Positions 1 through 60,599 of a DNA stretch of 60,599 nucleotides are shown piece by piece (within the stretch, counting starts at the first letter, position 1; each line of letters opens with the position of its first letter). The notes below the pieces were generated by a model, which saw only the letters and a program-made list of their open reading frames with translations, made no database searches and was not told where the DNA came from. Both the position numbers and the translations under genes were made by a program. The stretch lies in the NCBI GenBank assembly GCA_900088475.1, contig FLMG01002427.1, forward strand, positions 1 to 60,599, given 5' to 3'. The DNA is from Hyphochytrium catenoides. Taxonomy: Eukaryota; Protista; Hyphochytriomycota.

Positions 1-19
1 TGTTCCAGTTTATATCCTT

Positions 20-3000
20 TCACCTCTTACTATTCTTCACAAGGTCAGAGAAGGTAACCACGCCTACCAGCCGCCCAAGCCGGGTCACATACACATGCGC
101 ACACCTGCCATCGAAGGGACAACAAGGAACAAGTTCAGTTAGCTAGCGGAGGACAGAAGTGAAAGAGAAGGACGTTGCTGATCGTAGAGAACGAGAGCAC
201 GGAACCAAGTGAGACTGATGGAACCAAGCCTCGAAGACTATAAAGGCGTGCATTAGGTAGAATGACGCAGGGAGAGAGATGATGATACGATGAAAGGAAG
301 ACAAGGCTCTCTCTCTCTCCTTTTCACTCTTGTCTCTCTTTCTCTCTCTCTCACTCACTCTTGTCTCTCTCTTTTCTTCCTCTTTCTCACCTAAGCATGT
401 CAAAGATAATGTGAATGTCTCTAATGGGCGTCTCTGGGGAAACAGTGAGAGCAATCGGTCCAAGCTTCTTCCTCTCAATAACAACCTAAAGTTCATCGGT
501 CAGCCAAAGTCGGGGATATGCGATTGGAATGGTGTTTCAAGAGAAGAGAGAGATATCACTGCCCCGATGAAGGGGTGAGGCTATCAGGGGAGACACGGGA
601 ACCACGAGCGTGGAGAGGGAACAGCACACACAGAGAGAGAGAGGGAGAGAGAGGGAGAAGGACGGTTGTTCTTACCTTTGACGTCTCGAGCAGCCTCTTC
701 TTCTCTGGATGCCAGTTAAGCGCGGTCACCTGCCCAACAAACCAAGAGAATGAGAAGAGGTAGCGAACAATAAAAGAGAAAAGGCTAACCAGCGATGAGC
801 GCGAGAGAGAGGCGTGCATGAAAAGGATGTGGAAGCTAAATGAGAGGATGAGACAAGAGAAAAGAGAGAGAGAGAGAGAGTGTACTCTTACTCGTAGGTT
901 CTCTTCCTCCCAGTCTCTCTGTTCAAAAGTGACATCATTAATGTTCTTGAACGATGCTGCCCGCGAATCGAGCTGCATCTTCATCTGGGCGGCCAACAAA
1001 CTACCACGGCCTATGGTTGTCGAGTTCTGGCCAGACAGAGAGAGAACGAGAGAGCAAAGAGAGAAGGACAGGAAAGAGGTGCAGGGGGAGTTAGCGGGAG
1101 AGACAGAGAGGGAGAAAGGCCAAGAAAAGAAGGATAAACTATAAGCGCAAAGCTCATAGCAGAGAGCTTTGGAAGTGGAGCTGAATGGGAGAGAAGATGG
1201 GAGAGCGAGGAAATACGCAGCAGCAAACATAGAGATGAAGAGAAAGAAATATATGCGGCAGCTGGGAAATGGAAAGGGGCGCCTCCTTACAATGGACGAG
1301 TAGTCGAAGTCTATCAGTGTGGAGCTATCGCCCAGATCACTCTCTAGACCAGATAACGAGTGGTGCTTGTAGAACTCACTGGCAAATGGAAGGGAGATCG
1401 TCAGAAGTAAAAAAGTTCATGGAGAGGCAAGAGAGAGACAGAGAGAGAGCGCGAGGTCGGGCGGTAACTTAGCTGCCTCTCTCTACTTGACTGCCCTACT
1501 TTCCAGGTTGTATTGCCATCAACTTTTGAGGTGGCCTCGTCTACTAACGAGTACATGCTACACTCTCACTTGTGCCCCTATAGCCTCATGTCCTGTCTTG
1601 CTTGATACCTCTCTCTCTTACCAAGCTCCCGCTTAACGCTTGCTTTTTTTAGGTCTCTGTCTGTTCCACCCGTAGCCTCCCTCTCACTTCTTTTCTTCAT
1701 GGCGTTCATCTACTTCACAGCATCACATTATCTCCTCGGATGCTTTCTCAGTCAAACCGCCTTTCTACTTACGCAACTATCTTGACAATGGTCTTCTTGC
1801 TAACGATCCCTAGCAGAATGGGGTCGTCCCTCTCGCTCACGACTGGGACAGTCCTCAACTGACATGTCCGCGCCACCACAAGAAGCTCTAGGATGGCCGG
1901 CCGCTCAGAGACCTTCACCACTTCTTCCTCCATAATTTCTGACGCCTTGAGGTCTTTCTCGAAGACCTAGACAGAGGGGGAAAAACGCGAAGGAAGAGAG
2001 AGAAAGAAAGAGGCAGAGATAGAGAGACAGAGAGAGAGACAGAGAGAGAGAGTGGTCAATCATACGACAGGGTCAGAATTACGATAAGGAACATTTGCGC
2101 ACCTCAAGGGGAAGGTAAGGCAGGTTGTTAACTAGGAGAAGCGAGTCGTAGATGCTGCGGCTAAGCAGATTTCCTACCCCGTACGCGGTCAGCACTGCCA
2201 GTAGCACTGCGGTGAGGGAAGCAAAAGAGTGTTGAAAAGTCAGGTCAAATGCGTCGAAACGGGAAGAGAGCGTGGCCCTAGAAAAGAGACAGAGTATAAG
2301 GAAACCGCAAGGTTGCAAGGCTCTACCATGTTAGAGGGCTAAGAGCCGAATCCAAAGGAGCGGACAGAAGCACAAAAAAATGCAGTGGCCGACTTGATGG
2401 CTAGCAGTGTGTCATTGTCTCAAAACGAGAAAGAGTTCTTCTACGGCTTTTGCTCTCTCCTCAACAGCAATCAGGTTCGCTCTTCTCAGCTCATGCCCAG
2501 CGCCATTCAACGGCTCTTACCTGACAGAGAGTTGTTGACTGTCCCTGTTATCTCTACGACAACTATCGCATTACTTATACTTCTAGTGACGCCCGTGGCC
2601 AGAGCTGCCCCGCCAACGAGCGCGTATACTACCGGGTCCGCATCCAGAGATGGCACCGCGCTCTTGAGCCCTTGGCCCAATAACCGCCCTAGAACAGTGC
2701 CTAAATAAACAGGGAAGAGAGAAGCGAATGAGATCAAAGATCGACGCTACGTAAGGCTTGGAAAGAACGCACGACGTCGACTTCTGCCACATAGCCTGCC
2801 TTCTTTGCCTTTATGGCACATTGTCAATACTGAGGAGCCTCACTCTACCTGCTACAAAGCCAGGCAGCCAGACGCCAAAAGGGATTCTGAGCGTGAGACA
2901 GAGCGGCATAATAAAACATAGCGTGAGGCTTATCAGAGCTATCGCTAAATATTTGTTCATGCCGATGTCATAGTCAGGGATCTCCGCTGGATTTAGAGCA

Positions 3001-6000
3001 AGGTTGGAGAGAGGAACTAGGCCCTGCAAGCAAAGGTTGAGCAGCGATCATCGTCAGTTCAAACTCTGCCTCACACAGCGAGAAGGAGATAGAGAGAAAC
3101 ACAGAAGAGAGAGAGAGAGAAATGAGAGACGAAAGAAGTCCGTGATAGAGTGACAAAGGAGCAAGAGATGCTTCGCATAAGGTGTTTAGATGCAGACTTT
3201 TGGCGAAAGGTCTGGGCGACATTAAAGACGTCACAACGGTGGAGAAGATGACTTTTACTAGTCAGCTTCGTCCGAGGCAAAGAAAGACCGAACTTATAAG
3301 ACAAAAGACAGGGAAAGGCAAGAAAAGCAAATCAACCTTCTCCCAGTAGGTAGAGAAGTAGAACTCTGCCGTACTGACTAGTACTGCCACGATAAGTGGA
3401 TCTATATAGAGGACGAAGCGTTGCCACAGCCGACCTCCTTTCGCTACCGCCCTACGCCACCGAACGGCGAACTCTGTGAGACGGACTATACCCGCACCCA
3501 CAACGCCCTACAGGTGAGGTTAGAAGGCAAGCCGAGAATAGAGGAAGGAGAGAGGAAAGCGATGAGGGCACCATTGAAGAAGGGAGGAGGGACAAGTCTT
3601 AAGCAAAACCTAAGAAAGGAGCAAGACGGGACTAGGGTGTCAAAAAGGAAGGGAAAGAAAGGACACTAGAGACATTCGTGGGAGGCCTACCAAGACAGCG
3701 GCAAGAAGAGTATAAATTAGAAAATTGATTGGACGCCCCAGAGGTGTCCGGAAGTCAAAAATCTCCTGGGTTGAAGTGAGGACAAAATCCTGCAGTAGAA
3801 GGTCAGTCCTGGGTCTCCGTCATTCACCGCGTTTTCTCTAACTATGGACTTCTCCCTTCCTAATCCCTTCATATGCTCAATCTTCTCAGTCATATGCTCT
3901 ATCTTCTCAGTAAATTCCCAGGCCCCGGACGAAGCAGAGAAGGTGGCGGTCGGACCGAGTGTTGATAAGCCAGGACTGTCATGCTCTCTACGACGTACCT
4001 AAAGAAATTGATCCGCCTCTAGACCATATATCTCACTCTGAGCACTACCTTCGCCACCTTGACCCCAACCCTCGCCACAGATTGCATAGCTCCTCTCTTC
4101 CCCTTTTACCCTCTTCGTCTTCTAGGTTCCTTCCATCGCTTCTATCTCTATTATCTTCAGAAACGGGTACTTACTCTGTACTGGGGCGTTCTGTCCTGGC
4201 CGGTGATTTCCCAATAAATAATGAGGTAAACGCTGAGAACAGCTGCCATGGAGCCCACAAAGCCCTTCCAATAGTTCGCCAATAGATNNNNNNNNNNNNN
4301 NNNNNNNNNNNNNNNNNNNNNNNNNNNNNNNNNNNNNNNNNNCCGGACGCGAAAGACGTTGAAATGGCAAAGAGCGGCACCAAGGAACAGGCAGCAGTTT
4401 ATGCAAGATGATGCTCGATGATCCCCGAGCAGAAAAGATGAGAAAGTCGAGAGCGAAGGAATGCGGGCGACAGTAACCCACCGACAGCGGTTGCCGCCTC
4501 TATGACTGCTAATCTACTAGACTTGTTGCCATCGCCAAGCCAAGGAATCTTGAAGAGTATCTCAGCAATCATTGCACTGAAAGAAGGAACAAAAAGTAAG
4601 AGAGTTACGTTTTTGAACAGGCCCGTCCGTCCAGTCATTCCTTCACTATACCTTATATGTGCGGATGGGCCCTCTCTTCCGATGGGAATCCCTGACCCTG
4701 CAACAAGTATAATCCCTAGTGTCTGAAGAGATATCACGGTTGAGCTTTGATAAACCGGAGTCTGACTTGTCGAGAGCGCAGAGAGAGTTCACAGAGCGAA
4801 TAGATGGACGACAGACCAACCACAGCGTGCTCCAAAGGCCAGAGGTAAAGCTACGAAGATAATCGGACTGGACCTTAACAACTAGGGTCCTAAAGCCTAG
4901 ATATCCTGGGATATCGACTCCCGCGAGGACTGTCTTTAGCTGCGGGATTCCTGAGCCTGCAACAAGCGTAATGTCCCGCATCGAGAAGATCCTTTTAGTA
5001 CGTGAAGGGATGACGGAACAGGCAGAAAGAAGGGAAGCAGACTAGCACGGTGGCAGAAGAGCTGGAGACTGTGAATGGGTCAGTTGACGGCAAGCTAAAG
5101 GCTAGAGAGTAGGAATATGTATATCGAAGAAAAAAGACAAAGACTAGGGAGATCTATGCAGCGACCTGATGCGAAGGGCGCAAGGTGTATGCAGAAGAGG
5201 ACTCCTAGCTCCAAGCTGGCAGCGGTGAAGACAGTGTACAGCAGCCACCGGAGTGCACTGTTGCTTGTCGCGTTATTGATAGCTTCGCGCACACTGTACA
5301 TCTGGTGAATGGCTCTACAAGTCGCGTCGGCAGTAATAATGGAAAGGAGAGTGACAAAGGAATGGCAGGTAAGAGGAAGCGAGGTATCAGTGCATTGTGA
5401 CCGCATTGTATGAGGACAAAAGGAAGGATGAAGGGCAAGGGCCCTGAAGATAAAAGGAGAGGAAGAAGAAAGTGGTCAAACGTAGGAGGCGAAAAGAGAA
5501 CAAAGAGAGAGAGAACCTCACCGCGATATGCCATAGATGAGAGACCCTGCCAGGATTCCATTCAAAAGAATGATGACGACAAAGCGTACGTTTGCCCTCA
5601 CCACGGGAGGGACGACGCCTTGGCTGCTATAGGAGTAGTCTCCTCTGGAGGATGAGCGCACATAGTCTAAGGTTGTGTCGTGCGTATAGGACGGTGGCAT
5701 GAGATCTCCGATGGAAAAGTGACGGGCGTTGACATTGGCGCCTGCATTCATGCAATAGAGTAGAGGCGCGGAGAGACGTATCGCCACGTTCCGCAAAGAG
5801 AGTGGGAGAGGGAACGACGAAGAGAGGGGGGAAGGAAACGAGAGACGGGGAAAAGGAGAGAGGGAAAGAAGGAGAGAGAGAGAGAGAGGTGAGGTGAGAT
5901 GAGATGAGAGAGAGTCAGAAATAGACCAGAGGACATCAAAAGCTCCTTGAGAGAGAGCACTAGCAGAGTTAATTAACGAAAGAAGAGCTCCGAGTATAAG

Positions 6001-6535
6001 AGAAAGAGAGAAGACGTTAGAAATCCTCCAAAAGGACTCTGTTTGAGGTGGACAGAGAGAAGCCCTGATATTAGGCCATGGGAAGCTAAGGAAGCGGTAA
6101 GATGTGCGGCACCAGGCAAGGGACCTTGAAAGGATGAAAGAAGCACAGGAACAGTGATAGACAACAGGTAAGAGAGAACGCATGGACAGCACAGACAGCA
6201 AAAGGAGGATGAGGTTCAGAGTGAGACGAAGAGAGTCCAAGAGAAAGAAGAGTATGTGAGGGTGAGAGAGAGATGCAGCAGCATGCCAATAGCTTACGAA
6301 TTTGGGCGGCAAGGTGTCCTCCGCCACTTTTCCGCCGCAGCGGTCGCACGTGGTCGGCTCCTTCTTCCAAGTAGCCAGTTTTGGCTTCCTCGTTCTCCCA
6401 GCTCTTGGTCAGTGAAGCCATGAATTCATCCAGAGCAACCTCTGGCGAGGTTCTCTCTGTCGATGGAGATGCGCTCTCTTCGTACTGAAAGCTGAAGACG
6501 CCATTCAGATTCGGTCTATCTTGTCTCTCACTCAT
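20..6535 (-). CDS. CLC-family chloride channel/transporter with C-terminal CBS domains (multi-exon)
   Basis: Exon translations contain CLC signatures: GSGIPQLKTVLAG (~4960-4920), GSGIPIGREGPSAHI (~4700-4655), IPFGVWLPGFVAG, YALVGGAALATGVTRSISNAIVVVEITG and SIYDSLLLVNNLPYLP. CBS pieces are TVSPETPIRDIHIIFDMLR and CAHVYVTRLGRLVGVVTFSDL, with stop TGA at 22-20. The start ATG at 6535 (MSERQDRP) is tentative. One exon is interrupted by the N gap 4288-4342. Confidence 0.93.
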
Positions 6536-7113
6536 TTTCCTCTCTCTTTCCTTGTCTGGCAATGGTCATACGTCTTCCTAGACGTGCCGAGGACCTTTTG
6601 CTTCGTTGTTAACCAGGCCCGCCATCAAGAGAGGAGAAGGAAGAACTAGAGACACTCTTTCCCTCGTCCTTTCAGTGTCTCTCTCTCTCCTCCCTCTCTT
6701 TCTCTTCTTCCTTGGTCTTTATCCTTTTCCTCTTTCCTCTTCCATTCCTGGCAGTCGGGCTTTAGAAAAGAGAAGAAGATATCTATGAAAGAAAGAGAGA
6801 GAGCAGAAGGGAGGTCGAGGACCGCAGTGGAAGCGAAGTCGTCCTCCTGATTGAGGTAGGTAAGCTTTATAGATATGTAAAGAATCAACGCAAAAGGTAG
6901 GACAGGGAGAGAGTGAAAGAAGAGGAGAGAGGAGAGGCGCAGAGAGAAAGAGTGAGAGGTTTCCGGCGGCAGTTGCTGCTACTTCCTTCTGCCTCTGATA
7001 CCGTAGCTTCCCGCACCATCGCCATCAGATGGGACAAGGAATGTGAATGCAATCAGTGTGATGGATGATGGGGAACAGACAGATGAGAACACTGGGAAAC
7101 GAAAAGACAGAGT

Positions 7114-7156
<43 letters not shown>

Positions 7157-7445
7157 NNNNNNNNNNNNNNNNNNNNNNNNNNNNNNNNNNNNNAGGTAGA
7201 GAGAGAGAGAGAGAGAGAGAGAACTTTATCCTTGATACTTTCCCTTCAGGTTGACCAATGCAGTAATAATACTAAGAGTAACCAGTTGCCCTCCAGCCCA
7301 TTACCTCCGGCAATCTTGTAATAATATGCAGCTGTAGATTACTGGGCTTCAGTAATCAGATGCATCCGTTTTGCTCCTCCCTCCCTATCTCTTCTCCCTC
7401 TCTCTTCCTCTTCCTCTCTCTCTCTTTGTCTCTCTCCTCTCTCTC

Positions 7446-7483
<38 letters not shown>

Positions 7484-8355
7484 CCTCTCTCTCGCTCTCT
7501 CTTTTCTCCCTCGCCCTATCTGTCTTGTGGTTCTCTCTCTCTGTCGCAGGCTCTGAGAACCTTCAATCTGGTCAACTAGGCTAAACGCTGCCGTCTAGAA
7601 GCTTACTGTCCTCACAGGCTCACTCTCTCTTTCACTTGCTTCCGTGGAATCTATGGACCTCTCTTCTTTTGGATCCATCGTATTTCGCTCTATTCCGGTT
7701 GTCCTCTCCTTCATGCTTTGATCTCTTCTTCTCAAGCTACTTCCAGCTGTTGGTAGATGATAAAGCCGTGTCAGACTGGCTGGCCCCTGTCATTCCAAGG
7801 ATCACCAGCCTGGGAGTGGCAGTGCGGCCCTACTTCTAAGTAATGATCTGCTTCTCCAGGAATACAGCTGGGGTTACCCGTCTTCCGCCTTAGGTCTGAA
7901 ACGCGGTGTGAGCAGAGGCATCGCCAATCCCTTCATTAGCCAGCAGCTCCGTAGACAGTAGATACGAAGTGTGGGGAGCTCCTTTGTGGTGGTAGCTCTA
8001 AGCAGGGAAACAGAGGAAAGAGAGAGAGATTTCTGCGGGGAGTGGAGGCGTAGTAACAAGTGTGCCGGTAGGACGAATGACCTTATTTTTATAAATATGT
8101 AGGACACTACTCTGTAGCACTGACAGTGCTACATGGGGCTGAGACGTCCCCTTTCGTCCCTCCTTCGATGTTCCTCTTTCATTCTCTCTCTCTCTCTCTT
8201 TCTTTCGCCTTGTTCCCTTCCTTCTGCGCTTTGTCTAATTTACAAAAAGTCCTGTCCTTCTCTGCAGCTCCTTTTTTCTCGGTTCGCTCTCCTTCCGTCT
8301 CTTTCGTCTTCTCCCTCTCTCTCTCTCTCTCTCTGTGGCTCCCTTTGCCCTTACA

Positions 8356-10854
8356 TTACATTAGTAAGCTCTTAGGCACGTATCGGGGTAAAAGGTCCTC
8401 TTCCTCCAAAAAGTGCAGAGGAAAGGTGACGATATGTCCTTGGACTGTGGAAAGCCTCGACAAAGTTCCATAGGCTGTCCCAGCTCTCTCTCTCCCCGCC
8501 GGAGGTTCCTCCTTCATTAGGTCGGAGGCAGGCGACGGTGTTTGTTCCCCTTCTCTCTCTTCTCCTATCCCTTCCGCAGCCAGCATTTGTCCTAGATCCC
8601 GAGCTCGCATAGACTGGGAAGCGTGGGGAAGGGACCGATACTGGACAGGATTGAAATAAAAAGAGTTAGAACCAAAGGAACGAGAAGAGGCAAGCCTGGA
8701 AAGAATCAAGGTATACGAGCAAACGATCAAGAAAACATCTCAAGGCAATCATCTACCAAGGGGAGATGAGGTGCAGTGCATGTCCACGGCAGAGCTAGAG
8801 GGAGGGACAGAGAGAGAGAGAGAGTAAAAAACGTTGTTCTTGGGCAGGCAAGGCACGGACTCGCATACCGAAGCACTCTGCATCCTCCTCATAGCAAACG
8901 ACCCAGGAAAGGCGTTTCTGGATGCAGTCAAACTTCTTAACCTCTTAACTCTCCGGCCGCTATTGTCTTGGGGCGAACCTTCATCTGGTGACTCCTGGCT
9001 AGGCTTGGACTGACAGTGAGGGACTCTGTCTTCTTCCCTTTCTGCTTCTCTTCCTCCTTCCCTTCTACCTAACCATTCTGGACTCGATGTCTCCTCCCGC
9101 AGCCAGCTTGTTAGCTTCGGAAGCAAGCGAGAGGAAAGTGTGCCATCGGAATCTTCGTCTTCTTCCTCTCTCGCTCTAAGGACGAGCGGGGAGTACGTGA
9201 GCACAGGGTCTTCTCTCTCCTCAGCCTCTCTCTTGTGAATCCAGCGCCTCCTCCTTACGGCACTTCTCCATTTCTTCTGCAAGAACAAAAGTCGGAGCCT
9301 TTCCCTTCTGTTTCTCACGCCAAACTCGGCTTTCAGCTGCAAAAGATCTGCCTGATTGAACGCTTGGAAGTCGTTCGCATAGACCCAGCCCTCTCGGTCG
9401 TGGGGGAGGAGCCTGTCCACTTTTGAGGTGGGATGGAGGATCTATATGTGGCGGACCGGGGAAAGAAAGAGAAGGTTAATGCGGCAAAAGCGAGTTAAAG
9501 AGCATCCGCAGAGGTTTGGAGTACACTCTTACAAACAAGGTCAAGGATCAAAGCGGATGCAGAGATAGAGATGAGAATGCGGAGCCTGCAAAAGCTAACT
9601 ACACTAAGAATGGAAACTACCAAGCCCGATCTGAGAACACGCACAGAGGGAAGAGAGGTGCTGCACCTGATACTCCGTAAAGTCAAGACTGTTGGCATCG
9701 ATAGACCGCCCGGAAGGATCGGTTAAAGGAGTCGCGGTGGGCTTCCACGCCTTCTCCTGGGCCGACCACTCTTCGTTCTCAAAAAGCTCCAGCACATCTC
9801 CAGAGAGATCTGAAAGAGAGAAAGACAGTCCAACATAACGACATCAGACGAGACACACCCTGGACGATTAGCCAAAAGAGTGTCAAGCTGGTGCTCCCTA
9901 GGCTTACTCCCTCCTGTCGTTACTTTGATCTCTATCCTTTTCTTCCCCTATGCTTACCCGTGAACTTTTTCACTTGATCTGTGGGGAGGCAGCGGAAGAC
10001 TTGGTGGTAGATATCCGAGTTCATGTTTGCTATTTCGTGCAACTGAGTCCACGCTTGGGGAGAGGCCAAATCGTCCAGCTGGCGGAAGAGCGGGTTGTCC
10101 TTCAAGCACAGAAGCTCGTGTCAAAAAGATTGGCGAGCATGGGGCACATACCAGTAAGCACCCGCGAGAAGAGGCACGAAGCTCATAAACCCATGAAGGT
10201 GAACAATAGGAAGAGGAGACACACGCGTCGGAAAGCCGAAAAAAAGTTCTAAGTAGGCTCCGGGACGTGGGCAAGACGGACGACCGATCAGCTACCTGTT
10301 CCATCCCTAAATGCTCCGCAAGAAGCTGCATGCGCAGATCACGCGCAAGCTTTCCGACGGAGAAAGAAACACCACCAAGAACTCCATCCGAGAGCTCTAC
10401 ATCCTGCACAACGAGAGCTATTTCGCTATCCCTGTGACCGAAAAGCACAGCAGAAGAGGGAGCAGGTCCTTCAGATCACGCCAGAAACGCAGTGACGTCG
10501 GAGAAGAAGCAACTACTAGCAAGTTTCCATGGAGAAGTTATTCAGAAGAGCAGGAAGAGAGTGATACTCTGGGCAGGTAAAGACAGCGAGAAGAAAGAAG
10601 TTCTTTTAACGGGTGAAGAAGAGTAACAATGTACCTGTCTCCAAGTAGACTTCTGTCGTTGATGTTCGCTGAGCCGATGATGACCGTCCTATCGTCGACT
10701 ATCATAATCTTACTATGAATGTAGATCTTTCCACAAAGAAGCCAGAGTCAGTCTTTCAACTCCACTTCACTAGAGTCTTAGCTAGCAGGGGAGAAAGGTG
10801 TTCTCCCTATCCTACACCTCTCTTATCGTGAACGCAGCCATCACATATTTCGAC

Positions 10855-10894
<40 letters not shown>

Positions 10895-13800
10895 CGTTCA
10901 TCTTCCCCACTCTCGCTCTTGGCCTTTCTCTCTTGCTCTTCGGGATCTATTCGATCTTCTCTCCGGGAAAGAGAGAAGCTAGAGTTACCTGTTCCGTGGC
11001 GGTATAGCCAGCAGGCAGACTTCCATAGTTCCTGAGGCCAAAGAAGGCGATATACTCCGTGGGATCAATGTTATTCTTCTCCAAGAAGCGATAGAGCGAG
11101 TGCTCTCCCCGCGTTATCGTTTGGTACTAGGACCCAAACAGTAAAAAGACAATAGCAAATACACACGATAGAGGAGAAGCAGCCCGTTTGTGAGTGTCGA
11201 AGCGTACGGTCTCTCCTTTCCTCTAGGCTTATGGCTCCTTATATATGCTGACGGTTCGGCCGCTCTTCCTCCTTAAAAAATCATGCTCCTTGTACCATCC
11301 TCACTACCGTTCCCTCCTCTCTCTCTATCTGTCCCTTGTTTGCCCGAGGTGCAGCTCAATTTACCTGCCAGTACATTACTCCTTGGAGCGACGTCGCCGC
11401 TTTCGATCCCACTTCGCCCTCAAATCCGGGCATCAACGGAAGGAATATGAAGACTCGGAACTCCTTTCCCTCCTCATGTGCCTAAGGTGCAGAAAAAAAG
11501 GCTAGCTTCAGAACCACTCTGTTGGTACCTAGGACGCGGTCAATGAAGGAGGCAGAAGCTGGGGGTACAATTTGCGCGAGTGAGACAAGAGAGCTTTTTC
11601 CAAACAAGAACGACAATCGAAGACGGTGTCCCTGGTAGGTCCTTGTCGCGCTGCAAGATGAGACAAACTTGAAGAGAAAGAACAAAAGTGACAGGAGAAA
11701 GAGCAGATCGGGTTGCTCTTCTAGTTAATCAGCTCGAGGAGGTGAAGAAGGAGGGAGGAAGCCGCAGGAGCATCGTGGTGTGCTCACCCTGACTATTCTA
11801 TTTGCCAGAGCTTGGAGGACCCTGTTCTGAATGTTGCTCTCGCCCTCCAGGCCCGACACAAAGAACTGGTTCTCTATGTAAATGTAGTGTTCTGCTCTTT
11901 CTATTTCCTCCATGTACGCACTCTGGATGCTGCTCTCTGTGGGAACTCCCCCGGACCAGAGAGAGACAGAGCGGACTACCTGCACCTGGCACCGGATCCT
12001 GCCATCACAAGCTACAGGAGCAGGAGAGCATTGCGGGCCATGGCATACAGTCTCGGTTTCGCCTTCGAGAGTCTGCGGCTGGCTAGTGAGAGGAGGACTG
12101 TCTAAGAAATCTACTTTGGCAGCTGGCCCTTCCACTTCTTTGTCAAGTGCCTCTGGGATATCAATTAGACGGGAAAGAGGAGGGGTTCCAGCGGAAGTGG
12201 AGGGCTGCGGAGTTGAGAAGCTGCTCTTTCCCTGTTGTTCCACGGTGCATACGGCCTCAGTCAGTTCTGAACGGTCTGCTGTCAGTTCTGAGGGGTCTGC
12301 TCGGGGAAGTAGAGCTATCTCGTATCTCTTCATTCTTCTTCTTCGACAGCATTGACAGCTGAAGATAAGGGACGGGTCAAGAGGCAAGAGAGAACCCGAC
12401 TGTTAGTGACGTTATGATAGACAAGATTTTGTAGAGGAACGAAGTGAGCGGGAGAGAGAGAAAGAGAGAGAATGGGGGTGGAGAGGAAAAAGAGAGAGTA
12501 CAAGGAGATAAGGAGGAGGCAACAGGAGAACAGGACGAAGAACGTAAGGAAAGCAAGGTAGGGCCTGACAGAGATTTATAATGATCGCCAAAGGATCAGG
12601 TTCAAGTCTGATCTTCAGTGAGAAAAGTGAGCATGGAGAAGAAGAAAATATGCATTGTCAGCAGTGAAATGAGAGCAGAGCGATAAGACTGACCATCCAA
12701 AGCGCAGCCTGCTTCTTTTCTTATAAAGAACATAGTTCCATCTTTCTATGAAGTGCCGCGCCACATCCCTCGCCCCTGCTCCCCGCATTGAACAATGGAC
12801 ATCATGCCAGGGAAGTCGTGGCACTTCTTCTCTATCTATCATGTCTTCGTATGGTCGCTCCACGGAAACGAAGTCCTTCACCCTTTATAAGGAGAGAATG
12901 CAAGATAAGCCGAGTGTGTCCAAAGGCAAGAAAGAACGAAGACAAAAGAGGGAGATGTGGAAAGAGAAGAAGTAAAAAAGAAGGGTTGCGCTGTCTGTAG
13001 ACAACGCTGACATTCAATCAACTCAGAGTGCTGTCTATTTCCTGTTCTGTCCTAGCTCTCTTTACCTGGGGTTTGAATAGTCCTTTCCAGGCCAGATGTA
13101 TGGCTTCTGATAGTCCTGCAGTTGATGCTTCGCATTGTCAAAGCGTCCAAAGGCAGGGTCCAGGCCTCCGACAAAGGCGATAGATTGGTCCATGACTAAG
13201 ATCTTTTCATGATGAGACCAAAAGCCCAAATCCTGCATCTGGAAGTCTGGGTCTCTCTTAACCAAAATGTTCGGGTGGGAGAGGAGGCGGCGCTTTGCAA
13301 AAAGGCTGCGGTAAGAACAGTGGGCAGAACACGAACGTTAAGAGGGTAAGCGTTAACGAGCGGAAAGAGAGATCTGGCATAGGGATTCGATTCCATCTCT
13401 CAAGGGCCTTTCAGTGAAAATCATGGCACTCAGAAGGAGCGTGTAAGTTGGCAGCAAGAAGTTCCCCAAAGAAAGGTCGCAAGAAACACAAGCGGCATGG
13501 AATGTTCTCTTTTGGGTGACTGGACAAGGAGCAGTTCCCATACAGTAGCGGTCGGGAGCAGGAGGTCATAAATGAGGTAAGAGTGGACGGATAGCTTGGC
13601 AGCTGTCACAACTGGAGTGACAAGCGCAACCTACCTTGCGTTCGTCAAGAAGGCTTTCGGCTCTTTATAGATCAGCACATACACCTTAACTCCTGCTTCA
13701 GCCCTTTCCCTCAGCACCTCATCCAGTCTACTCGAAGGATGGAGGTCAGCAGGCCTTAACAGATATAAATCAGGGCAGAGCCACCAAGCGGTAAGCATTA

Positions 13801-28111: not shown

Positions 28112-28644
28112 TTAGTCAACCTTCTTGCGGAAGGAGCAGCCCTCGGTGAGGCGAGCCTTGCCTCCAGTTGGCTGGCAAAGCATGACAGAGCAGCTGCCGC
28201 AGAGAACAACGGTCTGGGCGTGTGAGAACACAGTGGTGCTGTACGAGTGGCAGATAGCAGCATTAGACTAGGTTAGCTATACTTTACAGAGCTTGACGTA
28301 CATGTTGAAGCATCCTGGGCACTTGACGTCCATGAAGAAAGAGTTGGGGGACTGCACCAAGCGCTTGAGCTTGTGCTTCCGCTTCTCGTCAGCGGCAGAT
28401 GGGTGAAGAAGATCCTTGACCTACATGCGCAGAAACAGTCAAACACACAGTCCCTAAACTCCACGAAGGCAAGAAGCTTCTCAAAAATATAAGACTGGCA
28501 ATCGCTAAATCTGCCAAAGTTTCAGATCTAGTTAACTCAGTTCTTCACGGTCTGTCAACTAACATGCACTTATAGCGGAACCAACCATCTCTAAACGCTC
28601 ACCGCTATGACTACACATAAACCACCGACAAACAGCCTTACCAT
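28112..28644 (-). CDS. RPS27: 40S ribosomal protein eS27 (3 exons: 28644-28642 ATG only; 28420-28302; 28238-28112)
   Basis: Spliced translation [82 protein letters not shown], with GT-AG introns. Missed by the ORF track. Confidence 0.97.
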
Positions 28645-29552
28645 GGTTATTGGCTGGTTGAAGACTCTGTAGCACAGCGACTTCTTATGCACAGCTTGTC
28701 AATGAGAGGTCTGGAGGGGAACTGCAGACAGACAAAGTGAAGGCTTCGGACCAGAGACCTCAAAGAGCCAAGCAGATTGCCTCAGAAAGAGCCCCAGCAG
28801 AGCTCCGCCCCCAGTGCCGCCAACCGCAATGCTCAGTTCAGTGGGCTCGCCGCCACTCCCCGCCATCCAGAGTGAGAACCCCCCCAACACGGGGTAGAGA
28901 CGGCTACTGGACGGACAATGGTTATAGTATAACTCTAGGGAGGGCGCTACCCTATGATAATGGACGGGGGCCTTCACTTTTCTAATGTATTCCTAATGAT
29001 CTCAGGACTTTGGTGTCTATATTAGAATAGATAGGGGTGAAATCGTGGATTATGGCTTCTTTCTAGTTTAGGTGTAAGGAAGCCGGTAAGAGAGCGTCCT
29101 CCGACACAACACAGACCTCGTACAAACGTTCCTTCCACCCTTTTCGTACAATCATTCTAATTCTGTCTTTGGGCGAACAACCCCACATCCTAAGAACAGC
29201 ATCTAACATCGAACAACACTCCCCGTGATAACCGCTAACCGCCTTCAGACACCCAAATGTGGTCATACATACGCAACCTCGTCTGTATATACTGCGGGAT
29301 AAAGTTAACATCGTACGCGTCCATTTGCTAAGCCTAACATTTGATAGCACAGGAAGTCTCCTAATAAGGCTGGCACTCAGCCAAAGGTCACAGGGCACGA
29401 AAGGAAGAGCAGCTTCTTCAGAACCAGCGCGGATCTTTCCTTGCAAGTTCTGACGGATGAACGGTGGTCTGCATCATCCTCAGCGGGAAGGCGTGCTGAG
29501 TAGTGAGAGCGCTGCCCCTTCTCTTTATAATTGATACCTCTTCAAGGTTCTT

Positions 29553-29744
29553 CTTCAAGCTTCATTCAATGCGAAGCAGAGCGCTGTCACATTGCTAGCT
29601 GCCAGCTCGTGGGAGCTGGGTACGGGTATGTCGTCAGCGTTGAAGCTTCTTCTGCTTCAAGCTCCATTCAATCGAAGCGGGGCGCTCCCACATTGCCAGC
29701 TGCTAGCTATCGGGGAACTGGGTGCGGGTATGTCTTCTACGTTG
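29553..29744. repeat. Imperfect direct tandem duplication, period ~102 bp
   Basis: cttcaagcttcattcaatgcgaagc...cacattgctagctgccagct...ctgggtacgggtatgtcgtcagcgttg (from 29553) is repeated as cttcaagctccattcaatcgaagc...cacattgccagctgctagct...ctgggtgcgggtatgtcttctacgttg (from 29655). Confidence 0.85.
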
Positions 29745-30277
29745 TTTCCCGGCTTGCCATGCCACAAGATACCATCACTCTCTGTGGTTGTGGCATTTAC
29801 ACTCTCTACTTAGTGGAAGGATTGGTGGCTGCTAACACGGCCAAGCTTTGGGAGAAGGTTCGAAAAGCATGGGCTTTAGGCCATGCCTGAAGTGTCCTAG
29901 TGCACAGGCTGTCCTCTTCTCCCTTCCTCACCTCCCAACGAAAGACAAACCCGGCTGACTTATTAACTGGAGGGCTAGGCCGATAGAAGCTCCATCGTAA
30001 CCTTCATAAAGATATTCCTACTGTAAGAATAAAGATGGGCACTTCAGTATCTCCTGTCAACCGTGCCGGGGCTGCCGCTACCAAAAGCGACACAGACCGT
30101 ACTACCATGCTCTCCTAATAGACCAGCGTGAAGTGCAACTCATAGTGCGAGGACCTTTCTCTGGGAGTTGTTGCTAATATGCAAGAGGATGGCGTGCGAT
30201 TTCTATAATATTGCTTCTTCTGCATCTTCTATTATAAGGTCACATAAAATAGATAAGCCCAGTGAGTTTGCCTCGCA

Positions 30278-31222
30278 TTAGTCAGAAAGCCGACATGTCT
30301 CTCGACCAAGCCTCTCGATGTGTCTATCCCTTCTGTTCAGTTGAAAGCGAACCTCCGCCTTTATCGCGGGAAAAATTCTTTTGAAGGCTTTCTCTGAGAG
30401 AGGTGTCCCAAGCCGGGCACTTTTATGAAATGTACGGCTTGTGGCTAGTATTGCAGGGGTTAGGCCCTTGTCGGCCTGCTGACACATAGTAAGCAGAGCA
30501 GCTCGCCGTTGGGCTCTTCTCTCTTCAATAGGAAGGTTCATGTACGCCGCTTTGCTGTTCTCTTCTCTCGCCTGCTTAGCCCGCTTGGCCTCCGCCCTCG
30601 TCTTCGCATCGCGTCTCTTCCGGGCTGACTTTTCCTTCGCTTTCGTCAATAGACTCCTCAAAGCAGGAACCTCTCTCCTCTGCAAAACGTCCTTGATAAG
30701 GTATTGTCTCGTCACCATGCTTTCACTTGGTCTGGGGGTGCTAAAGGTGAGGACCTCTACTTCTCTAAAGGGCAGACCGTGCAGTACGCTCTTCAGCTCC
30801 GAAGCCTCATCTCGTAGATAATGCTCCCGCAAGAGGATTTCAGTGACTGTCCGTTCTCTGAGGCATTCCCAGCAGCTTCTGAGAGAGAAGGCCCAGTAGA
30901 ATATCCGCACCGTGCCAGAGCCACAGAACATGCAGCCCACAGCGCCCATGAGGCTTAGTCTTAATTGAGGAGGCGGTCGGGCGCTCTCGCATTCTGCCAG
31001 CTGCATGCGCCATAGGTCTTTACCAGGGCCATAACCGTCTGCGGATCGCACTTTATAGATCTCCCAGGCACTGTCCCAGATCTCCGGATGATGCTTCAGA
31101 GCTTCGTGAAGCTTTTTGCAGACGCAGCTGAGTTTATTAAAAATCAAAGGATCCTCCCCGGCGTAGGTTATGCAGTTGACGAGGATCATTTTCAGGATCT
31201 CCGCTGGGAACTCAGAGAACAT
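30278..31222 (-). CDS. Intronless F-box protein with CxxC...CxxC motif and basic helical C-terminus (314 aa)
   Basis: N-terminus FSEFPAEILKMIL...LSCVCKKLHEAL...EIW fits the F-box consensus. It also contains GCMFCG...YWAFSLRSCWECL. The 945-nt ORF is uninterrupted and has non-repetitive composition. Confidence 0.8.
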   Translation of the reverse strand: MFSEFPAEILKMILVNCITYAGEDPLIFNKLSCVCKKLHEALKHHPEIWDSAWEIYKVRSADGYGPGKDLWRMQLAECESARPPPQLRLSLMGAVGCMFCGSGTVRIFYWAFSLRSCWECLRERTVTEILLREHYLRDEASELKSVLHGLPFREVEVLTFSTPRPSESMVTRQYLIKDVLQRREVPALRSLLTKAKEKSARKRRDAKTRAEAKRAKQAREENSKAAYMNLPIEERRAQRRAALLTMCQQADKGLTPAILATSRTFHKSARLGTPLSEKAFKRIFPAIKAEVRFQLNRRDRHIERLGRETCRLSD

Positions 31223-32620
31223 TGCTCAATTGCCTATAAGCCTATGCTCGCGCAGAAGCAGAGAAGTCAGGAAAGAGAAAGGAACGAGACTAGACCAAGG
31301 TATAGAAAGGATCGGCAGAACAACCATTGCCGGTTACTAAGGGAGCAGGAGCAAAGCAAGAAGGGGAGAAACGAAGAACAGACACGCAGATTGTCAGAGA
31401 AAGGAGGCAGCGTAGAGTGTAGGGGAACCGGGGGATGGAAAGCTCCTCTGAGAGCGAAAAGAGAGGGAGCCTGAGCTCGTTTCCATATCACTCGGTTTAA
31501 GCTCCTTGGCGGCTCCTTAGGAGGCTTGCACGATCCGCAAGCTCTCTTACGGTCCCTATCGAATAGGTGGCGGGAGGGAAGATGAGAAGAGGAGAGTTTC
31601 TCAAGCAGGGAGGAGAAAGAAACAAACAGAGAGAGGCAGAGAGAGAAAGAGACAGAGAGAGGAAAAGAGAAATTCAGAGGGAGAGAGAGAGAGAGAGAAA
31701 AGAATAGAAGAACCGGCAGGACAGAATCTGCTCCTTTCTGCAGCCAGCACTCTGAGAGGACAGAACTCAATCATAGGCAAACCCCCACAAGACAGAGCGA
31801 CCGCTGCTGGTGGGCCATTCCTAGTACGAGTAGTAGACCTATGAGACAGCTTGCGCTCTAGAAAATGAGGCTTTGACACTCCTCCTTAGGGTCCCAGCAT
31901 CCTGTTCTCCCTCCTCTTAGTCTGCAGCTTTCCCTCTCTTCTTTCTGCTATCATCCACTCCGTCATCCGCAAAAAAGGTCTTTTGTCTTTGCTCTGTGGT
32001 CTTCCTCCTTCGTTTCCTTCTTCTCTAGGCGTTACCGGGTCTCTTGAAGACTCAACTACCAATGTCACTTGCTGCTCAGCCCCCGGCTCGCGCTTGACTG
32101 GAGCTTCCAAGAGCGCGCTTGGACGCAGGAGAAGAAGAGTTAGTTGGCTAGGGCTCCTTGCGGCGGTGATGCCAGACAGAGCATAGACATAGTCCTTTCA
32201 TCAGTCCATTATGACCAAGAAGAAAGATGGCGCGGAAGAAGATAGACTTCTTGACAACAGAGAAGCATAATGTCTCGCGCTCGATAACCAGCATAATTTT
32301 TAATAGGCAGGCCACCCATATGGTTCTTAGTGTGAGAGTCCTAGGAAGATGGAGCTGCACTCATTCGTCTCATCGAAGTGTCTCTTTCTACTCCGCCTCG
32401 TGGGTCTTGCTACACATCAACACCATCAGCAGTCCACGTACCGATCTTCATCATCATCGCATCAGGCAGCGGCAGCAGGCAGACAGACAGACAGAAAGAA
32501 GAAAGGGAAAGGCTGTCTGACGCCTGTACCCACAAGGGTCTAGTAATCTGGGTAACAGAGGTGAACCCATGGAAGCGATACACGAACCCATATTTCCTTT
32601 GGCTATCTGATCTGCACTAT

Positions 32621-32661
32621 GATTGGCTGAAAAGGCGGGTTTGTGACATAATTAGCCAATC
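32621..32661. promoter_or_regulatory. Pair of inverted CCAAT-box-like motifs (gattggct ... agccaatc)
   Basis: An 8-bp inverted repeat containing ATTGG/CCAAT lies in unique sequence upstream of VPS4. Function is not demonstrated. Confidence 0.3.
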
Positions 32662-33877
32662 CGGAAGGAGAGTTTAACATGGGTCGTAAAGAGGGTAACT
32701 TACCCACATTCCTGTCCAGAAGAGCAAGTTTCTGTAAAGCTCTTCTCTTTTTTGCCTCTCTCTTTGACTCCCTCTTTCTCTCTCTCTCTCCCCTTGTCTC
32801 TCTCTCTCTCTCTCTCTGTCTGTCTCTCTCTCTCTATGTCTGACTCTCTCTCTCTCTTGCTCTTTCTCCTTCTCTCTTTCTCGCTCTTTCACCCCCTCTC
32901 TCTCTCTCTGTCTCTCTCTTTGCCTCTCTCTTTGCCCCCTCTCGTTGCCTCTCTCTTTGTCTCTCTCTTTGCCTCTCTCTTGTCTCTCTCAATCTCTCTT
33001 TTTGCTTCTCTCTCTCTCTCTCTCTTTGTCCCCCTCTCTCTGTCACTTCCTCCCCCCTTATTTACTGCGGCACTCTGTCTGCGGCTCTCTCTCCCTCTTT
33101 CCCTCCTCTTCCCTCCAAGAGAGTGGTTGTCTGCCCTTTCCCAACTTGCAGACTCATCGATTCAGTCCTCTTTCTCAAAGCAGACAGAGAAAAGTCTGGC
33201 ATCTCCTTGTCTTGCAAGCTCAAGGAGGCCCAGGAAGCTCAAGAAAGCCCAGGGAAGCGTCAACAGAAAAAGTCTGCAGCTGCATACACCGTTAAAGAGA
33301 GAAAGTGAAGAGAGAGGCGAAGCTCCGCGGAGATGCCAGAATAGAGGGACTGAAAGCCATAAGATTGGACGAAGAGAGCTTGATCTTGCTAGCTGAGGAC
33401 TGAGGAGGTAAGATTTTTTGCCTTTCTCTCACTCTCTCTCTCTTGCTCTTTCACCTCTTTCTCTCTCTGCTGGTCGTCTCTTTGCTGGGCACGTCCTTGT
33501 CAGGCTGCCTGACCTCTCTCTATGACCAACGCTACTTTCTTCTACCGAATCCTTCTCTTGTTGGCGTCCTCTCTCCCACCAAATTCTGTCTCTCTCCCAC
33601 TGGCACTTTCCCTTTCCCTGCCACTGAGGCTTCCTCTCTCTCTTTCTCACTCTATCTCTGTGTGTGTGTGTGTCTCTCTCTCTTTCTCTCCTCTCCCCCT
33701 CTTTCTCTCTCCCTTCACTTCTGTCGCTCTCTCTCTCTTTTTCTCTGTTTTGTCCTTTTTGCTTCCTCATTCTGCTAAGTCGTTGTTGGCTTCTGCCTTC
33801 TCTCACCCGCTTCTCCTCCACTTGCTTCCGTCTCTCCAGTCGCCTTAGCGCGCAGGTTCCGTCCGTCCGTCATTGTC

Positions 33878-37380
<3,503 letters not shown>

Positions 37381-37966
37381 AGAAGGGAGAGAAAATCTGG
37401 GCATCAAGAGCATTATTTTCTGTCAGTATGACTCTCGGTCCATCCCCCTGTTGAAGCTATCGAGCTCAGACAATGTAGCCGAAAGCTCAGTAAGTGAGCG
37501 AGCATCGAGCTCCTGTCTGCATAGTCGCCAAAGATCTCTGATCCGTCAAGGTCTTGACAACGAGGAAAACTAAGACGGAGCGTCTGAAAGGCGGGCGATG
37601 GTCTGTACCGCCTCGGTGTTCATGTACATAGCCCCAACCTGTGGCAACATCGTTGCACGGCCATAACGCCTAGAGGGCCGCTATTTCAATGATAAAATTC
37701 TAAGCTTGCTATGTCTCGGTTTGCTGCCATCATTCAAGTTCTTCCGCCCTAAGAGGCAGATACTCTCTGGGTGTCTATAGTAAGCACCTCCTCTTCTAGC
37801 TCGCTGTTACACATCTTCGCCATCTTTATTAGGCATCAGATGCGAGACTCTGACAAGCTTAAGGTTGGCAGTAGTGAATAGAGGCGAGGATTGCTATAAG
37901 GGAGGGAGATTGAGAAAGAGAGAGAAAGAGAGCACTAGAGGGAAGACGGATTTTTTAGATAGATCA

Positions 37967-40900
37967 CTATGACTTGAACTTGTCCAGCACCGCCAGTCCT
38001 CTCTCCTGGTATTCCTTCTTGCTGACCCAGAAGTCTTGCCTGTCCTTCATCAGGTCAGCCAGTACGCTCCCTCCTAGAAAAACCATGTGTTTCCTGCGTG
38101 GAGGATCTTCAATATTCAAGCGGAACTTAGAAAGACGACTCTTATCTCCCTTCAGCACTTCTTTCAAGTACCGCTCCTTGATGTCCTTCTCCATACGAGA
38201 AGGCAAGCCTAGAGGAGAGGTAAACAGACGTCAACCGTGGCCGTCTGAGAGAGAGACTGACAGTAGGCAAAAAATGGAACGATTTCTGCAGGTACCGAGA
38301 CAACTGGATGCTCTCTCTTCAGGAAGAAGGTAGAGAACGAGAACCAAGAGGAACCAACCAACAGATATCGAGGTCAAGGACTTGCCTGGGTACATGCTTG
38401 ATCCGCCAGATAGTACGATGTGCTTATAGAACTCGGATCTTAAGTCTATATCTGCCGCTTGGATCATGTCAAAGACGAGGTCGCTTATACCTCCGCCTTC
38501 CACATCGATGAGGGACGGAGTGAAGAGTGCCTAGAGGTGCTGTTAGATCACTAGCGCCATAAAAGAAAGGGAAGTAGGATGATAGGACCATGAGCTAGAG
38601 CAAGAGCATCAAGATGTAATGAGGATAACGTGAGAATCAGCACCAGCCTAAGGGTTGCTGAATAGAGAGCGAAGAGGATTGAGAAACGGCCAAAGTTGAC
38701 AAAGGCAGAGCATTGTGGGCGGTTGAATTGGGGTCTCGGAGAAATAAGACGTGACTTGCGAGAGTTTAGCACATAGGATTGTCTGGAAGTCGAGGATGGA
38801 CATGGAAAGGACATCAAGAGGCATCCGCACCTCTGGAGCTTCATATCTCTCACGCCCCAGTTTGATTACCCTTCCGTCAGGTAGCTGCGAGAGGAATCAA
38901 CATCAGCTAAATTATCCTACAGAGGATACTTCCACTTATCGCGCGCTCTCGTTCTGCCCTCTCGTCGTTCTCCAGTTCTCAATTCTTTCTTGTGCTTTTC
39001 TCTTTCCACGCTCTCTCTGGCATACCTCATAGGTTCGCATGAGAACCGTAGTCTCCTCTGCTAACCTTCTTTCTGCTGATGGCTCCAGGGCAACATAACA
39101 GAACTTCTCTTTGATTTGTCGAACAGTCTCAAAGTCTGCTGTCCGGTTGAAGGCATAGCTATACCGAGTGACGGTCAGAGAGAGTGACTGCAAAAAGGGA
39201 GAAGCCATGGACAAAGGACTAGAACCACCTGGGCTAGGGACACACTCAAGAGACTCAATGAGCTTCTAAGAGAGAAACCTAGCCACGAACGGCCCATGTT
39301 CTAAGAAAGGTCAGCCATCTCGGTTCAAGATAGAGGAGAAAGGAAGGTTAGAGCGCGCAAGCGAGCGAAAGGAGACATTTACCCTCTGAGTAAGAGAAGC
39401 TTGATGAGATATCGCGTGATATGCCGCCCAGCTACATCCAGTCTCCTGATTAGATGCTGAGGCACGAAACCCTCGTACACGGGCACCACGTGAGTGACGC
39501 CGTCGCCAGTGTCCACCACCACACCCGTCACCAGACCTGGGCGGTTCGAATGGATGAGACGGGCAAAGGGGAAGAGAGAGATCGGCATGCCAGGTCACAA
39601 GGACGAGTTTAGAGGGAGTTAGACAGCTTCACTGAAAGCTAAAGAGGCAGAAGAGAGGAGAGCAGCTATTCAAATCCAATGAGTGCGGATGACGATTGAA
39701 GGTAGGAAGATGGATGATGGACTGAGGGTGGACAAAGCAAACGCTACACGAACAGCTATCGTCCCAGAAGATGGAGCAGAAGTTGGACACAGCATTTCGA
39801 GACAAGCCTGGACCGCAGGAGACAGGAGCCCCTGACGAAGGAAGCATAAAAAGCACGACAGGAAATGATCGGAAAGCAAATAGACCACGGAAGGGAAGAC
39901 CAGGGAGGGCCAATCCGGTGCAGACCGAGAAAGAAGAGTGCGGAAGAGAGAGAGAGAGAAAGGAGTGAGAGAGTGGAGATCAAGCAGGACCTTGTGCGTA
40001 TAGCGTCAGCATGGCCTGGATGGCAATGTAAGACCCATCAAAGCCGTACTTTTCGAACATCACTTCCATCAGCTTCTCCCTGTTCTTCTTGGGGTTTAGT
40101 GGAGGCTCTGTCATCATGATCTTCATGTCTATGAGAGAAGATACGGGTAAGTAGAAGGGTCCAGGGCGAGTAGGTGGCACAACTATTGAGGATGAAGAGG
40201 AACCGACCATGAAAGAAAGAAGAGGAGCACTCCTGACAAGGCACAGGAACGGAGAGAGGACGGGAGCAACAAGGGAGAGAGGGAGAGAGAGAGAGAGAGG
40301 GGGGGAGACGGAGAGAGAGAGAGAGAGAGAGAAAAGAGAAAGAGAGAGAGCTCCATATAGATTTTAAAGGTTGGGCAACCTGCGTTCGGCTTAGAATCGA
40401 ACGGAGGAAAGACAACAGCTTATCCTTGAAGAAAGAGCGCGACCACGAGGTACTAGAGTTTACCTGCCGGGTTGATCTTCATTCTGTCAAAGAAGGTATA
40501 GTTCCAGAGATGCTCCATGTCATCCCAATTCCGCACGATTCCATTCTCTACTGGGTAGGAAATGTCTAGCATGTGTCGCGCAGCAGCAGCCTCATCACCG
40601 CACATAATATCCTGCCAATAGGAGGGAAAAGGTAAGAACTCTGAACTCGCTCGCAAAAGAGAGGCTAGGGACTAGGCCGCAGCGGAGAGAGAGCACTGTT
40701 GAGTCATCAGGGAAGGAAGAAGACCAGGATAGGCAACAACAGACCCAGCCTCTTCCGCTCAATAGGGAAGCAAGACATACTAGCTGTCATAAAAGGAAAT
40801 TGGGCATTATCAATGCTTCTTACTTTCAGCTCAACAGTGTTGGACACGTATGACTCCTCCGCTCGGATGATCGGCCGCCCAATCATGGAAGGAAAAATGG

Positions 40901-41073
40901 CACTTGGAAAGTTTTCTCCGGCGTATCCCACCTTAACAAACTAGAGAGCGAAAGGCGGGGACAAGGTGAGAAAAGATCATCAAGAGAAATGGGTGAATAT
41001 ACGATTGCGTCATATATGTTTTTCCTCCGCTTACCCCTGTCCCATTATCGCAAACCAGTATATTGCTTGGCAT
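37967..41073 (-). CDS. ARP2: Actin-related protein 2 (Arp2/3 complex)
   Basis: [148 protein letters not shown]. Confidence 0.97.
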
Positions 41074-41706
41074 TTTGGAGAAGCGCTCTTCAAAAAGACT
41101 ACGACGTAGGTCCTCAGCCCAAAGTCTATTCCTCTCTGAAAAATGGGCGCAGCTGGTAAATCCCACTCACTTTTCTCCCCTTGCGTGGAAGAGGCTGCGC
41201 AAGACAAGCTTATAAATATGAAGGGGCAACAAGGTAGTCAGAGGTCTATTCTGAAGATTTCATCGAGATGTCGAGCTTCATCTTCAGAAAGATCTGCAGA
41301 CAGAGGAAATGTCACGATGCCAATCTGCATAATCCCACAGCCAAATTGGCAATTACACTTTAAGAGCGTATATTTCCAAAAGATATAGCTATTTGGGCGA
41401 ATTGGGATCGTACGTTTCTGAAAGAGGAAGCGAAAGATTCAACCCTCAGTAACCGAGCTTATTATTATACGCACTTCGGTATTATACAAAATTCTTTCTT
41501 ACTAAAAGCTTCAAGCACTGATAATCAAAGGGGATCAGAGGCTAGTTATCAGTTACACAACCGTTTTGAAGGTTGAGCCACGGAAATTTCTTCAGCTTCA
41601 GCTTCCGATGCCGATCCAGCCCCTGGGTGGAGATTCATCGATCTTCGGGAGTAAGATCTTGAGCCTTCAGCCTCCAAATGAACCCTTGGCTGTCGTGAAT
41701 GGCTAG

Positions 41707-41741
<35 letters not shown>

Positions 41742-41914
41742 ATCGCTCTCTGTTTCGTTTACTTCTTGAAGTAACAATAAAACGGTTCGTGGCTGGCGTC
41801 CACTGCCGAACGGGACGTATCGGCTTCCTTAGTCTTCCTTCCTCGAGCAGTTGAGAGCTAAGTGAGCTGATTCTAGGGCAGATTCCGAGGGTGAGGGAAG
41901 AGGGAGGGAGACTT

Positions 41915-44653
41915 CTAGAATAGGAGGAGACAGAGAATGACGAAAATGCCTAGCACTAGTAACAGCCGCGAGAGCAGTGCTTCTTGCGTCTCCGGGGGGT
42001 GGACGCCTCCCTGTGCACCTACCAGGCAGAGCACGGAGAGTAAATTTACTGGCCGACTCTTGAAAAAGTCATAGCCACTAGAAAGCGTAGACGGCCAAAG
42101 AAAAGAAGGTCGGGGACGAGAAGCAAGAGAGCAAGAGAGGATAAGTAAAGGGAAACAACAGTTACTTGTTCTCGGGAAGAAGAGAAATCGTAGAGAGAGA
42201 CAGCATGCAGCTTTACCTTGCCCTCCAACATGCATTGAACCACTGGAAAAGGATTGCTGCAAGGAGAGCCGGCAGAAGAAGAGGGATTTTGCATCAGCAA
42301 CGAATTGCTACGTTACAAGCAATATAACGAACAGATCAAAGCAGCAGAGAAGAGTCTGGCGACTTGAGAGACAACGACGAACAGTCAGGAGTAGCAGAAG
42401 TCAGCGCCAATGTGAAGGGATACAGCACAAGATAGTCAGACAGAGAAAGCAACCGTCTGACAAGAGGCCAAGCAAGTGAGAGGAATCCCAGAGCAAAAGG
42501 GAGAGAGAGGAAAGATCTCTCGAGGCAACGGGAACGCTGAGAGGAAGAAAGTGAGGCAAGAGGATAGAAGGAGAGAGAGAGAAAAGCCAAACGACCGAGA
42601 TGAAAAAGGAAAGATGGTTGAACCGAGAGAGAGGATTATGAACGGAGAGTTCACAAGCAGTAGGAACAAGAAAGCGCCCTTACAAATTGCAGCCCAAATA
42701 GAGAAGGAAAGAAACCGAAGCCAGTAGAAGAGAATCCGAAAAGAGGATTCGCGCCTCCTTGAAATGCCCCGAAGCCGGTCTGCCAGGGAACAATAAGCAT
42801 ATCAAAAGGTCAGGCAGAGAGTAGGCGAGGCACACGAGCGAAGCAGACGAAGAGAGACCAAGGCAAATAGGAGAGCCAGAGGAGAGAGGAACCTGCCGGG
42901 CGGCACCAAAGGGCGATGCAGAGCAGCTAATAGAGCAAGCAACCCCGCAAGACACATACAAACCAAATAAGGAACAACGTGTAAATACACAGGAAGAAGG
43001 AGCGAGCGAGCGAGCGAGAGAGAGAGAGAGACAGAGAGAGGGAGAGTAGACGGATGCGTATCTACCGGCGCAGCTTGCCGTCGCGGTTCAGGGCGTTGTC
43101 CTGCTGGTCTATTGGGGATATCCTCTCGATCTGTCTTGCTCCTGCAAGTATAATAGAGTGATTCTTCTGCAGCTATGTCGTTGACCTTCTCGTTCGCGCC
43201 TTGGTCGCTTTTCGTCGCCTAGTGTCTCTCTCGCCGTGTCAAGCAGTCTATCCGCACGAAACCTCTTCTCTCCTTCCCCTTTTCTGCCCTCTCTCTCTCT
43301 CCTCTCTTCTGCCCCTCCCCTTCCGTCTTCTCTTTTTCCTTCCAGTCTTCCTTTCTCTGTTCTCCTTTCCATTCTTACCGAGGATCCACGTGCTCCGCTC
43401 CTCTGCCGTACACAGGGATCACGTTCTCCCTCGTCACTCCCGCCTTACAGACAGGACATATTGTATGTCCGGTCTGGAGCCACTGATGACAGAGAGAGAG
43501 AGAGAAGGAGAGAGCAGCCCAACGAGATGAAAGGAACGATTAGTTATGTGACAGCTACAGAATCTCATCCTAGGAGAGGAGGACAGAGACGAGGGCAGAG
43601 AAATGCAAGAGTGTGGGAAGAGAGGAAGAAGGATAGGGAGACTGAGCATGCCTGATGGCTACACGAAGACCAAGAGATGAGAGAGATAGAGCTTCGAGTA
43701 GGAGCAATTACCCGGTAGAGGCATGGCCAACTGCGCTCATATATTTCCCAACCACAGAGGCGACCGAGAAAGAGGGAGACCGACCAAGAGAGGCAGTTGG
43801 GAGAGAGAGCAAGGGAGAGAGAATATGGAAGAAAGAAGAACATAGGGAAAAGAAAGGAGCGAGGTTGGGAGTACGGAGAAAGGGAAAGGAGACGGTACAT
43901 AGAGACAAAAAGAGAAAGAGACACATACCGAACGAGAGAGGCAGAGGCAACACGAGGTTAGACTCCAGTCAAACATCACAGAGCAAACCAGAAGCAGCAT
44001 CACAAACAGTTCAAAGAGAAAAACAGTCAGCAAAGGAGGAGGCTCCAGGAAACGAGGAAGAAAGGCGCAGGACATATGAGATCTATAGTATGACCATGCT
44101 AAGAAGCAGGATATGGGACAGAAAATCGTGGTCAAGGGCCAAGAGAGAGTCTGATGCTGAAGAGGAAACCCAATGAAGAGAGAGCAGGCAGGAGGAGAAG
44201 CGTCAGAAGTCGAAACGAGAGCGTAGTCGAGAGAGAAGGAAAGGGCTAGGGGCAGAGAGAGGAAAGATAAACAGCATAGCAGAGTTCTACGGAAGAACAG
44301 AGAGAGAGAAAGGTAGAAAGAAAAGAAAGAGAGAGAGAGGGAGGGAGAGGAAAGGAGAGAGTGAGAGAAAGAGAGAGAGCGACCAAACGAAACATAGCGT
44401 TGCTTGACCAACGTCTCTCTCACCAATAAAGGTGACCACAAAGAGTGATCACCGGATCTCGCACTTGCTCTAGGCAGATGTTGCACTCGAAGAAAGAGTC
44501 AGAGTCCGTGTCTCCATTTCTCCCTCGCTGGCCCCCAGCTGTCTCTGTCTTCTTCTCTTCCTCTCCCTTCTCGCCAGATCCTCTCTCTTCTCCGCTGGTG
44601 ATTTGGGTGCGGTGCCTAACACCGCTGCTGCTGCTGTCCACGGGCTCAGCCAT
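41915..44653 (-). CDS. RNF5/RNF185/RMA1-type tail-anchored C3HC4 RING E3 ubiquitin ligase
   Basis: Spliced [33 protein letters not shown]...[23 protein letters not shown], then [24 protein letters not shown] and a C-terminal [22 protein letters not shown]. Confidence 0.92.
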
Positions 44654-45259
44654 GGAGGCTAGCTCTGGAAAGAGAGAGAGAGCTTCCTCTCTGCCGCCTT
44701 ACTTGTGGGTCTTCTCTCCTCTTTTCGCGCTTTCTAGAAGAATTCCTCTCCTTCTTCCTCCTTAGTGCCTTCTTTCTGACTTTCTCTCTTCTCTGTCGCT
44801 GTCTCGACACTTGCTCCTCAGCCCAGTCTGCACCTCCGTGAGGCTTCTCGAGGGCAACGTGACGTTGAGAACTAGATTAATGACTGCGAAAGACAGAGGA
44901 TAAGTGACTTTTTATAGAAAGAAAGTGTCTTGCTGTCTGTGCCTGAAGCCTTTGAAGGTGACGCTTCTCCAATCCTCAGATGTGCGACTTCCTTCCTCAG
45001 GTACATCGCTTGGTCACTCCTCTCCCTGGACTTCCTCTCATAAGCTTATGAGCCTCATTCCTCTCTCTCTCTCTTTCTCTCTCAGAACTCCTCGTTCAGT
45101 CTCTCTCTGGCTCTCTTTCTCTTCTCCCCCTAACAGACCTTGCCTTCCAACCTCTTTCGCTGCTTTCTCATTCCTTGTTCTCTTTCTCTCTCTTTCTCTC
45201 TCTCTCTCTCGCTCTTTCTCTTCCTCTCTCTCTTTCTCTCTCTCTCCCTCTCTCTCCTC

Positions 45260-45292
<33 letters not shown>

Positions 45293-48200
45293 CCTCTCTC
45301 TCTCTTCTCTCTCTTTTCTCTCTCTCTCTTCTTTCNNNNNNNNNNNNNNNNNNNNNNNNNNNNNNNNNNNNNNNNNNNNNNNNNNTCTCTCTCTCTTTTG
45401 TCTGCCGCTCTTCCCTTTGTCCTTTCTTATTACGCTTTCATGTGTCTGTTCCTCTCTGTCTCTCTCCTCGCGGAAAAAAGCTCTTCTCTTACAACCTTCC
45501 TAAGATATTCACTAACTAACGATAACCTCCATATTTGGAGTCTAATAAGCGGTAGCTAAATATCCTCCCTAGTCCCCAAGGGCCATGGCCCGTATTTACG
45601 TCCTTCTTTCGTCGATATATAGTCCAACAAATCTCCTTGAGAGGCAGCAGCCGTCCGCAGCCTGCGCCCGATCTTCAGAAATGAAAGCGCCGCCACGGAC
45701 GAGAAGCTTTCTTTCTTCTTCTGCATCGACGGCCGCGCCTGCGCCGCCCAGGATTCCGGGAGAAGCCTCCGTCTCCCATTCCCAGCCCGTGCATAAGCCG
45801 GAGATACAGCCAATACGTCGTCGCAATGAACCAGACCACCAGCAGCTCCACCAGCTTTCAGCAATGAGATCGGCTCTACTTCCAGAGGAAAAGGCGAGCC
45901 ATCCACGGAGGATCAGAGCCTTGATTGTCATCACGCACACCCTTTTTTCTAGATGAAAGAAAGTCGTGTCGTCCATCCACTTCTTCTCTTATCTAGAGGG
46001 GCATTGTCAGGTGATGAGAATCACGGCTCTGATCTTATGGCGCGACCCTGATGAAGTTCTTTAGCGTAAAGATGGCTGCTGTGATGAAAGCTGGCGTTTG
46101 GTTTGTCGCAGCAAAATATTGGCTGTTGGCTTGTATCGGGTGCTGGGCGGGAACGGTTGGAGTCGACCTTCCTCTCTCCCGACCTCTCTCCCTCTCACAC
46201 ACACTTTCTCTCTCTCTGCTCTCTCTTTTCTGTCCGTGTGCCCGCCTTTCTCTATCTTCTCCCCTTGTCCCTCTCCTCCAACATCGTTGCTCTTGCTATA
46301 ACTGTCTTGTCCTGTCCTGCTGCTTCCATCTTCCCCATTCCTTCTGTTTATAAAGATAGAGAAAGGGTCAGTGGTGCCGTTGCAGGTGAGCGAGGAGACC
46401 GGACAGCAAGCAGCCATCATGTTTCTGCCACCAGCGCTGGAAGATATGATGAGGTCGAAGAGAAAAGGGCGGAGAGACAAACGAGTGATGGATGCTGGGT
46501 CCCAAGCAGATGAGTGGGGTGTGAGACGGAGTTGAAGAGAGTGAGGAAGAGAAACGTCCTCTGCCTCTGAAAAAGACTTAAGAGAGCATGTCGTCCGGTC
46601 CTTTCTGGTCTCACTCTCAACTCTCAATCGATCTGTCTTTCAGCAGGAGCTTCTTCTTCTTGAACTCTATCTTCCTCCGAGGAGAGGCGACAGAGAGGAA
46701 TGAGAGCGGGTCTTCTCTCCCTTTCATTCTTCGCGCATCTCTTTGCGGACTTCTTCCAAGAAACTTGCACAACCACTTACTCCCTTCTCCTTACTGCTTC
46801 TTCCGCCATACATCATGAGCCTCTCTTCCTTAAATTCTCTTTCTCTCTAATCCACTTCCGCCTGCTTTTCTTTCTCACGCTCCTTTGGCTGCTTCATGCC
46901 CTCTATGCCCTGGCCACTTTCCACAGCGGCCACACACCTCCATCCCCTACAGGCAATGGTGCAGGATCCCGAGGACAGCTGCAAAAGATAATAGTTGGGT
47001 TCAACTCCCGTGTGCTGGTTGTCAAGGATGATTCATACATCTAAAGCATGCAAGCTTGTGACCCAGAAAGTCGACCTCACTGCACTTATCGTTCCCTCTG
47101 CTGGCGCCATTGTAGCTTGGACTGAGCGAGCTTCATGGCCGCCTACTGGCGGAGTGTGTCGAGCGCTGAACCCGTCCCAGGATAGCAACCTGTCCCAAAC
47201 AAACAGAGCACAAACTGATGGATAATGCCCTGAGCCCCACATCACTCGTCCTTAGAATAGCTGTTACTCTTCTCTTGGCCGATCATTTTCTAAGGGCTAC
47301 GCCTATCAAGCAGTGGTGCAGCTCAGGGCATAATCCATCAGCTGATAGCTCCAGTGATGTCCAGTTAGGATGATAATAGCTTTCTATTCATTTACACCAT
47401 CAGCACCACCATCAGCATATGACCAGTGGCGGTAGTAGAGCTACTCCTGTGGGAGTGGGCTGGTGGCGCATCATCAGCTCATCACACCTGGGCTTATGTC
47501 CCGGAGACGGCCGATGGTACTATCGATAGGAGCTCTAGAGACTCTTATGAGGCTGCAGGATAGTATGCCGAGGTCGAAGCGCCCTCGTCCACTCGACCAC
47601 CATAGACCTGTCAAAGCCGCGAGGACATCAATCAGAAGGGAGGCGGCTTTACCTTGATCCTCTCTTAAGACTGATTGATCCCCCGCCATCACACAGTCAG
47701 TACCTCCAGCCATGGACTGAGGAGCTCCATCAATCATAATCACGAAAACGCCTTCCTGTCACCAGCTTCTCGCCCTGACCTTTTCTCATTATCCACCAGT
47801 TCATCGCGCTGCTACAAGTGTGTGGTCAACGAACCATCAGCTAACAGCTGGTCTCGTGGATGATTGCTGACTGCTAGCTGTGAATCTTGTTCGTGGTGGG
47901 GATGCGTCAAGCTATCGTGGATCTTAGTGGCTCAAAGACCGGCCAAGGAAAAGTCCAAAGCATGCGACATTCCTATCCAGTCATGCCGGCTCAGCGAAGA
48001 ACCTAACGTGCACAGCATACTCTACTGATAATTGGCAAAGTAGGGGCTTGCGAGAAGGCTTGTAGCTCGGAGGGCACCATTGTCCAAGCCAACAACCTCG
48101 GTAGTTCCACATAACCCTGCGGCGCTACTGTCCGTGAGACAGCTTCCAGCTTTGCCACCATCCAAAAAAACAAGCTTCATCAGATTTGGCCATTGACAAC

Positions 48201-49283
48201 CCTGGAAAGTAAGCATCTGATCCCAAGAGCTGTATGACAGTGGTGTAGAACTGCTTTAGCACATGCCATGTCGCCAGTGCCAGTGTTTTCCGGCTGTTAG
48301 TCCTCTTCTATCATCTTCCACAATTGTTCCCTCTTCTCAGGCTCTCTGTCGCCGGCGTCCATCATTCTCCGTCTTTCCTGAGCAATGAGGCTGCTGTTGC
48401 TTGCGGGGAAGTAATGTTTTAGGGCTGAGTATTAAGAAGGGCGCCTGTTTGTCAGTCAGTCTGTCTCACTCTGTCTCTCACTTTCTCTCTTTCTTTATCC
48501 CTCATTCTCTTTGTGTCTCGCTCTCCTTCTCAGCCTAACCTATGTGAGTGCACTATCTGCCTGTCTGATCGTCTGGCCGTAGGCCTCCTGTTGTCTATGT
48601 ACAGCGCTGCTCTAACCCATTCTGCTTAATATTAGACAGGGTGACTATGTAGGAGTAGAACTACTAGGCGACGAGTGGATCAGACGAGAGACAGGCTAGG
48701 GATCCATCATTCCGGCGATAGCGCCCGTTGAGGAGCGTGGTAGGGAAGAGACAAGACAGACAGTTAGAAAGTTTTGTGGCAAGCCAACTGAGAATGATGG
48801 AGCACGCCAACTGATGAGAGCAGATCGTCGCGAGCCCGTCTGGTCGGCAAGAAACGCTCATCATCTTCGCTGGCCAGGGAAAGGATGATAATAAGATGCG
48901 CTTGGCGGAATGGAAGACTTCTCTATTGAATTGTTGTTGGTAACACAAGGTGGGAGCATGAGGCCGCGGTGATCGTCCAGCTGCCAATTCTTGTTTGCTC
49001 TCCATCTCACACGTTTCCTATCTCAGAGCAACCAGCACCCCAGCAACACTAGTACGAAGTCTCGTTGAGGTCCCACGCCAAGACCAAGACGAGTGACTAA
49101 GCCCAGACACATCTTCGTCACAAAGAGCTAGATAACCTCAGATGGTGGGGTCAAGGCAAAAACCCCACCAACGAGAATCAGCGCGTCATACTCTCGCAGC
49201 GTGATCTGCTGTTCGTTTCTCTGCTTCTATTGCTGTTGTCATTGAGAGCCCCACGACTATCGGAAGAGCACCTTGTCTTCAAC

Positions 49284-49998
49284 ATGAAACTCTTGGCTAG
49301 GTCTACATCTCTCTTGTTGCTCGCATTTGCGGTTGAAGGACCGGCGATGGCGGTACAACCATCCCAGCCATCATCATCGGCTATCGCAGCCACAACTGCC
49401 ACCACCGCCACTGATGACGGTGCTTCTTTGTATCGAGGAATGCAGTCGGAGGAGGAGCAGCAACCGCAGGACCTAATAGATCATCAGGGGATGCAAGAGT
49501 CATGGAATGATGAAGCCTCGGACTTCTCTGGCGCCAGAGGACTGCGCTCTGCATCACAGCAGAACCCACGTCAACACTCATTGAGGAATGTTACGCATCT
49601 GGACAATGAGGAAGCCATCTCCTGAAACACGATCAGGCAGGGAAGGTTGTCAAGAAGACTGATGAGCAAGAAGAGGATGACACTGTCGTCGCTATGCCAG
49701 ACGTCAAAGAAGATTTGCAGGAAAGAGGTGATAGTACTTCTTCTCGCCGCAAATAAGAGGTCGTGGACTTCAGTCTCGTGCTCAAAATTGCCTCTTTCTC
49801 CGGTACGGGTCCTCAGTCAATGATGTACTATGCGAGGTGAGAACTGAAGATGGCCGCCATTGGTTTGGAGGCAGCAGAGGCTATCATAGCTGTAAGGCGA
49901 GCCCTTGCGGGAGGAGAGGCTGTCCCAAACGTCGGTTTAAGTTGGAGTGCGTGGATTCTTATATATACTATTTTGAATGTTGGGGCTGCAAGAAGTGA
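49284..49998 (+). pseudogene. Frameshifted paralog of the secreted 8-Cys prepro-peptide
   Basis: It has the same signal peptide start (MKLLARSTSLLLLAFA) as 52635. There is a 1-nt loss near 49618 (premature TGA 49623-49625) and a second frameshift near 49742. The downstream frame still reads QIRGRGLQSRAQNCLFLRYGSSVNDVLCEVRTEDGRHWFGGSRGYHSCKASPCGRRGCPKRRFKLECVDSYIYYFECWGCKK*. Confidence 0.8.
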
Positions 49999-51639
49999 GA
50001 GCCAGCTAGCGTCGTGTCGCTATCTGCCCATATAATGTTGCGTACAGAGCTTAGCCTTAGCCTTAGCCTCAGCTCTCAGCTTGTCAATATTTGGATCAGT
50101 ACCGCCCACTCGTGACAGTAGTAGATCTCTGGGGCTTTGCTGGTGACACCTACCAGCAGAGTGTGCTAGTAGAGGTACTTCAGAAACGTGGAGATGACAT
50201 TGAAAAGGCTGGTAGACGAGCAAACGCTTAGGCCAAACGCTGGAAAAATAAAGCACGAGGAGTGAACAACTGACTCTGCTGCTTGCACGACCTCGTCCGT
50301 CCTCTTGACTGAGGTTCTGCTCACTATGGATCTGTTGCCTCATGGCACAGTGTCTTCGCGCAAGCTGATGCCTGTCCTTCAGGACGCTGATAGGATGCTG
50401 GCGGTAGTGGTAAATGACTTAGAGAGGCGCGAGGGACAGGAAAGGAGGAGCCAAGGCTTGACTGGCGGACTACTTTCAAGCACCAGCTCTTTGTCTTGTT
50501 GGTGATTACGCTCAGCAGAGCAGAGGCTCACCAAGGAAAAACATAGCAGGTCCTAAGGCGTTATAGAACATAATCTGCGGGTGCGTCAGCTCATCCATAG
50601 ACCTACTGCAGCCGACGAGGACATTAACAAGAGGAAAGGTGAAGATCTCTTTCTATCAGCAATGATTCCTAGCACACACTGTCATCAGTACCTTCATCCA
50701 TGGGCGAACAGGCTCCATAAGCTCACAGAGGAGCCATTCTGTCACGAGCACCTCGAGTCTGACCCTGGCTCATGCTCATTCACCAGCTTCTTGGCCAACT
50801 TTCTATAATGTCTCTGCCCACCGAACCATAAACTAAGAGCTGGCTGCGTGGATGATTGCTGTCTGCTACTACCTTTATATTCTTGTTTGTGGGATGCATC
50901 AGGCCATCGTGGGTCCTGATGGCGCCGACAATGACCGGACCGAGCAGCATGCGACACTTTTATCGAAGATGCCGGCTCACGCGGCCCCATCCAGAGATTC
51001 TATACTGCACGGCCTATCCGATGGGAATGCACGAGCTTGCCATGAAAGAGTGGTGGAGGTCGAACCCCGGCCCTTAGGGGCCTTGCCCTGCTCTGGGCTT
51101 GAGGCGAAGTGAGAGTGTCGAGGCAACAGTTTTGAGGTTTCGGTGACTCTGCTGCGGAGCTACTGTCCTGCCGATAGCTTCCAGCCTTGTCGCCATTCCG
51201 AAGGAGGGACCGCTTCATAGACATCTTTAACCGCCGACATCCTGGAAACCACGCCCGCTGATCAGGAGAGCTGAATGACAGTGGTGTAGGACCGCTTTTA
51301 TCAACAGGGCAGTGCCAGAGCCACCAGACTAAATGGTTCCTTCTCTTTCTGCTGTCAGGTCCTCCTACCTTTCTCTTCTCTCATCTCAGGCTCTCTGTTG
51401 CTGGCGTTCATCATTCTCCTCCGTCCTTTCCATCCGAGGAAGCGAGGTTCTTCCTTATGTTCTTGAGAAGAATTGTCTTATAAGAGTAGAAGTGTAACAG
51501 GACGAAGTGAAAAAAGGCTCGCAAGAGCCTGAAAGGTGCGAGCCAACGAAGACCTTTTTGCTGCCATAGAAAGTTCACCTTCGGGACGGTGACTCCGACT
51601 GTTTTTCTCTCTCTCTCTCTCTCTCTCTCTGTTTCTCTC

Positions 51640-51686
<47 letters not shown>

Positions 51687-52634
51687 CTCTATCTCTCTCT
51701 TATTTTATCCTAATACGACTGATCTACCTATCTATCATCTCTTTGCATCTCTGTCCGTCAAGTACTAGGCCACAGCCCTAAACAGAGTGGATCAGACGAG
51801 AGACAGGCTAGGGATCATTTATCCCCGCGACAGGCGCCAAGTCCTGGAGTGTATAGAAGTATAGAGGGCGAAGATGGAAGTGCAACACGCTCTGGTTCTT
51901 CTTCTTCTTTGATGTAGGAGCCTTATAAAGGAAGAGTGGCTCGGTCCTCAGTCCTCTGGCCCTCTCTGGCCTTGCTTGTCTAAGATTGTTGCTCGTCTAA
52001 GAAGCCCTAAAAGTTCCTTCCATGGGTCTGCAGTGATAGCAGGACTGTCTTACGTGAGATCTCTATCATCTCTGTCCTGCATCAGAAGAAAGAACGACGG
52101 TGGGAGGAGCAGCGCCAAAAGTGGATGAGCAAGAGTGCCATGGCAGAGACAGGGAAGGGAGTCTGCTCTCTCTTCTCGAGATGCTTGCCATCTTACTGGT
52201 TCGAGAACAGGCACGCCAACTGAGAGCACAGATCGCAAGCCCGTCTGATCCGCAAGAATCGCTCATCATCTTCATTGACCACTGAGGAGCATGATGATGC
52301 GTTGACAGGAAGAAATATATCTACTGCTGCTGCGGTATCAAAAGGGTCGCCCCGCCGATGCACGTTTAGCAAACTCTCTTCCCTCTCCACTTCAAAACTT
52401 TCCTGTTTCAGGGCAGCCAGCATCATTACTCCTGGTAGAACGTCGTGAGGCCTACCGCCAAGACCAAACGAGTCACTAATCTCAGTCACGCCGGCAACCT
52501 AGGCCAAGCCACGCCAAAGAAATTCAGCACGTCATATTATTGCTACGTGATCTGTGGTCCTACTTCTGTGGCTCTGCTGCTTCTAGTCCTGCGTCATAGA
52601 CCACCCGACGGCTAGTCCCACCGTTTCTTTTTAT

Positions 52635-53348
52635 ATGATGAAGCTCTTGGCTAGGTCTACATCTCTCTTGTTGCTCGCATTTGCGGCCGACGGACTGGCA
52701 ATGGTGGTACATCCATCCCAGCCATCATCATCGGCCATCACAGCCACAACTGCTACCACCGCCACCACCGCCGATGACGGTGCGTCTTTGTTTAGAAGAG
52801 CACAATTGGAGAAGGAGCAGCCGCCGCAGGACCTGATGAATCACCAGGAGAAGAACAACGGCCCTCTTGCATCCTCTGGATCCTGGAACGAGGTGGCCGC
52901 GGGCTTCTCTGGCACCAGAGAACTGCACTCTGCACCACAAAGTCAGCTTCAACTCTCATTAGGGAATGCTGCCCATCTGGACGATGAGGAAGTCAAGCTC
53001 CTGGAACGCAATGAAGGAGGAGGGTTAGAGGAGACTAAAGGTGTCGACGCCATGACAGACGTCGAAGAAGATCAGCAACAAACCGGTGATAGCACTTCAT
53101 CGAATCATCTCAGAGGTCTAGTGGGACGCCAGTTGAGTCATCGGTATTGCCTCTCGCGCTACGGATCGTCACTTGATGAAGAGCGGTGCCTAATGAGAAC
53201 TGAGGATGGACGCCGCTGGTTTGGAGGCAGCAGAGGCTATCATAATTGTAAGGCGAGCTCTTGCGGGAGAAGAGGCTGTCCTAAGCGTCAGTTTGACTTG
53301 GAGTGCGGGGGCGGTACGTATTCTTTCGATTGTTGGGGCTGCAAGTAA
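52635..53348 (+). CDS. Intronless secreted prepro-protein: signal peptide, acidic/low-complexity pro-region, 69-aa C-terminal 8-Cys domain
   Basis: 237-aa ORF with a hydrophobic N-terminus MMKLLARSTSLLLLAFAADGLA, followed by ...HLRGLVGRQLS|HRYC...CWGCK*. Homology to the paralog at 49284 conserves all 8 Cys. Confidence 0.85.
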   Translation: MMKLLARSTSLLLLAFAADGLAMVVHPSQPSSSAITATTATTATTADDGASLFRRAQLEKEQPPQDLMNHQEKNNGPLASSGSWNEVAAGFSGTRELHSAPQSQLQLSLGNAAHLDDEEVKLLERNEGGGLEETKGVDAMTDVEEDQQQTGDSTSSNHLRGLVGRQLSHRYCLSRYGSSLDEERCLMRTEDGRRWFGGSRGYHNCKASSCGRRGCPKRQFDLECGGGTYSFDCWGCK

Positions 53349-54451
53349 GAGCCAGTTAGCGTCGTGTCACCATCTAATGGCATAGTATCATGTACAGATG
53401 TTAGCCAAAGTATCCACTTTCCCGCATCTCAGTGTTTCTAGTCAGCAACGGCCACTCCTGGCCGTAGCAGACCTCTGCCGCTTGCTGGTGATCTTTCTAA
53501 TAAGAGGAGCGTGCTGGCGGAAGACCTTCGCATGAAGGGATGACATTTCAATGGGCTGACAGATGAACGACAGCTTAGGTTAATTGGGCTAAGCAGCAGG
53601 AGTTCCCGTCCTCGTCTGTCCACTGGATTGAAGTTCCGTTCACTATGGATCTTCCCAGCTCTCTTGGCGCCATATGATGTTGACTGGGTTCAGTGTAGAG
53701 GTCTCAAGGCGAGCCCCGAAGACAGAAAGGGAAAGACTGGTTGCATACTGGCGGTAGTCAATGGCTTCGAGAGACTGGTGGGACAGGAAAGGAGGAAGAA
53801 GAGGAGCCATGGGTTGAACCTGCTGACGTTCTCAAGCGCGCCCGTTGTTCTTCTTAGCAAGATGTCATTCTGGTTACTATGATCCGCAGAGCAGAGCCCA
53901 CCAGCAAACTATATTAAGTAGGAGGACAATTGCTCTCAAGGAGATCTCGTTATACCGATTCCCCACGAAGACGCAGTCAATGCCTCCATCCAGAGGGACC
54001 AACGAGCTCGACCATGGCCGCAGACCCTTTCTGCTGTCACCATCACCCCTCACCTGACCCTGCCAGCTCATCATCAATCACCACTTTCTAAGGCATCAGC
54101 TAGCGGCTAGCTCCTGGAAGATCGCTCTGACTGCTAGGAATTAACCTGAAAGTTGGCTGCTTCGTGAGGGATATGTATCAGGCTGTGATGGATCCTGATG
54201 ATGGAGCAATGACCGACCAAAGTCCAGTGAAAAGTCGTAGCCATCTTCATCCTTTAGGTCAGTCAAACATTGCTCTTCTTTCCTCGTCTGCTCTTGAAGA
54301 CTGTCCTGGCAACCATGGCGCCGACGGGCAACAGGAAAGACAGAGCTGCGTCAGGCGCTTTACCTGGGGAGACCAAAAGGAGAAGGAAGAGGAAATCTCA
54401 CGGTGCTCTCCATATCAGCTACTTGCTGCCATAGTGGTGGATGAGCGTCTT

Positions 54452-54484
<33 letters not shown>

Positions 54485-54766
54485 TTTCTCCTGTCGGTGC
54501 TTTCTCTTCACTTCCCGTCTTTCTTTGTTGATGGATAATAGCATCGATGTGTCTTAAGGAGGTTTAAGGAGGCTTATGAGGTGAGAGCTCCTAGGTTGCG
54601 ATGCCATGCCAGACCTCTGGCTGGCGCTACTACCAGTGCCTAGCTTCGTCAGAGGCAGGTGCTGGATGTCGAGACCGTCCTCGTAGTTCCAACCTCGTCT
54701 GCACCGCTCTAGAGGTAGGCTGATCATGCACGTGGTAGCGTCAAATAGATCTCATAGTTAGACAAT

Positions 54767-55196
54767 TTATTGTTTGTTCAGTGCCCGGCTGTAAGTCTGA
54801 TGATGTGGATACAAAGGGCGAGAGAAGACGGCCGCGCTGTCTTTCTCTCCCCTCATTTTGCTACCTCTTTGCTTGCCTGCCACCTTTACCCCGTAAGCCG
54901 CCGAGGACGAGGAGATGCCGTCCCCTTCTGCATACGGCGTCGGGTTCCGTCCTGCTCTTCCTTTCCTACCTTTCTTCTTCTTAGACGGCCCATGTGCTGA
55001 CTGTCCCTTGCCTGACAGTGATGAGACCAGAGCGAGAGGATGATTCTAAGTACAGTCTCTCCCCCTTGGAGACGTAAATCTCGCAGCCATCTTCGTTTTA
55101 GCACTGTCGCCTAGACTAGCGTACCTCACTTCAAAAACTGCCTCGTTGCCGATCCTCCCTTCTCTCTCTGGATTTCTCTTCGAAAGCCTCATTGGT

Positions 55197-55238
<42 letters not shown>

Positions 55239-58200
55239 CTTCTCTCTCCCTCTCCCCTCTTGTCTTTCTCGCTCCTCTCTCTTCTCCCTTTTGCTCTTTA
55301 TGCGTCACGCAACACTTATGCTTCAACCAGTCCCGCACTTCTCCACCTTAGTCCTCCTCCGTTCTGACACCTCTTTACCTGCAACAGAGAGATGCTCCAC
55401 ACTAGGGCTCGCTCTTTCGTCTTCGTCTTTCTTCCACCTTTCTCCGTACCAAGCAGAGGCTGTCAGAAGTGGATTAAACGCCTCTTCAAACTCCTCTTGA
55501 GAGAAAGGAGAGGGACAGGAGGAAGGAGGTTGAGCGTAGATAATCCTTCCATCCACAAAATCTTTAAGAATTATTCGAGCTGCGCGGCTTTCATCTGGAA
55601 GACCTGAACCTCCAGTCCAGAACCCACGAGCTCTAGAGTATGCCTACCGACCCGCCGGGAAAGAGTACGAAGAGACAGAGATTCATATGAGACACGAGTA
55701 AAAGGGATCTAGGACAGTCTATAATCCGACAGCAGAATAAAAGAGCGAGCAACTTGAGAACGCTCAGATAAGAAAGAGACGTCTGACCTGAAGGAGGGAC
55801 CGCGGGTTTACGGGCTTGTCTTCCGCATCCTCTCCCTCTTCAACAATTTTTATCCGATATACCGTCTCAAAGACATGCCGAGGAACACGACTGCACATAA
55901 CAGCGACAGGAGCTGCACAGGGCCATCAAGGAAGTCCACGGTCGAGATAACGGTTCAGCAAAGTGCCGTCGAAAGAGACACAGACAGAGAGACGGACAGA
56001 GTGAGAGACCGACAGATATAAAGGACAGGCAGAGAAGAGAGAGGGAGAGAAAGAGAGATTGATTGAGATCTTGTATGAAATGAACCAATGTTACGTTCGT
56101 CAAATGAGAGTGAGATACCTATGTGATCCCGGAGCTGGTTGATGGGCAGCACTCCAGAGCAAATCATCTCCGCTTTAGAGCTTACGAAGCTGGGAAAGAC
56201 CAGTCCTGGGCAGTCACATAGTAGCACTTCATCCGAGAGGATCAATGTCTGCGAAGGGCACGGGGACAGGTAAACACTCAACCCAAAATAGCCTTGAAGG
56301 AAAACGGCAAGGCTTGAGAGCGACTGCCATATAAGGATCGAAGAGCGGATGCCAGGAGACCAATCCTGGCATTGCAAGAGCCAGAGAAGAGAGGTAGAGA
56401 ACAAAGGTCTGGGAGATGCAGCTAGACAAGGTGGAGTGCGCTTCAATTAGCAGGCCCAGGCTGTAAACCCAGGGACAAGCCACAAAGCATGATACCGTGA
56501 AAGTGCAGACTAGCGACAGTACCGAAGCCAATGAAGCAAAGACGATAGAGTCATTGACAGCCAGAGAGCTGATCTAAACCTGAAAGTGCTTGGTTTTGCC
56601 TGGCGTAGAGGCGACTCCGACCCTGTGTCCGCCATGTGAGTGGGCACTAGCTCCCAGTAGGACGTTGATCAGACTACTCTTTCCCACGTTTGGAAAGCCA
56701 ACCATCCCCACATTTACTCTTGACTCTTCGTCATAGAAGTCTAGATCAGAAGTGCGCATCTCTTTGGCCATCTGGTTGAGCTGCTCAATGAGCTCATCTC
56801 GGTTCAAAATGCGTGACTGCGGGAAAAGAGAGAGCACGAGAAGGAAAGAGGAAGGGACAATGGAGAAGTCGAAGATTAGGACGGGACCAGCTTCCTCTGT
56901 CAACCGCTTACAGAGTCCAAGGTACAAAGGGATGAGCTAGAGGTCCAGCAACAGTTACAAGGCTGCGGAAGACTAACGCGTTGCACCGCCAGCACGGAAG
57001 TGCCATTCAGTTTACGAGTAAGACAGCTAGAACAAGGCAACTGCGAAGAGCATAAAGAGAAGAAGTCCAAGTCGCTAGGACGCGAAGACCGTCAAGAAGC
57101 AAGGAAATACTTGGAAGCAATATCAAAAGATTTCATCCAAAAGATTTCATCTGACAGTCACCTCGAAGTTTCCCGATGAGAGGATCTCTATATCATCTTC
57201 TGCTTCTTCTCCTTCAAGGTCCTCCTCTTCGCTTTCTTCTCCTTCTTCCCCGCTGTCATCAGCCTCTTCTAATCCTAAATCTCTCTCCCTTCTTCTCCTC
57301 TTTGCCTCTTCATCTAGCTTCTTCTGCGAGTTCTTGGCAGAGAAGAAGAAGTGCATAACTTCTCTCTCTTTAAAGTACTGGTGCCAGATCTCCCTGCGGA
57401 ACAAATGGAATTGAGTCACAGGTGGCTCTCCTCTTCTCAACCCTGCTGACGAGTATTCCCTTCTTTTGCTCTCTCTTCAGCTCCGTTCGCATATCTTTTC
57501 GCTAATCACGTTGCCTTCCCTTGCAAGTACAAAGCGCCAACATTGAGATCCCTCCACGTTCTTCAAGCCCTCTTCACAGAGCTTTCCCCTCCTATCGATG
57601 GCCATCTATTCTTCCTTTATTTCCCTCTCCCTCTCTCTCTCTCTCACTTTGCATCCCTCCATCTCTCTCTTTCAACCCTATCCCTTCTGCTTCTCGTTCT
57701 CGTTTCGTTTTCTCGTTGGTACATACCGCTGTTGCGGAGTCAAAAAATCCGCCTTGTTAACTAAGACAATCATCTGCTTCCGGCTGTCGATCTCTTTGGC
57801 GTATGCCTCCAGGTCCTCAGAACTGTCAGAAGAGGGAGAAAATGAGACGATGAGTTCGAAGAAGAAGCAAAGAATGAATGGAGAACAGCCATCGACAGCC
57901 ATATGACGGCTGTTTGCTCCTCTTTCAAGAGCCAGAAAGCAATGATAAAAGCAAAGCAGGCTACTGAGGAAGCTCTATAGATCAACTATCGTGCAACAGA
58001 GCCTTTCATCTGAGAGAACGAGCAATAACGAGGAGCACTGCGGCCACTGACCAAGGAAGATGCGAAAGAGAGAGAGTAGAAAGCAGAGCGGAGAAACGTA
58101 GAATGAGAGAGAGAGACTGAGAGAGACAGGAAGGATGGGTGTACACTGTGTTTAGTCACTTACCGGTAGAAGAGTGGGTTCCTTGCGTCTACAATCTGGA

Positions 58201-58869
58201 TGATGATGTGGCTCCGCTCCATCACGCGCCACAGCTGTCGCCACACCTCCAGATTCTTTTCAAATGGCGTCATAGAGCGAGACTCTGAGGCTTCCTCCAT
58301 CCTACACCGCGAGAAAGACAAGAAAGAGGAAAGCGGAGAGAGAGGGGAAAGAGAAGAAAGGACGAAGAGGAAGATAGAGCGTGATTGTTAGCGAACAAGA
58401 GAAAATGAGGAGAGGCTTAGTTAGCCTAACAACAAGGTATAAAGTATTGACATGAGGAAGATAGTATCGTAAGGAGCAGTAGAGGGAGAGTGACAAAGAG
58501 AAAGAGAAGAGAAGATACCTCTCGAGAAGATAGAACGAGGAAGATAAATCTTACATCGCCAACTGTCGTCTCCAATCCAGGAAAGACTCTTTCTCTCTTC
58601 TGTTCAGTTCCTCTGCGGTGGTCTGATCGTCCCAAGCAGGCCGACGAGGAACTGTAAGGTTTGAAAACGCCATGCCTTCCTCCTTTGCATTGCTTCCGAT
58701 ATGAGAGAGAGAATGCGCGAAGGAAGGTGGAAGATAGAGAGAGGCCAAGATAGAGAACAAGGGTCAGGCACTTTACAATATGGACGTTGTGCTTAAGACG
58801 TGGCCGATCACCAGTAAGAGAGCGAGAGAGAGCGAGAGAGAGTCGAGAGAGAGCGAGAGAGAAGGGAGT

Positions 58870-58914
<45 letters not shown>

Positions 58915-60249
58915 GAGAGAGAGACACCGGGTGCTTTTATGTCGTAGTGTCAGAAGAAGAAGAACAGAGAGTTGACGATTGAGAGAAAAGCGCAACACCA
59001 ACATTCTCTCTGGGATGAAGGGCAGTCCGAAGCCATCCAAGACCACCGCGTTCTGCTTCTCCGCTGTGAATTCACGCTCAGCCATGATGGCGTTCGCCAA
59101 GAACTCGTCCTACGAAGAGATACAAACATATATTTTCATAAAGAGGAGCGTTGGAAGAGAGAGAGGAGAAAGAGAGAGACAGAGAGGGAAAGAAAGAGAG
59201 AGAGGGAGAGGGAGAGAGAAGAAGAGGGAGAAAGAAAGGGAGAGAAGGAAAGAAAGAGAAAAGAAGTAGGATGAGTGATAGTTTGAGAAGAGAGTGCACT
59301 TGTAGGGTTGAAAGCAACCAGCAGAGAGACAGACAAGAGAGAGAGGAGACAGCGTGCTTATAAGTAATGAAAGACTCCAGTCTGGCTCTTACAAGTGAGT
59401 TCGCCTCCAAAACTGACTCCAACGGACCGAGAGCATCTCCTCCATCGCGAGCTGAGACTAAAGAGCCGGCGCTGCTTGGAAAAGTAGGTAACGAGAGAAA
59501 AAGGAGTGCACACAACGCCGAGAGAGTGCGGGAGAGACGTTGCGTGGGAACATGAGACAAATAAAAGAGAGAAAGAGAGCGAGAGGCAGGAGGGAAATGG
59601 GAGAAAAGAGAGAGAGAGAGAAAGCGAAAGAGGTTAGGAAGAGAGCAAGGAATTAGGAAGAGAGAAAGAGAAAGGGAGTACAAAGGGAAGACAGGCAGGG
59701 AGGGAGGGATCAGATGAGAAAGGCTGCCGGGGAGCTGTTCATGAAAAGAGCAGGACAGAAGGGCTCCGAAGAGAGAAGAAAGCACCAACGCCGCTCGAGA
59801 GTGACTTGCCCGGCAGAGGCAACAGAAGTGAGAAGAAGGAAAGGGTGGGCTAAGCTTTCCTCACTTTCTCTCCCCCTTCCCTATCTCTCTCCCTCTTACT
59901 CTCTGTCTCTCCTCTCTTTGCTTTCTTCCGTTTCATCCTCTTCTGGTTCTCACACTCTCAATCTCTCGTTTCACTCTCGAAGCTCTATGTCTCTATCCCT
60001 CTTTCTTCTCTCTCTCGCTCCTTCTCTCTCTTTCCCTCCTTAACCTCCTCCAGTCTCTCAATATCCAAGACCGCCATTCACTCAAAGCCGCGGCCTAGTG
60101 TCGTCTTCCGTCTCCTCTTCCTCTTCTCCACGCTCCCTCAACCCTCTCTGTGACACTCACGTGGATCGCACTTTCTTCCCTGCGTTCGGGTTGGCGCGGC
60201 GCTGCAGAGCGCGGCCTAGATCGCTTCCTTTGTTGGTCTTGCGGGGCAT
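54767..60249 (-). CDS. LSG1: Large-subunit GTPase 1 (circularly permuted GTPase, 60S maturation)
   Basis: MPRKTNKGSDLGRAL start (ATG 60249). Motifs: LESVLEANSL-DEFLANA, LTVPRRPAWD, FLDWRRQLA, TPFEKNLEVWRQLWRVMERS..IVDARNPLFY, VNKADFL, GMVGFPNVGKSSLIN, STPGKTKHFQT, LCDCPGLVFPSF, PDESRAARIILKDFVDG. The last exons and the stop at 54767 are tentative. Confidence 0.95.
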
Positions 60250-60567
60250 CCTCTTCCTCGGCGGCTGGGAGGCGCTCACCGTCCTCTTTCAAGCGCTTGT
60301 CTTCCTGTCTTTGTCTCCTGGGAGGCTCTCTTCTGCCTGGATTCTCAAGGTCTGTTCTCTTCAATTCTCTCGCCCCAGCAGGTGTGTCTCTCAAGAGATG
60401 CAGGCAGACAGGCAGACAGCGTTCACTGTCAATGGGAGAATGTCTCCGTTCGTCCCTCGCCCCGAATGGGCTTTTTTTTCCTCCTCTGTTGCTCTTGGGG
60501 CTGGCCCTTTGAGGACGTCTTCCTCTCTCTCCCTCCTGTGGCTGTCTCTCTCTCTTTTTCTCTCTCT

Positions 60568-60599
<32 letters not shown>

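Follow-up and report, generated by a model that had tools for sequence, protein, structure and literature searches.

A phospholipase D (PLD) gene of Hyphochytrium catenoides most likely carries a lipid-binding 'DysF finger' of ~117 residues at a position where related enzymes have a short link. The gene lies on the minus strand of the window (the whole stretch of 60,599 nucleotides that was analysed, FLMG01002427.1 of GCA_900088475.1), where its multiple exons extend from 8356 to ~18500. The catalytic and C-terminal half was rebuilt by hand as eight exons, running from 11481 to 8356 on the minus strand, in which all junctions are GT-AG, the introns measure 148-262 nt and a single open frame of 541 codons continues to a TAA at 8356. 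No assembly gap falls within 8356-11481, no Rfam family was found in the region, the tandem repeats are trivial only, and no opposite-strand ORF beneath the exons reaches 65 aa. The features to which the text refers are these:

13065-13337, minus strand: ORF with HKD1 (HHEKILVMD), matching Pfam PLDc PF00614 at E=3.8e-6, over the curated cut-off
11481-11365, minus strand: PLD exon of the hand-built model
11126-10989, minus strand: PLD exon of the hand-built model
10726-10635, minus strand: HKD2 exon of the hand-built model, with a 10-residue motif; this exon retrieved 184 metagenome PLD loci
10431-10296, minus strand: PLD exon of the hand-built model
10099-9958, minus strand: final conserved PLD exon ahead of the insert, with a 21-residue closing segment and a phase-1 donor; PDB matches to PLD2 and PLD1
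9809-9667, minus strand: exon A (LELFENEEW...), 47 codons and 2 bases, candidate N-terminal DysF half, placed by splice sites and coding score
9666-9442, minus strand: intron of 225 nt within the DysF-like module, GT...AG, pyrimidine-rich, with an in-frame stop and a negative coding score in all frames
9441-8869, minus strand: exon B, 191 codons in all, within a 230-codon open stretch
9441-9214, minus strand: first 76 codons of exon B, C-terminal DysF half, with motifs of 11 and 17 residues; best PDB match TECPR1 8p5p_A
9213-8869, minus strand: tail of exon B, an acidic, Ser/Arg-rich low-complexity linker of ~115 residues in the same frame as the DysF part, with a coding score of about zero
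8640-8356, minus strand: terminal exon, ~57 non-conserved residues followed by the PLD C-terminus (a 25-residue segment) and the stop; match to PLD2 6ohm

Judged by its motifs, the gene is a eukaryotic HKD-type PLD (PLD1/2-like) with its signature motifs in place: both HKD motifs (HHEKILVMD is the first), the 15-residue motif and the C-terminal GH.V.FPL.FL are all intact, and the segments of 29 and 11 residues read for them besides HHEKILVMD are present. The HKD1 ORF shares 45-50% identity with environmental PLDs (tblastn), and HKD2 and the catalytic half 42-56%. Upstream of the eight exons lie HKD1, a 10-residue motif and a PH-like strand of 16 residues between hydrophobic helices, and further transmembrane-like stretches occur in the upstream ORFs, which suggests a PLD with transmembrane helices ahead of its catalytic domain. 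Given that Pfam found neither PX nor PH in the upstream ORF fragments, the gene is called PXTM-like only. A protein search with the ORF that spans the transmembrane region and the start of the catalytic domain gave no match.

The expansion follows the last conserved helix (...VFRCLP...) and precedes the C-terminal strand (GH.V.FPL.FL), and comparison of the predicted protein with known structures indicates that the surface link at this point has grown from ~23 to 302 residues. The last conserved exon, with the FRCLP segment, has human PLD2 (6ohm, chain positions 554-577) and PLD1 as its best PDB matches; the terminal segment falls on positions 601-627 of the same PLD2 chain (E=1.2e-4), with the PLD1 structure likewise among the best PDB matches. 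As both flanks can thus be placed on a single chain, the corresponding link in PLD2 amounts to the ~23 residues given above. The 302-residue expansion consists of the 117-residue DysF-like span followed by ~174 residues of low-complexity linker. Measured from HKD2 to the terminal motif, the distance is 426 residues here and 156-173 residues (median 167) in 114 full-length PLDs, among which Pfam PF06398 is absent. The same holds for environmental sequences: a metagenome scan with the HKD2 exon retrieved 184 loci, and none of the 80 that were examined contains the insert. The terminal motif is recognisable in 47 of these 80 loci, lying 410-650 nt from HKD2 in most of the 47, and 14 loci without a recognised motif, together with two more, were read by eye and have an ordinary short link wherever the C-terminus is readable. 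The nearest relatives by HKD2 region also have the short link (L075 at 56% identity, L077 at 50%, and L013, which has a transmembrane helix). Alignments of other PLDs to the model end at residue ~204, just past FRCLP; an apparent extension of one of them (L070) into the insert was rejected as a spurious tail alignment. A metagenome scan with the FRCLP exon gave no match, and a long ORF at another locus (L026), which turned out to encode a PLD zeta of a moss, returned plant PLDs only when used as a query. In all, the ~170 other PLDs surveyed, a set that lies outside the oomycete PXTM-PLDs, show no insert at this site.

Within the expansion, the C-terminal half of the 117-residue span is, on its sequence, convincingly DysF-like. 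Exon B reads as a 26-residue opening segment and, further on, a 17-residue one, and contains GW.YA.DF as well as (K)W...VRRRRW(I)R, the two motifs of the C-terminal part of DysF. When its 76-residue DysF piece was compared with 177,635 distinct PDB sequences, TECPR1's N-terminal DysF domain (8p5p_A) ranked first. The same chain again ranked first for a 31-residue sub-piece with the 11-residue motif, at chain positions 75-89, and for a 25-residue sub-piece with the 17-residue motif, at positions 94-112. The E-values are each weak (0.07-1); the two sub-pieces do not overlap and their positions on 8p5p are collinear, and that two independent queries reach the same 116-residue chain in the correct order argues against a chance pattern. 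When the residues are mapped by eye onto TECPR1 numbering (8p5p chain number plus 57, from PMC10476172), the Trp/Arg stacking residues W138, R159, R161 and R167 are kept and R165 is replaced by His; in the lipid-binding tip, D143, K152, K153 and the essential W154 are kept and C157 is replaced by Ala. Shared between the two proteins are GW.YA.DF and KKW.S.VRRR(R/K)WI, and the span from LELFENEEW to ...WIHKRE measures 117 residues, against 116 in the crystallised TECPR1 domain. Five tryptophans fall in this span, against four in the remaining 424 residues of the model. Loose patterns for the N-terminal and C-terminal halves of DysF occur once each in a six-frame translation of 559 kb (the window plus 80 eukaryotic PLD loci), both in this gene, on the same strand, in the correct order and ~390 nt apart. 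Among the Atlas neighbours of exon B are an oomycete cluster annotated as Pex24p and another labelled 'Peroxin/Ferlin domain', with language-model scores of 0.83-0.85; given that these lie below 0.9, they are taken as a lead only.

The sequence-only reading of this DNA had identified two exons at 9225-9810 as a DysF domain, and its two quoted peptides do lie where it placed them, on the minus strand. The extent that it gave holds for the DysF part and not for the end coordinate, as exon B runs ~115 residues past 9225. Its identification likewise stands for the exon-B half, which matches TECPR1 8p5p at diagnostic residues, and is less secure for exon A, which has no independent DysF match; the central WxW ladder of the domain is not evident. 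The only mark of the candidate N-terminal half is FENEEW, which corresponds to the (Y/F)ENQRW motif (YENQRW in TECPR1) with the aromatic, E, N and W positions kept; the Trp is the counterpart of TECPR1 W77, and R76 has become Glu.

These departures raise the possibility that the exons are translated and the span is a lineage-specific, basic, Trp-containing and partly helical insert which shares short motifs with DysF and is not folded as one; if active, it would act as a membrane patch of an unspecific, electrostatic kind, or as a disordered loop with a regulatory role. Consistent with such an insert, exon A alone gave no DysF match against the PDB and the Atlas, and one of the profiles that the sequence-only reading had proposed as a check, Pfam Pex24p (PF06398), gave no match to the exon pieces taken one by one, up to E<=10. 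The WxWxxxW ladder (W116, W118 and W122 in TECPR1), which pins the long DysF loop in TECPR1 and the ferlins (PMC10476172), has no clear counterpart, the nearest being at most the F and Y of LDFTEYQ, picked out by eye. The first loop is ~9 residues shorter than in the TECPR1 domain, and the spacing from ANDF to KKW is 30 residues as against 7, the ~23 extra residues forming an Arg-rich and probably helical loop. AlphaFold gives helices throughout for the exon-B half, at low confidence (pLDDT 63), although a prediction on half a module is uninformative. The RRRRWI stretch is also matched by an unrelated mitoribosomal protein. Finally, relatives of the insert were not found: an exhaustive HMMER search with the C-terminal DysF piece against 1.84 billion representative proteins returned two spurious repeat matches only, and neither a word-indexed search at E<=10 nor a scan of viral contigs for relatives of the insert gave a match. 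Nevertheless, a span of this kind that is not a DysF fold is considered rather unlikely, given that a domain-sized span contains three landmarks of DysF in their proper order and at near-native distances, that two independent pieces both place the same DysF chain first of 177,635, and that nine mapped structural or lipid-binding residues are kept (W77, W138, D143, K152, K153, W154, R159, R161 and R167). It is judged probable that the PLD carries a genuine, divergent DysF-type module which is encoded by two exons and spliced into the gene.

The inclusion of exons A and B in the mRNA is favoured by frame, splice sites and coding potential. The sequence-only reading had placed two exons after the conserved PLD segment, which ends in FRCLPTDQV, and ahead of the PLD C-terminus, and both are indeed in frame, bounded by GT-AG introns and open to 8356. 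Exon A, which contains a 20-residue segment and closes with TEYQ, enters in phase 1, the phase of the donor at 9958 that follows a 13-residue stretch of the last conserved exon, and exits in phase 0, which is also the phase of exon B and of the terminal exon; in the latter, a 16-residue segment lies between the ~57 non-conserved residues and the stop at 8356. Exon A is required if the phase-1 donor is to lead into the reading frame that the later exons and the conserved C-terminus use. If either or both exons lay outside the mature PLD mRNA, the DysF-like frame would be non-coding or restricted to a minor isoform, and this is possible in principle because twelve in-frame open acceptors would let 9958 be joined directly to the region of the terminal exon. 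In favour of such a gene-model artefact, exon A alone among the exons of the gene has a donor (GTGCAG) that does not begin with GTA, and all other PLDs surveyed have the short link. It is nonetheless regarded as improbable, for several reasons. First, the pyrimidine tracts of the twelve bypass acceptors are poor, with fractions of 0.05-0.65, while those across the acceptors of the model have 0.55-0.80 and those of exon A, exon B and the terminal exon 70-80% (80% for exon A). Second, exon A converts the phase-1 donor exactly into the frame of the exons that follow. Third, coding scores are positive only in the proposed frame for exon A (+0.17 bits per codon) and for the DysF part of exon B (+0.23), and negative off frame and in every intron, under a codon model that was trained on a small set of homology-supported exons and for which the negative-scoring introns also served as background. 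Fourth, an open stretch of 230 codons with a domain-like set of motifs would be unlikely in an intron.

Two alternative splice choices were also considered. A 42-nt in-frame GT...AG within exon B (9318-9277) is unlikely to be a mini-intron because the introns of the gene measure 148-262 nt, and no DysF motif would be lost either way. An alternative exon A donor, GGTAGT, joined to an acceptor at 9419 would keep all DysF motifs, and the stretch that it adds scores as non-coding. As for a decaying PLD pseudogene whose C-terminal region has picked up unrelated sequence, the lack of any ortholog found would fit, but such decay is highly improbable in a gene with both HKD motifs, the 15-residue motif and the C-terminal motif intact and with zero frameshifts or stops over eight exons.

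DysF domains bind lipids of membranes, and their fold consists of two long antiparallel strands that a long, wrapped loop connects. If the insert is a DysF module, its mode of action may be considered by analogy with two characterised domains. In TECPR1, the N-terminal DysF domain inserts the exposed W77 and W154 into the membrane, and R76, K152, K153 and D143 bind sphingomyelin (PMC10476172, Boyle et al. 2023). The Pex30 DysF domain floats with liposomes that contain phosphatidic acid, and in simulations its hydrophobic residues insert while its arginines contact phosphatidic acid (PMC12101077); the sequence-only reading, which had cited this binding, was correct on that point. It is suggested that the PLD insert would fold into a DysF 'finger' in which FENEEW pairs with VRRRRWI as the two central strands, and that its tip (the Trp of FENEEW, the Asp of ANDF and the Lys-Lys-Trp) would dip into the bilayer beside the active site. 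There the finger could sense a particular lipid, either of the phosphocholine type as in TECPR1, which would be substrate-like, or phosphatidic acid as in Pex30, which would be the product, and the catalytic domain would be oriented or gated accordingly. Phosphocholine is the head group of phosphatidylcholine, the PLD substrate. By comparison of the retained residues, the Trp/Asp/Lys-Lys-Trp tip appears to be no less similar to a phosphocholine head-group site than to one for phosphatidic acid, and sensing of the substrate is thus as plausible as feedback by the product; the phosphatidic-acid feedback or contact-site device that the sequence-only reading had envisaged is speculation. Alternatively, the ~174-residue linker would allow the finger to tether the catalytic domain to another membrane. 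Given that the PLD would already be anchored by its transmembrane helices, a role in sensing or orientation is more likely for the finger than one in recruitment. The fullest form of the proposal, a PLD with its own TECPR1-like finger by the active site, with catalysis gated by a bilayer lipid (phosphocholine or phosphatidic acid), as one case of a lineage-wide wiring of DysF onto membrane-lipid machinery, is offered tentatively, as a possibility that falls well short of probable.

PLDs are regulated through N-terminal lipid-binding domains of the PX, PH or C2 type. A lipid-binding module inside the last surface link of the catalytic domain would represent a different regulatory layout for these enzymes. 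The DysF domain was long without a known function and, to our knowledge, ligands have been published for two such domains only, those of TECPR1 (sphingomyelin) and Pex30 (phosphatidic acid); a DysF domain fused to an enzyme that turns a phosphocholine lipid into phosphatidic acid would be a natural, testable case of DysF sensing and could guide the engineering of lipid-gated PLDs. Should the lineage-wide reading be true, DysF would be a general, portable lipid-sensor module and not a ferlin and peroxin curiosity. The suggestion that a PLD with a DysF domain is not a catalogued architecture is borne out by its absence from the PLDs surveyed and the papers searched: no PLD-DysF fusion was described in the literature that was searched, and a search pairing Pex24p with PLDc, or the dysferlin domain with oomycetes, found nothing. 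As the oomycete PXTM-PLDs lie outside the comparison, the architecture may be older and more widespread than this one genome.

Among known PLDs, a layout that appears to match is that of the oomycete PXTM-PLD, represented by Phytophthora infestans PITG_00284 (1807 aa), whose catalytic domain is preceded by a PX domain, some five transmembrane helices and a remnant of a PH domain (Meijer et al. 2011, PMC3056787). The gene described here is like it in its intact HKD1 and HKD2 and its IYIENQFF-type motif, and has a putative PH remnant and several predicted transmembrane helices before the catalytic domain; as published, the oomycete enzyme, which was compared by description only, has no described DysF domain or C-terminal insert (PMC3056787). 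The canonical PX/PH PLDs (human PLD1 and PLD2, 6U8Z and 6OHM, and plant PLD zeta), of which PLD2 aligns on both flanks of the insert, differ in the link itself, with ~23 residues as against 302. The yeast ER-shaping proteins of the Pex30/Pex24p family (PMC12101077, PMC12101078), likened here by description and without direct sequence comparison, similarly carry their DysF module on an integral membrane protein, and the published ligand of Pex30, phosphatidic acid, is the product of PLD; unlike the PLD, Pex30 bears a reticulon-like domain and lacks a catalytic one. In TECPR1, the DysF domain forms part of a tectonin-repeat autophagy adaptor, whereas the putative module described here sits inside the catalytic domain of an enzyme.

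The nearest match to the HKD2 region of the H. catenoides PLD gene (50-56% identity) is a tandem pair of PLD genes on an environmental contig (L075:899-7400), and in both of these the C-terminal link, where the DysF-like module sits in H. catenoides, is ordinary and short. The further features of the window that bear on the gene and its surroundings are as follows.

9288-9360, minus strand: Arg-rich extra segment of the DysF-like module, [22 protein letters not shown], at residues ~23-69 in the piece of exon B
13634-14374 and 15600-16600, minus strand: extended hydrophobic segments in the PLD gene
4288-4342, 7157-7193, 19173-19184, 33895-33985 and 45336-45385: five short assembly gaps (runs of N)
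5518-6327, 556-1230, 30278-31222, 43737-44486, 23797-24414 and 59078-59788: largest ORFs besides the PLD gene

Against the PDB, the Arg-rich segment weakly matched (E 0.09-0.9) ribosomal protein uS4/S9 at its N-terminal helix, which probably reflects a compositional resemblance between amphipathic basic helices. Exon B also holds a 42-nt stretch, GTGAGA...TTGCAG (9277-9318, minus strand), whose removal by splicing would keep the frame, while the extra loop in the module would lose [14 protein letters not shown]; it is far shorter than the other introns of the gene (148-262 nt).

One of the N runs, 19173-19184, falls within CT-rich sequence of low complexity on the 5' side of the PX-like exons of the PLD, where it could disturb a 5' gene model. 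Pfam returned zero matches at E<=0.001 for the six other ORFs.

The hydrophobic segments directly precede the catalytic domain and surround a PH-like strand with the sequence [16 protein letters not shown]. Given that several environmental PLDs (the metagenome loci L013 and L016 and the L001 group) carry one TM-like helix ~170-200 residues ahead of HKD1, it is possible that TM-bearing PLDs are distributed more widely than the oomycetes.

Follow-up and report, generated by a model that had tools for sequence, protein, structure and literature searches.

A candidate secreted eight-cysteine protein and its tandem paralog in the hyphochytrid Hyphochytrium catenoides

A 60,599-nucleotide stretch of the Hyphochytrium catenoides genome (referred to throughout as the window) carries a 237-codon open reading frame, gene A, at 52635-53348 on the plus strand. 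That gene A truly codes for protein is very probable, and its product is likely a secreted cysteine-rich protein. Purifying selection acts on the N-terminus and on the C-terminal Cys domain, as is seen by comparison with a tandem paralog, copy B, at 49284-49998 on the same strand. The picture that we favor, although with some reserve, is that of a lineage-restricted gene whose secreted product joins a disordered acidic region to a compact, basic, four-disulfide domain acting outside the cell.

Architecture of gene A and its surroundings

Gene A begins with an ATG at 52635 and ends with a TAA at 53346-53348, and window translation of the plus strand gives a product of 237 amino acids. When the window is shuffled by a first-order Markov model, 1% of the shuffled sequences contain an ATG-initiated frame of at least this length. 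The gene had been described in the initial annotation as intronless among neighbors with many introns. The frame is indeed uninterrupted; the neighbors were checked in part, one of them being an evidently multi-exon GTPase of the MMR_HSR1 type (ribosome-biogenesis-like). An exon of this GTPase at 56574-56927 on the minus strand (Pfam E-value 9.5e-9), opposite in orientation to gene A, marks the nearest recognizable downstream neighbor. H. catenoides has 3.64 introns per gene (PMC5795050). Three Bac_rhodopsin loci, two of which share a contig, are present in the assembly, in agreement with the three type-I rhodopsin genes, two of them consecutively numbered, that the same paper reports. The assembly is diploid, with a SNP rate of about 2.75%.

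Residues 1-22 of the product (52635-52700, plus strand) read MMKLLARSTSLLLLAFAADGLA, with cleavage expected ahead of the following Met. Judged by inspection of the translation only, they have the features of a signal peptide, namely an n-region that is basic, a hydrophobic core of 11 residues and small side chains at -3 and -1; by the same inspection, an alternative cleavage would fall between AFA and Ala, after residue 17. This N-terminus resembles the signal peptide of the BiP-like HSP70 of the same genome and is the best-conserved part between copies A and B, the first 43 codons being 91% identical at the DNA level.

Immediately C-terminal to the signal peptide stands a TATTATTATTA/SSS tract, which opens a region rich in Ser, Thr, Ala, Gln and Glu. 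This region, residues 23-167 (52701-53135, plus strand), is a candidate pro-region or permanent linker. Its 145 residues include 10 Lys/Arg and 22 Asp/Glu, for a pI of 4.6 and a net charge of -12. TREL and HLRGLVGRQLS, earlier assigned to an acidic spacer of approximately 145 residues, are both read within it. AlphaFold2 places no secondary structure in these residues (pLDDT approximately 40), and by this model they are probably disordered.

The remaining residues, 168-237 (53136-53345, plus strand), form a basic domain of 8.0 kDa, with a pI of 8.9 and a net charge of +4.6. Within residues 169-237 (53139-53345), Cys occurs at positions 172, 185, 205, 210, 215, 224, 233 and 236, giving the spacing C-x12-C-x19-C-x4-C-x4-C-x8-C-x8-C-x2-C, together with 13 Lys/Arg and 8 Asp/Glu. 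Both the spacing and the count of charged residues agree exactly with the initial annotation, and the overall order that it had claimed (signal peptide, acidic spacer, basic eight-Cys domain) likewise matches by translation and composition, the signal part being judged by eye. The AlphaFold and Foldseek analysis suggested there was carried out, but the models proved too poor to use, with a pLDDT of 52 for the domain, modeled from a two-sequence alignment of A and B, and of 40 for the full protein. The sole feature to recur among them is a beta-hairpin in the last 18 or so residues. Foldseek, queried against PDB with the Cys-domain model (unreliable, at the pLDDT just given), returned no match at E<=1e-3. 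Rows for midkine and sclerostin, with E-values of 2-5, were set aside because of the unreliability of that model.

Eight Cys residues within 65 positions, with a terminal CxxC, might also be read as the mark of an intracellular protein in which they hold zinc or another metal, the hydrophobic N-terminus then being no signal peptide at all. We regard this as extremely improbable. Only one CxxC pair is present, no zinc-finger family is matched at E<=10, and the N-terminus combines the classic n/h/c layout of a signal peptide with the highest conservation found between the two copies.

Several features of the surrounding DNA may be recorded here. Microsatellites rich in (CT)n lie at 48445-48540, 51590-51710, 54430-54515 and 55180-55250, and for the tract near 51.6 kb, over 100 matches with 75-96% identity occur on other contigs. 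Across the whole window, such tracts create long but spurious Leu-Ser ORFs on either strand. An assembly gap at approximately 45390-45440, visible as a run of N and as X in the ORFs at 44904-45559, falls in low-complexity Leu-Ser sequence that lies upstream of the duplication described below.

A tandem paralog and constraint on the coding sequence

A six-frame search of the genome (4759 records, 61.0 Mb) revealed one relative of gene A, on the same strand and 3.35 kb upstream. Identity is 68% between residues 2-120 of gene A and 49284-49616, and 66% between residues 164-237 and 49765-49992; copy B thus conserves both the N-terminal part and the Cys domain, although in different frames. When the domain alone served as the query, A and B were the only sequences recovered. 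The genome-wide search for the domain that the initial annotation had called for thus yields copy B as the sole relative, and the term 'orphan' used there stands in one sense only. No match was found outside the genome, but gene A is not single-copy, because its paralog lies at 49284-49998. Repeat pairs D3-D12, spaced 2992-3405 nt apart, define a tandem duplication with units of approximately 3.0-3.4 kb, at approximately 47.7-50.7 kb and 50.7-54.0 kb (47700-54000 together), each of which holds one gene copy. The A/B duplication of approximately 3.3 kb is old.

The signal peptide, the greater part of the acidic region and every one of the eight Cys survive in copy B, where the first spacing is x13 and the penultimate one x9. 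Its N-terminal part spans 49284-49622, and its Cys domain occupies an open frame at approximately 49738-49998. Three lesions are found relative to gene A: a 1-nt gap at approximately 49616, leading to a TGA at 49623; a TAA at 49754-49756, which sits in the frame homologous to that of A; and a 1-nt gap at approximately 49764. All three lie inside a linker of approximately 150 nt, which is also the fast-evolving stretch. This confinement of the lesions to the linker, between flanking parts that are constrained and have in-frame indels, suggests that copy B either was inactivated recently or has had its linker intronized, to be spliced out. Thirteen frame-compatible GT-AG introns are possible in copy B, none with a donor like those of the genome (GTAGGT, GTGAGC and GTACTG). 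In all comparisons, copy B was used piecewise, by reference.

As depicted by a global alignment of the two units, the N-terminal part of the ORF and the Cys domain are conserved at 0.75-0.85 identity with few gaps, whereas identity falls to 0.5-0.7, with many gaps, in the flanks and in the final third of the acidic region. For the Cys core, dN/dS between A and B is 0.20 over 50 ungapped codons (Fisher p = 1.5e-4), reflecting 14 synonymous changes at 32 sites and 14 non-synonymous changes at 118 sites. The same columns read in the two other frames give values of 1.45 and 0.73, neither of them significant. Third codon positions account for 16 of the 28 differences in the core. Across the N-terminal 110 codons, omega is 0.45. 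The six indels within the N-terminal part and the Cys domain are without exception multiples of three; of the 16 flanking ones, two are. With this same omega and in-frame indels only, the N-terminal two-thirds of the acidic region are under some constraint, while the C-terminal third has diverged to the level of the flanks. In a simulation of neutral change, 1.2% of trials at the observed 19% divergence kept all eight Cys, as did close to none at the divergence of the flanks.

It is because of these four mutually independent lines of evidence, namely the conservation islands, the frame-specific dN/dS, the in-frame indels and the Cys retention, that we regard gene A as coding. Codon usage was dropped as evidence either way. 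The gene A frame has the best total codon log-odds among the six, and its synonymous codon usage is not separable from that of non-coding DNA; the other long ORFs of the window score alike, as do two of the seven housekeeping genes used as references, which are also negative.

A skeptic might hold that no functional gene is present, gene A being a chance or decaying frame in duplicated intergenic DNA that owes its likeness to copy B to recent duplication or gene conversion. The lack of homologs and of a self-match in the protein collections, a codon usage like that of non-coding DNA, the broken state of copy B and the low confidence of the structure predictions would all sit well with such a view. 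It is nevertheless improbable in light of the alignment. The synonymous excess is specific to one frame, every indel in the ORF parts keeps the frame, as against two of the 16 in the flanks, and the eight Cys have been kept against neutral expectation. Moreover, conservation peaks on the ORF parts, the length of the ORF is itself improbable, and differences biased toward third positions are not a product of gene conversion.

Conservation also extends to either side of the coding sequence. Upstream, approximately 190 nt at 52446-52634 (plus strand) are 72-73% identical between A and B in the unit alignment, compared with a flank average of 50-65%. Past the stop, a block at 53349-53406 (plus strand) corresponds to repeat D5, with 73% identity over 64 nt. 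Such blocks are as expected for a promoter with 5' UTR and for a 3' UTR, and we interpret the first as the probable promoter and 5' UTR of gene A and the second as a probable 3' UTR element common to both copies. The first 30 or so nucleotides past the stop (GAGCCAG.TAGCGTCGTGTC) are approximately 90% identical when 53349-53406 is set against 49999-50056, well above the flank average; this stretch may be a regulatory or processing element of the 3' UTR.

Searches for relatives

Neither the whole protein nor its Cys domain gave any credible match in Pfam-A at E<=10. The best rows were DUF6484 (E-value 0.16, 13 bits), which covers the signal and a Thr-Ala tract, and Cytomega_gL (E-value 0.11, 12 bits), both far under the cut-offs of their models. 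A word-indexed homology search with the full protein and with a 79-residue C-terminal piece gave no match. An exhaustive phmmer search of 1.84 billion representative proteins returned no sequence at E<=1e-3, not even a self-match, which implies that gene A is missing from the public protein sets covered. ESM Atlas, queried with the whole protein and with residues 160-237, returned a best value of 0.76 or nothing usable. Against PDB sequences, a profile built from A and B had a best E-value of 0.15; its rows, the knob of a bovine antibody and repeats from beta-propellers, were judged to be chance. Metagenomes were scanned twice, with peptide patterns in one case and in the other with a degenerate DNA pattern for the block CKASxCGRRGCPKR, and neither scan found a match. 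A degenerate DNA pattern for the Cys spacing, run against the H. catenoides genome, was swamped by CTG/CAG repeats and was of no use.

These blank searches show that detectable kin are truly lacking among predicted proteins, a statement that does not extend to the unannotated genomes of close relatives. A family that it did not recognize had been proposed in the initial annotation, and that view is upheld, in that a match to a known domain was sought in Pfam, phmmer, ESM Atlas, PDB and metagenomes and none was found. The defensin/gamma-thionin (CS-alpha-beta) signature, CxxxC...CxC, is absent from the spacing of gene A, and no Pfam match to such families exists. Profiles for PcF and for the elicitins, which have six-Cys patterns, leave gene A unmatched at E<=10. 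Two further candidates were tried and rejected. A transposon or repeat origin was discarded because, within 48-55 kb and besides A and B themselves, only the (CT)n microsatellite recurs elsewhere in the genome; a non-coding RNA was discarded in the absence of any Rfam match in 47-55 kb. Genes A and B are probably a new, lineage-specific sequence family of a well-known general kind, that of the secreted Cys-rich proteins.

One established class deserves separate mention, the host-translocated effectors of the oomycete RxLR-dEER type. Gene A has RELH and copy B has RGLR in aligned positions, and DDEE (DNEE) follows 17 residues on, as part of an acidic DDEE...LLER stretch. RxLR effectors are typically Cys-poor. 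The motif in gene A (residues 95-98) is RELH rather than RxLR and lies approximately 73 residues past the cleavage site, where the usual window is 30-60, and RGLR occurs only in the broken copy. In addition, H. catenoides is reported to be a free-living saprotroph without the effector families of oomycetes (no elicitins or NPP1) and with a single RxLR candidate (PMC5795050). Membership in this class is, consequently, very hard to credit.

Export, processing and comparison with known systems

Under the favored explanation, that of a secreted protein with a compact four-disulfide domain, the product would enter the secretory pathway by means of a cleavable N-terminal signal peptide, in keeping with what is generally known of secretory proteins. 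The eight invariant Cys would most likely be oxidized to four disulfides, making of the domain a stable cationic binding module with an extracellular site of action. During export, the acidic region would mask the charge of the Cys domain. More speculatively, it may be removed near the conserved RGL/RQL that precedes the first Cys, and the cationic peptide of approximately 8 kDa left behind would act on another surface, such as that of a microbial competitor or the organism's own wall.

The anionic pro-region balances the cationic C-terminal 70 residues (the peptide that would begin after RQL), with the values given above, as in prepro-peptides, and this split between acidic pro-region and basic mature part fits the logic of prepro-defensins. 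RGL at residue 160 and RQL at residue 165 lie upstream of the Cys domain, 138-145 residues past the signal peptide; an RGL shortly before the first Cys is common to A and B, with RQL additionally present in A. Nevertheless, RxL occurs four times in the 237 residues, approximately its chance frequency. No dibasic or furin-like (RxxR) convertase site is found at the pro/mature boundary, the dibasic pairs of the protein being restricted to positions 54, 193, 212 and 217. Diatom secretory proteins are known to lose propeptides ending in RXL to an unidentified protease (PMC5525289). The case for release of a peptide is weakened because the diatom RXL domain is only some 30 residues long, because RxL is near chance here and because the boundary has no dibasic site. 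Release as a processed cationic peptide is a tentative proposal, an antimicrobial or toxin-like activity specifically is unlikely, and the pheromone role also named in the initial annotation is speculative. A similarly low rating is given to the most ambitious version, in which A and B represent an unseen four-disulfide fold family confined to hyphochytrids, with an acidic propiece cut at Arg-x-Leu by a stramenopile RXL protease and a role in antimicrobial defense or signaling.

Rated next after the best explanation, and to be taken seriously even if we doubt it, is an unprocessed secreted or wall glycoprotein, in which the acidic region would be a permanent, mucin-like, O-glycosylated stalk and the Cys domain a binding module, for cell-wall polysaccharide or a substrate, for instance, with no small peptide set free. 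The tract that follows directly on the signal peptide, the 145 residues without predicted structure and a boundary without a recognizable protease site are all in its favor, and the N-terminal two-thirds of the acidic region are more constrained than a throw-away spacer should be. However, no carbohydrate-binding or adhesion family appears in Pfam at E<=10, the C-terminal third of the acidic region evolves at the rate of the flanks, and an acidic region followed by a basic domain is the classic layout of propiece and mature peptide.

If real and secreted, the product of gene A is among very few candidate secreted peptides from the hyphochytrids, a barely studied sister lineage of the oomycetes for which published genome analysis is limited to CAZymes and known effector families. 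It would then represent a new Cys-rich sequence family and possibly a new fold. Should RxL processing prove true, it would hint at a stramenopile propeptide mechanism both older and broader than the silica proteins of diatoms, and gene A would offer a tractable substrate for finding the RXL protease. As it stands, gene A is an ordinary lineage-specific gene of a kind plentiful in every protist genome, and its chief practical value is to supply a gene model that the annotation of H. catenoides lacks.

Three known systems invite comparison. Overall, the product of gene A is most like a prepro-type, secreted, Cys-rich peptide, and it belongs to none of the known families compared. The RXL proteins of diatoms (silaffins, cingulins and silicanin-1) are, like A and B, of stramenopile origin, and they lose a segment that ends in Arg-x-Leu; in A, RGL and RQL, and in B, RGL lie a few residues ahead of the first Cys. 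Unlike the situation in gene A, where the corresponding segment would be 138-145 residues long, their RXL domain sits directly behind the signal peptide; moreover, the host of gene A is neither a diatom nor a silicifying organism, and its RxL count is close to chance. Precursors of the prepro-defensin type share with gene A a signal peptide (a putative one here), an anionic propiece (-12 here), a small, cationic, Cys-rich part (+4.6 and approximately 8 kDa here) and an even number of Cys. Gene A differs from the defensins and thionins in having neither CxxxC/CxC nor CC signatures and no family match at E<=10, and from prepro-defensins in general in having a pro-region twice the length of the mature part and no dibasic processing site.

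The PcF/SCR proteins and elicitins of oomycetes differ from gene A in that they have no counterpart of its 145-residue acidic region and show no profile similarity to it; nor did any relative emerge from the exhaustive protein search, the collections covered by which should include oomycete proteomes. Like gene A, these are lineage-restricted proteins of stramenopile 'pseudofungi' that combine a signal peptide (putative in gene A) with a Cys-rich domain and occur as tandem duplicates. Lineage-specific, small, secreted, Cys-rich proteins that come as tandem pairs are widespread among oomycetes, fungi and protists.
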